A stretch of 64,000 nt of DNA, taken from the NCBI GenBank assembly GCA_031548905.1, contig JAVBQP010000034.1, positions 46,746 through 110,745 on the forward strand. The letters are read 5' to 3'. The stretch comes from Desulfovibrio sp. Its GTDB lineage: Bacteria; Desulfobacterota; Desulfovibrionia; Desulfovibrionales; Desulfovibrionaceae. The notes beneath the pieces are model-generated. The model was not told the origin of the DNA, did not search any database, and was given only the letters and a program-made list of their open reading frames with translations. Positions 1-64,000 of the stretch are shown here, in pieces (position 1 is the first letter of the stretch; each line of letters starts with the position of its first letter). Made by a program: the position numbers and the translations under genes.

Positions 1-99
1 GCTCACTGCCTGCACAAAATCTTCATGCGCATGGGGCAGGACAGACTCGGCCTGAGCATGGCCCAGGCGCGGCCCTGGTGGAAAAGGATCCTGCGGTGA
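1..99 (+). CDS. 3-prime fragment of an upstream gene (unknown product, possibly another tad-locus gene)
   Basis: Frame 1 is open from the window edge to TGA at 97-99 (AHCLHKIFMRMGQDRLGLSMAQARPWWKRILR*). It overlaps the tadA start, consistent with translational coupling. Too short to identify. Confidence 0.3.
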   Translation, partial: AHCLHKIFMRMGQDRLGLSMAQARPWWKRILR

Positions 100-1367
100 G
101 CTCCCGTCGCAACAGCAAAATAACCGACGAGGTCCACCAGCGGATCCGTTCGCGCATCGTCGATCAGGTGGACGCCGAGAACGCTCTGCGTATGGACCCG
201 GCAGCGCTGGAACAGACCATCGCCAAAATCATCGCCGACTCGGTCGTTTCCATGCGCCTGTTCCTGAACAGCTTCGAGCAGCGTTCCCTGGTCCGTGAAA
301 TCATCGACGACATGGTGCGCCTCGGCCCCATTCAGCCCTGTATGGACGACCCCCTGGTGAACGACGTGCTGATCAACGGCGTGGATCAGGTGCTGGTGGA
401 GCGGCGTGGCAAGCTCGAGGTCACCAAATACCGTTTTCGCGATCACAACCACCTGTTGAACCTCGCCCAACGCATCGCCGGGGCGGTGGGCCGCCGGGTG
501 GACGAATCCTCCCCCATGGTGGACGCGCGCCTGGCGGACGGCAGCCGGGTGAACATTGTGGCTCCGCCCCTGTCGCTGAACGGTATCTGCATTTCCATCC
601 GCAAATTTTCGTCGGCGGTCATGTCGCTGTCCATGTATGCGGAAAAAGGCTGCATGTCCAAAGACATGGCCGCTTTTCTGCGCCTTGCCGGCAAATGCCG
701 CCTGAATATTCTGGTTTCCGGCGGCACGGGGTCGGGCAAGACCACCCTGCTGAACGCTCTTTCCCGGCATATCGCCAGGGATGAGCGGATCATCACCATC
801 GAGGACGCGGCGGAACTCAAGCTGGACCAGCCTTTCGTCATCCGCCTGGAAACCCGCCCCCCCAGCGTTGAGGGGAAAGGCGAAGTGACCCAGCGCGATT
901 TGCTGCGCAACGCCCTGCGGATGCGGCCGGACAGAATCCTGCTCGGCGAAGTGCGCGGCGAAGAAGCCTTCGACATGTTGCAGGCCATGAACACCGGGCA
1001 CGACGGCTCGCTCTCGACCGTGCACGCCAACAGCCCGGAAGACGCCCTGCTGCGCCTGGAAAACATGCTGAACATGGGCGCGCACGCCATGCCCTCCAAC
1101 CTGGTGCGCCGCCAGCTTTCCGGCGCGTTGGATCTGCTCGTGCAGGTGGAACGCGACGTAACCGGCATGCGCCGCGTGACCCACATCAGCGAAGTGATCG
1201 GCAAAGGGGCCGACGAGGTCGCGGCCTTGCCCATTTTCCGCTTTGCCCGCACCAAGACCGGCGGGCATTATGAGCGCACCGACCACCGGCCCGGATTTAC
1301 CCGGAAGATTTTCGCGGCGGGCAAGTACGCGGAATACTGCGAGGTGATGGGCTATGAGCGGGAGTAG
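78..1367 (+). CDS. tadA: Tad/Flp pilus assembly ATPase (CpaF/TadA family, type II/IV secretion NTPase)
   Basis: 429-aa ORF with Walker A GGTGSGKTTLLNAL, the conserved RPDRILLGEVRG box and the GHDGSLSTVHAN His-box. The GTG start at 78 is uncertain because the frame stays open to the window edge. Confidence 0.9.
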   Translation: MEKDPAVSSRRNSKITDEVHQRIRSRIVDQVDAENALRMDPAALEQTIAKIIADSVVSMRLFLNSFEQRSLVREIIDDMVRLGPIQPCMDDPLVNDVLINGVDQVLVERRGKLEVTKYRFRDHNHLLNLAQRIAGAVGRRVDESSPMVDARLADGSRVNIVAPPLSLNGICISIRKFSSAVMSLSMYAEKGCMSKDMAAFLRLAGKCRLNILVSGGTGSGKTTLLNALSRHIARDERIITIEDAAELKLDQPFVIRLETRPPSVEGKGEVTQRDLLRNALRMRPDRILLGEVRGEEAFDMLQAMNTGHDGSLSTVHANSPEDALLRLENMLNMGAHAMPSNLVRRQLSGALDLLVQVERDVTGMRRVTHISEVIGKGADEVAALPIFRFARTKTGGHYERTDHRPGFTRKIFAAGKYAEYCEVMGYERE

Positions 1368-2220
1368 CGCCGTACTTTTGCTGCTGGTCCTGGGGCTTGC
1401 CGTGTTCTGCCTGGGGCTTGTGCGCGCCCATAAGCGCAAACGGCTTTTCGCCCGGCTTGAGCCCCTGCGCGTTGGGGACGCCGCGCCCCGGCGGCTTTCG
1501 CGCGTTCCCTGGCACGAGCTGCGCCACAAAGAAACCAAGGCGGCTGTCGGGGGCGTGCTGCTCTGCGTTGTCGTCTCCGTGGCCTTCGCCTTTCCGGTCT
1601 GGTCCATTGTGGTGTTGCTGCTGGGCGTTTGCCCCCTGGCTTGGTATCTGGTGCGCCGGTACCGCCTGCGGCGTTTCCGCGCCCTGTTCGCCGAGCGCTT
1701 CCCCGAGGCCGTGGACGGGTTGACGCGGGCCGTGCAGGCCGGCGTGCCGCTGGAGCGGGCCCTGGCCTCGTTGGGCGACATGTTTGAAGGCGAGGTGGGC
1801 GAGCGTTTCCGCCGGCTGGTGCAGCACATGGAACTGGGGGTTCCTTTTCGCGAGGCGCTGGCAAGTTTTTCCGAAGGGTTGCATCTCACCGATGTGGACT
1901 ATTTTTGCGCGGTGCTTGCCATCAGCCGGGAAACGGGCAGCCGGCTTTCCCCCATGTTGAGCAGTTTGGGCCAGACCCTGCGCGAGCGGCGGGCCGTTGA
2001 GCGCAAACTCCAGGCCCTTACGGCCGAATCCCGCGCCGCCGCGCGGGTTCTGTGCGTCCTGCCGTTTTTCATCGTCGGTTTGCAGGTGTTCCTGAACCCC
2101 TCGCAAATGCGCTTTTTGCTCAATGACCCGTCCGGGCGCATGGTGCTGGGGTGCTGCGCGGCCTGCATGGTGGCCGGTTTGTTGATTATTCGGCGCATGT
2201 CGCGCCTTGCCGAGGGGTAG
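1354..2220 (+). CDS. tadB: Tad pilus inner-membrane platform protein TadB (type II secretion system F family)
   Basis: 288-aa polytopic membrane ORF overlapping the tadA stop. T2SSF-like segment (FPEAVDGLTRAVQAGVPLERAL) in the operon position after tadA. Confidence 0.85.
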   Translation: MSGSSAVLLLLVLGLAVFCLGLVRAHKRKRLFARLEPLRVGDAAPRRLSRVPWHELRHKETKAAVGGVLLCVVVSVAFAFPVWSIVVLLLGVCPLAWYLVRRYRLRRFRALFAERFPEAVDGLTRAVQAGVPLERALASLGDMFEGEVGERFRRLVQHMELGVPFREALASFSEGLHLTDVDYFCAVLAISRETGSRLSPMLSSLGQTLRERRAVERKLQALTAESRAAARVLCVLPFFIVGLQVFLNPSQMRFLLNDPSGRMVLGCCAACMVAGLLIIRRMSRLAEG

Positions 2221-2223
2221 GAG

Positions 2224-3129
2224 ATGCGGGCGATCTGGTACCTGGTCTTTGCCCTGCCGGTGGTTTTTATCCTGTCTCAGGTCGTGGCCTCGCGCCTGCA
2301 GGCCGCGCGCATCCAGCGGCGGTGCGCCCGGTTCGCCGGCGATGCGGAAGATTCCGGCAAAAGCCTGGTCGATGAGGCGCAAATCTGGCTCAAGGCCTTT
2401 GCCTTGCCCCTGGCCGGCGCCAAAGAACGCGCCAGGGTGAAGGAAAAACTCCATTGGGCCGGCTTTCGCAAGTCCTGGCAGGTGGACCTCTTTTTTGTCT
2501 CCAAGCTTGTGCTTGTCGTGGTGACGGCCGTTGCGGGCTGGCTGTGGCTTGATTTGCAGATCGGCACCCTGCTGAAGAACATGTTCGACACGCTGAAGTA
2601 CCTGCTTCTGCTTTTTCTGGCTTCCCGCCTGCAGGACTGGTGGTTGACGGATCGGGTGACCAAGCGGCGGGCGAAGATCCGCGCGGGGATTCCCCAGGCT
2701 CTGGATCTGCTGACTCTGTGCGTGGAAGCCGGCGTCAGCCTTGAAGACGCCTTCGGCCGCGTCAGTGTGGAAATGGAAACGCGCTGCCCGGAAATCGCCC
2801 AGGAATTCCGGCTCACCCGCTCGGAAATGTTGGTGATCGAACGCTCGGAATCGTTGCGCCGCATGGAACGCCGCTGCGGCGTGCGAGAATTGGAAGTGCT
2901 CGCCGGCTCCCTGTTGCAATCGCTGCAATACGGCACGCCCATTGTGGAGGCCCTGCGGAACATCGCCGCCGAGAGCCGGGCCGAGCAGGTGGCGGTGCTG
3001 GAAGAAAAAGCCGGGGCCGTTGCCGCGCGGATCGGGGTGCCCCTGGTGGTGCTCATCCTGTTCCCGCTGGTGGCCCTGATCGCGGCCCCGGCGGCCATCA
3101 ACCTGATTCGGGCTTTCGGCTCAAAATGA
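2224..3129 (+). CDS. tadC: Tad pilus inner-membrane platform protein TadC (type II secretion system F family)
   Basis: 301-aa membrane ORF with a T2SSF-like segment (IPQALDLLTLCVEAGVSLEDAF). Follows tadB after a 3-nt gap. Confidence 0.85.
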   Translation: MRAIWYLVFALPVVFILSQVVASRLQAARIQRRCARFAGDAEDSGKSLVDEAQIWLKAFALPLAGAKERARVKEKLHWAGFRKSWQVDLFFVSKLVLVVVTAVAGWLWLDLQIGTLLKNMFDTLKYLLLLFLASRLQDWWLTDRVTKRRAKIRAGIPQALDLLTLCVEAGVSLEDAFGRVSVEMETRCPEIAQEFRLTRSEMLVIERSESLRRMERRCGVRELEVLAGSLLQSLQYGTPIVEALRNIAAESRAEQVAVLEEKAGAVAARIGVPLVVLILFPLVALIAAPAAINLIRAFGSK

Positions 3130-3896
3130 ACACACGAAACGACATACGCCCCAGGGAGGGTTCCATGCGTTCGCTTCTTGCCGCTCTGCTTCTGTGCCTG
3201 CTGTGCGCGGGCTGCTCCACGACCTCGTATTCCCTGCACGGAAACCCCATCTCTCTTGACGAAACGTGGGACAGCCGGTTGCGCGTCATCAAGGCCGCCG
3301 AGGCCGCGGGAACCCTGGACATGGCCCTGACGGCCGCGCGGAAGGAACTGGATGAACGGCCGGAAAACGCCGAAGCCCGCGTGATCATGGCCCGCCTGCA
3401 AACCAGAAGCGGCCGGCCGGACCAGGCCCTGGCCGTTCTGGAGCCCCTCAAGGGAGCGCCTTCGCCGGAATCACGCGTGGAAGAGGCGCGGGCGCTTCTC
3501 GCGCAGGACAGGCCCGGCGAAGCCAAGGGCATTCTGACGGCGGTGACGCAAAGCAATCCCTCGGCCGTCACCACGCGCGAGGCCAACAAGCTGGTGGCCA
3601 TCTGCACGGACCTCGAAGGCAACCACCCCTCGGCCCAGAATATGTATAAGGCCCTGCTCGCGGAACGGGACGAAGTTGGCGTGCGTTACAACCTGGGGCG
3701 CTCGCTGCTTGCCGGCAAGCAGTACGCCGAGGCCGCGGCCACGCTGATGCCTCTGGTGGACATCCAGGCCCTGCCGCAGGCCCGTCTGGCCGCAGCCGCG
3801 GCCCTGGCCAAGAGCAACCGCAAGCAGGAGGCCGCCGGGCTGTTGCAGGGGCATATGCCCCAGGAGCAAATCGACAGGCTCCTGGCGGAGTCGTGA
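3126..3896 (+). CDS. TPR-repeat lipoprotein (TadD-like)
   Basis: ATGA overlap with the tadC stop. Lipobox LLCAGC after a signal peptide, and an Ala/Leu-rich TPR-like repeat pattern. Confidence 0.7.
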   Translation: MNTRNDIRPREGSMRSLLAALLLCLLCAGCSTTSYSLHGNPISLDETWDSRLRVIKAAEAAGTLDMALTAARKELDERPENAEARVIMARLQTRSGRPDQALAVLEPLKGAPSPESRVEEARALLAQDRPGEAKGILTAVTQSNPSAVTTREANKLVAICTDLEGNHPSAQNMYKALLAERDEVGVRYNLGRSLLAGKQYAEAAATLMPLVDIQALPQARLAAAAALAKSNRKQEAAGLLQGHMPQEQIDRLLAES

Positions 3897-4360
3897 TGAA
3901 ACTGCTGCGGGACAGGAGCGGGGGCGTGACCGTGGAATTCGCCCTGGTCGTGCCCGTTTTTATTCTGGTCTTCTGCATGAGCCTGGAGGTCTTTCGTATC
4001 CAGATAGCTTCCCTGCTGCTGGAGCGCGCGGTCTCGGACATCGCCTACCAGGCGCGGGTGGCCAGGGGCGAAGGGTTTTCGCGCATCGCGCGCAGGGTGT
4101 TGCAGGAACGCAGCTATAAGATTTTTTCCCCAAGCGCGGTCAAGGTGAAGGCGCGCTATAGTGACGATTTGAGTGCTGTCGTCACCGGCGGTCTTTCCGG
4201 GGGGGGGAAGGACGGTTCCTTCGTGCATCTGGAGTTGGAGGCCAACCTGTCGCTGATGAGCGGCGTATTGCCGGAAACGTGGGAAGTGAAGCGCGTCATC
4301 CATTATTATTACAAAAATGAGCCCGGTTTCGAGTCTGGCGCCATTGATGATGAGCTATGA
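3893..4360 (+). CDS. TadE-like pseudopilin / pilus assembly protein
   Basis: N-terminal TadE signature GGVTVEFALVVPVFILVF. Overlaps the upstream stop by 4 nt. Confidence 0.8.
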   Translation: MMKLLRDRSGGVTVEFALVVPVFILVFCMSLEVFRIQIASLLLERAVSDIAYQARVARGEGFSRIARRVLQERSYKIFSPSAVKVKARYSDDLSAVVTGGLSGGGKDGSFVHLELEANLSLMSGVLPETWEVKRVIHYYYKNEPGFESGAIDDEL

Positions 4361-4968
4361 AACTGCAGCGAATTAAGGGGAGCGCGCTACTTCCCGCCCT
4401 GTTCCGTTGCGCGAAAGGCGGTGTTACGGTGGAACTTGCGCTGCTTGTTCCCATATTTTTCATGGTCATGTGGTTCGGGGCGGAAGCCTCCTACCACTTT
4501 CGCCTGGAAAACCGCCTGCATCGGGGCGCGGCCACCTTGGCGGAAATGCTGGCCGGCCTGCCGCTCGAAGAAGACCAGATGCTGCCGGAAGCCATACGCG
4601 CCAACATGCCGGTTGCTTTTCGCCTGCTGAAGAAAATGATGGTTGAGGGAGAAAACGACGGCGCCATCGGCTTGCACGTCGTGTATTACAACAGCGCCCT
4701 GGGGAGCGTGGATCCTGATACCCTTCCTCCCGATACGGTGATTTCCATGGATTTTCGCATGGGTATCAGTTGCCTGCGCGGGGCGCCGGTACCTCCCTTG
4801 TCCACGTTGGCCGGGCCCGGCGGCAGCCTGGTCACCGAGGTCAACGCCTCCAAGGCCGAGTTCGTGCGGGTGGAAGCCTGCTACAGGCCGGAAGAGCGCG
4901 ACTCGGTCTACGACCTGGCCTTCCCCAAGAATTTCTACAGTGACTTCGTAACGTTCCGTTCGTTTTAA
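4357..4968 (+). CDS. TadE/TadG-like pilus assembly protein
   Basis: N-terminal GGVTVELALLVPIFFMVMWF motif. Overlaps the previous gene by 4 nt. Confidence 0.75.
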   Translation: MKLQRIKGSALLPALFRCAKGGVTVELALLVPIFFMVMWFGAEASYHFRLENRLHRGAATLAEMLAGLPLEEDQMLPEAIRANMPVAFRLLKKMMVEGENDGAIGLHVVYYNSALGSVDPDTLPPDTVISMDFRMGISCLRGAPVPPLSTLAGPGGSLVTEVNASKAEFVRVEACYRPEERDSVYDLAFPKNFYSDFVTFRSF

Positions 4969-5069
4969 AACAACGTATCCGGCGGACTCACCGCGCTCAA
5001 GCGGCGGGGCCGACACCCCCTGGCCCGTGCCTTCCTTTCAACCGGCGCGGGCCTTGTCTTGTTCCCGGC

Positions 5070-6764
5070 TCAGTTTTCCAGTACCACGACCGCGTGCTCC
5101 ACACCGGCAAGCTCGATCTCGTTGGCGTGCGTGATCATCAGCACAGGGCGCAACTCTTTTTCCCGAGCCACCAGGGCGTAAATTTTTTCTCTGGTGCGGA
5201 TGTCCACGTTGGCGTCGATCTCGTCCAGAACGAGGATGGGCCGCCGGGTGTACAGAGCTCGGCCGAGAATGAGCCGCCTGCCTTCCCCCAGTGAGAGGTT
5301 GCCGCCGTATTCCCGCACGTCGTCGTCCGGCCCAAGACGCAGATCCAGCGCGGCCAGCAGTTCCCGACAGCGCTCGTGGTCGATGGCGGCGCCCTCGGTA
5401 GGGTAGGCGAGATTCTCGGCCACCGTGCCGGGCAGGAAGTGGGCTTCCTGGGAAGCATGGGCGAAAAACCCGCGCGCGGCGGGCAGATCCGCTCCGGAGA
5501 AACGCTGTGCTCCCAGACGGAGTTCACCGTCAAAGGTATCACCCAGCGAGAGAAGCGCCTTGACGAAACGGGTCTTCCCCACCCCGCTCCTGCCGCGCAG
5601 CACAACCAGCCCGGGCCGCTCCAGGCGGATGCGTAACGACACGCGCCGCCCCGGTTCCAGCTCGATGCCGCCGTCGATCTCCAGGGGAAAGGCGCCCTGC
5701 GCCGGCTCCGCGGGTTGCCGGCACGGTTCGGTTTCCCCGGCCAGGGAGAACACGTCGTGGACGCGCCGGAAGGAGACGATGCTCTTCTGGATCACCTGAT
5801 AGAACCGGGTCCAGTTGGTGAGCGGCGCGTAGAAGCGCTGGGTGTAGATGATCAGCACCGGAATCGCTCCTGCGTAGGCGGCGTCCGAGCCGGCCAGAAT
5901 GGCCGCGTAGGCGATGACCCCGATGGTGCCGGCGGCCCGGAGCGCGCCTTCCAGACAGAAAAACGTCCCAAGGTTCAGGCTGCTTTTTACGTTCAGGGAA
6001 TAAATCGAGCCGATCAGGCGGGAAAAGTCACGACATTCCTTTTGTTCCGCCGCGAAGACCTTCACGGTGTCCAGGCCGGAAAACACGCGCTGCACAAAGC
6101 CCGTGCAGCGGGCTTCGGTTTCCTGGGCCGTCCGGGCCAGGGCGCGTTGCCTGCGTCCGGTTTTTTTGCCCAGCACGTAGAGAATCGGGAGCGTCGAGAG
6201 CAGAATGCAGAGCATCTTCCAGTCCAGCAGCAGAATGAACAGCGAGACGCAGAGCAGATCGAAGACATCCGAGCAGAGCACGTACAGCGGCGGCCCGACA
6301 AGATACTCCAATTGTTTGGTGTCGTTCATGACCCTGTGCACGATGTCGCCGGATTCCCACTTCCCGGACTTGATGTCCTTCGCCCGGACGACCGTTTCCA
6401 GTGCCTTGGCGCGGGCGTGGGCGATGAACTTGTCGGCGCAGACGGACACATACACGACAAACAGGTTGCGCGCCACAACGGCCAGGCAGGAAAACACAAA
6501 AAACAGCAGGCAGAAGACAAGGATCGGGGAACTCGGAACAAGCCGGGTGGCCGCTTCCAGGGCCGGTTCCAGCAGGCCGATGGGTGAGTATGTCGGAGCG
6601 CCGCCTTCCTTCCCGCCGCCGGCCGCGACGTTGACCACGGCTCCCAGAAAGTGCGGCGGCAGCGCCGCGAGCAGGGAGGAGATGATGGCCAGAACGGCCA
6701 TGCGGCCCAACGCGGCGCGGTTGACCCCGCTTGCGAGCACCAGCCGGTACAGCGCGTTGATCAT
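5070..6764 (-). CDS. ABC transporter, fused permease/ATP-binding half-transporter (exporter architecture)
   Basis: 564 aa with an N-terminal six-TM-type domain. Walker A GRSGVGKT, signature-like LSLGEGRRL, Walker B ILVLDE. The start overlaps the tonB stop (ATGA). Confidence 0.85.
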   Translation of the reverse strand: MINALYRLVLASGVNRAALGRMAVLAIISSLLAALPPHFLGAVVNVAAGGGKEGGAPTYSPIGLLEPALEAATRLVPSSPILVFCLLFFVFSCLAVVARNLFVVYVSVCADKFIAHARAKALETVVRAKDIKSGKWESGDIVHRVMNDTKQLEYLVGPPLYVLCSDVFDLLCVSLFILLLDWKMLCILLSTLPILYVLGKKTGRRQRALARTAQETEARCTGFVQRVFSGLDTVKVFAAEQKECRDFSRLIGSIYSLNVKSSLNLGTFFCLEGALRAAGTIGVIAYAAILAGSDAAYAGAIPVLIIYTQRFYAPLTNWTRFYQVIQKSIVSFRRVHDVFSLAGETEPCRQPAEPAQGAFPLEIDGGIELEPGRRVSLRIRLERPGLVVLRGRSGVGKTRFVKALLSLGDTFDGELRLGAQRFSGADLPAARGFFAHASQEAHFLPGTVAENLAYPTEGAAIDHERCRELLAALDLRLGPDDDVREYGGNLSLGEGRRLILGRALYTRRPILVLDEIDANVDIRTREKIYALVAREKELRPVLMITHANEIELAGVEHAVVVLEN

Positions 6765-7468
6765 GAATTCTTCAGGCTGTAGCGGATGGGAATGTTCAGG
6801 GTCGTGGCCTCGGGCATGGGCATGGGCTTCCAGTCCTCCTGCACGCGTTGCAGGGTTTCGCGCGTGGCCTTTTCCAGCACCGTGTGGGCCTGGCCTTCCC
6901 TGGTGCGCACCGAAATGATCCGCCCTTGAACGTCCACCCGCACTTCCACCTGGACCACGCCCTCAAGTCCCAGGCGGCGTGCCGCCGGGGGGTAGCGCTT
7001 TTCCCGCTCGATGCGGGCGATCAGGGCCGAGAGCAGGGTTTGCCGGGCTTCGGCCGTGGCGGCCGAGGCATGGGGCGTGCCTGTTCCCGCGCTTGTGGAG
7101 CTCGGGGAGGTCCGCGCGGCTGAGGGTGCGGCCGGCTCGGCCCGGCGCGGTTTGGGCGGGGTCTGTTTGCGCGGGCGCTCCACAGGTTTTTCCACGACCT
7201 TCTCGACTGCCGGCGTCGGTTCCGGCGGCGGTGGGGGTGTTTCTTCCCGAGGGGGAGAAGGCGGCTCTTCCGGCGCGGCCGGGGCGGGGGCGCTCTGCGG
7301 GCCGGGGCTCGGGTCGGACAAGGTGATGACCACGGCTTCCACCGGCGGCGGCAAGGGGGTCGGCAGGGCCTGGGACACGCCGACCAGCAGGAAGGCCGCG
7401 ATGCCCCCATGCACCAGCAGGGCGCCGAGAAAGCCCAGCCGTCTACTGATTCGCGCCGGCGCGGTCAT
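6761..7468 (-). CDS. tonB: TonB family energy transducer
   Basis: N-terminal anchor, a Pro-rich spacer (EEPPSPPREETPPPPPEP) and a TonB C-terminal domain (LEGVVQVEVRVDVQGRI). GGAGG Shine-Dalgarno upstream of ATG 7468. Confidence 0.85.
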   Translation of the reverse strand: MTAPARISRRLGFLGALLVHGGIAAFLLVGVSQALPTPLPPPVEAVVITLSDPSPGPQSAPAPAAPEEPPSPPREETPPPPPEPTPAVEKVVEKPVERPRKQTPPKPRRAEPAAPSAARTSPSSTSAGTGTPHASAATAEARQTLLSALIARIEREKRYPPAARRLGLEGVVQVEVRVDVQGRIISVRTREGQAHTVLEKATRETLQRVQEDWKPMPMPEATTLNIPIRYSLKNS

Positions 7469-7889
7469 GATTCGCCTCCTCCCGGGAACGCTCGGGAGCC
7501 GTGGTGTTGATCACGAAATTTGTCATGCCCCTGGCCTTGGCGGCATCCAGCACCTGCACGAACATGCCGAAGGGCGCGCCCCTGTCCACGTTGAAGAGCA
7601 GGGGCGTGTCCCCGGCCAGGGGAGCCAGGCGGGCCGCGATTTCTTCCGCCGTTACCGGCACGTCGTCGAACAGGATGCGGCCGTCCGTGGTGATGGTCAC
7701 GGTCAGCTTTTCCTTGGCCGTTTCCTTGACCGTGGCGCTCTCCGCCTTGGCCAGGGCCACTTCCAGCACGGGTTTGGAAAACGTGGTGGCCATGATGAAA
7801 AAGATCAGGAGCATGAACACCGCGTCGATCAGCGGGGTCAGATCCAAAGAGGCGTCGATGTCGTCTTCGAAAGACAGGGAACCGTTCAT
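7443..7889 (-). CDS. exbD: ExbD/TolR biopolymer transport protein
   Basis: Internal ATG at 7889 gives MNGSLSFEDDIDASLDLTPLIDAVFMLLIFFI, the typical ExbD N-terminus. The longer track ORF adds an Arg/Pro-rich extension. Confidence 0.9.
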   Translation of the reverse strand: MNGSLSFEDDIDASLDLTPLIDAVFMLLIFFIMATTFSKPVLEVALAKAESATVKETAKEKLTVTITTDGRILFDDVPVTAEEIAARLAPLAGDTPLLFNVDRGAPFGMFVQVLDAAKARGMTNFVINTTAPERSREEANHDRAGANQ

Positions 7890-7902
7890 GTCGGCCTCCG
7901 GC

Positions 7903-8595
7903 TTATGACGCCGCGCCGTGCGGCGGGGTATGGGCTGCCTCCGGCCGGGGAGCGGGCCCGGCGGCCTCACGCAGGTCCGCCGCGTGGGGGCAGTTGCGTT
8001 GGAAGCGTTCCACGGCCCGGTAGCTGTGCTCGATGGCCTCGATATGGAATCCCTTCATCTTCAGGCTCAGGCAGTAAAAGACGATCAGAATGGGGATGGC
8101 CACGGAAAGGCCCATGATAGTGGTCAGCAGGGCTTCCCAGATACCGCCGGCCAACACGGAGGCGTTGGCGCTCCCGGGGCCGCCGGCCAACTCGCGGAAG
8201 ACGTTGACCATGCCGAGCATGGTGCCCATCAGGCCGAGCAGGGGCGAGATGACCGAGATGAGCTTGAGCCAGGTGATATCGCGGTTGATGCGCTCGAAGT
8301 TGCGGTGGAACAGATAGGCCACCTCGGCGCGGATATCGTTGGAGTGCATGGCGTGGGCGCCCACAACCTCGGCGATGATCCCGATCAGCGGGTTGCCCGG
8401 CGTGTGCAGTTCCTCGGAATAGGGCTTCTCGCCGGACTCGATGAGCGCGAACCGTTTGCGGAAGTCCCTGCCGATCAGACTCATCAGGACGAGGTTCTTT
8501 ACGGCCAGATACACCCCGGCGAAGGAAATGAAGACCAGGGCCACGCCGGCCGGGCCGATCCGGCGATAGATGTCGGCAAGATATTGTGTGTCCAT
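7903..8595 (-). CDS. exbB: MotA/TolQ/ExbB proton channel protein
   Basis: ATG at 8595 gives a 230-aa, 3-TM protein with the LISVISPLLGLMGTMLGM ExbB motif. The 454-aa track ORF is an upstream read-through. Confidence 0.9.
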   Translation of the reverse strand: MDTQYLADIYRRIGPAGVALVFISFAGVYLAVKNLVLMSLIGRDFRKRFALIESGEKPYSEELHTPGNPLIGIIAEVVGAHAMHSNDIRAEVAYLFHRNFERINRDITWLKLISVISPLLGLMGTMLGMVNVFRELAGGPGSANASVLAGGIWEALLTTIMGLSVAIPILIVFYCLSLKMKGFHIEAIEHSYRAVERFQRNCPHAADLREAAGPAPRPEAAHTPPHGAAS

Positions 8596-8621
8596 AAACT
8601 GGTTCCGGTGGTTGACTGTGT

Positions 8622-8750
8622 GGGGAGTCGCTCCGTTTGCCCTAAGATACGGAAGGGGAAGTTTTGTGCGATGGGGCTGGGCTTCTTGGCCCTGCCCCGG
8701 AGCACAAAACGAGCCTGAACACAGTATTAGGGCAAACGGAGCGACTCCCC
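8622..8750. repeat. 129-bp nested imperfect palindrome (intergenic repeat element, copy A)
   Basis: Outer 24-bp perfect inverted repeat GGGGAGTCGCTCCGTTTGCCCTAA (8622-8645) / TTAGGGCAAACGGAGCGACTCCCC (8727-8750). Inner inverted repeat GTTTTGTGC/GCACAAAAC. Core hairpin at 8673-8698. Confidence 0.8.
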
Positions 8751-9179
8751 TTTGGGTCCGCTGCAGCGGCCGGTGACCTCTTCCACCCGCACGCGGAACA
8801 GGGGCGTGCGTTCCTGACACCGGGCGAAGGTCTCCGCCGCGCGGGAATAGTCCGTGCCCATCACTTCGCCGAGCAGACGCCAGCCTTCGCGCAGGGCGGC
8901 CTCGTCTTTGAGGAAGTCGCCCCGGCCGAAGCAGGAAACCCCGGCCCAGAAGGAAAGATCCGCGGCGGCCAGGGTGTACTTGAGCAGCACCCGGTCGCTG
9001 TGTTGCAGGTTCGTCCAGGTGCCGCCGCGCGGGTTGATCATGAAGCAGATATACTCGTCCATCGTGAACGGCGTGGCCTCCACGGCATAGGGCAGGCCGG
9101 CGGCCGTCACGGTGCAGATCGTGGCCCAGTTGCAGCGCCCCATGAGGGCCGTCGCTTCTTCCCCGGTCAGTTCGCGCAT
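8727..9179 (-). CDS. Pyridoxamine 5-prime-phosphate oxidase family (FMN-binding split-barrel) protein
   Basis: MRELTGEEATALMGRCNWATICTV..GLPYAVEATPF pattern of the PNPOx/Nim-like family. ATG at 9179 preferred over GTG at 9191. The last 8 codons and the stop lie inside the palindrome arm. Confidence 0.75.
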   Translation of the reverse strand: MRELTGEEATALMGRCNWATICTVTAAGLPYAVEATPFTMDEYICFMINPRGGTWTNLQHSDRVLLKYTLAAADLSFWAGVSCFGRGDFLKDEAALREGWRLLGEVMGTDYSRAAETFARCQERTPLFRVRVEEVTGRCSGPKGESLRLP

Positions 9180-9691
9180 GTCGTCTCCCACTTGCGCAGT
9201 ATGTCGGCAAAGGCCCGCTGCGCGGCGGCGCGGTCCTCGGCATTGGGATGTTTGGCGGCTTCCTCAATGCGGGCCTTGCGTTCCTCGGTCATGGGGTGGG
9301 GGTTGCCTTCCCGCATTTTGGCCATGGCCGCGAGCAGTTTGGGGTCGACTCTGCCCTGGCAGATGAAGGTGCCGAAAACCCGGTTCCCGGCCATGCGCTC
9401 CACGCCTTTTTGCATGGACTCCCGAGCGTGATCGGAATCCGGCCAGGCCCCGAGGGTGCCGAACAGGCCCACATTCGCGCCTTTGACCCGGTCCATGTAG
9501 TCGAGCATGGCCGCGTCCGGCGCGCCTTTGTCCACCCAGAAGCCCAGAGCGATGAAGTCATAGCCGGAAGGGTCCGGCGCGGTTTCCACCGGGGCCAGTT
9601 CCGCGCCTTCCGGCATGGCGGCGTGCACGGCTTCGGCAATCATTTTGGTGTTGCCGGTGCGGCTGGAATACACAACGAGCGTTTTTTTCAT
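9167..9691 (-). CDS. Flavodoxin family protein
   Basis: N-terminal MKKTLVVYSSRTGNTKMIAEAV FMN-binding loop, 174 aa. Confidence 0.85.
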   Translation of the reverse strand: MKKTLVVYSSRTGNTKMIAEAVHAAMPEGAELAPVETAPDPSGYDFIALGFWVDKGAPDAAMLDYMDRVKGANVGLFGTLGAWPDSDHARESMQKGVERMAGNRVFGTFICQGRVDPKLLAAMAKMREGNPHPMTEERKARIEEAAKHPNAEDRAAAQRAFADILRKWETTCAN

Positions 9692-9706
9692 GGGGTGTTC
9701 CTTATC

Positions 9707-10228
9707 TTATTGGGCGTATTGAGCTTTCAAGGCAAGGAAGCCTTCCTTGACGGAAGGGATGATCTCGCGCGCGGCGTCGCGCCCGAGGTACACGGCGAAG
9801 CACTGCCGGCCATCAATGTCGAAAAATTGCACGGAGTGGCTTTCCAGTCCGAACACGGGCTTGGACACGAACCAGATGGAGTCGATTTTGCCCACGAGCA
9901 GGTGCCCGTTCAGGGGGTTGCTCTTGTCCATCAAATTATACATGCCGTGGCCGCTTTTGCCCTTGGGCAGCCGGCCGGGAATTTCCAGGATGGCCCCCGG
10001 CGTGTTCGCCATGAAGGTGACCTTTTCCCACGCCGTCATGGCTTCCCAGATGGGGATGAAGTTGTCGCCGGACGTGTGGCCCCGCATCTCTTCCGGTAAG
10101 GATTCGATAACCCTTCGGACCGGCACGCCCAAAGTTTCGGCCAGGGTCTGGGGCATGAAGTTGGGGTCTTCGGTCAGCTTTTCGCCCACCAGGGCGCGGA
10201 GTTGTTCGTCGGAGTAGGTTTCGCTCAT
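9707..10228 (-). CDS. hutX: Heme utilization cytosolic carrier protein HutX/ChuX family
   Basis: Pattern LPEEM...PKGKSGHGMYNLM...GHL...SKPVFGLESHSVQFF...YLGRD..REIIP matches my recollection of Vibrio HutX. Sits in the heme cluster. Confidence 0.8.
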   Translation of the reverse strand: MSETYSDEQLRALVGEKLTEDPNFMPQTLAETLGVPVRRVIESLPEEMRGHTSGDNFIPIWEAMTAWEKVTFMANTPGAILEIPGRLPKGKSGHGMYNLMDKSNPLNGHLLVGKIDSIWFVSKPVFGLESHSVQFFDIDGRQCFAVYLGRDAAREIIPSVKEGFLALKAQYAQ

Positions 10229-11649
10229 AGGGGGGTCTCCATCCGTTTGCGCAGCACGATTTTTTCCGTGCAGACGCGGTCCATAAGTTCAAGATCATGG
10301 GTGATCACCAGCAGGCAGGCCCCGGCCTCGGCGGCACGGCGCATACTCTCGGCCATGCGGCGCATACTCTCGCCGTCCAGGCCGCTGGTGGGCTCGTCGA
10401 GAATGAGCATCCGCGGCCGGCGCACGGCGGCGCAGGCCACGGCCAGGCGCTGCTGTTCCCCGCCGGAAAGCGATTGCGGATGGCGCTCCGTCAGGTGGGT
10501 CAGGCCGTATTGCTCCAGGTGCAGGCGCACCGCCCCTTCGCGCTCGCTGTCGGGGACGGCGCCCGCGGCCGCGTCGCGCAGTTCGGCGGCCACGCTGCCC
10601 ATGCGCAGTTGATGCCCGGCATTTTGCAGCACCACCTGGGTATGGCGGGCCAACTCGCGCGGGCGCGGCGTTTTGCCGCCGGCGGCCACCCGGCCGCGCC
10701 GGGGGCGCTCCAGGCCGGTGAGCAGCCGGGCCAGGGTGGTTTTTCCCGCGCCGTTTTCCCCCAGCAGAGCGACAACCTTGCCCGGCGCGAAGGAAAGATC
10801 CAGGCCGTCGAAGACCGGCGCACCCTTGGGGTAGGCGAAGGAAATATCCTCGCAGGCGAAAAAGGCCGCGTCCGCCGATTCGGGAGAGGATTCCGGCAGC
10901 GATTCGCGCGCGTCGGGGACGTCAACCGCGCGCAGGCCGTGGCGGGCGCGGAGTCCCGCGTCTTCCAGAAGCGCGAAATCCCCTTGGGCCGCGATGCTCC
11001 CGGCGTCCAGCACCAGTACGCGGTCCGCCAGATCGCGCAGCCAGTGGAGGCGGTGATCCACGATGAACAGGGCGATGCCGCGTTTTTTCAAGGCAAGCAG
11101 GGTGCGGGCCAGTTCGGCTGTGGACTCGGGGTCGAGGTTGGCGGAGGGCTCGTCCAGCACCAGCAGGCCGGGCCGGGCGGCCAGCAGCGCGGCCAGGGCG
11201 ACCTTTTGCTTCTGGCCCTCGGAAAGGCCGAAAATGGTGTGTTCCAACAAGTCTTCGATGCCGAGCAGGGCGGCGGCCTCGGCCGTTGCCGGGGTAATCT
11301 CGTCCGCCCGCCCGCCCCGCCATTGCAGGCTTAGGGCCAGTTCGTCGCCCACGGTCAGGGCGAAAAACTGGCGCTCCGGGTCTTGGAACAGCGTGCCGAC
11401 ATGGCCGGCCAGGGCCGCCGGGTCGGTATCCAGGGTGTTTTGCCCGGCCACCCGGACTTCGCCCTGTAATGTGCCGCGCAAAAAGTGCGGGGCCAGGCCG
11501 TTGACGAGACGGGTCAGCGTCGACTTGCCGCAGCCGCTGCGGCCCGTGCAGAGCAGCGCCTCGCCGGGCGCCAGGCCAAAGGAGATGTCGCGCACGGCCG
11601 GGGCGCCCGCGTGGGGATAAGCGTAGGTCACGGAGGAAAAGTGCAGCAC
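10225..11649 (-). CDS. ECF/ABC transporter ATPase, duplicated ATP-binding cassette (EcfA-EcfA fusion type)
   Basis: Two cassettes: GRSGCGKST / LSEGQKQK / LLVLDEPS and GENGAGKTT / LSGGEQQR / MLILDEPTSGLD. GTG at 11649, just after the ecfT stop, is preferred over the track start at 11730. Confidence 0.85.
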   Translation of the reverse strand: MLHFSSVTYAYPHAGAPAVRDISFGLAPGEALLCTGRSGCGKSTLTRLVNGLAPHFLRGTLQGEVRVAGQNTLDTDPAALAGHVGTLFQDPERQFFALTVGDELALSLQWRGGRADEITPATAEAAALLGIEDLLEHTIFGLSEGQKQKVALAALLAARPGLLVLDEPSANLDPESTAELARTLLALKKRGIALFIVDHRLHWLRDLADRVLVLDAGSIAAQGDFALLEDAGLRARHGLRAVDVPDARESLPESSPESADAAFFACEDISFAYPKGAPVFDGLDLSFAPGKVVALLGENGAGKTTLARLLTGLERPRRGRVAAGGKTPRPRELARHTQVVLQNAGHQLRMGSVAAELRDAAAGAVPDSEREGAVRLHLEQYGLTHLTERHPQSLSGGEQQRLAVACAAVRRPRMLILDEPTSGLDGESMRRMAESMRRAAEAGACLLVITHDLELMDRVCTEKIVLRKRMETPL

Positions 11650-11656
11650 GGGGGAC

Positions 11657-12403
11657 TCACATGGGCAGAGACTGAAATTGCGGGCCGTACAGTTGCAGGG
11701 CAACGGCGCCGCCGGCCGCGAGGGCGGCAAGGGCCAGAACCAGATGATCCCGCCGGCCCAGGCCGGGCATATCCGCGCTCACGGAGCGGCGGGCGGAGCC
11801 GATGCCCTTCAGCTCGGCGGCCATAGCCAGATCATCGGCGGAATACAGGATGCGGAAAATCAGGGGCACGACCATGCCGCGCCACAAGCCGGCAAGGCCT
11901 CGTCCGGGGCGCAGGCGGGCGGCGTCGCGAATCTGGGCGCAGTCGCCGAGAAAGGTCGGGATAAAGCGCACGGCAACGGAAAGCGGCACATACAGCCAGC
12001 CCGGCAGGCGCAGGGCCTGGAGTCTGGCGAACAACTCCCGCACCGGGGTGGAGAGCGCCAGAGCCAGGAGCAGGTTGACGGACACGAGCATACGCAGGAA
12101 GGGAACGGACAGACTGAAGGCGTTCCAGCGCATCATGTCCGGCACGGCCAGGGCGATCAGGGCCGAAAAGCCCAGGGCGAACAGCATCATGATCGTGGCG
12201 AAGAGGTACACCTTGAGGATGGTCACCGGCCGGGCCGCCCCCAAGGCCAGAAGGGTGCTCAGAAGCACAAGCAGGCCCAGGCCGGCGGGCGAGGACAGGG
12301 CGATGGAGAGAATGGACCCGGCGAAGCACAGCAGCAGTTTGACCCGCACGTCCAGCCCGGCCGCGAAGGTGTCTTCCGCTTTAATGAGAAATGATGCCTG
12401 CAT
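11657..12403 (-). CDS. Energy-coupling factor transporter transmembrane (T) component, CbiQ/EcfT family
   Basis: 248-aa polytopic membrane protein with Arg-containing coupling helices (IRDAARLR). Lies between the S-like and A components. Confidence 0.8.
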   Translation of the reverse strand: MQASFLIKAEDTFAAGLDVRVKLLLCFAGSILSIALSSPAGLGLLVLLSTLLALGAARPVTILKVYLFATIMMLFALGFSALIALAVPDMMRWNAFSLSVPFLRMLVSVNLLLALALSTPVRELFARLQALRLPGWLYVPLSVAVRFIPTFLGDCAQIRDAARLRPGRGLAGLWRGMVVPLIFRILYSADDLAMAAELKGIGSARRSVSADMPGLGRRDHLVLALAALAAGGAVALQLYGPQFQSLPM

Positions 12404-12950
12404 GGCGCAGCTCCTTCATGAAGCGAACCCCGGCGAAGGCGCCCAGCACGGTGCCCACCACGCCGATAAGAATGAACACCGTGGCCGTGATAAGCATACC
12501 CGGCTGCTCCCGCATGGTCAGCCAGGAGATGGCCAGGCCCAGGGCCTTGGAAAACAGCTCCGCCGTCAGCACTCCGGCCACGATGTTGCGGGTTTTGCCG
12601 TAGCCGCCGAGCAGATACATCAACCCTTCGCCGACCAGGCAGGCAACCACGGCCGCCGGGCCGTGCAGCACGCCCTGGCCCATGAGCAGCAGTGAGATCA
12701 ACGAGGTGATGCCCACGGCCAGGGTCAGGGTCCAGCGGCGCGGCACCTTGTGCAGCAGCACGATCATCAGGGTGGCATACAGGCAGTTTTTCGCCGCCAG
12801 GGTGACGGGGTTCATGCCGCCGCCCATATACGCGACCATCAGGGTGGAGGCCTTGATCACCGTGGCGAACACGCCGATGGTCACCAGTTCGCGGGTCGAC
12901 CAGTTGGGCGCGGTGCGCGCCCGTGGTGTGATATCTTCCGCTGCATTCAT
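12381..12950 (-). CDS. Small 6-TM membrane protein, putative ECF transporter substrate-capture (S) component
   Basis: ATG at 12950 preceded by GGAGG. About 189 aa and hydrophobic throughout. The position upstream of EcfT/EcfA and the size fit an S component. The family assignment (MptD/Trep_Strep-like) is from memory only. Confidence 0.6.
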   Translation of the reverse strand: MNAAEDITPRARTAPNWSTRELVTIGVFATVIKASTLMVAYMGGGMNPVTLAAKNCLYATLMIVLLHKVPRRWTLTLAVGITSLISLLLMGQGVLHGPAAVVACLVGEGLMYLLGGYGKTRNIVAGVLTAELFSKALGLAISWLTMREQPGMLITATVFILIGVVGTVLGAFAGVRFMKELRHAGIISH

Positions 12951-13024
12951 CCGCGTACCTCCAAAAGGGCGGCGTCTCCGCATGGGGGGCGCCTCGGGCG
13001 CGCCCCCCATGCGGTGGAACCGCT

Positions 13025-15262
13025 TTAGAACTCCATGCCCACGCGCAGCACGGCGTGCGCGCCCGGATCTTCAAGGGAACTCGAAGCCGGGGTGTAGCGA
13101 TGGTCCAGAATGTTGTTCACGCTCAGGTCCACGAAGTAGTTTTTCTCCGCGCCCATGCGCGCGCCGATGGCGAAGTTCGCCGTGCCCCAGCCGGGGTGGA
13201 CCTCGGTGGTGCCGTCGGAGAGGTCTTCTTTGGCCTCACAGGCGAAGCGGCCGTAAAGATCGGTGTACATGCTCAGCACCGGGGTCAGATCGCGTTCCCA
13301 CTTCAGGCCCACCCGGCCGGTCCATTCCGGGTCGCCGGTATTGGAGGTCTTGCCGGGAACGCTGTCGCCGTAGTCAAATGTCCGGTGCATGTAGGCTCCG
13401 GCCAGGTAGGGGGTCAGGCTCCAGGGCTCGTAGGTCCAGCCCAGGGTCAGCTCCGCGCCGTAGGTGTGGGCCTCGTTCACGTTTTCAAAGCGCGAATCGT
13501 TGTTGGGGTTGGGCGCGGGAAGCGTCCGGTTGGTGATGTAGTCTTCGGCCAGGTTGTAATACAGGGCCAGGTCGGCCGAGAGACCGCCGGCATCGTAGCG
13601 CGCGCCCAGTTCGAAGTTCTGCGAGGTCTCCGGCTTCAGATCCGGGTTGGGGTAGGTGCGGCCGCTCGAACCGTGAGTGGTGCCGATATAGAGCTGGTTC
13701 AACAGGGGGTAGCGGTAGCCCTGGGCATATTGGGCGCGCAGCCGCCAGTCCTGAAAGCCGGAGTAAACCAGGCCGACGCTCCCCACCAGGTGCGAGTCGC
13801 GGGTGTCTTCTTCGCTCAGGCTCGGGTCGTCGGTGTCGTCCAGGGAGGACTGAATCCAGGTCTGGCGCAGGCCGATGGTGGCAGTCCAGTCGGGATGGAA
13901 GGTCCACTCGTCCTGGGCGAACAGCGCTACGGTCTGCTGGTGGGCGTCGTAGTTGAAGGTGTCGTCGGTGTTGAACATGGGAATGATCGGACCCGGCACC
14001 CCGCCCGGAAACAGTTGCATGTAGCCGATGCCCCGCCGGTGGTCCGAGGCGTCCAAGTCGTCGTACAGGTAGTCGACGCCGGCGATCACATAGTGATCGT
14101 CGCCGAAGGTCCAGTCGGTCTGCAAGTTGCCGCCGTAAGTTTTTTGATCGTTCTTCGTGTACGGGTGCTGCCAGACGTTGACCTCTCTGAAGCTGCCGGG
14201 GGGGCCGGCCATGGGGGTGCGGGTGGAGACCGTGATGTCGTTCCAGAAATCCTTTTTGGTTTCCTGCATGTAGCCGGTCAGCTTGATTTTTTGCAGGATG
14301 TCGGAAATCTGCTCCACTTCCACGAAGCTGTAGAAACGCTCGCGTTCCCAGTTGGGCAGATCAAGCTCGACGTTGGCCCCGCCGGAGACCGCGCCGGGAA
14401 TGTTGATGTTGCTCCAGAACCGATCGTAGCCGCCGCCGATCTTGCCGGTCCCCCAGGAGTAATCGAGATAGGCCGAGACGTTGGTCTGCAGGTAGCTGGT
14501 GTCGTCGATCCGGCCCGAGCCGCCGCGCTTGTCCCCGGCATCGGTATAATCGCCCGAGACGCGGTAGCTGAAACCCTTGTACGAGCCGTACAGCGTACCG
14601 TAGGGGGTGAGGGAGTCGTTGGAGCCGTCCATAGTCAGGGCGAAGCCCCCCTGCACGGGCTTGGTGCCGCCTTTTTTGGTGATGATGTTGACCACCCCGC
14701 CGATGGCTTCCGACCCGTACAGTACCGAGGCCGGTCCTTTGATCACCTCGATGCGCTCCACGTTCAGCGGATCGATCATAATCATGCTGCCGTCCATGGA
14801 CTTCTGCTCGGAAATCTTCATGCCGTCGATAAGCACCAGCACCCGGGAAGGCGCTTCGCCGCGGATACTGATCCGCTTGGCCCCGCCGCCCATGCCGCCG
14901 TCGCTGACCTGGACGCCGGGAATGTCTTGCAACTGTTGCGCGACGGTGCCTTTGGGCTCGCGCTCCATCTCCTGCCGCGTGACAACGGAGATGGACGAGG
15001 GCACGTCAAAGACTTCGCGTTCGGTGCGTGTGGCTGTGACCACAACTTCCCTGGCCTGGGTGGGTTCTTTCGCGATGGGTTGCGCATCGGCTTTCGCCGG
15101 CGTACCATCGTTCTGGGGCTTGTCCGCGCTCCCTGCGATGGGAGCGACGGGAGTGGCCGGAGTTTCCGCGCTGAAGGCGGGAAGGCTCGTTGCCGCGAGC
15201 GCTCCCGCGACCAGAAGCGCGAGAAAGGGGTATTTCAGGAAATGTGCATGTTGCCTATGCAT
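13025..15262 (-). CDS. TonB-dependent outer-membrane receptor, heme/hemoprotein-receptor-like
   Basis: ATG at 15262 gives signal peptide MHRQHAHFLKYPFLALLVAGALAATSLPAFSA. Plug-domain motifs, a C-terminal terminal Phe (RVGMEF), and a FRAP/NPNL-like box YRYP..THG..NPDL with the intervening His. Confidence 0.9.
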   Translation of the reverse strand: MHRQHAHFLKYPFLALLVAGALAATSLPAFSAETPATPVAPIAGSADKPQNDGTPAKADAQPIAKEPTQAREVVVTATRTEREVFDVPSSISVVTRQEMEREPKGTVAQQLQDIPGVQVSDGGMGGGAKRISIRGEAPSRVLVLIDGMKISEQKSMDGSMIMIDPLNVERIEVIKGPASVLYGSEAIGGVVNIITKKGGTKPVQGGFALTMDGSNDSLTPYGTLYGSYKGFSYRVSGDYTDAGDKRGGSGRIDDTSYLQTNVSAYLDYSWGTGKIGGGYDRFWSNINIPGAVSGGANVELDLPNWERERFYSFVEVEQISDILQKIKLTGYMQETKKDFWNDITVSTRTPMAGPPGSFREVNVWQHPYTKNDQKTYGGNLQTDWTFGDDHYVIAGVDYLYDDLDASDHRRGIGYMQLFPGGVPGPIIPMFNTDDTFNYDAHQQTVALFAQDEWTFHPDWTATIGLRQTWIQSSLDDTDDPSLSEEDTRDSHLVGSVGLVYSGFQDWRLRAQYAQGYRYPLLNQLYIGTTHGSSGRTYPNPDLKPETSQNFELGARYDAGGLSADLALYYNLAEDYITNRTLPAPNPNNDSRFENVNEAHTYGAELTLGWTYEPWSLTPYLAGAYMHRTFDYGDSVPGKTSNTGDPEWTGRVGLKWERDLTPVLSMYTDLYGRFACEAKEDLSDGTTEVHPGWGTANFAIGARMGAEKNYFVDLSVNNILDHRYTPASSSLEDPGAHAVLRVGMEF

Positions 15263-15264
15263 CC

Positions 15265-16704
15265 TTACTGCTCCTTGCTCATCCGGCGTTGCCTGCCGAT
15301 GAGCGCCTGCGTGAGGTTCACCTGCCAGAACTGCCCCGCCTGCGTCAGCTCCACCCAGGGCCCTTCCCGGGTGACAAGCCCCGCCTCTTCCCAGTTCTCC
15401 AGAAGAGGCGCGTACAGGGCGTAAGCATCTGTTTCGCGCGCATCGCAGCGGCTGAGGGCCGCGCCGACATCGTCCAGGTTCAGACGGCACTGTTCCATCT
15501 GTTCCAGAATCACGCGCATGACAGACAGGTTTTCGGGCGGGGCCGCCACCATGGCGACCGGCTTTTCCCCACTGTTACATCGTTCCAGGTAGCGTTCCAC
15601 GTTGCTTTGGTTAAACAGGAACCAGCCCCCGAGGGAGCCGCCCGCGCAGGCTCCGTAGCTCAGGCAATCGGCCCGGCTTTTGGCCAGGGGATTGTAAAGG
15701 TTGCGCTCGCGCGCGGTGCGGCCCCAGTGGCTCATGGAAAGGCGCCGGCAGCGGGCGCCCTGCATGAGCGCCAGCCCCCGCTCAAAGTATTTTCCCTGTT
15801 CGGCCAGGGGCGCGGCCGGCGGCAACGCGCCGGATTCCATGGCCGCGGCCAGGCCGCTGCCGGGGAAGACGTTCAACTGGTACAGATCCACGCCGTCCAG
15901 GGGCAGATCGAGGAAGGTGCGGATTTCCTCTTCCCAGTCCGCCAGGGTCTGGCCGGGCAGGCCGTAAATGAGATCCACGATAATGGCGGCCTGGTTGTAT
16001 GACGCCAGGGTTTCGAGCCGGGAAATCACTTCCTCGCGCGAGCAGATCCGGCCGATTTTCCGGCGGGTTTTGGTGTCGAAGCTCTGCACACCGAGGGAGA
16101 AGCGGTTGGCCCCGGCCTCCAGGCAGGCTTCCATCTTTTCCCCGTCAAAGTGGTGGATGCGCCCCTCCACGGTAATTTCGCAGTCGGTGGCCAGGGGCAG
16201 AACGTCGGCCAGGGTGCGCAACAGGCGCGACAATTCCTTGGCCCGCAGCGCCGTCGGGGTGCCGCCGCCCAGATACAGGGCGTTGATCGGCGCGGAGGTG
16301 ACGCTGACGCAGTCCCGTTCGGATTCGATTTCCCGGATCAGGGTGTTCAGGTAAGCGGCCCCGGCATCCGCCGTGTACTTGCCCCCGAAAAAGCCGCAGT
16401 ACAGGCACTTGCTTTCGCAGTAAGGGAGGTGGACGTACGCGGCGGCCGGCCCCCGACGTTTGGTCGCGCGCAGACGCTCCAGCGTGGCGGGAATATCTTC
16501 GGCGGCGACGGTCGCGCCGCTCATGCCGGCGTGCACGGCGGTCTTGCGGGGGAAGGCATCTGCCAGCGGATTATCCGTGACGCGGGCGAAATATTCCGTC
16601 GTTTGCCCGTACATATCTTCCGGCAGCACGTTTTGGCGTTCTTTCGCGGCGGGGGCGCCGTGGCCTTGGGCCGGCAGCGGCCGGGCGGATGATGAGCGCG
16701 ACAT
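15265..16704 (-). CDS. hutW: Radical SAM heme-degrading enzyme, HutW/ChuW (HemN-like) family
   Basis: CxxxCxxC motif (YCESKCLYCGFF) and a HemN-like core. The stop lies 2 nt before the receptor start. ATG at 16704 has a GAGAGG Shine-Dalgarno; the alternative start at 16725 has none. Confidence 0.85.
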   Translation of the reverse strand: MSRSSSARPLPAQGHGAPAAKERQNVLPEDMYGQTTEYFARVTDNPLADAFPRKTAVHAGMSGATVAAEDIPATLERLRATKRRGPAAAYVHLPYCESKCLYCGFFGGKYTADAGAAYLNTLIREIESERDCVSVTSAPINALYLGGGTPTALRAKELSRLLRTLADVLPLATDCEITVEGRIHHFDGEKMEACLEAGANRFSLGVQSFDTKTRRKIGRICSREEVISRLETLASYNQAAIIVDLIYGLPGQTLADWEEEIRTFLDLPLDGVDLYQLNVFPGSGLAAAMESGALPPAAPLAEQGKYFERGLALMQGARCRRLSMSHWGRTARERNLYNPLAKSRADCLSYGACAGGSLGGWFLFNQSNVERYLERCNSGEKPVAMVAAPPENLSVMRVILEQMEQCRLNLDDVGAALSRCDARETDAYALYAPLLENWEEAGLVTREGPWVELTQAGQFWQVNLTQALIGRQRRMSKEQ

Positions 16705-16729
16705 GGAAACCTCTCTGGTCGTCATAAGA

Positions 16730-16750
16730 GCAATTTCACAGTGAAATTGC
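16730..16750. promoter_or_regulatory. Perfect 10-1-10 palindrome GCAATTTCAC-A-GTGAAATTGC, candidate operator in front of hutW
   Basis: Read directly from the sequence. Located 26 nt upstream of the preferred hutW start. This symmetry is typical of dimeric HTH repressor sites, for example the adjacent TetR regulator. Confidence 0.5.
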
Positions 16751-16886
16751 CCGGCAGACGCGAGCGGATGCTCGCTTGCGTGTTGTTTCTTATCTCATAC
16801 GCCTCGTGTCGATATGAGATACTCGTTGTCGCGCTTGGCGACACCTCAAAAGTGTCTTGCCGGTTTCACAATGCCTCGCATGAAAA

Positions 16887-16901
16887 CGAAATTTATTCTC
16901 A
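16887..16901. promoter_or_regulatory. Weak Fur-box-like site (CGAAATTTATTCTCA) in the hutW promoter region
   Basis: 10/14 matches to the 7-1-7 Fur motif TGATAATnATTATCA. Lies in the AT-rich tract between tetR and hutW. Confidence 0.3.
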
Positions 16902-16962
16902 AAACAAAGCGTTGAAAAAAACCGTATAACCGGCGTTCGCTGTCGTCCTCGGGCGGCATGGG

Positions 16963-17631
16963 CTATTCTGTCGAGCCCGCCGTCCGGCACAGGGCCTCCG
17001 CCGCGATACGGCCGATGGCTTCCCGGTCGCTCGGGTTGAACCCATCCAGCCCGAGGTGGGCAAGCACCAGGCGGCCGCCCCGGAAAAACGCCATGGCTTC
17101 CGCCACCATGAGTTGCGCCAGGACGGAGGCTTCCAGCGATCGCTCCGGCACGTCCCGGAGTTTGGCCGCCACCGTCGCGAAGGCAAGGTGCATGGGCTGG
17201 AGCACATGATCGCTGAACCGGGCGTAGACCCCGCGCAACATGGCGGAATCCGGTCCGCTCAGGGCTTTGAGCAGCGCTTCGCCCTTGGGGCCGGAGAGTA
17301 CGCCTAAAAGTACCGCCATATGTTCCCGCAGCAGGTCGGGCGCTTTTTCGCGGGGCTCCGCGCGGACCGTTTCCCCGAAGCGCTCCAGCTCGGGCAGGAG
17401 CATATCCTGCAAGTCCTGGATACATCGATCCACAACGGCGTTCAGCAGTTCCGCCATGCCGCCGAAGTGGTAGTTGATCAGGGCGTGGTTCACCTTGGCC
17501 TCGCGGGCCAGCTCGCGGGAGGTCAGACCCTGCCCCGCGTTTTGGGTAAACAGCTTTATGCCGGCCTCCAGGAGGCGCAGCTTCGATGCCGCAACGCGAC
17601 GCATCGGCAGATAGGAAACAACTCCACTCAT
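16963..17631 (-). CDS. TetR/AcrR family transcriptional regulator
   Basis: N-terminal HTH (LTSRELAREAKVNHALINYHFGG). 222 aa, heading the minus-strand heme operon. Confidence 0.9.
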   Translation of the reverse strand: MSGVVSYLPMRRVAASKLRLLEAGIKLFTQNAGQGLTSRELAREAKVNHALINYHFGGMAELLNAVVDRCIQDLQDMLLPELERFGETVRAEPREKAPDLLREHMAVLLGVLSGPKGEALLKALSGPDSAMLRGVYARFSDHVLQPMHLAFATVAAKLRDVPERSLEASVLAQLMVAEAMAFFRGGRLVLAHLGLDGFNPSDREAIGRIAAEALCRTAGSTE

Positions 17632-17667
17632 GTCGGCCTCCTCGCCTGGGAAGACGTCTACCGTAAT

Positions 17668-17682
17668 TGATAATAATTGTCA
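17668..17682. promoter_or_regulatory. Fur box candidate (TGATAATAATTGTCA)
   Basis: 14/14... more exactly, 13 of the 14 specified positions match the 7-1-7 Fur consensus TGATAATnATTATCA. Located 37 nt upstream of the tetR start, in a low-GC divergent promoter region. Confidence 0.55.
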
Positions 17683-17890
17683 ACCGCTTGGTTAAAGCAG
17701 GTGTTTACCTACTATGTTCATTGATTTATTTGTATACGCATCACGATATTTTCTATCGAATAAGCGAGAGCCGCCGCGGGAAAGCCCCGCGAGGCGCTTG
17801 GGATTCCGCCGGTTATTGAGTATAGTGACGAAGGGCAACGGCCTTGCGACTTTCGACGCGGCGCCCCGGGCTCGGGGAGGAGATCCGCAT

Positions 17891-18574
17891 ATGTTCAAAA
17901 CATTGCAGGGCCGGAGTACCGGGGATTTTCCCGCCGGGTTCGCCACGGTTCTGGAATCGTGGTTCGCGGTCATTCATGCTTACGAGAAAGACAGCCGCAT
18001 TGGGAACAGTGCCGGCGACGCCATCTACTGGTATACCGAGCGGGCCAATGTCGGCGCGTTTGCCGCCGCCCTGGCCAGACTCGACTGTTCCACCCTCGAG
18101 GAATACAACTGCGCGAAAGGCCATAAGGCCGAGCCCGGCAGAGCCGATCTCAGTTTTTTTTGGGATAACCGGTGGTATCTCGTGGAAGCCAAGCAGAAGT
18201 GGGTGGGGCTTGTATCATGCGCTTCACGCCTGAGTGGCGAGGCATTGTGCAAAGATGCCGAGGACGACGCCCGACGCACCAAAGTGAGGAACACCTGGTC
18301 CGTTCCCATAGGCCTGACCTTTGTGGTGCCGCATGTTGCTCCGAACTACCGGGAGAACATCACGCAGTATGTCGTGGCCGCCGGCGCCCGGCTTCAAGAG
18401 GATACATATTGCGATTTTTGGGCCTATTGCGCTCCCGGCTCGCTGCGGGAGTTGAAATCCCCGACCGACGGCAATTATTACCCAATGGTCATCATGCTCG
18501 GGAAGCGTGTGCCGGAGTGGAGCTCAACCGCCGGCGTCACGCCGGCCCCCAACCGACAGGAGAAACGGATATGA
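17891..18574 (+). CDS. Hypothetical protein with a PD-(D/E)xK nuclease-like motif
   Basis: ATG at 17891 preceded by GGAGGAG. The segment GRADLSFFWDNRWYLVEAKQKW fits D...(D/E)xK spacing. No family recognised by eye. Confidence 0.6.
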   Translation: MFKTLQGRSTGDFPAGFATVLESWFAVIHAYEKDSRIGNSAGDAIYWYTERANVGAFAAALARLDCSTLEEYNCAKGHKAEPGRADLSFFWDNRWYLVEAKQKWVGLVSCASRLSGEALCKDAEDDARRTKVRNTWSVPIGLTFVVPHVAPNYRENITQYVVAAGARLQEDTYCDFWAYCAPGSLRELKSPTDGNYYPMVIMLGKRVPEWSSTAGVTPAPNRQEKRI

Positions 18575-19038
18575 GCGATTTCACGATCACGGTCGTCGAT
18601 TGCCCGGCGAAAAGCCTGGTCGGCATGAAGGTGCGGACCACCATGCAAAAGGCGCAGGCGGACTGCCCGGCCCTCTGGCAGGAATTCGGCCCGCGCATCG
18701 ACGCCCTTTGCCCCGGTGGCGGCTGCACAGGGGCGTATGGGCTTTCGGCCATGATCAATGAAACGGAGTTTTATTACTGGGCCGCTGTAGAAGCGGAGGC
18801 CTTCGCCGAAGTGCCGGCCGGCCTGGAGCGCGCCGACCTCCCGGCCGGGCGCTACGCCGCCTGCCCGGTGCCGAATCTGGAAAAGCTCGCCGAGGCGTAT
18901 ACGCACCTTTATACGACCTGGCTGCCGAGCGCACCGGGGTACGTCATCAACGAACAGGCCCCCTGCTTTGAGCTCTACCCGTCGAACTGGCAACTGTCGG
19001 ACGCGTTCGCCTTGTACATGCCGGTCCGAGAGCGTTGA
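18571..19038 (+). CDS. GyrI-like small-molecule-binding domain protein (AraC effector-binding/SbmC-like)
   Basis: 155 aa (MSDFTITVVDCPAKSLVGMKVRTT...CFELYPSNW), typical of the GyrI-like fold. ATGA overlap with the upstream gene. Confidence 0.8.
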   Translation: MSDFTITVVDCPAKSLVGMKVRTTMQKAQADCPALWQEFGPRIDALCPGGGCTGAYGLSAMINETEFYYWAAVEAEAFAEVPAGLERADLPAGRYAACPVPNLEKLAEAYTHLYTTWLPSAPGYVINEQAPCFELYPSNWQLSDAFALYMPVRER

Positions 19039-19049
19039 GAGCAACCGAC

Positions 19050-19078
19050 GGCCTCTCCCCATCGGGGAGAGGCCTTTT
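19050..19078 (+). terminator. Rho-independent terminator
   Basis: GGCCTCTCCCC-ATC-GGGGAGAGGCC followed by TTTT, 12 nt after the GyrI-like stop. Confidence 0.65.
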
Positions 19079-19091
19079 CAGCACATGCCGC

Positions 19092-19358
19092 TCAGCGCAA
19101 TTGGCTGTCTTTGCCCGCCTTGCGGTTATACGCGCTGAAGGCGACGGCTTCTTTGTCGCGCTCTTCCTGGCAGGGAATGCACAAACGCACGCCCGGCAGG
19201 GCTTTGCGCCGGGCCTCGGGGATACGTTCTCCGCACTCCTCGCAGGTTTCCAGGCTCTCCCCTTTGGGGAGCAAGCTGCGCGCCCGTGAAACCTCGTCCG
19301 CGATAAAGTCGGCGATTTGATCGTTCACCGAGTTGTCGTTCGTCCATCCGCCGGCCAT
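19092..19358 (-). CDS. TraR/DksA family C4-type zinc-finger protein
   Basis: CEECGERIPEARRKALPGVRLCIPCQE four-Cys motif, 88 aa. Confidence 0.85.
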   Translation of the reverse strand: MAGGWTNDNSVNDQIADFIADEVSRARSLLPKGESLETCEECGERIPEARRKALPGVRLCIPCQEERDKEAVAFSAYNRKAGKDSQLR

Positions 19359-19390
19359 AGAGCAATTTCGCTTTGACGTTGTGTATGAAA

Positions 19391-19572
19391 CTAGGGTCAG
19401 GACTTGTTAATCCGCCTGCTGCAAAGCCGTCTTTTTCCGGCCTGCTGCGTCGCAAGGGAAAATTTGACCTCACAGTATGTCGATACAGCTTCGTCCAACT
19501 TTTCCCTTGCTCCTTGCAGGCCCAAAAAACTCGGCTTTTCGCGGACGGCGTCTTAACGAGTCCTGACCCTAG
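19391..19572. repeat. 182-bp long imperfect palindrome, MITE-like element
   Basis: Terminal 20-bp inverted repeat CTAGGGTCAGGACTTGTTAA / TTAACGAGTCCTGACCCTAG (19/20). Interior also self-complementary (GCAAGGGAAAA / TTTTCCCTTGC). No credible ORF inside. Confidence 0.7.
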
Positions 19573-19655
19573 AGTGCCGCAAAAACCTCAAACCAACCCG
19601 CAAGCGGGCGGCCGCCGTTCGTCTCTTTTCACAATGGGCACGAACGGGGCGTGGG

Positions 19656-20507
19656 TCAAGAGCGGGGGAATCCGCCACGCGGCAGGAGCGCCGTGAAGGC
19701 GGCGACGGCTTCGGCCAGATTGCCGGAGTTGTCGATTCGGACCAAATTGGGCGGGTCTGCCGGCAGCGCGGGGGCGTGGGTGAGGCGCTCCTCAATCTGC
19801 TCCGCGGTTTCCCTGCCCCTGGCCAGGAGCCGCTCGCGCAGGATTTCCGGGCGCACGGCGATCAGAACGGGGAGCAGGCCGGGATAGCGGCGCAGGGCCT
19901 CCGGCAGGTAGGCCCGTGAGCCGTTAAGCACCACCGTCCACCCCTGAGCGAGACGAGAATCGATGTCCTCGGCCGCGATGCCGTAGCTCAGGCCGTGGCT
20001 TTCCCAGTCCAGGGCGAAGGCTTCGGCCTCGCGTTTGGCCGCGAATTCGCCGGGGGCCAAGGCGATGTGATCTTCCCCGCCGGCATCGGCCGGTCGGGTA
20101 ATGTGGCGGCGGGCAAACCACACCCGCGCCTCGGGCGCTTTGAGGGCGGGCAGTTCGGCCGCCCCGCGCAGCAGAGAGTCCTTGCCGCACCCGGACGGAC
20201 CCATAACATAGACCAGGGTGCCGGGGAGAACACGCGCGGCGTCCGGCTCTTCAAACGGGATTTCCTTGAACGGCACCCGCTCGCGCATACCGCGCAGGAA
20301 TTCGCGGACTTCGCGCTCCTGGTTGGGGGAAAAACGGATTTGCAGCACCGCGCCGAAGCGGTCCACCACGCTCATCAAGCCCAGGTTGTCCGCCGCCTCG
20401 AGCAGGAAGCGAAACATACCCACCCGCGCCGGCTCGATGGCCACATACAGCCGGCCCGAGCGCCGGGGCACAGGCAGAATTTTGCCGCGCCGGGGACGCT
20501 TTCTCAT
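19656..20507 (-). CDS. DUF4911-like N-terminal domain fused to ribose 1,5-bisphosphokinase PhnN-like P-loop kinase
   Basis: ATG at 20507 overlaps the upstream stop (ATGA). The C-terminal 180 aa match my recollection of E. coli PhnN (MGPSGCGKDSLL..HITR...EDHIAL..LNGSRAYLP..ARGRE). The N-terminal about 90 aa resemble the small DUF4911 proteins of Desulfovibrio. Confidence 0.8.
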   Translation of the reverse strand: MRKRPRRGKILPVPRRSGRLYVAIEPARVGMFRFLLEAADNLGLMSVVDRFGAVLQIRFSPNQEREVREFLRGMRERVPFKEIPFEEPDAARVLPGTLVYVMGPSGCGKDSLLRGAAELPALKAPEARVWFARRHITRPADAGGEDHIALAPGEFAAKREAEAFALDWESHGLSYGIAAEDIDSRLAQGWTVVLNGSRAYLPEALRRYPGLLPVLIAVRPEILRERLLARGRETAEQIEERLTHAPALPADPPNLVRIDNSGNLAEAVAAFTALLPRGGFPRS

Positions 20508-21814
20508 GCCGGTTCCTTTGTCGCCCTGACCAGCAACACGCCGTTTTCCAGGCCCACCGGAGCGGCCGCGAACAGCCGCCCGGCCGGCGCGGGGCCGAGA
20601 ACGCGGCACTCCGTGTAGTATTCGTTGATGCCTTTGCGGCCCCCGTCGGTGCTCTCCGGCGCGGGCACGACCTCGGGGAGATCGAGTTGGCGTTCCAGAA
20701 ACCGGGCCTTTTTCTCCGTAGCCAAGGCGCGGAGCTCGGCGGCGCGGTGTTTTTTCTCCTCCGCCGGAACGGGAAAGGGCATGGCTGCCGCGCGGGTGCC
20801 GGGCCGGGAGGAAAACGGAAACACATGGGCGTAAGTCAGGGGCAGCTCCCGGCACAGGGCCAGAGTCTCGGCGTGTTCCGCGCCGGTCTCGCCCGGGAAC
20901 CCGGCGATCAGGTCCGCCCCCAGGCCCCAGACGGGCCGGATATCCGCCAGGGCGCGCAGAAAGCCCGGCAGGGAGGCCGGGTCGTAATGGCCCCGGCCCA
21001 TACGGGCGAGCACTGTGGGGCTGCCGCTTTGCAGGGAAAGGTGCAGGTGTGGGGCCACAATTCGGCAACGGGCCAGGGTTTCCAGGGCTTTTTCGCCCAG
21101 TTGGCCGGGCTCGAGGGACCTCAGGCGCAGGCGTAGCCGGCCGGCCCATTCCGGGGCCAGGGCCGTGTCCAGGGCCAGGAGCAGATCCCAGAAATCCTGC
21201 CGGGGCTCAAGATCCCGGCCGTATAGGCGCAGGTTGATGCCGTTGATGCCGATTTCCGGGAACCCGGCCTCGGCCAGACGTAGGGCCTCGGCCAGGGTGT
21301 CCGGCGCGGGCCGGGAGCGGGAAGGCCCGCGCGTGGAGGGAACGATGCAATAGGCGCAGTGGTGGGAGCAGCCGTCCTGAACCTTGAGCACGGCTCTGGC
21401 CCGGTGGTAGCCGGAAATGGACAGGGGCGGGAAGGCGTCCGCATCCGCTTGCGGCGGGGCGGGCGTTTCTCCCAGGGCGAGGGCCAGCAGGGCGGCCGGG
21501 TCGGATTTGAGGGCTCGCCCCGCAAGCACGGGCGGGCCGGGAAGGTCACCCGCCCCGTCGAGGACTTCGGCGGCGCAGCCGAACAGGATGATTCGGGCCA
21601 GGGGGGCTTCGGCATGGAGCCTGCGCACGGCCCGGCGGACGTCGGCCACGGCCTTGGCCGTTACCGCGCAGGAGTTGACGAACAGGCAATCGGCCCCGGC
21701 CGGGGTCGCGGCCTCTTGGGCGCCAAGGCCGAGCCAGGCTTCGGCCAGGGCGCGGCTTTCATACTGGTTGACCTTGCAGCCAAGGGTCTGCACGAAAAAA
21801 CGGGGCGCGGCCAC
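20504..21814 (-). CDS. Radical SAM methylthiotransferase, MiaB/RimO family (MtaB-like tRNA modification enzyme)
   Basis: N-terminal UPF0004 motif TLGCKVNQYES and radical SAM motif CSHHCAYC. GTG at 21814, 7 nt after the GGDEF stop, is preferred over the track start at 21916, which overlaps the upstream gene by 95 nt. Confidence 0.85.
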   Translation of the reverse strand: MAAPRFFVQTLGCKVNQYESRALAEAWLGLGAQEAATPAGADCLFVNSCAVTAKAVADVRRAVRRLHAEAPLARIILFGCAAEVLDGAGDLPGPPVLAGRALKSDPAALLALALGETPAPPQADADAFPPLSISGYHRARAVLKVQDGCSHHCAYCIVPSTRGPSRSRPAPDTLAEALRLAEAGFPEIGINGINLRLYGRDLEPRQDFWDLLLALDTALAPEWAGRLRLRLRSLEPGQLGEKALETLARCRIVAPHLHLSLQSGSPTVLARMGRGHYDPASLPGFLRALADIRPVWGLGADLIAGFPGETGAEHAETLALCRELPLTYAHVFPFSSRPGTRAAAMPFPVPAEEKKHRAAELRALATEKKARFLERQLDLPEVVPAPESTDGGRKGINEYYTECRVLGPAPAGRLFAAAPVGLENGVLLVRATKEPA

Positions 21815-21821
21815 GGGCGGC

Positions 21822-22754
21822 TCAACGGCTGCAGACGCGGTCTTTGCCCGTGCGCTTGGCGTCGTACAGGGCGTTGTCGGCGCGCTCGATGAAGCTTTCG
21901 GGAGTTTCCCCGCCAATGTAGTCGGTGCAGCCGATGCTCACGGTGATCGGGGGCAGGGAACCGAAGGTGTGCCCGGCGATGTCGCGGCGCAGCTTTTCCG
22001 CCAGGCGCAGGGCCTGGGCGCCGCCCGAAAACGGGGAAAGCACGGCGAATTCCTCCCCGCCGTAGCGGGCGGGCAGGTCGTCGCGGCGCAGGGAGGCGCG
22101 CAACAACCGGCCGAGGGCGCTCAGAACGGAGTCCCCGGCCAGATGCCCGTGTGTGTCGTTGACGCGTTTGAAATCGTCGATGTCGAGCAGGAGCAGGGCC
22201 AGAGGCGCGCCCGTTTTGGCCGAGTGGGCCGTGGCGGTGCGCAGCGCCTCCATGAAATCGGCCCGGTTGTGCAGGGTGGTCAGCTCGTCAAAGCGGGACT
22301 TGTGTTTATACACTTCCAGGGCCCCGGAGATCATCCGGCGCTCCAGCAGGTGTTCCCGAGCCTTTTGCAGGATACGCGAGCGGTCCGCGAAATCGTCGCT
22401 CAGGTAGCGCAGCACCAGCAGTTGCCGGCCGCGCACCGAAAGGGCCGTGACGATCAGGGCCTTGCCTTCTTCCACGCCGTCTTCCTGCCAGGTGCCGGAG
22501 GTCAGGGAGCCGCCGCTCCCTTCCTCAAAAAAGTCTTCCGCGTCGTCCAGAAAAAAGCGGAGCATGTCCGAACGCTCCCAAGGCGTGACATTGGGCGCTT
22601 CTGGCGTGCCGCCGAACATATTGCGGTAAAAGGAGGGCATTCGCCCGAAAAAAACATATTCCCGAGGGCCGACGCGCCGGAGAACGGCTATGGCCAAAGA
22701 TTCCAGAACGGCAAGGGCGAGTTCGCCGTCATCGATGCGCTCGTTATCCCTCAT
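21822..22754 (-). CDS. Diguanylate cyclase (GGDEF domain) with an uncharacterised N-terminal sensor-like domain
   Basis: RYGGEEFAVL active-site motif with an RRDD (RxxD) I-site 5 residues upstream. The start overlaps the GTPase gene stop by 11 nt. Confidence 0.9.
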   Translation of the reverse strand: MRDNERIDDGELALAVLESLAIAVLRRVGPREYVFFGRMPSFYRNMFGGTPEAPNVTPWERSDMLRFFLDDAEDFFEEGSGGSLTSGTWQEDGVEEGKALIVTALSVRGRQLLVLRYLSDDFADRSRILQKAREHLLERRMISGALEVYKHKSRFDELTTLHNRADFMEALRTATAHSAKTGAPLALLLLDIDDFKRVNDTHGHLAGDSVLSALGRLLRASLRRDDLPARYGGEEFAVLSPFSGGAQALRLAEKLRRDIAGHTFGSLPPITVSIGCTDYIGGETPESFIERADNALYDAKRTGKDRVCSR

Positions 22755-23244
22755 GCAGCATGGCCTTGGTCAGAGCAATAAACGAGTCGTTGACCGCCAA
22801 ACCGGTTTTCGCGCTGGTGCGGGTTACGGCCACACCGGCGGCCTCCAACTCGGCCAGGCGGTCATCGGAAATTTCCCAGGCGCCGGCCAGGTCGGCCTTG
22901 TTGACCAGAAGCACGTTCGGCACGTCGCCGATCAGATTCAAGGCCATGTCGCGCAAGCTGAGAGCTACATCAAGGGTTTCTTTGCGGGTGCCGTCGGCCA
23001 CCGTGAAAAAGCCCATCGCCCCGCGCAGGTAGGAAATATTGACGTCAACGTAATCATCTTTGCCTTCCAGATCCCAGAGAACCAGGGATACTTCCCGCCC
23101 GTCGACGGTCAGCGTTTTTTTGCTGATTTTCACGCCCACCGTGGATAGGTAGCGGTCGGTAAAGATGGAGTGGACGTATTGCTGGACCAGTGCGGTCTTT
23201 CCGACGGCAAAGGAGCCGAGCATACATACTTTTTTACTGATCAT
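22744..23244 (-). CDS. Ras-superfamily small GTPase (Rab/Ras-like)
   Basis: ATG at 23244 gives 166 aa with G1 GSFAVGKT, a G2 Thr (STVG), G3 WDLEG, G4 NKAD and G5 SAK. Confidence 0.85.
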   Translation of the reverse strand: MISKKVCMLGSFAVGKTALVQQYVHSIFTDRYLSTVGVKISKKTLTVDGREVSLVLWDLEGKDDYVDVNISYLRGAMGFFTVADGTRKETLDVALSLRDMALNLIGDVPNVLLVNKADLAGAWEISDDRLAELEAAGVAVTRTSAKTGLAVNDSFIALTKAMLHEG

Positions 23245-23475
23245 GAGTCGTCCGTAGCTATTTCGGCCGCTTGGCCGCGCCGGGCCAAACATTCCCGGCG
23301 TGGAAGCATTGTTCGCGAAAACGCCGGAGGGGGGTACCGTATTATTGCTTATATGCCTGTATGCCGTCGGTATCTAGACGTATCCATTGAGAAAATTCGG
23401 CGGCAATGGTATACTGGAATCATTTGATTTACTTTATCTAGCTCAAAACGGTGTACAGCACAAGCCACTTCTGGA

Positions 23476-25329
23476 CTATTTCCCTAAGATATCGCGCGAG
23501 GCGTCGGCCGCCCGGATAAGCCGCACCCGCAGTTCGATGCGCCGGTCGGCCTGCTCGGGGCCGGTCGAAGGGGCGCCCCCGGCGGCGTAGTCCGCGCCCA
23601 TGCCGTAGATGGAAACCGGCAGCGCGGAGCCCTTGGCGTAAAGCATGGCCGCCAGGGTTCTGGCCCTGGCCTGGCTGATCTCATAGTTGCGCTTGGCGGA
23701 ACCGACAGCGTCCGCATGGCCGTAAATGGTCACGCCGGCGGACACACCCATTTGCCGGGCCAGATTTTCCAATTCCACCAACTTGTCCACGGCGTTGAGC
23801 AGAACAGGCAGATCCGCCGGAACAGGCATGTCGCCGCCCAGGGGGAACTCCACCCGGGCGCTTTCCACCTCGGCCACCAGCCGGTGCAGCTCGTCGGTGC
23901 GCGGATCGTGCAGGTCTTTGGTCTCCACGCGCTTGACGCCGGGCAGGGCCAGGGCCTCTTGTCGGGCCTCCAGAGTCCAGTCCAGGGGGGCGGTGCCGGA
24001 AAGGGAGAGCACGCCGTCTTCAAAGCGCAACAGCACGGTATCCGGCGGAGTGATCTTGTCGCGCACCCGCTCGGCCACCAACTCGGGCTCGTACGAGACA
24101 TAGGGAACGGCATCCAGCACAAAGTCGCCCTTGGTGAACCCGCTTGCGGCCAGTACGGAGTACGGATCGCGGGCCAGTTCGTCGCACAGGATCTGAATCC
24201 GCCAGGGCTTTTTCAGGCCCTCGCCGGCGGAGGTGACAGGCAGCAGGCCGGGCTCGCGGCGCAGGAGCTCCACCCCTCGGAGCATCTGCCCGTAAGTCAG
24301 AACCTGTTCCGTCTCGGCCGTGAGCCGGGCCATGAGGTGGGCTTTTTCGGTTCGGACCAGCTCGTAGCGCCACCAACCCAGGCCGGCGATCAGGGCGGCG
24401 CCCAGACAGACGGGCAGGAGCTTGGCCCACAGGGGCAGCGGCTTGCCTTCATCCACGAAGCGGGCCGAGAGGCAGTCCTCAAGCCGCCTGTGGACAGCCA
24501 GGAACGGCGAGGTGTCGCCGTTGAAGGAGGCCAGATCCCCCGCGCACTCCATGAGCATGAGTTCGAAATTCGTCTGAATGCGGGAACGGAAATCCGCCGG
24601 CGGCGTGCCGCGCACCACGCAGGCCAGGAACGCCTGGGGGCTTTTTTCCATGTAGATGGTGAATTCGCCCAGGCGAATGGAATCCAGCTCTCCGCCGCCG
24701 CCGGTGAAACAGTCGCGGACAAAGTCCTGAATGGCCGTGAGCATGGCCGAAACCAGATCGGCGTCCTGGGTGTCCACCCCGTCGTTGACCGCGTGGGCCA
24801 GCACCAGGCCGGTTTCGCCGTGGATGAAAAAAACCTGCTCCACCCGGTAGACCAGGGTGTGTAGGAGCACAATCTCGCTGAAGGGCTTGCCCGAGCGCAG
24901 CGCTTCCCATCGCCAGCGCAGGCCTTTCCAGGAAAAGGACATTTCCAGGCTTTTGCTCAGGCTTTCGAGCATGGTCCGGAAGGCTTCCGCTATGGATCGC
25001 CGGATTGCCGGGCCCATGAGCGGAAAGAGCGCCCCGGCGAAATCCATGGGCCTTTTGCGCAGGGAGTCCTTGATAATCTCCTCGACCGTGGGCTCAAGGG
25101 CCTTGCCCAGGCGATCGTCTTTGCCGCGCAGGAGGATGGCGTCGGCAATGACCTCGGCCACATCGCGGGCTTGCGACTGGGGATCGTCCAGCCGGTTCTT
25201 GAGGCTTTCCAGCAAGGCGATTTCGCGGGCGAACAGCAGCCCGCGCAGCGTTTCCAGGTCGGCGTCGACCGGGATGTTCCCGGAAGCGCCCTGGCGCGTT
25301 TCGCCCGGCTCGGGCTTATTCGTCGGCAT
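23476..25329 (-). CDS. Single-pass membrane protein: cytoplasmic coiled-coil plus Roadblock-like region, periplasmic BON-like domain and OmpA-family peptidoglycan-binding domain
   Basis: TM helix LLPVCLGAALIAGLGWW in the middle of the protein. C-terminal OmpA-like GHADAVGSAKRNYEISQARARTLA. BON-like LRFEDGVLSLSGTAPLDWTLEARQEALALPGVKRVE. The start is either ATG 25329 or the track start at 25374. Confidence 0.85.
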   Translation of the reverse strand: MPTNKPEPGETRQGASGNIPVDADLETLRGLLFAREIALLESLKNRLDDPQSQARDVAEVIADAILLRGKDDRLGKALEPTVEEIIKDSLRKRPMDFAGALFPLMGPAIRRSIAEAFRTMLESLSKSLEMSFSWKGLRWRWEALRSGKPFSEIVLLHTLVYRVEQVFFIHGETGLVLAHAVNDGVDTQDADLVSAMLTAIQDFVRDCFTGGGGELDSIRLGEFTIYMEKSPQAFLACVVRGTPPADFRSRIQTNFELMLMECAGDLASFNGDTSPFLAVHRRLEDCLSARFVDEGKPLPLWAKLLPVCLGAALIAGLGWWRYELVRTEKAHLMARLTAETEQVLTYGQMLRGVELLRREPGLLPVTSAGEGLKKPWRIQILCDELARDPYSVLAASGFTKGDFVLDAVPYVSYEPELVAERVRDKITPPDTVLLRFEDGVLSLSGTAPLDWTLEARQEALALPGVKRVETKDLHDPRTDELHRLVAEVESARVEFPLGGDMPVPADLPVLLNAVDKLVELENLARQMGVSAGVTIYGHADAVGSAKRNYEISQARARTLAAMLYAKGSALPVSIYGMGADYAAGGAPSTGPEQADRRIELRVRLIRAADASRDILGK

Positions 25330-26008
25330 CGTCGACGGTTTCTTCCATGCCGCCCTGGCCGGACTCCAGCTCAAGGGTCCACTGCCCGCTGAGCTTGACG
25401 GCCACTTCGGTCAGCATGGAAGAGAGGCTGGAGCGGTATACCATGTCCTGGCGAATTTGGGCCGCGGTCTTGGAGAGAACGGACAGGGATTCCCGGTACT
25501 TTTCCTCGATTTTATCCGAAAGCCCGCCGCTTTCGGCCAGGAGCAGGTCGCGCAGATTCCGCTCGGCGTCATCGAGCGAATCGGTCAGGCGCGAGACCTT
25601 GCGATCCATGGCATCGTTCAGGGCGGCCAGATCTTTGGTCAGCTTGGCCAGAGCCTCGGCGCGCTCGCGCTGTTCGGTCTTGAGGGCTTCCGCCCGCTCG
25701 GCGCGCTCGGTTTCCACGGCTTCCGTCCGCTCGCGTTGCTCGTCTTTGAGGGCCGACTCCAGGGCGCTCTTTTCCTCTTTGAGCCGGGCCAGCAGCGAGG
25801 CCGTTTCGCTTTTCATGAATGTTTCCAGGGAATCCAGGCGCTTTTTCATGGAGTCGCGGGCGTCGGCCACCTCGCGCGTGAAGCGTTCTTCCCGGCGCTG
25901 GAAACGGGTTTCCATGTCTTTCAACTGCGCGCCGAACAAAAGTTCGCGCACCTGCTCCATGGGGGCGGTTTCCGTTCCCGACCCGGAATCGCCGGCACGT
26001 TTGGACAT
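25316..26008 (-). CDS. Coiled-coil protein (Glu/Arg-rich heptad repeats)
   Basis: ATG at 26008 with a GAGAGG Shine-Dalgarno. Repetitive EQRERTEAVETERAERAEALKTEQRERAEAL. Its N-terminal motif VRELLFGAQL is related to LRGLLFAREI of the next gene. Confidence 0.7.
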   Translation of the reverse strand: MSKRAGDSGSGTETAPMEQVRELLFGAQLKDMETRFQRREERFTREVADARDSMKKRLDSLETFMKSETASLLARLKEEKSALESALKDEQRERTEAVETERAERAEALKTEQRERAEALAKLTKDLAALNDAMDRKVSRLTDSLDDAERNLRDLLLAESGGLSDKIEEKYRESLSVLSKTAAQIRQDMVYRSSLSSMLTEVAVKLSGQWTLELESGQGGMEETVDDADE

Positions 26009-26199
26009 AAATATACCTCTCGGAGAATGGGGAGTTATCAATAAAACACAGCTTGATTATGCTACCCTTCAATGTCGGCATTGGCAAGTATTCGGAGAGA
26101 AACGCCAGGGTTTGCCGCGGAGGATCCTGCCCCGCACGGGTTTTGCAAATCCCAAACTGGTGGGCGGACTTTGCCCGCACACCCCCACCGGAGGCACCC

Positions 26200-26631
26200 A
26201 TGCGCATCGGCAGTTCCGTTTCGGCCACCCAGGGCCTTGAGTTGTTCGGTTCCGGCCGCTCCCGGCGCGAACCGGGGCAGGCAGCCGCGTATCCTTTGGG
26301 CGACACGGCCGACATTTCCGCCGCCGCCCGCGAGGCCTACGCCGCCTGGCGCCGGCCGGCCGGGACGGATCAAAAGGAAGATTCCGGGGAAGGGCGACAG
26401 GCCCGCCTCGATTTTGCCGAGTACATGAAAGAGGCTCGGGGCGAGGTCGCCGATCCGGACGAAGATCCCGTCGAGCGGCTTAAAAAGATGATTGAGAAGT
26501 TGGAAAAGAAACTCGAGTCCGCCGGCAAGAGCGATTTGCCCGCCGAGACCAAAGGGGCCACGATGGAGGCTCTGCACGAGCAGATCAGTTCGCTGCGCAA
26601 AGACTTCCTGCAGTTAACCAAAGGCGCTTGA
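26200..26631 (+). CDS. Hypothetical small acidic protein
   Basis: ATG at 26200 preceded by GGAGG. 143 aa with a C-terminal helical KKMIEKLEKKLE segment. No family recognised. Confidence 0.55.
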   Translation: MRIGSSVSATQGLELFGSGRSRREPGQAAAYPLGDTADISAAAREAYAAWRRPAGTDQKEDSGEGRQARLDFAEYMKEARGEVADPDEDPVERLKKMIEKLEKKLESAGKSDLPAETKGATMEALHEQISSLRKDFLQLTKGA

Positions 26632-26646
26632 GCGGGGGCCTGAATA

Positions 26647-26688
26647 CCGTACAGCCCCGGACGCGAGAAAGCGTCCGGGGCTGTACGG
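26647..26688. terminator. Bidirectional terminator hairpin between convergent genes
   Basis: 18-bp perfect stem CCGTACAGCCCCGGACGC / GCGTCCGGGGCTGTACGG with a GAGAAA loop. Confidence 0.6.
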
Positions 26689-26700
26689 CGTTTGCCGGTC

Positions 26701-27504
26701 CTATTCCGTCGGAGGAGGTGTCTCCCGGCCCAGGAAGCGCAGCAGCCCGTCCAGAATCGTGTACGGGTGCGGCACGCAGCCGGGAATGAACAGATCCACG
26801 TCCAGGTGCTCGGCCGCGCCGTAATTCCGCTGTGGGGAGTTCTGCCCTTCTTTGGGAGCGAAGACCCCGCCGGAAACCGCGCAGGCCCCCACGGCAATGA
26901 CCACGCGGGGTTTGGAGATGGCCCGATCCGCCTTGATCAGGGCGTCGTGCATGTTGCGCGGCACCGTGCCGGAAATGACCAGGGCGTCCGCGTGCCGGGG
27001 CGAGGCCGTGTAGTCCATGCCGAAGCGCGGCAGGTCGAAGACGATGGTCCCGAGCACGTTGAGGTCGGCCTCGCAGGCCCCGCAGCCCGCGGCCGAAACC
27101 TGGCGCAGCTTGAAGGAGCGGGTGAAGGCTCCGTCCACTTCGCGCGTGGGCTCGACATGCGGCGGTCCGTCGTTGCCGGGGGAAAGGATCAGATCCTCGC
27201 GCCGGCTTGCCGCCAGGCGCCAATCGCGGCTGAAGCGCAGGGCTCCGGCCGGGGCCGTCTCGGCGCAACGGCCGCAGAACAGACAGCGGCCCATGTCGAG
27301 GGCGGGAAGGGCTCCGCTCAGGCTGAGGGCTCCGGAGGGGCACCCGGTCACGGCCGCGGCCCAATCGACCGGGGTCAGGCGGGCGCAGACGGTCGCGTCA
27401 AAAGCCGGCCGGCCGCGATAGCGCTCCGGCAACACCGGGGCCGAGGCCGGGAAGGGCACGGTCCGGGTCTTGCGGCGCAGGCGTTCAAAGAGAATGTCCA
27501 GCAT
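26701..27504 (-). CDS. Group-4 hydrogenase-like small subunit (NuoB/HycG-like) with an N-terminal ferredoxin-like extension (EhrS-like)
   Basis: C-terminal NuoB-like motifs GCGACEAD, GACAVSGG and PGCVPHP. The N-terminus has only one complete CxxCxxC (CLFCGRC) plus a distal CP. Confidence 0.85.
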   Translation of the reverse strand: MLDILFERLRRKTRTVPFPASAPVLPERYRGRPAFDATVCARLTPVDWAAAVTGCPSGALSLSGALPALDMGRCLFCGRCAETAPAGALRFSRDWRLAASRREDLILSPGNDGPPHVEPTREVDGAFTRSFKLRQVSAAGCGACEADLNVLGTIVFDLPRFGMDYTASPRHADALVISGTVPRNMHDALIKADRAISKPRVVIAVGACAVSGGVFAPKEGQNSPQRNYGAAEHLDVDLFIPGCVPHPYTILDGLLRFLGRETPPPTE

Positions 27505-27516
27505 AGGCGATTCCGC

Positions 27517-29049
27517 TTACAGGTCGTGGCCGCAGTACGACAGGTTGAAGCTTTTGTTGCACAGGGGGAAGTCCGAGATCTGCCGGCCGCGCAGGGCCAG
27601 GGCCAGACCCTCCCAGTTGTGGAAAGAGGGATCCACGACCTTGTAGTGATCGAAGCGACCGGCCGCGTCGGTCAGGGCCAGGTGCAGCACCTCGCCGTGC
27701 CGGGCCTCCACCAGGGCCAGGGCCAGATGCTCCGGGGCAATGGTGCGCGGCCGCTCGGCCAGGGGCGGGGTGCCGCCCTCCTCTTGGGGCAGGAGTTCCA
27801 GAACCCGCCGGCAGTAGGCGGCTGAGGCCATAATTTCGGCATGGCGGACCCGGGCCCTGGCGTTGACGTCGCCGTAGGGGAACAGGGAGAGTTCCGGGGG
27901 GGTGGGCACATCCCGCAGGGGGTGGCTGTGGCGGATGTCGCGCGGCAGGCCGCAGGCGCGGGCGGGCGGGCCGACCAGGCCGAGAGCCGCGGCTTCCTCT
28001 TTGGAGACCCCGCCGGTGCCGGAAAATCGGGCCATGACCGAGGGCGAATCCCACAGCAGGCGTACTGAACCGTCCACCTGGGCCACACAGACGTCCAGGC
28101 GGCGGAGTAAGGTATCGGCAAGCTTCCGATCCAGGTCGAAACGAACGCCGCCGGGGGTGAGCAAGCCCCGGCCGAAGCGGCTGCCGCAGATCTCGGCGGT
28201 TATGTTCAGCCAGTCGCCGCGCAGGGCGCCGCAGTGGTTCAGGGTGGAGAGAAAGCCCACGTCGCCGGCCAGGGCGCCGAGATCCCCGGTGTGCGAGGCC
28301 AGACGCTCCAGCTCCAGGGCCAGGGAGCGGATCATCTGGCCGCGCGGCGAGGGCGGGGCGTCGCCCAGGGATTCCAGCACCGTGCAATACGCGAAGGAGT
28401 GGGCCACGCTCGAGTCGCCGCACAGGGTTTCCATCAGAGCGAGAGTGCGCCCGTCCGGGCCTCCGGCGAGCATGGCTTCCACGCCCCGGTGGTGGTAACC
28501 CAACGAGATTTCCAGGTGGAGCACGGTCTCGCCCAGGCATTGGAAGCGAAAATGCCCGCACTCGATGATCCCGGCATGGATCGGCCCCACGGCGACCTCG
28601 TGGATCTCTTCGCCGTCCACACTGAAAAAGTTCGCCACGCCCACGTCCGGGCCGTCGGGGCGCTCGAAACGCACCGGGTTCAGGCGCGGGTGCCCCACGG
28701 GCACAAGACCGAAACGCTCGTGATTCTCCCGCTCGAACAAATGCAGGGCCGGGATGCGCGGGGTCAGGGAGGGGTATTCCTTTTCCACCTCGCAGGCCAC
28801 GGCAAAGATGGTTCCCTGAGCGTCGTCGATGATGATCGCCAGCAGGGTGAAGACGTCGGCTTTGCCTTTGTCGGGCAGGGCGAACAGGGCCGCGACGCGC
28901 CGGCCGGCGTCGACCTCCCGGCCGAGGAACAGGGCGAAGAACGAGAATCCGTAACGGGGAACGTCCGCAAAGGGAACGGCCCGGCCGTTTTCCAGGCGCA
29001 GGGGGGGCGGGCCGGCGGCGGCCGAATCAAAGAGGGTGACGGGTTCCAT
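27517..29049 (-). CDS. Group-4 [NiFe]-hydrogenase-like large subunit, NuoC-NuoD fusion, with degenerate NiFe-binding motifs (EhrL-like)
   Basis: HAGIIECGHFRF and GYHHRG blocks are present. The L1 motif reads CGDSSVAH (canonical CGxCxxxH) and the C-terminal motif reads SFNLSYCGHDL (canonical DPCxxCxxR). Confidence 0.85.
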   Translation of the reverse strand: MEPVTLFDSAAAGPPPLRLENGRAVPFADVPRYGFSFFALFLGREVDAGRRVAALFALPDKGKADVFTLLAIIIDDAQGTIFAVACEVEKEYPSLTPRIPALHLFERENHERFGLVPVGHPRLNPVRFERPDGPDVGVANFFSVDGEEIHEVAVGPIHAGIIECGHFRFQCLGETVLHLEISLGYHHRGVEAMLAGGPDGRTLALMETLCGDSSVAHSFAYCTVLESLGDAPPSPRGQMIRSLALELERLASHTGDLGALAGDVGFLSTLNHCGALRGDWLNITAEICGSRFGRGLLTPGGVRFDLDRKLADTLLRRLDVCVAQVDGSVRLLWDSPSVMARFSGTGGVSKEEAAALGLVGPPARACGLPRDIRHSHPLRDVPTPPELSLFPYGDVNARARVRHAEIMASAAYCRRVLELLPQEEGGTPPLAERPRTIAPEHLALALVEARHGEVLHLALTDAAGRFDHYKVVDPSFHNWEGLALALRGRQISDFPLCNKSFNLSYCGHDL

Positions 29050-29061
29050 GTCCGCCTCCGA

Positions 29062-30555
29062 TCAGGGCAGCAAGGCCGGGTAGGCCAGGGCTTCGGCGAC
29101 CCGGCGCAGGGGTTCGGGCACATACAGGCCGAGCAGCAACACCAGGGCCAGGAGCACGGCCGGGGGCGCCCAGAGCAGGGGCGATTCCGTCGGCATCGGC
29201 TCGATGCCATAGGGCGCCTTGCCCCGGCACATGCGCAGGGTGGGGGTGATCATGCCCACGAACACCACTCCGAGCAAGGCCAGAAAGGCCGGGGCCAACC
29301 AGACCGGGCCGGAGAGCCACAGGCCCTGGAGCACGGAGATTTCGCTTCCGAACACGGCGAAGGGCGGCGCGCCGGTCAGGGCCAGGATGGCGATAAGCCA
29401 GAGAATGCCGGTGCGGGGCATGACCTTGACCAAGCCGGTGACGTCGTGGCTCGATTTGGTATGGTACTTGGCCAGAATATTTCCGGCCAAAAGGAAGATC
29501 GCGCCTTTGACCAGGGAGTGGTTGATCATGTGCAGGGACCAGCCGACTCCGGCCTCGGCCCGGGCGGGGTCCAGGCCGTAGGTCGCGCCCAGGCCGAGCA
29601 GGAGAATGCCCATGTGCTCGACCCCGGAATAGGCGGGCAGGCGCTTGAAATCGCCCTGGCCCACTATGAACAGGGCGGCGATCAGCATGGAGAACAGCCC
29701 GAAGGCCGTGAGCAGGGTGGAGGCGAAATCTCCCAGCCCGGCGGCCAAGCCGACCTGGTAGGAGCGGAAAATACCCAGAAAGGCGCAGTTGAGCAAAGCC
29801 CCGGAAAGCAGGGCCGAAACGAGCGAGGGCGCTTCGGAGTGGGCGTCGGGCAGCCAGGTGTGCATGGGGGCCACGCCCATTTTGGTGCCGTAGCCGATGA
29901 ACAGAAAGACGAAGGCGGTCTTGAACCAGCCGGGGTGGACCTTGGCCGCGGCCTGGCGCAGGGCGCCCACGCTCATGTCCACCGGGCCGTTGCCCCCGGT
30001 CTGCATGGAGATGTCCAGAAGCAGGTTGCCCACCAGGGCCAGGGCAATGCCCACGGAACAGATCATCAGGTACTTCCAGGTGGCTTCCAGGGAACGCCGG
30101 TGCCGGTGGAAGTAAATCAGGGGCGCGCTGACCAGGGTGGTGGTCTCGATACCCACCCAGAGCAGCCCGAAGTGCCGGGTACAGGCCACAAGCACGGCCG
30201 CGGCCAGGAACAGGAGCAGGCAGCCGGTAAAGGTGGCTTCCGGCGCGTTGGTGAAGTGCAGGCCCTGCTGGAAGTCCTTACGCCTGCCGGAATCCTCGTC
30301 CCGCAGATAGGCCGTGGCGTAAATCGCGGCGGCCAGGAACAGGGTACAGGTGATCGACAGGACCAGCAGCCCGGCCTGATCGAGGTGGAGCAACTCCCCG
30401 CCGACGCTTGCCGGGGCGCGAAACCAGCAGGCCGCGGCCAGGAGGAACTCCGCCAGGGCCGTGAACAGGAGCAGGCAGCGCCGGGGGCCGTCGGCCTGGA
30501 TGAACCAGGCGGCGAGGGCGGCGGCAAGAGGCAGAAAAATGAGGGCGAGAAGCAT
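29062..30555 (-). CDS. Proton-conducting membrane subunit, NuoM/NuoN/HyfD-like antiporter-type
   Basis: 497-aa polytopic protein with Mrp/NuoM-type motifs (WLPDAHSEAPSLVSALLSG). Confidence 0.85.
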   Translation of the reverse strand: MLLALIFLPLAAALAAWFIQADGPRRCLLLFTALAEFLLAAACWFRAPASVGGELLHLDQAGLLVLSITCTLFLAAAIYATAYLRDEDSGRRKDFQQGLHFTNAPEATFTGCLLLFLAAAVLVACTRHFGLLWVGIETTTLVSAPLIYFHRHRRSLEATWKYLMICSVGIALALVGNLLLDISMQTGGNGPVDMSVGALRQAAAKVHPGWFKTAFVFLFIGYGTKMGVAPMHTWLPDAHSEAPSLVSALLSGALLNCAFLGIFRSYQVGLAAGLGDFASTLLTAFGLFSMLIAALFIVGQGDFKRLPAYSGVEHMGILLLGLGATYGLDPARAEAGVGWSLHMINHSLVKGAIFLLAGNILAKYHTKSSHDVTGLVKVMPRTGILWLIAILALTGAPPFAVFGSEISVLQGLWLSGPVWLAPAFLALLGVVFVGMITPTLRMCRGKAPYGIEPMPTESPLLWAPPAVLLALVLLLGLYVPEPLRRVAEALAYPALLP

Positions 30556-30564
30556 ACGCTTGGC

Positions 30565-31236
30565 CTAATCCCGTAAGCTGGAGAATCGATCCACGTCGGT
30601 GGACTCGAACTCCTGGTGAATGTGATGCACGGCAATGCCCATGACAAAGACGCCCGCCAGGATGTCCAGGAGGATGGTCATTTCCAGCCAGACCGCGTCG
30701 CTTTGGGCCATGGGCACGCCCAGAAGGTAAATGCCGTTTTCCGTGACCAGGTAGCCGAACATCTGCGCCAGGGCTCCCTTGCGGGTGACGATCAACAGCA
30801 GGCCGGTGAAAATCGTCGCTACGGCCACGGGGAAGATCAAGATGAACAACGGGTTGGCCACCGCCTCCAGCCTGCCGTTGAGCCACAGGGAGAATACGAA
30901 GCCGAACAGCCCGGCCAGAACGCACAGGGTGTTGCCGATATATGGCTTGACCGGCGGCTGGGGCGCCAACTGTCTGTAAGTGCGCAGTAACAGCAACGGC
31001 AGCAGGATGCCCTTGACGAAGGTGAACACGGCCGTCACCCCCAGGATATGCCAATCCAGGGGGCCGGAGTATACGGCCAGGGGCATCAGGCCGAGGACGA
31101 AACCCTGCACGGCCAGCAGCCGGATGCACAGGCGCCGGCGCTCGGCCGCGGGCAGGCAGAGGTTGGTCAGCACGATCAGGCCGAGCGCGGTCTGGATCAT
31201 CTCCAGGGAGGGGGCGAGCACGATATCCGCAAGCAC
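30565..31236 (-). CDS. Hydrogenase-4 component E (HyfE)-like membrane subunit
   Basis: 223-aa, roughly 7-TM protein in the position and of the size of HyfE/EhrC. Confidence 0.7.
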   Translation of the reverse strand: MLADIVLAPSLEMIQTALGLIVLTNLCLPAAERRRLCIRLLAVQGFVLGLMPLAVYSGPLDWHILGVTAVFTFVKGILLPLLLLRTYRQLAPQPPVKPYIGNTLCVLAGLFGFVFSLWLNGRLEAVANPLFILIFPVAVATIFTGLLLIVTRKGALAQMFGYLVTENGIYLLGVPMAQSDAVWLEMTILLDILAGVFVMGIAVHHIHQEFESTDVDRFSSLRD

Positions 31237-31240
31237 GTCC

Positions 31241-32182
31241 TTACCTCCAGAGCACGATGCCGGCCAGGCAGGCGAAGGCCCCGGCCAGGGTGAGGATCTG
31301 CGGTACGCGCTCCATGCGCAGGCGGGCCATGAACGATTCCACCAGGCCCACCAGCACGGTCGTGGCGATCACCACGGCCAGGCCGGAACCGATGTTGCGC
31401 AGCGCCGGGGCGAGCGCTTCCCAGGTTGCCGCCCCGGCCGGGGCAAAAGAGCGGGTGGGCAGCACGACCCCGGCGATGAGCAGGGAAAAGAGCCAGAGCT
31501 TGAGGGCGGCCGCGTATTCGACCAGGGCCAGATCCGGCCCGCTGTGATCCAGAACCATGACCTCGTGGATCATGGTCAGCTCTAGGTGGGTGTTCGGGTC
31601 GTCCGCCGGGATGCGGCAGTTTTCCGTGAGCAGGAGCAGGAACAGGGCCAGCCCGAGAAGCAGGAAAAAGGGCCGGTCCATGCTCGGGGTGGAGCTCGCG
31701 AGCATGTCCGAGAGGGAAAACCCGCCGGATTGGTACGCCAGCACGGCCATGCCCAGCAGGAAGATCGGCTCGGCCATGGCCCCGAACAACGCCTCGCGCG
31801 CGGCGCCCATGCCCTCGAAGGCGCTGCCCGTGTCCAGGGCGGCCAGGATCATGGCGAAGCGTCCCAGGGCCAGGGCCGCGCCCAGAGCCAGGAAGTCGCC
31901 CTCAAAACCCAGGGGGGCGGCGCACCCGCCGAGGGGCACCAGGAACAGCCCGACAACGACCGTGGCCAGGTTCAGGGCCGGGGCGGCCGCGAAGGCCGGG
32001 CCGGTGATGCGCGGGATGACCGGGCTTTTTTTCAGCAGTTTGTGGATGTCGTAGTACAGTTGGAGCACCGGCTTGCCGCGCCGGCCGCCCATGCGGGCCT
32101 TGACCCGGTTGATGATTCCGGGCAGGAGCGGGGCCAGGAGCAAAGCCGCGAACGGGCCGAACAAGGAAAGGGCCGTGTTCAT
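31241..32182 (-). CDS. NuoH/HycD-like membrane subunit
   Basis: ATG at 32182 overlaps the upstream stop (ATGA). The N-terminus LLPGIINRVKARMGGRRGKPVLQLYYDIHKLLKK is typical of HycD/NuoH. Confidence 0.85.
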   Translation of the reverse strand: MNTALSLFGPFAALLLAPLLPGIINRVKARMGGRRGKPVLQLYYDIHKLLKKSPVIPRITGPAFAAAPALNLATVVVGLFLVPLGGCAAPLGFEGDFLALGAALALGRFAMILAALDTGSAFEGMGAAREALFGAMAEPIFLLGMAVLAYQSGGFSLSDMLASSTPSMDRPFFLLLGLALFLLLLTENCRIPADDPNTHLELTMIHEVMVLDHSGPDLALVEYAAALKLWLFSLLIAGVVLPTRSFAPAGAATWEALAPALRNIGSGLAVVIATTVLVGLVESFMARLRMERVPQILTLAGAFACLAGIVLWR

Positions 32183-34200
32183 GACCACCCCAGCGCCCAG
32201 GTCAGGGCCAGGACCAGGGCGATCAGAATATAAAGGATATAGCCGTTCAGCAGGCCGTGCTGCATGACCTTGGCCGCGTCGGCCAGGCGGGCGGCGGGTT
32301 TGAACAGGAGCATTCCCCACAGGTTCAGCCCCCAGTCCGGGGCCTGGAACACGGCCTGGGCCCGCTGCGGGAACAGGGGGCGGAGCGTTTTGCCGTCGTC
32401 CTCAAAAGGCAGATCCATCCTAGGCCGGAGCAACCCGCGCATGACCTGCGCGGCCGAGGCCGCGAAGGAACCGCCGGAGTATTGCATCCGCGCGGAAGGC
32501 AGCCGGTAGCCGCAATCCCAGGTGATGCCCGGCTCCCAGCCCCGTTTGGCGACCAGATGCCGGCGCAGCAGCCACAGAACCAGGCCGACAAAGGCCAGCC
32601 CGGCGCAGAAAAGGGAGGCGTGGCTTAAGGTCGCGGCCACCCGGAAGATGCTCGACAGGCCGGGCGGCACCAGGCCGAGGGCGATGAAAAAGTCGGCGCA
32701 GACCTGGGAAACCAGCAGAAAGAGCACTGGCGCGGCCAGGGTCGAGACAAGGCACAGGCCGAGCAGCGCGGGCATGGCCAGGCGCACGGCCCGGCCGGGG
32801 CGCAGGCCGTACTGGGCCTCGCCGGAGCGCGGCGCGCCCAGGAAGATCAAGCCGTAAAAGCGGCTGAAGGCCATCAGGGCCAGGCCGGCCGTGCCGCCGA
32901 GCACGAACAGGCCCACCCAGTAAACAAGCACGCCTTCCCCGCCCCGCTCGGCCAATGCGCCGCTGACAAAACCGCATACAGCCAGGAATTCCCCGATGAA
33001 GCCGTTCAAGGGCGGTACTCCGGCCAGGGCGGCGCAGGCCCCGGCCATGCAGACGGCGGTGAGGGGCATACGCTTTTGCAGCCCGCCCAGGCGGCTGATC
33101 CGGGTGGTGCCGGTGCCGAGTTGCACGGCCCCGGCGCCGAGAAAGGCCAGACTCTTGAAGAGCGAATGATTCCACAGGTGCAGCAAAGCCCCGGCGGTGA
33201 AGAACAGGGCGGGCAGCTCGGCGTCGCGCAGCCCGGCGGCCAGGCCCGCGCCCAGAAGCAGACAGATCACGCCCATGTTCTCCGCCCCGGAATAGGCCAG
33301 GCCGCGCCGCAGGTCTTGCTGGGACAAAGCGAACAGTACGCCGAGCACGGCCGAGAACGCCCCCGCGCCCATCAGGGTATAAGCCCACCACATGTGCGGC
33401 TCGCCCAGCAGGGGCAGGATGCGCCACAGTCCGTAGATACCCGCGTTGATCACCGCGCCGGAGAGCACGGCGGCCACGTGGCCGGGGGCGGTGGGGTAGG
33501 CTTCGGGCATCCAGACGTGCAGGGGGGCGAGGCCCAGCTTGGCCCCGAAGCCGGCCAGGGCGGCCACAAAGAGCACGCCGGAGAGCGCCCCGCCGAGGTT
33601 CCCGGCATGGGCTGCGTAGGCGGCGAAGGTTGTGTCGCCGGCTTCGGCGCTCAGGGAGGCGAACAGGAAGAGCAGGGGCAGGGCCCCCAGGTGGGCGGCC
33701 GCGATATAAACCCAGGCCGAGGAACGTTCCTGGGCGTCCCGGTCGCGCGGGCCGAGCAGGAAGAAGGGCGCCAGGGACATGATTTCCCAGGCCGTGAGAA
33801 AGAATATGCCGTCCGCGGCCGTGACCACCAGCAGGGTCGCCAGGGCGGTCAGGCAGAAGAAAAAGCCGTGCCGGCCATAGTGCGGGCGCCCCTCCACCGT
33901 GCCGATGCCGGCGGGCAGGGTGAAAAAGGCCGCCCCGAAGACCGGGAACATGGGTAGGAGAAAGGCGGCGCTCACCGCGTCCAGGCGGAGCAGAGTCCGG
34001 CCGACGGGCAGGCCGAGGGGCAGCTCGAAGGCGATGATTTCGTTCCCCCACAAAGTCCAGGCTGCCAAACCCAAGCCAAGGGCCGAACCGGCCAGACCCA
34101 GAACGCGCACCACATGACAGGCCGCGAACCTGCGCCCGAATCCAAGGGAAAGAAGACCCGCCCCCAGGTACAACCCGAAGACGGCGCACAATACCGCCAT
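32179..34200 (-). CDS. NuoL/HyfB-like proton-conducting membrane subunit
   Basis: ATG at 34200 with a GGAG Shine-Dalgarno. About 673-aa polytopic protein with the WMPEAYPTAPGHVAAVLSG antiporter motif. First gene of the operon. Confidence 0.85.
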   Translation of the reverse strand: MAVLCAVFGLYLGAGLLSLGFGRRFAACHVVRVLGLAGSALGLGLAAWTLWGNEIIAFELPLGLPVGRTLLRLDAVSAAFLLPMFPVFGAAFFTLPAGIGTVEGRPHYGRHGFFFCLTALATLLVVTAADGIFFLTAWEIMSLAPFFLLGPRDRDAQERSSAWVYIAAAHLGALPLLFLFASLSAEAGDTTFAAYAAHAGNLGGALSGVLFVAALAGFGAKLGLAPLHVWMPEAYPTAPGHVAAVLSGAVINAGIYGLWRILPLLGEPHMWWAYTLMGAGAFSAVLGVLFALSQQDLRRGLAYSGAENMGVICLLLGAGLAAGLRDAELPALFFTAGALLHLWNHSLFKSLAFLGAGAVQLGTGTTRISRLGGLQKRMPLTAVCMAGACAALAGVPPLNGFIGEFLAVCGFVSGALAERGGEGVLVYWVGLFVLGGTAGLALMAFSRFYGLIFLGAPRSGEAQYGLRPGRAVRLAMPALLGLCLVSTLAAPVLFLLVSQVCADFFIALGLVPPGLSSIFRVAATLSHASLFCAGLAFVGLVLWLLRRHLVAKRGWEPGITWDCGYRLPSARMQYSGGSFAASAAQVMRGLLRPRMDLPFEDDGKTLRPLFPQRAQAVFQAPDWGLNLWGMLLFKPAARLADAAKVMQHGLLNGYILYILIALVLALTWALGWS

Positions 34201-34417
34201 AACGACTCCGCCGCGCAAAAAATCGGATGCCGAACCGGGCGGCCGGCCCGGTGAATCATCCGACAAGGCCATACTCCTGAGCGGGCGCAAAGACAAGGGG
34301 GTTTTTGCGGTATGTTCGGAGGGATGCCGGAGGGGCTATGCAATATTGCCCCTCGGGCAGAAGCGGGATATCGTCGCTGCCGGTGCCGATGAGCAGTATG
34401 TGGGAGCGAATATCGAC

Positions 34418-35362
34418 ATGGCAAAAACCGAGAGACCCGGCAATGCGACAATCTACCGGCCGCGCCTTCTGGAGCATCTCGACGCGTTCGAGGCGCATCG
34501 TCGCAGCGGCGCTCTGCGCGGGCAGGCCTTGGAACTGGCCGCGATGACCCGGCTGCTCTGGAACCTGGGCGGCACCCTCCTGCCCGACCCCGGCCTGAAA
34601 AGCGCCGAGGCGCGGATTCTCGCCTATCTGAAGCGGCACGTCGGCGTGGTGCTCGCCGGCGATGAACTGATGGCCGTGGCCGGAATTTCGGAGTACGCCC
34701 GGCGCATCCGCGAGCTGCGGGTACAGGGCGGCTGGAAAATCCTCAGCGGCATGACCTTGCAGAACATGGAGCCGGAGGAGCTTGAGGAGCTGTTCGGGGG
34801 CGAAACGCCGCGCCTCAGGCCGGATCAGTATATTTTGCTCTCGGACGAGGAGGATGTTGAGGCGGCCCAACGCTGGCGGGCGGCCAACACGATCCGCAAG
34901 GACAAGAACCTGAGCGCGCGGAACAAGATCCTGAAATATCTGCGCGCGTTCGTCGGCAAAGATCTCTCGGGCGAAGAGCTGCGCTACGTGGCCGGCAACA
35001 AGACGGAGTGGGCCAGGCGGACCCGGGAGCTACGAACCGAGCATGGCTGGCCCGTGCTGACCCGATTGACCGGTAGGCCCGATCTGCCTGTGGGCGTATA
35101 TGTTCTGGAAGAGGACCGGCAGGGGCCGGAGCATGACCGGAAGATTCCGGACCCGGTCTATCGGGCGGTGCTGCTTCGCGACAATCACACCTGCCAAGAT
35201 TGCGACTGGACCCACGCCCAGTGGAGCCGCTCGTTGCCGCGCCACCTGGAGCTGCACCATATAACGGAACACGCCGCCGGGGGCGCGAACACGGCCGAGA
35301 ATCTGATCACCCTTTGCAACGCCTGCCACGACGAGCGGCACCGGCCTTCAGGGCATCCATAA
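34418..35362 (+). CDS. HNH endonuclease with two N-terminal winged-helix-like repeats (candidate restriction endonuclease)
   Basis: C-terminal HNH motif HLELHHITEHAAGGANTAENLITLCNACHDERH. Two paralogous segments: ILAYLKRHVG..ARRIRELRVQGGW and ILKYLRAFVG..ARRTRELRTEHGW. Confidence 0.85.
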   Translation: MAKTERPGNATIYRPRLLEHLDAFEAHRRSGALRGQALELAAMTRLLWNLGGTLLPDPGLKSAEARILAYLKRHVGVVLAGDELMAVAGISEYARRIRELRVQGGWKILSGMTLQNMEPEELEELFGGETPRLRPDQYILLSDEEDVEAAQRWRAANTIRKDKNLSARNKILKYLRAFVGKDLSGEELRYVAGNKTEWARRTRELRTEHGWPVLTRLTGRPDLPVGVYVLEEDRQGPEHDRKIPDPVYRAVLLRDNHTCQDCDWTHAQWSRSLPRHLELHHITEHAAGGANTAENLITLCNACHDERHRPSGHP

Positions 35363-36410
35363 GGGCGCGGACGTGCCGGGCCACGGCCCCGGCCAGGGGC
35401 GGGGGCACGGCGTTGCCGATCTGCCGGGCGATCTCGATTTTGCTGCCGGTGAACCGGAAGGTATCGGGAAAGCCCATCAAACGGGCCGCTTCCCGGTGGG
35501 TGATGGGCCGATCCTGCTCGGGGTGCAGATAGCGGCCTTTTTCCGGCTTGAAGAATTCCGTCCGGATGGTCACCGAAGGCCTGTCCCACCACAGCCGGCC
35601 GAAGAGGTCCGTGCCCCCGCTGGTCTTGCGGATCCAACAGTCCGGGGTCAGGTCCGGGGCGTTGCGGTGCAGGTCGAAGCGGTTGCCGCCCGGTGGCACG
35701 GCCCGGTAGCGTTTCAGGCTTTTCTCCGTAGGGGTGCGGCCGAAGTGCAGATCCAGCGGCGGCGGCACCTCGCGCACCTCGGTTCCCTGCGGGGCGGGCA
35801 GGTCCACGATGACCTCGCGCACCGTGCGCCAGGCAGGGAGTCCGGCGCCGTTCTCGCCCGTCTGGGCGTGGGTTTTCTCGGGCGGGAAGGGCAAGGATTC
35901 GCCAAAGGTTTTCACCTTCCAGCCGAGAATAAACGCCCGGATGCGCGTTTGCGGGGCGCCGTAGTTTGCCGAGTTCAGGAGCGCGCCGGAAGTCAGAAAG
36001 CCGATCTCTTCGGCTCGCCTTTTGATCGCCTCGTGTTCCGGCGAGTTGAGCAGGCCCTGGACGTTCTCGATCACGAACACCGAGGCCCCGCACTGGGACA
36101 CGAGGTCCATATAGGGTTGCCACAAGGCGCGGCGGGCGTCGCCCACGCGCTCCTTGTTCAGGAGGCTGAACCCCTGGCAGGGTGGCCCGCCGATGACGAT
36201 ATCCGCTTGGGGGATGGAGCGCCCGCCGCCGACCCATTCCTCGATGTCGCCGCAGACCGCGTGGTCCCCGAAGTTTCGGGCGTAACTGGCCGTGGCGGCT
36301 TTGTCATGGTCGATGGCGAACACGCTTTCGAACCCGCCGCAGAAGGTCGGATCCGTAAAGCCGAGGGTCATGCCCCCGCAGCCGGAAAAGAGGTCGAAGA
36401 GTTTATACAT
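35307..36410 (-). CDS. DNA (cytosine-5)-methyltransferase
   Basis: Motif I FSGCGGMTLGF, motif IV GGPPCQGFS, motif VI ENV, motif X QIGNAVPPPLA. ATG at 36410 preferred over the TTG track start at 36479. Confidence 0.9.
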   Translation of the reverse strand: MYKLFDLFSGCGGMTLGFTDPTFCGGFESVFAIDHDKAATASYARNFGDHAVCGDIEEWVGGGRSIPQADIVIGGPPCQGFSLLNKERVGDARRALWQPYMDLVSQCGASVFVIENVQGLLNSPEHEAIKRRAEEIGFLTSGALLNSANYGAPQTRIRAFILGWKVKTFGESLPFPPEKTHAQTGENGAGLPAWRTVREVIVDLPAPQGTEVREVPPPLDLHFGRTPTEKSLKRYRAVPPGGNRFDLHRNAPDLTPDCWIRKTSGGTDLFGRLWWDRPSVTIRTEFFKPEKGRYLHPEQDRPITHREAARLMGFPDTFRFTGSKIEIARQIGNAVPPPLAGAVARHVRALMDALKAGAARRGRRCKG

Positions 36411-36457
36411 GATCGATTGGTGAGGAGGAGGGGGGGGCTTTATAGCGTGGCGGGAGG

Positions 36458-37126
36458 CTATACTTTGCTCGTATGACAAACACCGTCACACAAAATCCGC
36501 AGAAGGGATTTTATCCTGCCGGTATATTCCCGCAGCATGTTGTGCGTTATGATGATTTCACTGTGCTCTTTCAGCGCCGTACCGGGAGAAACCGCTTTGA
36601 TTTTGTTGAATACATCCGTGGTCATTCTGCTGTAGCCATGGGCAATGGCGTTTCGGAGAAACATGACCTCCATCATCCCGTTTTTCTCTTTGTAAACGCG
36701 ATCCCAACTTTGCCCGACTCCGGCAAGAAGCTTCGTTCCCCAGGCTTCTATGCCACCTTTGAGTTCCAGGGCATCAATCTGGATGTATTCGTCATCGCGA
36801 ATGCCGCGATTGAAGATATCCCATTTTTTTTCATTCATTATAAATAAAACGAGTTTTGCATGGTTCTCCATGATCGACACAGCCCGTAAGAATATCATGG
36901 AATAGAAGAATGAACCGTCCGAAAGTGTGGCGATATGGTCGGCCAGATCCGTCTCGTATTGAGAATCTCCATCGGAGAACCCAAGTTTGACATCACCGGT
37001 GATGGAGAGGGATGGGTGCCGCCACTTGTTGATTTCCGCGTCAAACGCGATACGCGCGCAATAGAGAGTTCGCATCAACGCGCGCCAATCTCTCCAAACG
37101 GGAGCCGTCACCCATTCATTGCTCAT
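36458..37126 (-). CDS. Hypothetical all-alpha protein with a HEPN-type Rx4H motif (LRNAIAHG)
   Basis: 222-aa ORF at about 45% GC against about 64% in the flanks. RNAIAH matches the HEPN Rx4-6H catalytic signature. Adjacent to tRNA-Leu and the R-M pair. Confidence 0.65.
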   Translation of the reverse strand: MSNEWVTAPVWRDWRALMRTLYCARIAFDAEINKWRHPSLSITGDVKLGFSDGDSQYETDLADHIATLSDGSFFYSMIFLRAVSIMENHAKLVLFIMNEKKWDIFNRGIRDDEYIQIDALELKGGIEAWGTKLLAGVGQSWDRVYKEKNGMMEVMFLRNAIAHGYSRMTTDVFNKIKAVSPGTALKEHSEIIITHNMLREYTGRIKSLLRILCDGVCHTSKV

Positions 37127-37143
37127 GACTTTTCCTTGGCAGA

Positions 37144-37231
37144 TGGTGCCGGAGGCGGGATTTGAACCCGCACGACCATTTCTGATCTGGGGGTTTTAAG
37201 CCCCCTGTGTCTACCATTCCACCACTCCGGC
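37144..37231 (-). tRNA. tRNA-Leu (anticodon UAA)
   Basis: Reverse complement: GCCGGAGTGGTGGAATGGTAGACACAGGGGGCTTAAAACCCCCAGATCAGAAATGGTCGTGCGGGTTCAAATCCCGCCTCCGGCACCA. 7-bp acceptor stem, anticodon loop CTTAAAA, long variable arm, T-loop TTCAAAT, encoded CCA. Confidence 0.9.
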
Positions 37232-37311
37232 GTATTCGCGGCGTCGATGACTCGTCGCCCCGGGGGATGTGGTATATCAAGGCTCCGGTGCTTGTGCAAT
37301 TCCTTGAGGCG

Positions 37312-37803
37312 TCACGGTCCCTCCAAATACATCACCACATCCACGTAAAACCAGGGGATTTCTCCCCATCTCTCCCGTGTCGTCCCCCCCAACGTCTCGC
37401 CGCTGCTCATGCCGATGGAGAGTTTCGGGTCGGCCGGACCATCCGGGCCGAGGGGGCGGTGGTGGGGCAGGGCGCCGTCATGTCGGGCGCCCGGCGCTTC
37501 CGGCCAATTTTCCCAACCGCAGCAGTTGCGGCGCAGCCGGGCCATACCGGAGGCGCGGACGAAATAGTCCTCCACCCCGGCCGCATAGGCACCCGCCACG
37601 CGATAGCGGGCCTCAAGCACCCGCAATTGGGCCTCGTTGCTTGGAGCGCATTCGAGGAACTCCAGGTGGGCGGGCTTGGCCCCGATTTCCGCGAGGAAGT
37701 CGCCGCAGGGGGGCGGCTCCGCCCACGCGGGAAGCGCGGGCAGAGCGAGGAAGAGGAGCGCCGCCAAGGCGCGGGCGAGCCCCCGGCGGGCGCGTGGGAT
37801 CAC
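37312..37803 (-). CDS. Hypothetical secreted protein
   Basis: Signal peptide LAALLFLALPALPAWA. 163 aa, overlapping the upstream gene by 4 nt. Confidence 0.6.
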   Translation of the reverse strand: MIPRARRGLARALAALLFLALPALPAWAEPPPCGDFLAEIGAKPAHLEFLECAPSNEAQLRVLEARYRVAGAYAAGVEDYFVRASGMARLRRNCCGWENWPEAPGARHDGALPHHRPLGPDGPADPKLSIGMSSGETLGGTTRERWGEIPWFYVDVVMYLEGP

Positions 37804-38195
37804 CGGCGGCCCGCGTTGCGCAGGGCTTCACCCAAGGGGCCGGCCGGGGGCAGGCCCAGGCAGGATTCCTTCATGGCGCCGTTGCTCAGGGTGTACAGGT
37901 GGATCGAGTCCAGGCTCTTGGCCACAAAGAGCAGCCGGCCTTCGACATGGGCGTCCATCTGGGGCAGCAGCCCCCGGCAGATGGTGTGGAACACGTCCTC
38001 GCCGTATTCGGGCAAAACGCATTGGGCGTGCAGGGTGTCGCCCTGGGGCTCAAAGTGGATGTACTCGCCCCCGGCTTCGGCAAATACGCCGTCAGCAAGG
38101 ATTTTCAGGGCTTCTTCGCGCTCCATAAGTTCGTCGTAGCTCAGATCCTGGCCGTAGACGAAATGGGCGAACATTTCACAGACAGGTTGCGGCAT
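37800..38195 (-). CDS. Hypothetical protein
   Basis: 131 aa. ATG at 38195 with a GGAGA Shine-Dalgarno. GC3-rich coding bias. No family recognised. Confidence 0.55.
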   Translation of the reverse strand: MPQPVCEMFAHFVYGQDLSYDELMEREEALKILADGVFAEAGGEYIHFEPQGDTLHAQCVLPEYGEDVFHTICRGLLPQMDAHVEGRLLFVAKSLDSIHLYTLSNGAMKESCLGLPPAGPLGEALRNAGRR

Positions 38196-38337
38196 GGGAA
38201 TCTCCAGCGGAAAAAGTCGTCGTCCGCCACTGTATACCCCGGCCCGGTCCTTCCGTCAAAAGGGTGGACACGCGCACGCGGCCGAAGTATCGTTTCAACC
38301 CGTCCGCCAACCTCAAACAGCCTTTCGGCCCATCCGC

Positions 38338-40614
38338 ATGATCGATTACGCCCGCGAACTCAACCCGGCCCAGCTTGCAGCCGTCGAACGCCTGGAAGGC
38401 CCCGTGCTGGTGGTGGCCGGCGCGGGTTCCGGCAAGACCCGGACCATTGTGTTCCGCTTGGCCCGGCTGCTGGAAACCGGGGTCCCTGCCTCGTCCATCC
38501 TGCTGCTGACCTTCACCCGCAAGGCCGCCCAGGAAATGCTCGAGCGGGCCCGCAGGCTTCTGTCCGGCGAGGCCCACGCGGATCGCCGGGCCGTGGACGG
38601 CGTCACGGGCGGCACCTTCCACGCCTTCGCCTACTCCGTGCTCCGGGTATTCCCGCCGGAAGGTTTCGCCCGTCTCCCCTCGATCATGGACGGCGCGGAC
38701 ATGCCGGCCGCCCTGCAGCAGTGCCGGGAAGCTTCGGGCATGGGCAAGAAGGATAAAAGTTTTCCCCGCAACCAGACGATTCTCGGCTTTTTGAGCAAGT
38801 GCCGCAACAAGGAACTGCCCTTGGAGGAAATCCTCCGGCGCGAGGCCTTCCACCTGCTGCCCCACCTGGACGCCATGAACGAACTGGGCGCGGCCTACAC
38901 GACTTTTAAGCGGGAAAAGGCCCTGCTGGACTACGACGACCTGCTCTTCGAGCTGGAGCGCGCCTTGGTCGAGCGGCCGGAGGTCGCCGCCTGGTGCCGC
39001 GCCCGCTACCGCTACCTGATGGTGGACGAGTACCAGGACACCAACCCGGTCCAGGCCCGGATCGCGGCCCTGGTCGCCGGCGCGGAGCGGCCCAACCTGA
39101 TGGTTGTGGGTGACGACGCCCAGTCCATCTACGCCTTTCGCGGCGCGGACGTGCGCAACATCCTGCGCTTTCCCGAGGAATTCCCCGGCGCGGCGGTGAT
39201 CCGCCTGGAGGAAAACTACCGCTCGATCCAACCCGTGCTGGATCTTTCCAACGCCGTGCTGGAACACGCGGCCGAGGGTTTCAAGAAGCACCTCTTCACC
39301 AACCGGGTGGGCGGGGCCAAGCCGAACGTGATTCGCCCCCTGTCGGATCGTTCCCAGGCCGGCATCGCCGTAAACCGGATTGTGGAACTGTTGCGCCGCT
39401 ATCCGGCCGACGAGATCGCCGTGCTCTTCCGCTCGGGTTTCCACTCCTACCATCTGGAACTGGAACTGAACAAAATCGGCCTGCGCTTCCGCAAGTACGG
39501 GGGCATCCGCTATGCCGAAGCCGCCCACGTCAAGGACGTGATCAGCTACGTGCGCCTGTTGCAGAACCCCCTCGATTATCCGGCCTTCGCCCGCATTGCC
39601 GGGCTGGCCGCCGGGGTGGGGCCGAAAACCTGCCTCAAGCTTTACAATCTGCTGGCCGCCGGCGACCGTGAAGGTCTGGCCGCCGGGCTGAAGCGCTTCC
39701 CGGATCTCTCCGCCGACCTGACCTTCATCGACGAGTTGCGGGCCATGCCGGACACCCCCGGCCGCGTTCTGGACAAGGCCGTCCGCCATTACCAGCCGCG
39801 CCTGGAAGCGAATTTTCCGGACGACCACCCCAAACGTCTGCAAGGCTTGGAGCAGTTGGTGGGCATCGCTTCGTCCTACACGGACCTGGATCTGTTCACG
39901 GCCGACCTCTCCCTGGACGAGCCCCTGCACAAGGACGAGGAGCGCGAGGGCATCGTGCTTTCAACCGTCCACTCGGCCAAGGGCCTGGAATGGAAGGCCG
40001 TGCTTATTCTCGACCTTGTGGAAGAGCGCTTCCCCTCCCGTCACTCCCTGGCCCGGAGCGAGGATTTTGAGGAAGAGCGCCGGCTCATGTACGTGGCCTG
40101 CACCCGGGCGGCCGAGCACCTGGATCTTCTTGTGCCGGCAAGCATCTACGACCGCTCCGGGGGCGGCGCCATGCCGGCCGTGCCCAGCCCCTTCGTGCGC
40201 GAGATTCCGCCCGATTTGTATACGGAATGGCGGGAGACGTACTCCGGCACCCTGGTGGAGGCCTCGCGGGCCTCGACCGCCGACGCATTTCGGGAAAGCC
40301 GGCCGGCAAGCCCCGGCCGGGGCGCGGCCGCGTACGCGGCGGATGCTATGGAACGTTTGCGCGCGGCCCAGGCCGGGAACGACGCCTCGCGCTTTGCGCC
40401 CCCGTTGGACGATGATGACGGGCCGGGCATGGCCTCGGTCATCAGCCGGCCGGGCGGCCCCGCCCTGCCGCCGGAAGCCTGCGGCTTTTGCCGGCACAAG
40501 GTTTTCGGCCGGGGCAAGATCGTCCAGTTCCTGCCCCCGGACAAGTACCGGGTGAACTTTCCCGGTGTGGGCCTGAAAGTGATCATGGCCGCTTACCTGA
40601 CAATGGAGACGTGA
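38338..40614 (+). CDS. ATP-dependent DNA helicase, UvrD/PcrA/Rep family
   Basis: ATG at 38338 gives MIDYARELNPAQLAAVE..GPVLVVAGAGSGKT. Motifs DEYQDTN, TVHSAKGLEW and YVACTRA, plus a C-terminal Tudor-like GRGKIVQF. Confidence 0.9.
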   Translation: MIDYARELNPAQLAAVERLEGPVLVVAGAGSGKTRTIVFRLARLLETGVPASSILLLTFTRKAAQEMLERARRLLSGEAHADRRAVDGVTGGTFHAFAYSVLRVFPPEGFARLPSIMDGADMPAALQQCREASGMGKKDKSFPRNQTILGFLSKCRNKELPLEEILRREAFHLLPHLDAMNELGAAYTTFKREKALLDYDDLLFELERALVERPEVAAWCRARYRYLMVDEYQDTNPVQARIAALVAGAERPNLMVVGDDAQSIYAFRGADVRNILRFPEEFPGAAVIRLEENYRSIQPVLDLSNAVLEHAAEGFKKHLFTNRVGGAKPNVIRPLSDRSQAGIAVNRIVELLRRYPADEIAVLFRSGFHSYHLELELNKIGLRFRKYGGIRYAEAAHVKDVISYVRLLQNPLDYPAFARIAGLAAGVGPKTCLKLYNLLAAGDREGLAAGLKRFPDLSADLTFIDELRAMPDTPGRVLDKAVRHYQPRLEANFPDDHPKRLQGLEQLVGIASSYTDLDLFTADLSLDEPLHKDEEREGIVLSTVHSAKGLEWKAVLILDLVEERFPSRHSLARSEDFEEERRLMYVACTRAAEHLDLLVPASIYDRSGGGAMPAVPSPFVREIPPDLYTEWRETYSGTLVEASRASTADAFRESRPASPGRGAAAYAADAMERLRAAQAGNDASRFAPPLDDDDGPGMASVISRPGGPALPPEACGFCRHKVFGRGKIVQFLPPDKYRVNFPGVGLKVIMAAYLTMET

Positions 40615-40617
40615 GGC

Positions 40618-42255
40618 ATGGAAAATGCCGCCGGATGCCCTGAGTGTTGGACGGCCCGCGCCGCCCACGATCGTCCTTCTTCGGAAGACGACTGCCTGAA
40701 ACTGATCGATCGCTTCTTCCCCCGCGACGGGGCGCACATCGCCCTCGGCCGGGGCGACGACTGCGCCGAGCTGCGTATGCCCGGGGCGGTCGCCCTCTCC
40801 ACCGATGCTTTCATGGAGGGCTCGCACTTCCGGCGGGAGTACTTCACCCCGGAGGAAGCCGGAGCCAAGGCCCTGGCCACGGCCGTGAGCGATTTGGCCG
40901 GGGCCGGGGCCGAGCCTTTGGGTTTTTCCCTGGGCTTGCTGCTGCCGCCGGATCTACCCGCAAGCGCCTTGGAGGGCATCTTTTCCGGTATGGCGGGCGT
41001 GGCCGGGCGCTGCGGCATTCCCCTGACCGGCGGGGATATCTCCCGCTCGGATCGCCTGGGTTTCTGCTTGACCGTATGGGGCGCAAGCGCCGGGAAAGGG
41101 GCCCCCTTCCTGCGCCGCGCCCAGGCGGAGCCGGGGGACGTGATTTTTCTTATCGGCTCCTCTGGCCTGGCCCACGCCGGGCTTCTGAGCCTGGAAGATA
41201 TGGGGCGTAAGGCCTTGGCGCGGTATCCCCACGCCTGCGCGGCCCACCTCGCGCCCGCGCCGCTTCTGGCCGAGGGCGCGGCCCTTGCCGAGGCCCGGCG
41301 CGAGTCCGGCTGCCGGCTCGGGCTGATGGACCTGTCCGACGGTCTGGTTCGCGACCTGCCGCGCCTGTTGGGCGACCTCGGCGCGGACCTGGACCCGGAC
41401 CCGGATCTGCTCCACCCGGAACTGCGGGCCGTGGCCGAGCGGTACGGCCGGGATGCCGAGGAGATTTTCCTTCTGGGCGGGGAGGATTACGCCCTGGTCG
41501 GCACCTGCGCCCAGGACGCTTTCCCCCTGGTCTTGCGGGCCGCGCCCCGCGCCGTCCGCCTGGGCGCCGTACGCTCGGAAGCGGGGCTGCTCGTGCGCGG
41601 GAAATCACTGTTTCTGAAAGGATTCGACCATCTGGCCGGGGACGGTTCCGGCGCGGAACTCGACGCGGTCGTCCGCAAGGCGGCCGGCCGGCTCATCCGC
41701 TTATGCGGCGATGCCTGGCGGGCCGGGCTGCTCCCCGGCTTCAGCGGCAATGCCTCAATGCGCGCGGCGCTGCCCGGCGGCGGGGAGGGCTGCCTGGTCA
41801 CCCGTTCCGGGGCCGCCAAGGGCGCGCTGTCCGCGAGTGACTTCGCCCTGTTGGATGTGCCCGACGGCCGGTTGCTGCGCGGGGCGAAGCCCTCCAGCGA
41901 GGCTGGGTTGCACTTGGCTTTGTACCGGGTCCGCCCGGAAACGCGGATTATTCTGCACACGCATCCGCCGTATCTGAGCGCCCTGAGCCTGGCGCTGTCG
42001 CCGGAAAAACGTCTGCGTGTTCCCCTGTTTGAAAGCGCGGTCTACCGGGAAAAACTCGCCTGGGTGCCGGATCTGCCCCCCGGCACGGACGATCTGGCCG
42101 AGGCGGCCGCCCTTCTGGCGGAGCGTCCCGCCCTGTGGCTGGAACGCCACGGCCTGTGCGTCCACGGGGCCGACCCGGCCGAGTGCCTGGCCCTGACCGA
42201 GGAGCTGGAGCACTTGGCGCATGTGCAGTTGCTCATGCTCCGAGCCCTCACCTGA
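40618..42255 (+). CDS. thiL: Thiamine-monophosphate kinase (ThiL) fused to a class II aldolase/adducin-family domain
   Basis: N-terminal about 320 aa: GDDCAEL, STDAFMEGSHF, and a PurM-like fold. C-terminal about 200 aa: aldolase-II pattern (ILHTHPPYLSALS, GHGLCVHG-like). Confidence 0.8.
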   Translation: MENAAGCPECWTARAAHDRPSSEDDCLKLIDRFFPRDGAHIALGRGDDCAELRMPGAVALSTDAFMEGSHFRREYFTPEEAGAKALATAVSDLAGAGAEPLGFSLGLLLPPDLPASALEGIFSGMAGVAGRCGIPLTGGDISRSDRLGFCLTVWGASAGKGAPFLRRAQAEPGDVIFLIGSSGLAHAGLLSLEDMGRKALARYPHACAAHLAPAPLLAEGAALAEARRESGCRLGLMDLSDGLVRDLPRLLGDLGADLDPDPDLLHPELRAVAERYGRDAEEIFLLGGEDYALVGTCAQDAFPLVLRAAPRAVRLGAVRSEAGLLVRGKSLFLKGFDHLAGDGSGAELDAVVRKAAGRLIRLCGDAWRAGLLPGFSGNASMRAALPGGGEGCLVTRSGAAKGALSASDFALLDVPDGRLLRGAKPSSEAGLHLALYRVRPETRIILHTHPPYLSALSLALSPEKRLRVPLFESAVYREKLAWVPDLPPGTDDLAEAAALLAERPALWLERHGLCVHGADPAECLALTEELEHLAHVQLLMLRALT

Positions 42256-42696
42256 GCAGTGCCGCCGCGAGGCGGCTTCGACCGAAGAGCGCAATGAGTT
42301 GATAGGCCACCTTCGGCTCAATCGCCTGCGTTCCGACAGAAAATAATCCCCGCTCCTGTGGCGGCACCGCCTTATTCAGATCACTCCGCTTATAATTTTT
42401 CGAGTTCGTCATTTTCCCGAAAAAGCGCATCCGAGGCGTACTCCGTCGACTTGCCGGGGCGGAATGGCTTTATACCATGTCCGGTATCGACTTGCCGGCC
42501 ACCCTTGTCGACCTGTATATCCCAACTATGATAGGTGTTGTTTTTTTACGAAAAAAGATGCACGAGATAAATTGATAAGCAGAAACAGCGTCATGCGCGA
42601 AGGAGGGAAGGCCGAGAACAGGTTTATGCTGTCGAAATGGGGCGTATCCCCGAAAACACCGTACAACTTGGTAGATAGAATTTTTATGGAGAGCCC

Positions 42697-43170
42697 ATGC
42701 AAGGAAACGGTACCAAAGCCGGACGCGGCCGGCTCGTTCTCTTCCTGACCTTCGTGGTCGGTATGCTCGCTATGGCGGGCGCGGGCTTTGCCGTGAAGGG
42801 AACCGATCAGGCCGCCTTTTGCGCAAACTGCCACGCCATGTCCGAAGCCGTCTGGACGCACAGCCGCAGCGTCCACGCAAAGCTGGACTGCAACGAATGC
42901 CACACGCCGCACAATCTTGTCGAAAAACTGCCGTTTAAAACGGCCATAGGACTTCACGACATCCGGGTGAACACCTTTGAGAATATCGTGGATCGCATCC
43001 ATGCCTCCAAAGACACCAAGGACGTCGTCCAGGCCAACTGTCGTCGCTGCCACTATTCGACGACTATGGATGTGGCCATGGATGTGAAGCCCTATTGCAC
43101 CGACTGCCACCGCAGCGTGCCGCACAACAACAAACTTCCCATAAGCAGGAGGAAGGCCGCCGATGTCTAG
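42697..43170 (+). CDS. nrfH: Cytochrome c nitrite reductase small subunit NrfH (NapC/NirT tetraheme)
   Basis: N-terminal anchor plus four CxxCH motifs (CANCH, CNECH, CRRCH, CTDCH). Confidence 0.9.
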   Translation: MQGNGTKAGRGRLVLFLTFVVGMLAMAGAGFAVKGTDQAAFCANCHAMSEAVWTHSRSVHAKLDCNECHTPHNLVEKLPFKTAIGLHDIRVNTFENIVDRIHASKDTKDVVQANCRRCHYSTTMDVAMDVKPYCTDCHRSVPHNNKLPISRRKAADV

Positions 43171-44794
43171 ACCCATCCTGATTCTGGCCGCCGTTTGCGC
43201 CCTGGGCCTGGGCGCCGCCGGTTGTTCCAACCAGGCGGAAGAACCCGTCACCCCCACTTACAAGACGGGGCTGAAAGCTTCCGAGCGCAGCAACGCGGAA
43301 TTCGGCAAGGTTTTTCCCCAGCAGTACGACAGCTACCTCAAAAACAACCAGACCGGCCTGGAGACTCAAACCCGTTTCAAGGCCGCGTTCCCCTTCCATA
43401 AAAACGACGACAAGAACGATCCCCCCACGGGCAAGCCCGATGCGTCCCAGCCGTACCTGAAAAACCTCTGGGCCGGCTATCCCTTCATGTACGAGTACAA
43501 CGAAGCCCGCGGGCACACCTATGCGGTGCAGGACATCCTGAGCATCGACCGAATCAACAACTACAGCGACAAGGCCGGCCTGCCCGCCACCTGCTGGAAC
43601 TGCAAAGTCCCGACCATCCCCGACTGGGTGGCCCAGTATGGCGACGACAAGTTCTGGTCCATGAACTTCCACGACTTCCGCTCGACCGACAAGATCGACA
43701 TGAAGAACAATACAATCGGTTGCGCCAACTGTCACAACCCTGAAGACATGACCCTGGCGATCACGAGCATTCCGCTCAACGACGCTATGCAGCGCAAGGG
43801 GATGGACTGGAAGACTTTGAGCCGCAACGATAAGCGCGCATTTGTCTGCGGCCAGTGCCACGTGGAATACTACTTCTCCGAGCCGGACCACGGCCCGAAT
43901 AAAAAGCCCGTGTTCCCCTGGGACAACAACACCGAAGAAGAGCAGCCCGGCACCACGCCGACCGCGGCCCGGCAGATCTGGGGCAACGGCCTGGATCCTG
44001 AGCAAATCTACGAATACTACGTGGACAAGGGCCCCAAGAAGGAAGACGGCACGTACGCCTCCTTCGCCGACTGGGTGCACCCCGTGTCGCAGACCCGGAT
44101 GCTCAAGGCTCAGCACCCCGAGTTCGAAACCTGGTATAACGGCCCGCACGGTTCGGCCGGCGTGACCTGCGCCGATTGCCACATGCCCTACCAGCGGCTT
44201 GACGGCAAGAAGAAGGTCTCGCAGCACCAGTGGACGTCGCCCCTGCGCACCGACGAGCGCATCGACAACGCCTGCCGGCAGTGCCACACCGACAAGACCG
44301 TGGAATACCTGCGCAACCGCGTCCAGACCACCCAGAAGAAGGCCTACGACCAACTCATGATCGCCCAGGACATCTCCGTCAAGGCGCATGAAGCCGTGCG
44401 CCGGGCCTCCGAGTGGAGCGGCGAACGCGCCGCGAATTATGACGCCCTGATGGCCGAAGCCCGCGAATACGTCCGCAAGGGCCAGTTCTTCTGGGATTAC
44501 GTCTCGGCCGAGAACTCCGTGGGCTTCCACAACCCGGTCAAGACCCTGAACACCCTGGCGATGTCGCAGCAGTGCAGCCAGAAGGCCGTGGAATTGGCCT
44601 ACCAGGCTTCGAACTACGGCTTCGCGGCCGAGATGGACTCCACCCCGATCAAGGAGTTGGTGCCGCCCATCCTTGAGTGGAGCCGCGAAATGCAGATGAA
44701 CCCGGCCAATCTGGAAACCAACGTCTGGCTGAAGTACCTGAAGCCCCTGCCCGAAACCAAGCGGGTCTGGGATCTGCAGACCAAACTGCAGTAA
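43163..44794 (+). CDS. nrfA: Ammonia-forming cytochrome c nitrite reductase NrfA (pentaheme)
   Basis: Diagnostic CxxCK (CWNCK) plus four CxxCH motifs (CANCH, CGQCH, CADCH, CRQCH). Overlaps nrfH by 8 nt. Confidence 0.95.
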   Translation: MSRPILILAAVCALGLGAAGCSNQAEEPVTPTYKTGLKASERSNAEFGKVFPQQYDSYLKNNQTGLETQTRFKAAFPFHKNDDKNDPPTGKPDASQPYLKNLWAGYPFMYEYNEARGHTYAVQDILSIDRINNYSDKAGLPATCWNCKVPTIPDWVAQYGDDKFWSMNFHDFRSTDKIDMKNNTIGCANCHNPEDMTLAITSIPLNDAMQRKGMDWKTLSRNDKRAFVCGQCHVEYYFSEPDHGPNKKPVFPWDNNTEEEQPGTTPTAARQIWGNGLDPEQIYEYYVDKGPKKEDGTYASFADWVHPVSQTRMLKAQHPEFETWYNGPHGSAGVTCADCHMPYQRLDGKKKVSQHQWTSPLRTDERIDNACRQCHTDKTVEYLRNRVQTTQKKAYDQLMIAQDISVKAHEAVRRASEWSGERAANYDALMAEAREYVRKGQFFWDYVSAENSVGFHNPVKTLNTLAMSQQCSQKAVELAYQASNYGFAAEMDSTPIKELVPPILEWSREMQMNPANLETNVWLKYLKPLPETKRVWDLQTKLQ

Positions 44795-44880
44795 ACGATA
44801 CTGAAGATACCGGGAGAGGAACGCGCGAGTGAATCCATCCTCTCCCGGCCGGCTCCTTCCCTTCCTTCCGAGGAGCCGTA

Positions 44881-44921
44881 CCAAGAAAACGCCCGGCTGT
44901 GCCGGGCGTTTTCTTGGTTTT
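44881..44921 (+). terminator. Rho-independent terminator of nrfHA
   Basis: CCAAGAAAACGCCCGGC-TGT-GCCGGGCGTTTTCTTGG followed by TTTT. Confidence 0.75.
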
Positions 44922-45042
44922 GCCGCCGGATTCGGTCTCAATATTCGCACCTTCAACTCACCCGGTATCTTGATACTTGTCGCCAACGGGGGAGGCGGTG
45001 TTTGCGCCTGCATAATCAATCCTCCTCCAGTCAACCAATCAA

Positions 45043-46557
45043 TCACCCGCCGGTGGGCGCAATGGCCGGGAACTCCTCGTCCCCGTCATCCGTGTGCTTC
45101 TTATAAAGGAAGGTCGGGCGCGGGGCACTCGGGTTCATGGGGTTGTTCCACATCAGGTCGTACAGGTCCGGGTTGAACGCGGGGTTGACGTTCCGGCGGG
45201 CGGCGTTCCAGCAGTCCTCGCGGATCAGGGTATACCCCGGCGCGGGCATCTTGGCGACGCGCCCCGAGCTCCAGCCGCACTCGGCGGGCAGGTGGGCCTG
45301 CCACTCGTCGTCCGTCAGGCCCCAGGCCAGGCGCCGGATGCGGGTTTTGTCCCAGTGCTTCTCGGGCTCGAACGAGAATGCGTCCCGGCCGGTGTGGTAC
45401 TTGTAGTAGAAATGCATACCCCGGTGCACGATGAGCAGGGGGATGCCCTTGGGCGCGAGTGCCTCGGTCATCGCGGCGTAGGCGCGTAAGGAATCGTCGC
45501 GTTCGGGAGGGTAGAGTGCGGGCAGCCGCGCAAAGGCGCAGAGCACGGCCGCCGGGAGCAGGGCAAAGACCACGCTCCTCGGCGGAAAGCGTCTCTCCTC
45601 GTCTTTGTAAAGCAGAAAGCAGCTCAGAAGAACCAGAAACGGGCAGAGCAGGGCGAACCGCTCGCCGAAGTTGAAGGTTTCCGTCCCGAAGGCGGGCATG
45701 GCGACGGTGGCCGTGAGCAGGGCCGGCAGGAGGAGGCGCTTTTTTTTTCCCCAATGCAGGCACACCTGGATGCAGAACACGATGAGCGCGAAGATGAGTT
45801 CCGCCTGGATGGGCGAAGGCAGGTTTTTCTCGCCCAGCAGGGCGATGATCCCCGGCGTGTAGGCGGAGGTTTTCAGGCGGAGGAGATCCGCGCGGTGCGG
45901 CGCATCCGTCGCGAAAAGCGCCCAGAGCAGGAAAAAGGCCGCCACGCAGCCGGCCGCGACGAGCAGGCGGCGCGGCGGCAGGGGAATTTTCCCGGCCAGG
46001 GCCGGGAGCAGCAGGGCGCAGCCCGCGACCCCGGCATACACCAGGGCGGACTTGTGCAGCAAGGCGGCCAGGCAGACAAGCGCGGCCAGGGGCGCGAGGC
46101 GCGTGTGCCTGCCGTCGATGAACAGGAACCAGGCTGCGAAGGCAATCAGGAACGAGAAGTTTTTCGGGAACTCAACGGCCAGGAACAGGATCGTGGGTGA
46201 GGCCAGGGCCCAGGCGAACAGGCACACGGCCAGGCTTCGGGAGCGGCAGCGCCGCAGGAGGAGCAGCAGCGTGGCGTAGAAGAGCGCGAGGGAGCAGGCC
46301 GTCCAGGCCCGCACGGCGTTTTCCGCGCTCAGACCGCAGAAGGTCAGGGCGGCGATCGCGTAATGCACAAGGCCGGAATCCGGAATCCGGAGCCGGCCGG
46401 TGTGGGCCAGAAAATCGGCCTGGACGGCGTAGTAATAGGCGTCGAAACCGGGCAGGAAATCCCGGCCGAGCAGTGTCACAAGGAGTTCCACAACGGCGAT
46501 CGCGGCCGCCGCCGCGCAGGGGAGCGCGAAACGGCCGCCTAGGGCCCCGGCTCGCAC
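45043..46557 (-). CDS. Polytopic membrane protein, possible GT-C-fold glycosyltransferase
   Basis: 504 aa with more than 10 predicted TM helices, then a soluble C-terminal domain. An early DxYYY-like segment (GFDAYYYAVQ). The functional call is tentative. Confidence 0.65.
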   Translation of the reverse strand: MRAGALGGRFALPCAAAAAIAVVELLVTLLGRDFLPGFDAYYYAVQADFLAHTGRLRIPDSGLVHYAIAALTFCGLSAENAVRAWTACSLALFYATLLLLLRRCRSRSLAVCLFAWALASPTILFLAVEFPKNFSFLIAFAAWFLFIDGRHTRLAPLAALVCLAALLHKSALVYAGVAGCALLLPALAGKIPLPPRRLLVAAGCVAAFFLLWALFATDAPHRADLLRLKTSAYTPGIIALLGEKNLPSPIQAELIFALIVFCIQVCLHWGKKKRLLLPALLTATVAMPAFGTETFNFGERFALLCPFLVLLSCFLLYKDEERRFPPRSVVFALLPAAVLCAFARLPALYPPERDDSLRAYAAMTEALAPKGIPLLIVHRGMHFYYKYHTGRDAFSFEPEKHWDKTRIRRLAWGLTDDEWQAHLPAECGWSSGRVAKMPAPGYTLIREDCWNAARRNVNPAFNPDLYDLMWNNPMNPSAPRPTFLYKKHTDDGDEEFPAIAPTGG

Positions 46558-48227
46558 GTATGCACCTTTGCGACGGGCAGGAGGATATCGGAATAAACGT
46601 CGGAAACAACGCAGACCGGGTTGACTTCCAGCAGGCGGGCGTCGAGCTTGTCCAGGGCTTCCTCCAGGCTGTCGCCGGTGAAGACGACGCGGGAAAAATC
46701 GTCTTCACGCAGCCCGGCCACGACGGAGAACATGTGGGGCTCGCCGGAAGCGCCCCATTCCGAAACGGGCGTCCGCCCGGCGGAAAGGAGCAGCAGGTTC
46801 GCGCGCTCGCGCTTGTCCAGGTCCGCATAGTGCCGGATGGTCATGACGGACTGGAAAATGCGGGGCTGCCGGGCCGGGTCCGGTTTTGTGGGACGGGCCG
46901 AGTCAGGCAGGTAGAATGCCTCCGAGAAGTTCGTGTCTATGGGGTACTTTTTCCCGAACAGGCGCACGGCGTTGGTGCCGGTCACCTCCCAGCCGCCCTC
47001 GACCACCGAAGTGCCCGAGTCACCGGTCTCGTTCGTGTAAATGACAAAACCGCCGTTGCTCCGCAAGCGCATGGACGCGTCCGGGCAGAACGCGAAGCCG
47101 TCGAGGGGGCCTTCCCCCTCCGGATGCCTGTAAGCTTCCAGGCCGAGCCGGGCGAAGGTCGTATCCCGCGCGAAGTCGAGGGAGGCCGGAATGTCCGGCG
47201 CGGGCGGCGCGACCTGGGGCAGGAGAATGCGTCCGTCCGGGGCCAGAAGGCGCAACTCGGAAACGAGCACGTCTTTGTAGCTGCCGCCGGGGTAGATCGC
47301 CGCGATGCCCAAGGCCAGCTTGTCCGTGGTCACGGGGGCGGGCAGGGCGACCATCTGCGGTCCCTGGACGTCTTTCACGGCAACATCCCGATCATTGACC
47401 CGCAGGCGTTTGACCCGGCCGTTGGCCTTGTAGTGGGTGGCGGAGCGCTGGTAGCCGTTCCAGATCATCAGCCCGCCCACGGTTTGCGGCGTGTCGAAGG
47501 CCAGGGTCACGGACTCGCCGACCCCCGGTGAGGTCTTGCCGTTGGTGGACCAGGCCATGTCCACCTGCGAGTCGAAAAGGTGCGAGGCGTCGTAGGCGAA
47601 GCCCGGCTCCAGGGTCGAGGTGGCGGTGGCCGTGGCCGACACGACCAGGGGCAGACGCAAGGCGATGGGCTTGGCCTTGTCGCGGGGATCCCCCGCGCTG
47701 AAAAAGCGGATGGAGTGGATTCGGACGGGCGCGGCGGCGGAGGCGTCGTTCAGCTTGATGAACACCGACTTGGCCGCATAGTCGGCCGAACCGTCACTCC
47801 CCATGACGGAAGCGACGAACCGCACCCTGCCGTTCTCCGGCGCGTCGAGCCCCGACTGGATATACAGGAGCTCGTCGGACGATTCGCCGGTTGCCGCCGG
47901 GGTTTTGGCTTCCGATGTTTTGGCGTCGAGATAGACCCGCAGCGGCACGCCGTTGCCGGGGTGGTCGACCATGATTTCAATATGCCGCAGGCGGAGAGGT
48001 TCTCGAAATTGGAGCTGGATGCCCTCGTTCAGGCCGCCGTCGCGGCCCATGGGCGACCACCAGCCGGTACAGGCCGGGTCCAGCAGGCAGATCATGGAGG
48101 AGGAGCCCTCGGCGGAACTGGTCGCGGCCGCGGCCACCAGCTCGGGCGGGAGCTCCGCCGTGGCCGCCCGGCCGGCCGTGGCCGCCGGCAGAAGGAACAG
48201 CACCGCGCAGGCTATGAATGCTTTCAT
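46539..48227 (-). CDS. Secreted protein with discoidin/F5-8-type-C-like (glycan-binding-like) domains
   Basis: Signal peptide MKAFIACAVLFLLPAATAGRAATA. The segment WSTNGKTSPGVGESVTLAFDTPQTVGGLMIWNGY is typical of discoidin-like modules. Confidence 0.65.
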   Translation of the reverse strand: MKAFIACAVLFLLPAATAGRAATAELPPELVAAAATSSAEGSSSMICLLDPACTGWWSPMGRDGGLNEGIQLQFREPLRLRHIEIMVDHPGNGVPLRVYLDAKTSEAKTPAATGESSDELLYIQSGLDAPENGRVRFVASVMGSDGSADYAAKSVFIKLNDASAAAPVRIHSIRFFSAGDPRDKAKPIALRLPLVVSATATATSTLEPGFAYDASHLFDSQVDMAWSTNGKTSPGVGESVTLAFDTPQTVGGLMIWNGYQRSATHYKANGRVKRLRVNDRDVAVKDVQGPQMVALPAPVTTDKLALGIAAIYPGGSYKDVLVSELRLLAPDGRILLPQVAPPAPDIPASLDFARDTTFARLGLEAYRHPEGEGPLDGFAFCPDASMRLRSNGGFVIYTNETGDSGTSVVEGGWEVTGTNAVRLFGKKYPIDTNFSEAFYLPDSARPTKPDPARQPRIFQSVMTIRHYADLDKRERANLLLLSAGRTPVSEWGASGEPHMFSVVAGLREDDFSRVVFTGDSLEEALDKLDARLLEVNPVCVVSDVYSDILLPVAKVHTCEPGP

Positions 48228-49075
48228 GTCGTTTCTCCATCTTTCCCGCCACCCTCAGGCAGCATGGGGCTGTACAGCATCAGGGCGTCGTTGGCGGTGA
48301 TGAATTCTTCCCGGGTTTCCCGCGTGTTCAGGCGGGTGACCGTCCGGTAAATCTCGTTGTGCCGGGTGTAGCCGCCCCAAGGCTGGGAGCACATCCGGTG
48401 GTTCCGCTCGAACACGGCGTAAACACACTCGGCCGGGGCGTCACACCGCCACTCGCCGCGCAGCCGGCTGTCGTCCAGCCCCACCCGCAGTTGGAAACGG
48501 CTTCCGGTGGGGTTGTGGATTTGCAAATCCACGTAATTGTAAGCCACGGTGGCCCCGCTGCCGAAAGGCTGCGTCCTGTCCGCGTCGGGGAACACGTCGT
48601 AGCTGTGCCGGCTGCGCTCCACCACCCGGAGCGGGGAGTGCAGGGTCATCCAGTAAATCAGGTTGGAAAGCTGGCACAGCCCGCCGCCAGTACCCGCCCG
48701 CAGGCCGCCCTGGCACAGGACCAACCCCTCGAGGTACCCCCGGTTTTTCGTGGGGTTGCCGATAAGCTTCCAAAAAGAGAACGTTTCGCCCGGCTCAAGC
48801 AGAAGGCCGTCGATGCATCGGGCGGCAAGGGCGAGGTTGCGCTTCTTGTTTTCCTGCAGATGCATGTCGAGGTTACGCAGGGGTCGTACCAGGGGCGAGG
48901 AATGGGCGCAGACGGGGTACGCGAGCGACGCGTTCGAGCGGGCGGCAGCGTAGCGGGTGGAGGAAAAATACCAGGACAGGCGGCGTTTCCAACTGAAATA
49001 CGCCTTGCCGAGGCGCAGCCGGAGCCGGGAGCGCCGCGCGGGCCGCTGGATATGTGGGGTCGGATTGTTCGGCAT
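48224..49075 (-). CDS. VanW family protein
   Basis: ATG at 49075. ETFSFWKLIGNPTKNRGYLEGLVL..GGGLCQLSNLIYW matches the VanW domain pattern. Confidence 0.8.
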   Translation of the reverse strand: MPNNPTPHIQRPARRSRLRLRLGKAYFSWKRRLSWYFSSTRYAAARSNASLAYPVCAHSSPLVRPLRNLDMHLQENKKRNLALAARCIDGLLLEPGETFSFWKLIGNPTKNRGYLEGLVLCQGGLRAGTGGGLCQLSNLIYWMTLHSPLRVVERSRHSYDVFPDADRTQPFGSGATVAYNYVDLQIHNPTGSRFQLRVGLDDSRLRGEWRCDAPAECVYAVFERNHRMCSQPWGGYTRHNEIYRTVTRLNTRETREEFITANDALMLYSPMLPEGGGKDGETT

Positions 49076-49128
49076 GAAGGTTCGCCGCCGCTGGCCGGCT
49101 GTAAGGAGAGACGCGTTCGCCGAAAGGG

Positions 49129-49728
49129 TCAACGCATACCGAGTTGATAGGCCGCGAGCCCCACGACTTCCCGCGCCACGGAGTACACGTCCCGCCACTC
49201 CACGTAATGGGCGTAAGCCGTGCCCACATCCGTGATCCCGGCGGCCGCAAAGGCCAGCCGGCAACGGGGCAGATGAAAATACTGGCTCACGGCGATGACC
49301 CGCCGCAGACCGTGGGTCCGGGCGAAGTCCGCCGTGAACTCCGCCGTGGCCCTGGTGTTGCGGCCGCTCGAATCGGCCACCAGGGCGGAAGCGGGCACAC
49401 CCAACCCGGCCAGGTACGCCGTGCCCGCCAGGGCTTCGTCCCGGCCTTCCCGGCCCACGCCGCCGCTGACGATGATCAGGGGTACCCGGCCCTGGCGGTA
49501 CAATTCCAGGGCGCGGTCCAGGCGGGCCTGGAAGCGCGGCGACAAGACGCCGCCCGGCTCCACGGCGTTGCCGAGGACCACGGCGGCGCCGGCCGGGGCG
49601 TCGTCTTCCGCCAGGCCCCACAAGCACAGGCCCACGGCGGCCGCCAGGTACAACCCGGCGCACAGGCTCAGAAGCAGGCCCGCGCGCCGGAAAAAGGTTC
49701 GTTTGGACGATGAGGGGGCGGCGGTCAT
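49129..49728 (-). CDS. YdcF/SanA (DUF218) family envelope protein
   Basis: N-terminal anchor, then the LIIVSGG...SRNTRATAEF...VSQYFHLPR DUF218 pattern. Confidence 0.8.
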   Translation of the reverse strand: MTAAPSSSKRTFFRRAGLLLSLCAGLYLAAAVGLCLWGLAEDDAPAGAAVVLGNAVEPGGVLSPRFQARLDRALELYRQGRVPLIIVSGGVGREGRDEALAGTAYLAGLGVPASALVADSSGRNTRATAEFTADFARTHGLRRVIAVSQYFHLPRCRLAFAAAGITDVGTAYAHYVEWRDVYSVAREVVGLAAYQLGMR

Positions 49729-50357
49729 TTCTCCCGCTTGGCCGCGTGTTCCGCCACCCAGGGGGAGAGCTTGGCCAGACCCTGGGAAAGAGCGCTTTCG
49801 CAGGCGCGGGCCAGATCGTCGGGCTTGGTGCCGGAGGCCCTGGCCGCTGTGCGCACGGTCATGGAGGCGACAATGGAGCCGTTGTTGAGATCCAGAAGTT
49901 GGAAAGAAGCCTCGAACTCCGCCGTGGGCACATCACCTTCACGCTCGTAGTGCAGGCCGAAGCCGCGCACAGTGGAAAGCAGCTTGAGCCCGGCGGAAAT
50001 ACCGGCGCTTTCATCCGAAACGCCCTGGAATACTCCGGAGGCATTCAGGGTGTCGATATACGCGCCCTGAAGGAGGGACGGGGTCGGGGCGGTCCAGCGG
50101 GCGTCGGCCAGGTAGCGGACCTCGCGCCGGCCGAAGACCAAGGCGATCTGGTCGGTGTCCAGATCGCGCCCGGTGGCGGGCAGGCCCACGATAATCTGGC
50201 CCCGGGCCGGGGCGGATGCCGTCCGCGCCGGCAGATCCGGGCGCAGTTGCAGGCGGGCCGGGGCCGGGCCGGGATTCAGAATGCCGCCGCAGCCGGCCGA
50301 AGTGAGGACCAGAAGGAGCGGCAACAGCGAAAAAAGGCGCTTGGCGGTGGTGTTCAT
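49725..50357 (-). CDS. ABC-type transport auxiliary lipoprotein (PqiC/YmbA-like, DUF330)
   Basis: Lipobox LTSAGC. 210 aa, overlapping the mlaD-like stop by 4 nt. Confidence 0.7.
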   Translation of the reverse strand: MNTTAKRLFSLLPLLLVLTSAGCGGILNPGPAPARLQLRPDLPARTASAPARGQIIVGLPATGRDLDTDQIALVFGRREVRYLADARWTAPTPSLLQGAYIDTLNASGVFQGVSDESAGISAGLKLLSTVRGFGLHYEREGDVPTAEFEASFQLLDLNNGSIVASMTVRTAARASGTKPDDLARACESALSQGLAKLSPWVAEHAAKREK

Positions 50358-51241
50358 CGGCTTTGGTACTCCTGAACCGGGTCGCCGAAGAGGAAGCGGC
50401 GCGGGTCGTTCTCAAGTTTCTGGCCGACACGGGTCAGCACGTGCATCAGGTTGCGGGCCTCGACCAGGAGCATCCGCAGCTCGCTGAGGCCCTCGCGGGA
50501 GAATTGCTTCATACCCGGCTCAAGGGACTTCATGGTCTCGTCCGCGCGCCGGGCGGCCCGGCCGAGCGCCTCGCCGGTGGCCAGCAGATCGTCGCCGGCC
50601 TTGCCCACGAGCACCTGCAAGTCGCGGGAGGTTTTCTCCGCATGGGTCAGGATGGCGTCGATGGAGTCGGCTCGGTTCGCCAGGGCGGCGGTGATTTTAT
50701 CCAGAGAGGCCACGGTGTTGTTGATGTGGGCAATATTTTCGTCCGAGAGCACCAACTCCAGGCGGCGCAGCAGGGCGTTGACGTTGGCCAGGGTTTCCGG
50801 CACGCGGTTGACCACGGCCGTGAGCGGCGAGGGCGTGTAGCGGATGGTCCCGGCTTTTCCTTCCGCGGGGCGGCTCAAGGGGCTGCCCGCCGTGCCTCCG
50901 GAAATGCTGATCACCGAAATGCCGGTCAGACCCTGCAACTCGAGCTTGGCCTCGGAGTCTTCCCGCACCGGAGTCTCGGCGTCGATGCCCACACGCACCG
51001 TGACCGCGCCCGGCGTGGTCTGGCTGATCCGGATGCCGGTGACCGCGCCCACCCGGATACCGGTGAAGAGCACATCGTTGCCCACGGAAAGGCCCTTGAC
51101 GCTCTCGTTGAAGGAAATGTCGTAGTACGCCAGGAGCACGTCCTTGCTGGATTTGGCGCTCCACAGGGTAAAGATGAAGCCGCCGAACAGCACGGCCAGG
51201 GTGAAGGCTCCTACGATGATATAATTGGCGCGTATTTCCAC
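50354..51241 (-). CDS. mlaD: MlaD/MCE-domain protein
   Basis: GTG at 51241 gives VEIRANYIIVGAFTL, the canonical MlaD N-terminus. MCE domain GLSVGNDVLFTGIRVG. Confidence 0.85.
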   Translation of the reverse strand: MEIRANYIIVGAFTLAVLFGGFIFTLWSAKSSKDVLLAYYDISFNESVKGLSVGNDVLFTGIRVGAVTGIRISQTTPGAVTVRVGIDAETPVREDSEAKLELQGLTGISVISISGGTAGSPLSRPAEGKAGTIRYTPSPLTAVVNRVPETLANVNALLRRLELVLSDENIAHINNTVASLDKITAALANRADSIDAILTHAEKTSRDLQVLVGKAGDDLLATGEALGRAARRADETMKSLEPGMKQFSREGLSELRMLLVEARNLMHVLTRVGQKLENDPRRFLFGDPVQEYQSR

Positions 51242-51394
51242 GGCGTTCTCCCGCTGGTTATCCGAGCGTATTTCCACCCGGCGCGGCGCCGGAACGGCGG
51301 CCGAGGCGCATCGCCCCGCCGCCGAAGGGGATTGCAAAGGGAATCATTCCCTCTGCCCGCCGGAGGCATGAACAAATTCTCTCCACCCCGTATC

Positions 51395-52159
51395 TCATCC
51401 CGCCAACCCGGCCGCCCGGCCGCGCGGGCCGGTGAAGTATTCGCGAATCCAGGGGTGGTCGACCTTGAGCAGGTTGGGGATGGTATCGACCGCATAGATG
51501 CGTTTTTCCGCCAGCACGGCGACCCGATCGCAAATGGCGTGCAGGGAATCGAGATCGTGCGTGACCAGGCAGACCGTCAACCCCAGGGTGGAGCGCAGGG
51601 TCAGGATCAACTGGTCGAACGCGGCCGCGCTCAAGGGGTCCAGGCCGGCGGTGGGTTCGTCCAGAAGCAGGATCGCCGGGTCCATTGCCAGGGCGCGGGC
51701 CAGGCCGGCCCGCTTTTTCATGCCCCCGGAGAGCTCGCCGGGGAACTTGTCGAAGGCCGAGGGCGGCAGGCCGACCATGTCGACCTTCATCCGGGCCACG
51801 TCCGCGATAAAATTCTTTGAAAGCCTGGTGAACTCGCGCAAAGGGAAGGAGGTGTTCTCCCCCACGGTGAGGGAGGAGAACAGGGCCCCGTCCTGAAAGA
51901 GCACGCCCCATTTACGGCGGGTGGCGGCTTTTTCTTCCGGGCCCGCGGTGTTCATGTCCACGCCGTCGATGACGATGGCACCTTCGGCTTGGCGGTTCAA
52001 GCCCAGGATGGTCCGCAGCAGCACCGACTTGCCCGTGCCCGAGCCGCCGATGAGGCCGATGATCTCGCCCCGGCGGATGTCCAGGTCCAGGTGCTCGTGA
52101 ACCGCGAATGTTCCGAAACGGTTGGTGATGTTTTTGAGGGAGATGATCGCGTCGCTCAT
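51395..52159 (-). CDS. mlaF: ABC transporter ATP-binding protein MlaF-like
   Basis: Walker A GGSGTGKS, signature LSGGMKKR, Walker B LLLDEPTAGLD. Confidence 0.9.
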   Translation of the reverse strand: MSDAIISLKNITNRFGTFAVHEHLDLDIRRGEIIGLIGGSGTGKSVLLRTILGLNRQAEGAIVIDGVDMNTAGPEEKAATRRKWGVLFQDGALFSSLTVGENTSFPLREFTRLSKNFIADVARMKVDMVGLPPSAFDKFPGELSGGMKKRAGLARALAMDPAILLLDEPTAGLDPLSAAAFDQLILTLRSTLGLTVCLVTHDLDSLHAICDRVAVLAEKRIYAVDTIPNLLKVDHPWIREYFTGPRGRAAGLAG

Positions 52160-52166
52160 GCTTCCC

Positions 52167-53318
52167 TCAGATCCCGATGGTGGTGAAAAAGATGGCGAAC
52201 AGGGCGTCGACCAGGATGACGATGAAGATCGCCTCGACCACGGCCACGGTGGTCAGGAACCCGACCGAGGCCGCGCTGGAGGTGGCCCGGAAGCCCTGGA
52301 AGCAGCCCACGACTCCGATGATCAGGGCGAAGACCGGGGTTTTGACCATGCCCACCAGGAAATTCTTCAATTGGGCCACGTTGTGGAACTGGGTGATGAA
52401 GGCCCCGAAGCCGAGATCCATCGAGTACCAGATGGCCACGGCCCCGCCGAGCAGCGCGGCCAGGTCGGCCAGAAAGACCAGCATGGGCAGGGTGAGCATC
52501 AAGGCCAGCACCCGGGGCACCACAAGCAGATCCATGGGGTCCAGGCCCATGGAGCGCATGGCCGCCACTTCCTCGTTGGCCACCATGGCTCCGATCTGGG
52601 CGGTGAACGACGAACTGGAGCGCCCGGCCACGACAATGGCGGTGATCAGCACCCCCATCTCGCGCATGATGGTCACTTCCAGCAGGTTGACGGCAAAGAC
52701 CTGGGCCCCGAACTTGGCGAGCTCCTCCGCGCCCATGTAAGCCACAACCATACCGATGAGAAAGGTCAGCAGGGCCACGATGGGCACGGCCCGCAGGCCG
52801 GTCTGCTCCATGTGAAAGACCAGGGAGGTGACGCGCAGGCGGGCGGGGTTGAGCAGGGTCCGGGCGAGAAAGGTCAGGTAATGGCCGAGAAAGCCCAGCA
52901 ACTGCCCGCCCATGTGAAGCTCGTCGAGCACCCGCTTGCCGGTGTTCGCGACAAAACGCACCGGGAAGGAGGCCCGCGGGTCGGATGATGGCGCGTCTTC
53001 CGGCTCAGGCAGGTGTGAGGTGTTCAGCAGGTGGCTTCGGCGCTCGTCCAGGCCGGAAAAGACAGTCGGTTTGCCCGCCAGATCCAGGGCGGCCTTGCCC
53101 TGGTTCAGCAACAGGGCGCCGGCCGTGTCCAGGCCGGCCAGGGCGCCCAGATCGATGGTCACCGGGCCGGTGGCGCCGCGGAGCGCCGCCCGGAAATCGC
53201 CTTCCACCATATGCAGGGTATGGGTGGCCCAGGTTCCGGAAAGTTCCAGAAGCAGACGGCCCTGCTCCGTTCGGCGGGCTACGCGGGGTGATTGGGAAGT
53301 GGGGAACTGATCAACCAT
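52167..53318 (-). CDS. mlaE: MlaE-family ABC permease with an N-terminal STAS-like domain
   Basis: C-terminal 260 aa match the MlaE permease pattern. The N-terminal about 110 aa (LLLELSGTWA...IDLGALAGLDTAGALLL) look STAS/MlaB-like. Confidence 0.9.
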   Translation of the reverse strand: MVDQFPTSQSPRVARRTEQGRLLLELSGTWATHTLHMVEGDFRAALRGATGPVTIDLGALAGLDTAGALLLNQGKAALDLAGKPTVFSGLDERRSHLLNTSHLPEPEDAPSSDPRASFPVRFVANTGKRVLDELHMGGQLLGFLGHYLTFLARTLLNPARLRVTSLVFHMEQTGLRAVPIVALLTFLIGMVVAYMGAEELAKFGAQVFAVNLLEVTIMREMGVLITAIVVAGRSSSSFTAQIGAMVANEEVAAMRSMGLDPMDLLVVPRVLALMLTLPMLVFLADLAALLGGAVAIWYSMDLGFGAFITQFHNVAQLKNFLVGMVKTPVFALIIGVVGCFQGFRATSSAASVGFLTTVAVVEAIFIVILVDALFAIFFTTIGI

Positions 53319-53434
53319 GAAGCGTATCCGGCAAAAGATTTACCGCCCGAAAGCGGCGCGGAAAAAGATTCCCCCACGGAGGCGCAACTTCCGTAACGGC
53401 CGCCGGCATTGGAGAAGCCGCCGGGCCAAAACGC

Positions 53435-53725
53435 TCAGGGGCGCTCTTCGTCCCAGTCGTCATCCAGAAGGCGGTAGCTGCGCACCATAAGATACCGGCG
53501 CGGGGGGTCATCTTCACCCTCGTCCCCCGGCGTTTCAAGGCCGGAGACTTCCACCCCGGCGCTGATATGGCCGAGCAGGTCGACGCCCGCGCCTTTATGC
53601 AGCACAAAAAAATCCTGCCCGGCATTCTGCCCCGATTCAGACACGATGGCCACCCGGATGCCCTCCCGCCCAGTGACGGGACTTACCCAGCCCGTGACGG
53701 TGACCAGCTTTTGCTCCCCGTTCAT
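53435..53725 (-). CDS. Hypothetical small protein
   Basis: 96-aa ORF with GC3-rich codon bias and an acidic C-terminus. No recognisable family. Confidence 0.45.
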   Translation of the reverse strand: MNGEQKLVTVTGWVSPVTGREGIRVAIVSESGQNAGQDFFVLHKGAGVDLLGHISAGVEVSGLETPGDEGEDDPPRRYLMVRSYRLLDDDWDEERP

Positions 53726-53981
53726 TCTACAACCTGCTGCGGTATGGTTGCGGCGTTTTTGTCATCTCGCGGCTCCGATTCCGGGCGGTTCCTCAATGAA
53801 ATCGTCCGGTCGTAGCCGAAACTCGTCTTCCTATGCCACGGAAACAGGCCGGGCGCAAGGGTTCGCCTGGAGTGGAGTCGGTCCCCGGACAACCGGGAGC
53901 CGCGCAGCGCGGCAATAAAATTGATTTGCCGTAATCACCTTGGGTTTGATTCGGCGGCCTCCGCGGGGAGCGGGCGCGGCG

Positions 53982-54815
53982 CTATTCGGCCTTTGCCTGT
54001 TGCCGCGTCCAGGCGGCGACCCGGCTTTCGGCCTCTTTGCGCGCGGCATTCCGTCCGGCCTCGTCCAGGTCGGCCGTCAACTCGGCCTCCGGGGGCAGCA
54101 GGTCTTCCCGAAAACCGGCCTGCTTGCAGATTAGATACCAGGCCAGGGCTTTGATCGGATCTTTGGGGCGGCCGCCGAGTCCCTCCTTATACAGAAAGAG
54201 CAGATTGCGCATGGCGTCCGCGCTGCCCGCCCCGGCGGCGGCGGTGAAGCGCACCTCGGCCGCGCCGGCATCCTGGGGAACGCCGAACAGGCCCTTCAGG
54301 TCCACCAGGGCCAGATCGTTCAGGGCCTGGGCGTGGCCGGCATCCGCCGCCTTGGTCAGGGCTTCCAGACCCTTGGCCTCGTCTTTGGGCAAGCCGAGAC
54401 CGGTAAAGTACATGCCGGCCAGCTTGTAGGAGGCCTGGGCCAGGCCCTTTTCCGCGGCCAGGCGGTACTGGGCCACGGCCCTGTCCAGGTTGACCGCCGT
54501 GCCCATGCCTATCTCGTAGCAGATGCCGACGTTATAAACCGCTTCGGGCAGGCCCGCGTCGCCCGCCTTGCGGTACCATTCAAGGGCTTTGCCGAAGTTG
54601 CGCTCCACCCCGAACCCATTCTCGTACAAAGCGCCCAGGCGCAGCATGGCGGGAAGGTCGCCTTTTTCGGCCCGTACGAGCACTGCGGCGAAAACGGCCG
54701 CCGGAGAAACGGCCTGCCCGGGGACCGGGCTTGCAGGGGAGTTCGCGGCGAAGGCCGAGGTGCAAACGAAAAATACCAGGAACACAGCGAGGATGCCGGT
54801 CTGCGCACGGGACAT
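53982..54815 (-). CDS. Sel1-repeat (TPR-like) periplasmic protein
   Basis: ATG at 54815 gives signal peptide MSRAQTGILAVFLVFFVCTSAFA. Repeated Sel1 units (A..WYRKAGDAG...A.YN.G..Y..G.G). Confidence 0.85.
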   Translation of the reverse strand: MSRAQTGILAVFLVFFVCTSAFAANSPASPVPGQAVSPAAVFAAVLVRAEKGDLPAMLRLGALYENGFGVERNFGKALEWYRKAGDAGLPEAVYNVGICYEIGMGTAVNLDRAVAQYRLAAEKGLAQASYKLAGMYFTGLGLPKDEAKGLEALTKAADAGHAQALNDLALVDLKGLFGVPQDAGAAEVRFTAAAGAGSADAMRNLLFLYKEGLGGRPKDPIKALAWYLICKQAGFREDLLPPEAELTADLDEAGRNAARKEAESRVAAWTRQQAKAE

Positions 54816-55046
54816 GAGGCCTCCAGAATACGGATGGTCGGGAACGGTAGCGCATATCGGTCGGAATGTCATGCCCCCTGGTTTACAACTTGCGGCCCTT
54901 TGTTTTTTTCGCGGATCTTTGAGTTGATTTCCTAGCCGCCGAAGGCTACTCTCGGGCCTCGACGTGCGCGGCGCCCGCCGCCTTTTCAAAGCATTCCCAC
55001 AGCCGTCCACCATGCCGTCCCGCGCGGCGGAGAACAGGAGAAGTCA

Positions 55047-58000
55047 ATGGACCAGCAGCTTGAGCAGAAGATCGTCGAACGCGGCAAAGCCTTTTTCAAA
55101 AGCATCAGCGGAGAGGCTCCTTCCATTTTCAACAAAGGGTTCTGGACCGGTAAAGTCATGGACTGGGCCATGCAGAACGAGGAATTCAAGGTCCAGCTCT
55201 TCCGCTTTGTGGACGTGCTGCCCTACCTGAACACGTCCGAATCCCTCCTGCGCCACATCCGCGAATACTTTTCCGGCGGCGAGGCCGACGTGCCCAAGGT
55301 ACTCAAATGGGGCGCCGGCGCGGCCGGTTTCGGCGGGGCCATCACCGGCAAGATCATGGGCTCGGCCATCCGCTCGAACATCGAAGGCATGGCCCGGCAG
55401 TTCATCATCGGCGAGAACGTCAAAGAAGCCATGAAAGGTCTGGCCAAACTGCGCAAGGACGGCTTCACCTTCACCGTGGACCTGCTCGGCGAGGCCTCGG
55501 TCAGCGAGGAGGAAGCCGACGCCTACGCGGCCGGCTACCATGAGGTGCTCGACGCCATGGCCGCCGAGCAGGCCAAATGGGCCGCCCATTCCGGCAACGG
55601 CCCGGAAGCCGGCTTCGACTGGGGCGCCACGCCCAAGGTCAACGTCTCGATCAAGCCCTCGGCCTTGTATTCCCAGGCGAAACCCGTGGATGTGGAAGAT
55701 TCCGTCCAGGGCATCTACAAGCGCCTGGAACCCATCTACCGCAAGGTCGTGCAGATGGGCGGCTTTCTGTGCATCGACATGGAGCAGCTCAAGTACAAGG
55801 AAATCACCATCGAGCTGTTCAAGCGCCTGCGCTCGGCTCCCGAATTCCGCGCCTATCCGCACCTGGCCATTGTCCAGCAGGCCTACCTGGTGGACTGCGA
55901 AAAGGATGTCGAGGGCCTGATCGCGTGGGGCCGCAAAGAAAACCTGCCCTTCGGCCTGCGTCTGGTCAAGGGCGCGTACTGGGACGCCGAAACCGTCTCG
56001 GCCAAGCAGAACGGCTGGCCCATCCCGGTCTGGACCCACAAGCCGGAATCCGACGCCGCGTACGAGCGCATCGCCAAAAAAATCCTCCAAAACCAGGATC
56101 TGGTCTATTTCGCCTGCGCCTCGCACAACGTGCGGACCATCGCGGCGATCATGGAGATGGCCAAGTCCCTGAACGTGCCGGATCACCGTCTGGAGTACCA
56201 GGTGCTTTACGGCATGGGCGAGCCGGTGCGCAAAGGGCTGCTCAACGTGGCCGGCAAGGTGCGTCTGTATTGCCCCTACGGCGAACTGATTCCCGGCATG
56301 GCCTATCTGGTGCGCCGGCTGCTGGAAAACACGGCCAACGAATCTTTCCTCAAGCAGAGCTTCGCCGACGGCGCCGAGCTTGACCGCCTGCTGGAAAACC
56401 CCCTGGTCGCCCTGGAGCGCGAAAAGGCCGAGAAAGCCGCCAAGGCCGCTCCTCCGGCGCCCAAAAAAGAATCGATCTTCCCGCCCTTCGCCAACGAGGC
56501 CATGATCGACTTCACCGTGCCGGCCAACCGCGCGGCCTTTGTGGAGGGCATGGCCCTGGTGCGCAAAACGGCCGGCCGGACCCTGCCCCTGTATATCAAC
56601 GGCCGCGAGGTCGTGACCGAAGACCAGATCCCCACCACCAACCCGGCGAACCCGGCGGAAGTCATCGCCCGGGTCTGTCAGGCCGGCCGGGCCGAGATTG
56701 ATCAGGCCGTGGCCGCGGCCAAGGCCGCCTTTCCGGCTTGGCGCGACACGCCGCCCGCCGATCGGGCCATGATCCTGCACCGCGCGGCCGACATCGCCCG
56801 CCGGCGGATGTTCGAGCTTTCGGCCGTGCAGATTCTCGAGGTTGGCAAGCAGTGGGATCAATCCTTCCACGACGTGGGCGAGGGCATCGACTTTCTGGAA
56901 TACTACGCCCGCGACATGCTTCGTCTGGCCGCGCCGCGCCGCATGGGCCGGGCCCCGGGCGAGCACAACACGCTCTTTTACCAGCCCAAGGGCATCGCGG
57001 CGGTCGTCTCGCCCTGGAACTTCCCCTTCGCCATCGCCATCGGCATGGTTTCGGCCGCCCTGGTCACCGGCAACCCGGTGATCTTCAAGCCGGCCTCCAT
57101 CGCCTCCACCGTGGGCTACGGCCTGACGGAGATCTTCAAGGAAGCCGGCCTGCCCGCCGGGGTCTTCAACTACTGCCCCGGCCGCAGCTCGGTTATGGGC
57201 GACTACCTGGTGGAGCACCCGGATATCGCCTTGATCGCCTTTACCGGCTCCATGGACGTGGGCCTGCATATCGTGGAAAAAGCGGCGGTCACGCGCCCCG
57301 GCCAGAAGCAGGTCAAGCGGGTTATCGCCGAGATGGGCGGCAAGAACGCGATCATCGTGGACGACGACGCCGACCTCGACGAGGCCGTGGTTCAGGTGCT
57401 CTATTCCGCTTTCGGCTTCCAGGGCCAGAAGTGCTCGGCCTGCTCGCGGGTCATCGTACTCGACGCCATTTACGACAAGTTTATCGAGCGCCTGACCAAG
57501 GGCGCCCAGGCCCTGAAGATCGGCCCGTCCGAAGATCCGCTCAACTACATGGGCCCGGTGGCCGACGCCAACCAGCAGAAAAACGTTCTGGAATACATCA
57601 AGATCGCCGAGTCCGAAGGCCGGGTGCTGGTCAAGCGCACGGACATTCCGGCCGAGGGCTGCTACGCGCCCCTGGTCATCGTGGACAACATCAGGCCCGA
57701 GCACCGCATCGCCCAGGAGGAAGTTTTCGGGCCGGTACTGGCCGTGATGCGGGCCAAGACCTTTGACGAGGCCATCGAAATAGCCAACTCCACCCGCTTC
57801 GCCCTGACCGGCGGGGTGTTCTCGCGCAGCCCGGAGAACCTGGCCAAGGCCCGGGAGCGTTTCCGGGTGGGCAACCTGTACCTGAACAAGGCATCCACCG
57901 GGGCGATGGTCGAGCGTCAGCCCTTCGGCGGGTTCAATATGTCCGGCGTGGGCTCCAAGACCGGCGGCCCGGATTACCTGATCCAGTTCCTCGACCCGCG

Positions 58001-58067
58001 CGTGGTCACGGAAAACACCATCCGGCGGGGCTTTACGCCCATCGCTGCCGACGACGACTGGGTCTAG
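55047..58067 (+). CDS. putA: Bifunctional proline dehydrogenase / L-glutamate gamma-semialdehyde (P5C) dehydrogenase PutA
   Basis: 1006 aa. PRODH motifs (ASHN, YGMG, RRLLENTANESF) followed by ALDH motifs (EMGGKN, FGFQGQKCSA). Confidence 0.95.
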   Translation: MDQQLEQKIVERGKAFFKSISGEAPSIFNKGFWTGKVMDWAMQNEEFKVQLFRFVDVLPYLNTSESLLRHIREYFSGGEADVPKVLKWGAGAAGFGGAITGKIMGSAIRSNIEGMARQFIIGENVKEAMKGLAKLRKDGFTFTVDLLGEASVSEEEADAYAAGYHEVLDAMAAEQAKWAAHSGNGPEAGFDWGATPKVNVSIKPSALYSQAKPVDVEDSVQGIYKRLEPIYRKVVQMGGFLCIDMEQLKYKEITIELFKRLRSAPEFRAYPHLAIVQQAYLVDCEKDVEGLIAWGRKENLPFGLRLVKGAYWDAETVSAKQNGWPIPVWTHKPESDAAYERIAKKILQNQDLVYFACASHNVRTIAAIMEMAKSLNVPDHRLEYQVLYGMGEPVRKGLLNVAGKVRLYCPYGELIPGMAYLVRRLLENTANESFLKQSFADGAELDRLLENPLVALEREKAEKAAKAAPPAPKKESIFPPFANEAMIDFTVPANRAAFVEGMALVRKTAGRTLPLYINGREVVTEDQIPTTNPANPAEVIARVCQAGRAEIDQAVAAAKAAFPAWRDTPPADRAMILHRAADIARRRMFELSAVQILEVGKQWDQSFHDVGEGIDFLEYYARDMLRLAAPRRMGRAPGEHNTLFYQPKGIAAVVSPWNFPFAIAIGMVSAALVTGNPVIFKPASIASTVGYGLTEIFKEAGLPAGVFNYCPGRSSVMGDYLVEHPDIALIAFTGSMDVGLHIVEKAAVTRPGQKQVKRVIAEMGGKNAIIVDDDADLDEAVVQVLYSAFGFQGQKCSACSRVIVLDAIYDKFIERLTKGAQALKIGPSEDPLNYMGPVADANQQKNVLEYIKIAESEGRVLVKRTDIPAEGCYAPLVIVDNIRPEHRIAQEEVFGPVLAVMRAKTFDEAIEIANSTRFALTGGVFSRSPENLAKARERFRVGNLYLNKASTGAMVERQPFGGFNMSGVGSKTGGPDYLIQFLDPRVVTENTIRRGFTPIAADDDWV

Positions 58068-58195
58068 GGGCGGCCTTTCGGCTTTTGGACTGCGTCAACC
58101 GCGCCTCATCGCTCAGGGGCAGGGCCGAAGAGCCCAGCCCCGTCGTGCTGGGGCGCGGTTTCCTTGCCAAAAGCCGAAAATCCGCCCCTAGACCC
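58060..58195. repeat. 136-bp nested imperfect palindrome (intergenic repeat element, copy B, inverted relative to copy A)
   Basis: Outer inverted repeat TCTAGGGGCGGCCTTTCGGCTTTTGG (58063-58088) / CCAAAAGCCGAAAATCCGCCCCTAGA (58167-58192). Inner inverted repeat AACCGCGCC/GGCGCGGTT. Core hairpin 58116-58141, nearly identical to 8673-8698. The left arm contains the putA TAG stop. Confidence 0.8.
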
Positions 58196-58425
58196 CGGTT
58201 TGTGGTTATGAGTGGGGAGAGAAGAAGAGGAAATGCAGGACCGATCCCCGGTTGTGGTTGCGAGTGGGGGGGAAACATCCCACGGATAATGGCGCATCAT
58301 TGAAGAAAGCTTGGGGGAAGGCTGCCCTATGGTCGCCTGGCCCGCGCCCGACAGAGGCGCGGTGAGCGTGCCGGCCGGGGGGCGGTGATGTCCGCGACCA
58401 CCGGACTCCTCCCATAAGGAAACAC

Positions 58426-59568
58426 ATGCATATCGTTTACGCCCAGCGGGTCTTTTTCCCCACGACGACCGCCCACGCGGTGCATACCTGCACCACGGTG
58501 GGCGAGGTCTCGGCCTTGGGCGTGGGCGTGGATTTTTTCCCCGGCGGCGATCTGGGGCCGGAGCGCGTGAACTTGGCGCGTTTTTACCGGGACTTGGGGT
58601 TCTCCGGGGCGGAGGCCGGCGCCGCCGTGGGTTTTCCTGTACGCTCCCGGGCCCTGTACGGCCTGTGGTTCCGGGCCCGGCTGGCCCTTGGCGGGCGAAA
58701 GGCCGGAGCCGTGTTCCACGCCACCAGCCTGAAAGAGGCGATCATGGCCCTCAGCCTGAAAAAGGCCCTGGGTCTGCGCACGCCGCTGTTTTTTGAAATC
58801 CACCACCTTATTTCGCAGCTCAAGGGCGGCGAAGAGGGGAGACGGCTTCTCGGAATGGAACGCCGGGCCTTTGTCGAGGCCGACGCGATCATCTTCAACT
58901 GCGGGGAGTTACGGGCTCAGGCCGCCGGGCCGCTGCCGGAGCCGAAGGAATCCGTCGTTCTGCCGCTCGGCTTCAACCAGCGGGTGTTCTCTCCCCTGCC
59001 CGATCCGGAGCCGGGAACCCCCTGCCGGGACATCTGCTACGTGGGCACCCTGCAAAAAGGCAAAGGCGTGATGCGCCTGCTCGAACTGTTGGCCCTGTTG
59101 CCGGGGTTCCGCCTGACCGTTGTGGGCGGCAAGCCGGCGGAGCGCCTGGAAGAGATGCGCCGGAAAGCCGAAGCGCGCGGCGTGGCCGATCGCGTCATCT
59201 TCCGCGGCCATGTGCCCCAGGCCGAGATCCGCGAACTGCTGCCGGCCGGGGGGATTTTCGTCATTCCCCTGCATACGGCGGATGATTTTCTGGCGCCCAT
59301 GAAGATGTACGAGGCCCTCGGTCTGGGCCTGCCCATCGTGGCCACGCCCATGCCCTCGCTCAAGGGGTTCCTCACGGAGGGCGAAACCGCTCTGTTCGGC
59401 GAAAGCCCGGAGCCGGCCGCCCTGGCCGCTGTGGTCAAAGCGCTCGCGGAAAATGAGGGCCTGCGCCTGCGGATGCGGGCCGCCTGCCGGGCCAGGGCCG
59501 GGGAGCACACCAACGCCCGCCGGGCTGAACGGCTGGTCGAGCTCTGGGGCGGGAAGGCCGGAACATAA
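58426..59568 (+). CDS. Glycosyltransferase family 4 (GT-B, group 1)
   Basis: 380 aa with a C-terminal GT1 pattern (GRL..EKG...L......F.L.VVG.G...E.....A...G..D.V.F.G.V) and the E..G...VEA-like motif PMKMYEALGLGLPIVAT. Confidence 0.85.
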   Translation: MHIVYAQRVFFPTTTAHAVHTCTTVGEVSALGVGVDFFPGGDLGPERVNLARFYRDLGFSGAEAGAAVGFPVRSRALYGLWFRARLALGGRKAGAVFHATSLKEAIMALSLKKALGLRTPLFFEIHHLISQLKGGEEGRRLLGMERRAFVEADAIIFNCGELRAQAAGPLPEPKESVVLPLGFNQRVFSPLPDPEPGTPCRDICYVGTLQKGKGVMRLLELLALLPGFRLTVVGGKPAERLEEMRRKAEARGVADRVIFRGHVPQAEIRELLPAGGIFVIPLHTADDFLAPMKMYEALGLGLPIVATPMPSLKGFLTEGETALFGESPEPAALAAVVKALAENEGLRLRMRAACRARAGEHTNARRAERLVELWGGKAGT

Positions 59569-59587
59569 CGACACCGGCGCTCATACG

Positions 59588-59636
59588 CCGGTAACGCAAA
59601 AAGCCCCGCGCTCGGCGGGGCTTTTTGCGTTACCGG
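59588..59636. terminator. Bidirectional terminator hairpin (22-bp perfect stem)
   Basis: CCGGTAACGCAAAAAGCCCCGC-GCTCG-GCGGGGCTTTTTGCGTTACCGG, between convergent genes. Confidence 0.7.
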
Positions 59637-59652
59637 CAACGTGCCGGGCCGT

Positions 59653-59880
59653 TTACTGGTTGTGGCCGTAAATGCTGCCGGCCACGCCGCCGAGCACGCC
59701 GCCGACGGCCGCGCCCACACCCCAACTCCCGCCGGCCAGGGCGCTGATGCCCGCGCCGGCCGCCGCGCCCACCACACCGCCGGAAACGGCGCCCTGCTGG
59801 GTCTTGTTCATGTTCGTGCAGGCCCCGACGGGAAGCAACAGCGCCGTCAGCAGGGTCAACACCAGAATTCGCGATTTCAT
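59653..59880 (-). CDS. Glycine-zipper (OsmB/17-kDa antigen-like) lipoprotein
   Basis: Lipobox LPVGAC followed by a Gly/Ala zipper (GGVVGAAAGAGISALAGGSWGVGAAVGGVLGGVAG). Confidence 0.75.
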   Translation of the reverse strand: MKSRILVLTLLTALLLPVGACTNMNKTQQGAVSGGVVGAAAGAGISALAGGSWGVGAAVGGVLGGVAGSIYGHNQ

Positions 59881-60010
59881 ACCAACCTCCTGAGAGCATT
59901 TTCATGCTGAAAATGTCTGTGAAACCATGTGCCGGGCGGTCTTTGAATGCTCCCCGCACGCGGGGTTCGCATTGTCCGGCCTTTTACGGAACGTTCATCC
60001 CCGGCCGGGT

Positions 60011-60469
60011 TCAGCGGCCCGCCCGCGAAGCCTTGTAGGCGGCGGCGACATCTTTGCGTTCCCACGGGGTGAGCTTGGGCTGCACAAAGTGGAGCCAGAG
60101 TACCTCAACAACCTGCCGTTCCCCGTCTTCCGGGTGGGCGGCGGCATAGGTGTCCACGGCGTCACGCATATCCTTGATGGTGACCCCGGCCAGGCCCTTG
60201 ACCCAGCAGCTTGTCAGGCTTTGTTTGAGGGGCAGGGGCTTGCCCTGCCATTCCTTTTCCAGCTCCATCATGGTCACGAACCCGAACAGGAATGCGCCTT
60301 TCTCCTCAACCGACGAGGACTGCCAGTGTTTGATCCGCACACCGGGCATCTGGCCGGCCGTGGCGGCGCCCACTTTGTCGGCGCGGGTTTCGGCGCCGGC
60401 CGGGGCCGCAAGCCCCAGGGCGGCGACCAGGGCCAGAATGATGAACAGGCCGCGCTGTTTCGTCTGCAT
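60011..60469 (-). CDS. Hypothetical periplasmic protein
   Basis: ATG at 60469 with an AGGAG Shine-Dalgarno. Signal peptide MQTKQRGLFIILALVAALGLAAPAGA. No family recognised. Confidence 0.6.
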   Translation of the reverse strand: MQTKQRGLFIILALVAALGLAAPAGAETRADKVGAATAGQMPGVRIKHWQSSSVEEKGAFLFGFVTMMELEKEWQGKPLPLKQSLTSCWVKGLAGVTIKDMRDAVDTYAAAHPEDGERQVVEVLWLHFVQPKLTPWERKDVAAAYKASRAGR

Positions 60470-60697
60470 AGTCGTCTCCTTCAACATGGCGACGGCCGCG
60501 GGAGGCGCCCGTCTTTTTACAGATAATATAGCCGCACACCCCCCGGTGGGCAAGGGGCGCGATCCGTGTCCGGTTTTTTCACTTTGGGCATGTTTTTATC
60601 ATCGCAAAGAATGACGGGATGCTGTATATGATGGAAAACCACTGTACCCATTTTCCGGGTACCCAACCGTCAACGCAACAACCGCAGGAGGTTTCCC

Positions 60698-61276
60698 ATG
60701 GCAGTTGCAAAGAAGAGTTCCGCCGCGTCCAAGGGAGCGGATTCCAAAGAAGCCCGCCGCAAGAAGGTTCTGGAAGTGTTGAACACCGCCCGGGGCATGG
60801 AATTGCACGCCATCAGCCAGTACATGAACCAGCACTATAACCTGGACGACATGGACTACGGCGCGCTGGCCGCGGATCTGAAACTCATCGCCATTGATGA
60901 AATGCGCCATGCGGAAATGTTCGCCGAGCGTATCAAGGAGCTGGGCGGCGAACCCACCACGACTCTGGCCGCCGACGTGAAAAAACGCCAGGATGTGCGC
61001 GCGATCTTCCCTTTCGACACCGATCTTGAAGATGACACCGTGGACGCCTACAACCGGTTTCTGCTGATCTGTCGGGAAAACGGCGACAACATCAGCGCCA
61101 ATCTTTTGGAAAAGATCATCGTGGAAGAGCAGGCCCACTTGAACCATTTTGACAACGTGGCTTCGCACATCAAAAATCTGGGTGACAGCTATCTGTCGAA
61201 AATAGCCGGAACCCCGGCCGAGACCGGCGGCCCGGCCAAGGGTTTCGTCGCCGGCGGCGCAGACCCTGCGGCGTAA
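60698..61276 (+). CDS. bfr: Bacterioferritin / ferritin-like diiron protein with a Lys/Ser-rich N-terminal extension
   Basis: Diiron ligand pattern ELHAISQY...EMRHAEMFAERI...EEQAHLNHF. AGGAGG Shine-Dalgarno. Confidence 0.85.
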   Translation: MAVAKKSSAASKGADSKEARRKKVLEVLNTARGMELHAISQYMNQHYNLDDMDYGALAADLKLIAIDEMRHAEMFAERIKELGGEPTTTLAADVKKRQDVRAIFPFDTDLEDDTVDAYNRFLLICRENGDNISANLLEKIIVEEQAHLNHFDNVASHIKNLGDSYLSKIAGTPAETGGPAKGFVAGGADPAA

Positions 61277-61304
61277 CGGCCCCTTGGGTTCCACCCTTTT
61301 CTTC

Positions 61305-61328
61305 GCCCCGGTTCCGCCGGGGCTTTTT
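61305..61328 (+). terminator. Rho-independent terminator after bfr
   Basis: GCCCCGG-TTCCG-CCGGGGC followed by TTTTT. Confidence 0.65.
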
Positions 61329-61469
61329 CGTGGGAGGAAGGGCGCCGGAGGGGAAAATACGCTTGATTATAGCGGAAGGCTATATTGACAATACTCACTT
61401 GGCCCGCATAGGTTCCAACGGAGTTTGAAGCCGTGGTCGCCGAGTTTTGTCCCGCTGTCCGGAGGTCTG

Positions 61470-64000
61470 ATGCTCCTGTTTGCCGTTGTGTTCTTTCTGG
61501 GGTTGTTGTTACTTTTTGTATTCCCCGGCCGCACCCACGCTCAAAGCCTGCCCGCTCCGAATCTTTTTGAGCGCCTGTCCCTGCCCCTGTTGCTGTTTGA
61601 CGCCAAGACCCTGGAGGTGCGCAAGGCCAACCCGGCCTGCGTCCGGCTGCTCGGTCGCGCGCCCGAAGAAGGTGAAACGCTGGGTTCCTTCCTCGGCCCC
61701 GGCTGCCCGGTGAAAGGTCTTACGGCGGCCGTCGGCGCCGCGCTTTGCGGCGAGGAATCCCCTCCCCTGCCGCACCTGTTGCTGTGGAACGACGCCCAGC
61801 CCAGAGCAGTCGAACTTGCCGTGCCCGCCGCCGAGGGCGCATTGGCCCTGCTGGAGATCCGGACGGAAATGCCTTCCCGGGAGGACGTTCTGTTCGGCTG
61901 TGCCGTGCGCGACGCCTTGCCTGGATTGATTTTTTACCTGGATGCCGAAGGGCGCATCCTTGATGCGAACGGCGCGGCCTGCCGGCTGTTGGGCAAGCCT
62001 GTTGAAAGCCTGCGGGGCAAAACGGCCGACGAGGCTCTGGGGAGCGACTTCAGCCCCGCGTGCTGGGATGCGTACCGGCAGGTACGCGATACGCTTCGCC
62101 CTCTTTGCCGGCAGGAGGAGTTCCCCCGCGGCGACGGCGGTACTGTTCTGCTGGAAACCGTCCGCCTTCCCCTTGTCGGGGGCGGAGGGGAGTTTTTGGG
62201 CGTCATCACGCTTGCCCGCGAAGTGGGGGACACGTTCCCGACCATGGGGCCGGGCGATCTCCGGGGCAGGCTGCTCGGCGGCGTGTGCCGCGCCGTAAGG
62301 GCGCTGCTGGCCGAAGAAGGTGAGGCCCTGCCCGGCAGGTTGGACCGCGCCCTGGAAATCCTCGGGCTTGCCGTCGAAGTGGACCGGGTTCACGTGCGCT
62401 GCCGGCGGCCGGGGGAGCCGGACGACGTCATTCCCCCGCGAATCGCGGTCTGGCGTGGCGCGCACGCCGGAGCCGAGGCGGAGGGAAACCTGTCGGAGAT
62501 CGTGCTTGATGAGGGTTTTCCGGCGCGGTATACCGCCCTGGCTTCGGGCCGTTGTGTCGGCGGTCTGGTGCGCGACCTGGCGCCGGGACCGAGAAGGCGG
62601 CAACTGGAAGCTCAAGGTGTCGTATCCTTTCTGCTGGCCCCCATCGTATATGACGGCACCCTGCGCGGGGTTGTGGGCTTTGAGGACTGCAGGCGCGAAC
62701 GGGTCTGGCATGGGGAGGAAGAAATCCTGCTGCACGCCGCCGCCACCCTTGTGGGGGCGGCCCTGGCCCATGAGCGGATCGATGAGGCCCTCCGGCTTTC
62801 TGAAGAGCGTTTCCGCAACGTGGCCGACGCCACGGGCGAAGTGCTGTGGGAGATAGATGCGAATGAGCGGGTCACGTTTGTCAGCCCGAGCTGCTTCGGC
62901 ATAATCGGCTTCACGCCGGAGGAAATGCTCGGAATGACCGTGGAGGATGTCGGCTCCCGGCCGGAGTTTATCGCCCACTTCCGCTCAGAGTTGCACCGCC
63001 AGATTTCCGAGCAGGGTTTTTTCCGCAACCTGGAGCACGATCTTTTGGATAAAAGCGGCAACGTGCTGCACGTCCGGACCTCGGGCGTGCCTCTTTTCAC
63101 CGCCGAAGGGGAGTTTGCCGGGGTGCGGGCCACTTCCGTGGATGAAACCAAAGAAAGAGAACGCGCCCGTCTGGTGCATGACACGCTCGAGGCCCTGCGC
63201 CAAGCCAACCGGGAATTGGAGCAGTACGCCTCGGTAACCAAGGATTTGGCGGCCAAGGCCCTGGCCGCCGAGCGGGCCAAAAGCGAATTTCTGGCCACCA
63301 TCGGGCACGAGGTGCGCACCCCGATCAACATCATCATCGGAATGGCGTATCTGGCCCTGCAAACCGATCTGGACGCGACGCAGCGCGAGTATATCGAGAA
63401 AGCCCACACCGCGGGCAATTCCCTGCTACGAATCATGAACGGCATTCTGGACTTCGCCCGCATGGAGAGCGCGGGCCTGGAACTGGAGCGCCGGCCGTTG
63501 CGCCTGCGCGATGTCGTGGCCGACGCAGTGGGCGCTTTCGCCCGGCAGGCCGGGGCCAAAGGCCTCGACATCGGCTGGGAGATCGACCCGACCGTGCCTG
63601 ATCTGTTGTGCGGGGATGCGGCCCGCCTGGGGCAGGTGTTCAGGAATCTTCTGGACAATGCCGTGAAGTTCACCGATCAGGGCTCGGTGCGTGTTTTCTG
63701 CCGGGAGGCCTTCCGCCGGAATTCCGGGGTGGAGCTGGACTGCTCGGTTCAGGACACCGGGCCGGGCATCCCGCCGGAGAGTATGCCCGGCCTGTTCGAA
63801 CCTTTCACCCAGGCGGATTCTTCCTTTTCCCGCCGTCATGGCGGAACGGGGGTGGGCCTGGCCCTGACGAAAAAACTGATCGAAGCCATGAACGGGACCA
63901 TTCGGCTTGGCGGCGCCCCCGGTGACGGTACCACGGTACATTTCACCTTGTTTCTGGAGTACCCGCCGGTGGGCGAGACCTGCGAGGCGCCTCGGGAGGC
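61470..64000 (+). CDS. Multi-domain sensor histidine kinase (signal/TM, PAS, PAS, GAF-like, PAS, HisKA, HATPase_c), 3-prime partial
   Basis: My own translation of the frame with codon starts divisible by 3. ATG at 61470 after GGAGG. The frame is open to the window end and so is absent from the ORF track. H-box SEFLATIGHEVRTP, N-box FRNLLDNAVKFT, G-boxes DTGPGI and GGTGVGLALTKKL. Confidence 0.85.
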   Translation, partial: MLLFAVVFFLGLLLLFVFPGRTHAQSLPAPNLFERLSLPLLLFDAKTLEVRKANPACVRLLGRAPEEGETLGSFLGPGCPVKGLTAAVGAALCGEESPPLPHLLLWNDAQPRAVELAVPAAEGALALLEIRTEMPSREDVLFGCAVRDALPGLIFYLDAEGRILDANGAACRLLGKPVESLRGKTADEALGSDFSPACWDAYRQVRDTLRPLCRQEEFPRGDGGTVLLETVRLPLVGGGGEFLGVITLAREVGDTFPTMGPGDLRGRLLGGVCRAVRALLAEEGEALPGRLDRALEILGLAVEVDRVHVRCRRPGEPDDVIPPRIAVWRGAHAGAEAEGNLSEIVLDEGFPARYTALASGRCVGGLVRDLAPGPRRRQLEAQGVVSFLLAPIVYDGTLRGVVGFEDCRRERVWHGEEEILLHAAATLVGAALAHERIDEALRLSEERFRNVADATGEVLWEIDANERVTFVSPSCFGIIGFTPEEMLGMTVEDVGSRPEFIAHFRSELHRQISEQGFFRNLEHDLLDKSGNVLHVRTSGVPLFTAEGEFAGVRATSVDETKERERARLVHDTLEALRQANRELEQYASVTKDLAAKALAAERAKSEFLATIGHEVRTPINIIIGMAYLALQTDLDATQREYIEKAHTAGNSLLRIMNGILDFARMESAGLELERRPLRLRDVVADAVGAFARQAGAKGLDIGWEIDPTVPDLLCGDAARLGQVFRNLLDNAVKFTDQGSVRVFCREAFRRNSGVELDCSVQDTGPGIPPESMPGLFEPFTQADSSFSRRHGGTGVGLALTKKLIEAMNGTIRLGGAPGDGTTVHFTLFLEYPPVGETCEAPRE

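Follow-up and report, generated by a model that had tools for sequence, protein, structure and literature searches.

Four adjacent genes in the 64,000-nucleotide stretch of Desulfovibrio sp. DNA analysed here (the window) constitute, by match of their components, a Desulfovibrionaceae member of the Group 1 Rup (Rup1) cassette, and the membrane protein among their products is predicted to carry a Roadblock/longin domain. We consider it probable that this envelope-anchored Roadblock-like protein acts on the small GTPase of the cassette, and through it on the N-terminal domain of the output protein and c-di-GMP synthesis. The Rup1 neighbourhood goes back to a computational description that Wuichet & Søgaard-Andersen gave in 2014 (PMC4316618), and the assignment was made because the four components match that description one for one. 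Rup GTPases were reported never to be coupled to Roadblock; the predicted domain would be a new point beyond the 2014 description. The cassette is genuine and conserved widely among bacteria as a four-gene signalling unit, and its architecture is not new. The original prediction knew of no characterised system with this architecture, which holds for experiments, since our literature search found no experimental study of the four-gene cassette, but not for the architecture, published in 2014. Features of the locus are collected in Table 1.

Table 1. Features of the Rup1 locus in window coordinates
Feature	Position	Strand	Basis
Promoter-like site, sigma-70-like, 5' of coiled-coil gene (candidate operon promoter)	26059..26087	-	consensus scan
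Coiled-coil cytoplasmic protein, 230 aa, first gene of module	25316..26008	-	ORF
N-terminal motif VRELLFGAQL of coiled-coil protein, residues 20-29	25922..25951	-	conservation
Single-pass inner-membrane protein, 617 aa	23476..25329	-	ORF
N-terminal motif LRGLLFAREI of membrane protein, residues 28-37	25219..25248	-	conservation
All-helical cytoplasmic region, residues ~20-147	24889..25272	-	AF2 model
Predicted Roadblock/longin-like domain, residues 148-292, directly against membrane	24454..24888	-	AF2 + Foldseek
Single TM helix, residues ~298-320	24370..24438	-	Kyte-Doolittle
Conserved periplasmic region, residues 352-505	23815..24276	-	alignment A7
OmpA-like peptidoglycan-binding domain, residues ~484-609	23503..23880	-	Pfam + PDB matches
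Spacer, membrane-protein gene to GTPase gene, 231 nt	23245..23475	-	
32-nt block kept in close relatives (candidate internal promoter or operator)	23435..23466	-	
Rup1-type Ras/Rab-like small GTPase, 166 aa	22744..23244	-	Pfam Ras
GGDEF protein, 310 aa	21822..22754	-	ORF
PAS-like N-terminal domain + long exit (J-alpha-like) helix, residues 1-149	22308..22754	-	AF2 + Foldseek
GGDEF diguanylate cyclase domain, residues 155-306	21837..22292	-	Pfam GGDEF

An AlphaFold2 model of membrane-protein residues ~150-290 has pLDDT values of 80-97 and the topology α-β-β-α-β-β-β-α-α, and a Foldseek search with this segment returned longin and Roadblock proteins exclusively. PDB matches included Ccz1 (5ldd_B, E = 2.2e-4) and AP sigma (9ddt_B, TM 0.70), with further matches to Asgard Roadblock3 (9jue), MglB (3t12, 1j3w, and 3t1r), MglC (7ct3), and LAMTOR (1veu); among the proteins matched are Mon1-Ccz1, AP sigma subunits, Rag/Ragulator, Fuzzy-Inturned, and MglB. 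Scores were modest (E of 2e-4 to 5e-3, TM of 0.5-0.7), and a sequence-level search using Pfam Robl_LC7 and PDB sequences gave no match to the domain. The N-terminal domain of the output protein, which has a similar order of strands and helices, served as an internal control and gave a list of PAS/LOV proteins only. The Roadblock/longin-like domain is 45-55% identical across phyla, and no part of the membrane protein is more conserved than the cytoplasmic segment that the original prediction took for a Roadblock/LC7 (MglB-type) fold; the high pLDDT and the longin/Roadblock-only list, MglB included, support that guess. Small GTPases classically partner with Roadblock/longin folds, and many of the matched proteins are small-GTPase regulators: the Rab GEFs Mon1-Ccz1 and Fuzzy-Inturned, Ragulator/Rag, and MglB. 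We conclude that residues ~150-290 probably adopt a Roadblock/longin fold.

From its N terminus, the membrane protein comprises a cytoplasmic helical region, the Roadblock/longin-like domain, a transmembrane (TM) helix, a periplasmic region, and an OmpA-like domain. The best 120 of its 3124 homologues are at least 50% identical to it, and a relative is encoded in 276 species genomes. The helical region (residues ~20-147) was modeled as helices H22-146 with pLDDT values of 55-75 and gave no match in a Pfam search. The only 19-residue windows with a Kyte-Doolittle mean above 1.2 fall at the TM helix, LPLWAKLLPVCLGAALIAGLGWW. The C-terminal domain matches Pfam OmpA (PF00691, E = 7e-7; bit score of 30, gathering threshold of 27.2) and, among PDB sequences, PA0833-PD (1.5e-6), the Rv0899 C domain (5.8e-4), and OmpA; in its motif, GHADxxGxxxxNxxISxxRA, residues H538, D540, N548, S552, and R555 are invariant. 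The one hydrophobic segment and the PF00691 match agree with the single-pass, OmpA-type protein foreseen from the sequence. The periplasmic module described as BON-like was a resemblance by eye only: Pfam BON failed to match the membrane protein even at E ≤ 10, and a profile of residues 352-505 found no match among PDB sequences.

The first gene of the cassette encodes a protein rich in E (14%), L (13%), A (11%), and R (10%), which is the counterpart of the coiled-coil member in the published Group 1 Rup neighbourhood; searches of Pfam and NCBIfam assigned it to no family and gave weak coiled-coil-type matches only. The N-terminal motif said to be common to this protein and the membrane protein was confirmed, and its conservation spans phyla. 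The coiled-coil version is [VI]R[ED][LI]L[FML]GxQ, its R and G being present in 66/66 homologues. The membrane-protein version is LRxL[LI][FLV]xxE, its R being present in 66/67; L28, R29, and E36 of this version are invariant in alignment A1. By hhalign, the motif region of the coiled-coil protein aligns solely with the N terminus of the membrane protein, at a low probability (12.6%).

The GTPase matches Pfam Ras (PF00071, E = 9.5e-27), and its nearest matches among solved sequences are eukaryotic Rabs without exception, the best being Rab23 (7.7e-23); by sequence it is Rab-like. The G1-G5 motifs listed for it (GSFAVGKT, STVG, DLEG, NKAD, and SAK) are all present, as predicted, and conservation of their key residues extends to 74 homologues. 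At the position of Ras Q61 the window GTPase has lysine (K62); the 74 homologues have K in 28, E in 16, R in 13, and Q in 12. The position of Ras G12 is occupied by phenylalanine (62/74).

Neighbourhoods were surveyed at 79 loci of several phyla, covering Desulfobacterota, Accumulibacter, Planctomycetota, Acidobacteriota, and Nitrospira. The coiled-coil gene lies upstream of the membrane-protein gene at 73/74 loci, the GTPase gene follows within 600 nt at 69/76 (median gap, 35 nt), and a gene with the cyclase-type N-terminal domain comes next after the GTPase at 61/71. At four loci the coiled-coil and membrane-protein genes occur together but a GTPase is absent within 8 kb, and at nine the GTPase is not followed by an N-domain gene. 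Co-occurrence of the GTPase, OmpA, and output genes, which the original prediction proposed to check in other genomes, is kept across phyla.

The cyclase domain of the output protein was identified with Pfam GGDEF (PF00990, E = 7.9e-39) and NCBIfam TIGR00254 (2.8e-40). Its catalytic and I-site motifs are intact, as had been read from the sequence: GGEEF is found at residue 232, and RRDD (RxxD), part of RRDDLPARY, precedes it by five residues. The N-terminal domain, modeled with a pLDDT of 93.8, gave no match in Pfam; its Foldseek matches are all PAS/LOV (7yx0_A at 1.1e-3, 3sw1, and 4gcz), and with E-values of 1e-3 and above they weakly suggest a PAS-like domain. Its homologues form 293 representative clusters. 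The domain occurs joined to histidine kinase, GGDEF, HD-type, or sigma-54-activator outputs, or to none, and once to the GTPase itself, in the Rosetta-stone fusion P0284 (Ras, N-domain, and HD_5 in one polypeptide); among 125 representatives, HATPase_c was found in 54, GGDEF in 25, and HD_5 in 9. Genes following the GTPase likewise encode the domain with GGDEF, GGDEF-EAL, HisKA-HATPase, PAS-sigma54-HTH, or no output. Placed alike after the GTPase while the outputs vary, the N-domain behaves as a module-specific input domain. The proposed link from GTPase to output gains support from this association, whatever the output, and from the fusion.

In the scheme that we infer, down to each physical contact, the way the signal flows, and what the signal is, the OmpA-like domain would fix the membrane protein to peptidoglycan, and the membrane protein would position its Roadblock/longin-like domain immediately below the inner membrane. 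That domain, probably dimeric, may bind the Rab-like GTPase together with the motif-sharing coiled-coil protein and set its nucleotide state or availability, in the role of exchange factor or platform and not of classical GAP. With no catalytic Gln and with Phe at the Ras G12 position, the GTPase probably switches slowly or stays largely GTP-locked. Active GTPase would bind the PAS-like N-domain, and the signal would pass along the long exit helix to a dimeric GGDEF domain, altering c-di-GMP synthesis; other lineages would use this input domain to drive histidine kinases, HD-type phosphodiesterases, or sigma-54 activators. The envelope-tethered protein may control the GTPase as GAP or GEF, as the original prediction has it, or be a mere scaffold, and is possibly a trans-envelope sensor. 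Of the trans-envelope switch first proposed, the fold, the co-occurrence, and the output link are supported; the BON module has no support, and the claim of novelty needs correction.

A reading that we regard as unlikely, though it overlaps this scheme and differs solely in what the input is, dispenses with periplasmic sensing: the peptidoglycan-anchored protein and the coiled-coil scaffold would be a spatial landmark or polarity module that localises the GTPase and hence the cyclase. MglA/MglB and coiled-coil scaffolds localise in such a way in Myxococcus, and the Roadblock-like fold is common to the polarity proteins MglB and MglC. The intact peptidoglycan-binding residues of the OmpA-like domain and the retention of the coiled-coil partner would also fit, as would the lack of a recognisable periplasmic ligand-binding domain in Pfam and PDB sequence searches. 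However, periplasmic residues 352-505 have a mean column identity of 57% (alignment A7), above the needs of a mere spacer, and as outputs the cassettes have typical signalling enzymes and transcription activators. Such a fixed scaffold might lie, for example, at a pole or septum.

Regulation could also run from the output protein to the GTPase. The output N-terminal region was suggested to be a GAP that supplies the missing Gln in trans, and this Gln was invariant in that paper's own data set (PMC4316618). The window GTPase indeed has no Gln after DxxG, its output protein has Gln130 in a conserved LQxARE motif, and R133, three residues away and invariant (45/45 sequences), could in principle act as a finger. 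In our 45 N-domains, however, position 130 holds Gln in 22 cases, Arg in 20, Asn in 2, and Gly in 1; the Gln published as invariant is not, in these sequences, whereas the nearby Arg is. LQxARE is moreover predicted to sit in the long exit helix beyond the final PAS-like strand and outside any globular-domain loop, which is the place where helices signalling from PAS domains to outputs have conserved junction residues. In addition, 12/74 GTPases have their own Gln at the Ras-61 position. We therefore consider this role improbable, and continue to favor control by the envelope-anchored protein.

The spacer upstream of the GTPase gene, which recounting puts at 231 nt rather than 230, bears on whether the cassette is one unit. 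It is AT-rich (GC of 0.51 overall and 0.41 in the 5' part), its RNA fold has a z score of -1.4, an Rfam search found no family, and a consensus scan found no terminator-like or promoter-like site on the minus strand. A 32-nt block, ggcttgtgctgtacaccgttttgagctagata, aligns with the relatives L001, L002, and L043; the remainder does not align. Given the AT-rich spacer and conserved block, the GTPase-cyclase pair is possibly transcribed separately from the two upstream genes. That the coiled-coil/OmpA envelope pair and the GTPase-cyclase pair are adjacent but uncoupled units, the latter with its own promoter, is nevertheless very unlikely: the spacer with its conserved block and the four loci where the first pair lacks a nearby GTPase would fit, but the close spacing recurs in distant phyla, the membrane partner has a predicted fold typical of small-GTPase regulators, and a separate promoter is compatible with functional coupling. 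A MotB/ZorB-like stator or Zorya-like defence component, suggested by weak PADLOC matches (coiled-coil protein to the ZorA tail, 7e-5; OmpA part to ZorB, 6.7e-4) and by database records calling some homologues "OmpA/MotB," is essentially refuted: the matches span generic coiled-coil and OmpA segments only, the GTPase and cyclase have no PADLOC match, the coiled-coil protein has no MotA/ExbB/TolQ-type membrane domain, and the TM helix, unlike MotB-type stator helices, has no Asp.

All four ORFs were found at the predicted coordinates, closely packed and co-directional on the minus strand, the first initiated by ATG. The coiled-coil stop and membrane-protein start overlap by 14 nt, and the GTPase stop and GGDEF start by 11 nt, the latter as originally counted; these overlaps suggest translational coupling. 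The site 5' of the coiled-coil gene, TTGCCA-17-TAGCAT, has 9/12 consensus matches, a likeness of sequence that makes it a putative promoter.

Four genes on the minus strand, which encode a coiled-coil protein, an OmpA-anchored membrane protein, a Rab-like GTPase, and a GGDEF protein, are all present in the ORF list exactly where they had been read from the sequence. Between the coiled-coil stop and the membrane-protein start there is an overlap of 14 nt; the overlap of the GTPase stop with the GGDEF start had been put at 11 nt, and is 11 nt. The locus is almost certainly a Group 1 Rup (Rup1) cassette. Group 1 Rup GTPases were defined by Wuichet and Søgaard-Andersen (Genome Biol Evol 2014, PMC4316618), who described their gene neighborhood computationally. 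Its members are a coiled-coil protein of the cytoplasm; a protein that combines a conserved domain of unknown nature with an inner-membrane helix and, at the C terminus, an OmpA domain; and a signal-transduction output protein, in most cases a c-di-GMP enzyme or a histidine kinase, with an N-terminal region containing an "invariant glutamine." The GTPases of this group lack the catalytic G3 glutamine, which was speculated to be supplied in trans; the system was likened to the actinobacterial conservon, and no Rup had been experimentally characterized. The window has the same four components, and agrees with the published description in its GTPase features, the absence of the glutamine, the coiled-coil and OmpA membrane neighbors, and an output neighbor with a conserved N-terminal region. 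The locus is genuine and was correctly read, and it adds a Desulfovibrionaceae member, with a plain GGDEF output, to a cassette known from earlier computational work. The statement in the original prediction that no characterized system has this architecture holds for experimental work only, the architecture itself having been published in 2014. A search for later literature on Rup or Rup1 returned phylogenetic mentions only, and found no functional or structural work.

Genes of the cassette and features of the spacer ahead of the GTPase gene
Feature	Coordinates	Strand	Remarks
Coiled-coil protein	25316-26008	minus	230 aa, ORF list
Membrane protein	23476-25329	minus	617 aa, ORF list
GTPase	22744-23244	minus	166 aa, ORF list
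GGDEF protein	21822-22754	minus	310 aa, ORF list
Spacer ahead of GTPase gene	23245-23475	minus	231 nt
32-nt block ggcttgtgctgtacaccgttttgagctagata	23435-23466	minus	directly after membrane-protein stop, inside spacer

Within the Ras superfamily, no bacterial group is nearer to the eukaryotic Rab, Ras, Rho, and Ran families than the Rup1 GTPases. The window GTPase is a single-domain protein (<240 aa; Pfam Ras, 9.5e-27), and its closest solved sequences are Rabs (Rab23 closest, and also Rab8 and Rab1). All five eukaryote-like motifs, G1 to G5, are present as originally read, and 74 homologues conserve GxxxxGKT, T35, WDLEG, NKAD, and SAK. The position after DxxG, corresponding to Ras Q61, is K62 in the window and varies widely among the 74 (K28, E16, R13, Q12, A2, H1); absence of the catalytic glutamine is usual, not universal (Q in 12/74). 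Phe occupies the Ras-G12 position in 62 of the 74. Such substitutions in Ras, Rap, and Rnd lower intrinsic hydrolysis and block arginine-finger GAPs, and we infer that this is probably a slow switch, or one controlled chiefly through exchange, sequestration, or localization.

The cytoplasmic half of the membrane protein matched no family in Pfam (including searches of segments at E≤10) or NCBIfam. An AlphaFold2 (AF2) model of residues 1 to 300, built from 47 sequences, is helical and of moderate confidence in the N-terminal part, followed at residues ∼150 to 290 by a confident domain (pLDDT 80 to 97) of order α-β-β-α-β-β-β-α-α: helix 150-158, strands 159-170 and 176-181, helix 187-207, strands 217-220, 223-229, and 233-241, and helices 247-267 and 274-286. 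Residues 148 to 292 of the predicted structure show the three-layer α/β sandwich order α-β-β-α-β-β-β(-α) of the Roadblock/LC7-longin superfamily. A Foldseek search of the PDB gave as all 50 matches listed longin or Roadblock proteins, or complexes containing them, with E values from 2.2e-4 and target TM scores of 0.5 to 0.7. The top match was Ccz1 of the Mon1-Ccz1 Rab7 GEF (E=2.2e-4); the list also includes sigma subunits of AP complexes (TM up to 0.70), Rag/GATOR/Ragulator, Asgard Roadblock, TRAPP, and Fuzzy-Inturned, as well as MglB (3t12, 1j3w, 3t1r), MglC, and LAMTOR p14/MP1. A Roadblock/LC7 fold had originally been guessed from a strand-helix-strand pattern, and the search on the model supports it; residues 148 to 292 probably adopt a Roadblock/longin fold. 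At the sequence level, Pfam Robl_LC7 was unmatched (E≤10), and a profile of 22 sequences gave nothing relevant among PDB sequences. None of 121 Rup GTPases was found coupled to Roadblock in the 2014 study, where MglB homologues were sought by BLAST and Pfam, whereas the "unknown domain" of that study is predicted here to be Roadblock/longin-like; the earlier count would be explained by the lack of a sequence-level signal in this domain.

The single hydrophobic segment of the membrane protein, at residues 298 to 320, is a transmembrane (TM) helix, LPLWAKLLPVCLGAALIAGLGWW, with no Asp. The Roadblock-like domain ends about six residues ahead of it, which would place the domain against the inner membrane face. 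The OmpA domain scores above the Pfam gathering cutoff (30 bits versus 27.2; 7e-7), matches PDB sequences of PA0833-PD, the C domain of Rv0899, and OmpA, and carries the motif GHADxxG...NYEISQARA, with D540 and R555 of the peptidoglycan-binding motif invariant. The one element of the original reading left without support is a "BON-like" module, because Pfam (E≤10) and a profile of residues 352 to 505 against PDB sequences both returned no match. The coiled-coil protein has no family in Pfam or NCBIfam. It had been noted that it and the membrane protein begin with a related motif; this is [VI]R[ED][LI]L[FML]GxQ in the former and LRxL[LI][FLV]xxE in the latter, and each is kept across phyla and opens the conserved part of its protein. 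An alignment of the two with hhalign covered 32 residues, those of the N-terminal motif only, at a probability of 12.6%; the proteins have this short motif in common, and homology beyond it is not demonstrable. The motif is plausibly a common docking helix.

The GGDEF domain of the output protein (Pfam PF00990, 7.9e-39) contains GGEEF at residue 232 and RRDD, an RxxD I-site, five residues upstream. Both motifs had been pointed out, and with a GG[DE]EF site and I-site in place the protein is predicted to be an active diguanylate cyclase. Its first 150 residues matched no Pfam family at E≤10, PAS included, and no NCBIfam family, and a profile of this region (the N-domain, residues 1 to 149) gave nothing relevant against PDB sequences. 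The AF2 model (142 sequences, pLDDT 93.8) begins with an N-cap helix, continues as a sheet of five strands accompanied by two helices, and closes with a J-alpha-like exit helix of 30 residues. Nearly all Foldseek matches were PAS, LOV, or PYP structures, prominently the LOV kinase YF1 and short LOV proteins that bear a J-alpha helix, and were weak (E of 1e-3 to 2.6e-2, TM∼0.5). We regard the N-domain as probably PAS-like, an assignment weaker than that of the Roadblock fold. The two domains provide an internal control, in that their secondary-structure order is similar, yet their Foldseek lists are disjoint; an hhalign comparison of the two (probability 8%) gave no evidence of relatedness.

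The N-domain behaves as an input domain specific to the cassette, joined to varied outputs. In genes directly following the GTPase, this domain of ∼140 residues precedes GGDEF in Desulfobacterota, Accumulibacter, and Planctomycetota, GGDEF-EAL at one homologous locus (L073), HisKA-HATPase at two (L068, L060), and PAS, a sigma-54 activator, and HTH at four Nitrospira loci (L066, L072, L077, L078); in Vicinamibacterales it is accompanied only by a short coiled coil. An exhaustive HMMER search with the N-domain yielded 293 representative clusters, although a word-indexed homologue search with the 150-residue N-domain alone had given no match, so that absence from the indexed search does not mean absence. 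Partner domains were tabulated for 125 of the 293 clusters: HATPase_c in 54/125, GGDEF in 25/125, HD_5 and Receiver in 9/125 each, Hpt in 6/125, and EAL, SpoIIE, and Ras in 1/125 each. The Ras case is P0284, a metagenomic representative of 537 aa that carries in one chain a Rup-type GTPase (11-167), an N-domain (189-321), and HD_5 (346-510). This Rosetta-stone fusion and the strict adjacency of the genes together provide the strongest evidence at hand that the GTPase and the N-domain physically cooperate. Many N-domain proteins, including those of L068 (10266-10680), P0272, and P0274, contain an additional N-terminal domain of ∼135 residues with no Pfam match. At L065 (10438-10850) the gene after the GTPase opens with a similar domain and PAS, and lacks the N-domain; the additional domain may represent another Rup1-associated input domain, used as an alternative.

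Homologue searches gave 3124 matches for the membrane-protein family (best 120 at ≥50% identity) and 3385 for the GTPase family (best 120 at ≥63% identity). In a scan with one genome per species, relatives of the membrane protein were found in 276 genomes, from which 79 loci were kept, in Desulfovibrionaceae, Desulfobulbus, Desulfarculales, Accumulibacter, Planctomycetota, Acidobacteriota, and Nitrospira. Neighbors were counted with HMMs on every ORF of the 79 loci, after an earlier pass with tblastn, at loci with enough flank. The coiled-coil gene lies upstream in 73 of 74 such loci, the GTPase gene within 600 nt downstream in 69 of 76 (median gap, 35 nt), and a gene with the N-domain directly after the GTPase in 61 of 71. 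Co-occurrence across genomes, a check proposed with the original prediction, is thus conserved, and we conclude that the cassette is real. Order is permuted at L021 (GTPase, GGDEF, coiled-coil, membrane protein); at L005 and L008 the GTPase gene is ∼3 kb downstream, and at L031, L032, L039, and L047 the coiled-coil and membrane-protein pair is present, but the next 8 kb downstream contain no GTPase gene. No database record has the exact membrane protein, and the GTPase lies on a Logan contig of 1.6 kb. The closest loci are from Desulfovibrio and other Desulfovibrionaceae MAGs, and many loci may derive from one metagenome series, judged by isolate names alone. Two records from unrelated phyla, a Candidatus Gastranaerophilales record (L012) and a Clostridia record (L060), contain cassettes 50 to 55% identical to those of Desulfovibrionaceae, which could reflect binning contamination or horizontal transfer.

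Two bacterial systems also combine a small GTPase with a Roadblock-fold protein. The MglA/MglB system (with MglC and RomR/RomX; Myxococcus and Thermus) pairs a Ras-superfamily GTPase with a Roadblock-fold partner, and the MglB and MglC structures are among the matches of the window domain. MglA, however, has G3 TVPGQ or GTPGQ and an intrinsic Arg finger, and the window protein was rejected as an MglA-type GTPase because its G3 is WDLEGK and Ser, rather than Arg, stands before the G2 Thr (T35). MglB is small, soluble, and recognized by Pfam Robl_LC7, whereas the predicted fold in the window is built into a membrane protein and missed by sequence profiles; a separate adjacent MglB gene was likewise rejected, as Robl_LC7 was unmatched in all four proteins. 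MglB is moreover a GAP that positions MglA's own Gln, a residue that the window GTPase lacks. The conservon (CvnA-D, or Mfp) of actinobacteria is also a membrane-associated cassette, which joins a sensor or signaling enzyme to a small GTPase and a protein of Roadblock fold. There, however, the enzyme is a histidine kinase in the membrane, the GTPase is MglA-type, and the Roadblock protein is separate; the conservon also includes a DUF742 protein, and it lacks the OmpA anchor, the coiled-coil protein, and the PAS-like effector domain.

In predicted structure the partner domain is closest to eukaryotic longin/Roadblock regulators (Mon1-Ccz1, Fuzzy-Inturned/CPLANE, TRAPP, and Ragulator-Rag), and the Rabs, which the window GTPase most resembles in sequence, are clients of longin-domain exchange factors of this sort. 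Sequence similarity to these regulators is undetectable, and the window has a single predicted domain of this kind, tethered to the inner membrane and the cell wall. Rab23 is the solved sequence nearest to the GTPase, and Fuzzy-Inturned (CPLANE) and Mon1-Ccz1, among the partner-domain matches, are longin-domain Rab GEF complexes; the parallel, by analogy, is suggestive. Rv0899 (OmpATb/ArfA) and MotB-type proteins resemble the membrane protein in running from an N-terminal membrane helix through the periplasm to an OmpA-like peptidoglycan-binding domain at the C terminus. The C domain of Rv0899 is a sequence match, and its BON domain was unmatched. Rv0899 and the MotB-type proteins are without the cytoplasmic part of ∼300 residues that bears the Roadblock-like domain.

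A most likely mechanism may be outlined, in which the interactions, the direction, and the input signal are all inferred. The peptidoglycan-anchored, membrane-tethered Roadblock/longin domain, with its coiled-coil partner, would bind the Rab-like GTPase and set its state; the active GTPase would engage the PAS-like N-domain, and the exit helix would pass the signal on to a dimeric GGDEF domain. More generally, we propose tentatively, as possible rather than probable, that Rup1 GTPases use a cryptic Roadblock/longin domain built into a cell-wall-anchored partner, forming a membrane-tethered switch with c-di-GMP, two-component, and sigma-54 outputs through a PAS-like effector. One of two main rivals is that the same proteins constitute a landmark or polarity module without envelope sensing. 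The other is the GAP-in-trans model of 2014, under which the N-terminal region of the output protein supplies to the GTPase its missing glutamine. This model is weakened by the LQxARE column, which is variable in the wider set of 45 N-domains (Q22, R20, N2, G1) where the published residue is "invariant," assuming that our column is equivalent to that of the published logo; in the AF2 model the motif (ILQKARE in the window, with Q130) lies on the exit helix. The Arg three residues on (R133) is invariant. A MotB/ZorB-type stator was rejected, the TM helix having no Asp and the partners being a soluble coiled-coil protein and a GTPase with no MotA/ExbB/ZorA-type partner, as was a Zorya-like defense system, since PADLOC matches were weak (coiled-coil protein to the ZorA tail, 7e-5; OmpA segment to ZorB/MotB, 6.7e-4) and judged generic.

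Relative to the 2014 description, the present analysis adds a Roadblock/longin fold predicted for the partner domain, the predicted PAS-like nature of the N-terminal region, and a wider range of apparent outputs (sigma-54 activators, HD-type, and stand-alone), together with the GTPase-N-domain-HD_5 fusion and a tentative correction on the "invariant" glutamine. The Rup1 cassette occurs in hundreds of species, as the 276 species genomes of a single scan indicate. If the Roadblock/longin domain regulates the Rab-like GTPase, the MglA-MglB and Rup1 families would fall under one principle, with a bacterial counterpart to the eukaryotic longin-domain regulators of Rab and Rag, and a route would be defined by which a small GTPase governs histidine kinases and sigma-54 activators as well as c-di-GMP synthesis. 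Mutagenesis has concrete targets in the PAS-like input domain and its invariant Arg133.

In most other lineages the membrane-protein and GTPase genes abut. The 5′ part of the spacer between them in the window is AT-rich (41% GC). A consensus scan of the spacer found no terminator-like or sigma-70 promoter-like site on the minus strand, Rfam matched no riboswitch or other known RNA, and RNA fold stability was not unusual; the only minus-strand promoter-like site in the scan is upstream of the coiled-coil gene (26087-26059). The 32-nt block is kept in three related Desulfovibrionaceae loci (L001, L002, L043), in which the remaining AT-rich spacer cannot be aligned. Given the AT-rich spacer and this conserved block, an internal promoter is possible in the Desulfovibrionaceae clade, and the block may be a candidate promoter or operator of the GTPase-cyclase pair. 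Upstream of the cassette, minus-strand genes at 26701-31236 resemble, by eye, subunits of an Ech/Hyc-type membrane hydrogenase or of a complex-I-like module. Downstream, 20504-21916 (minus strand) encodes a radical-SAM methylthiotransferase that is MtaB-like (TIGR01579, 8.6e-87); its longest ORF and the end of the GGDEF gene overlap. The hydrogenase-like genes and the MtaB-like gene accompany the cassette in its closest relatives only.
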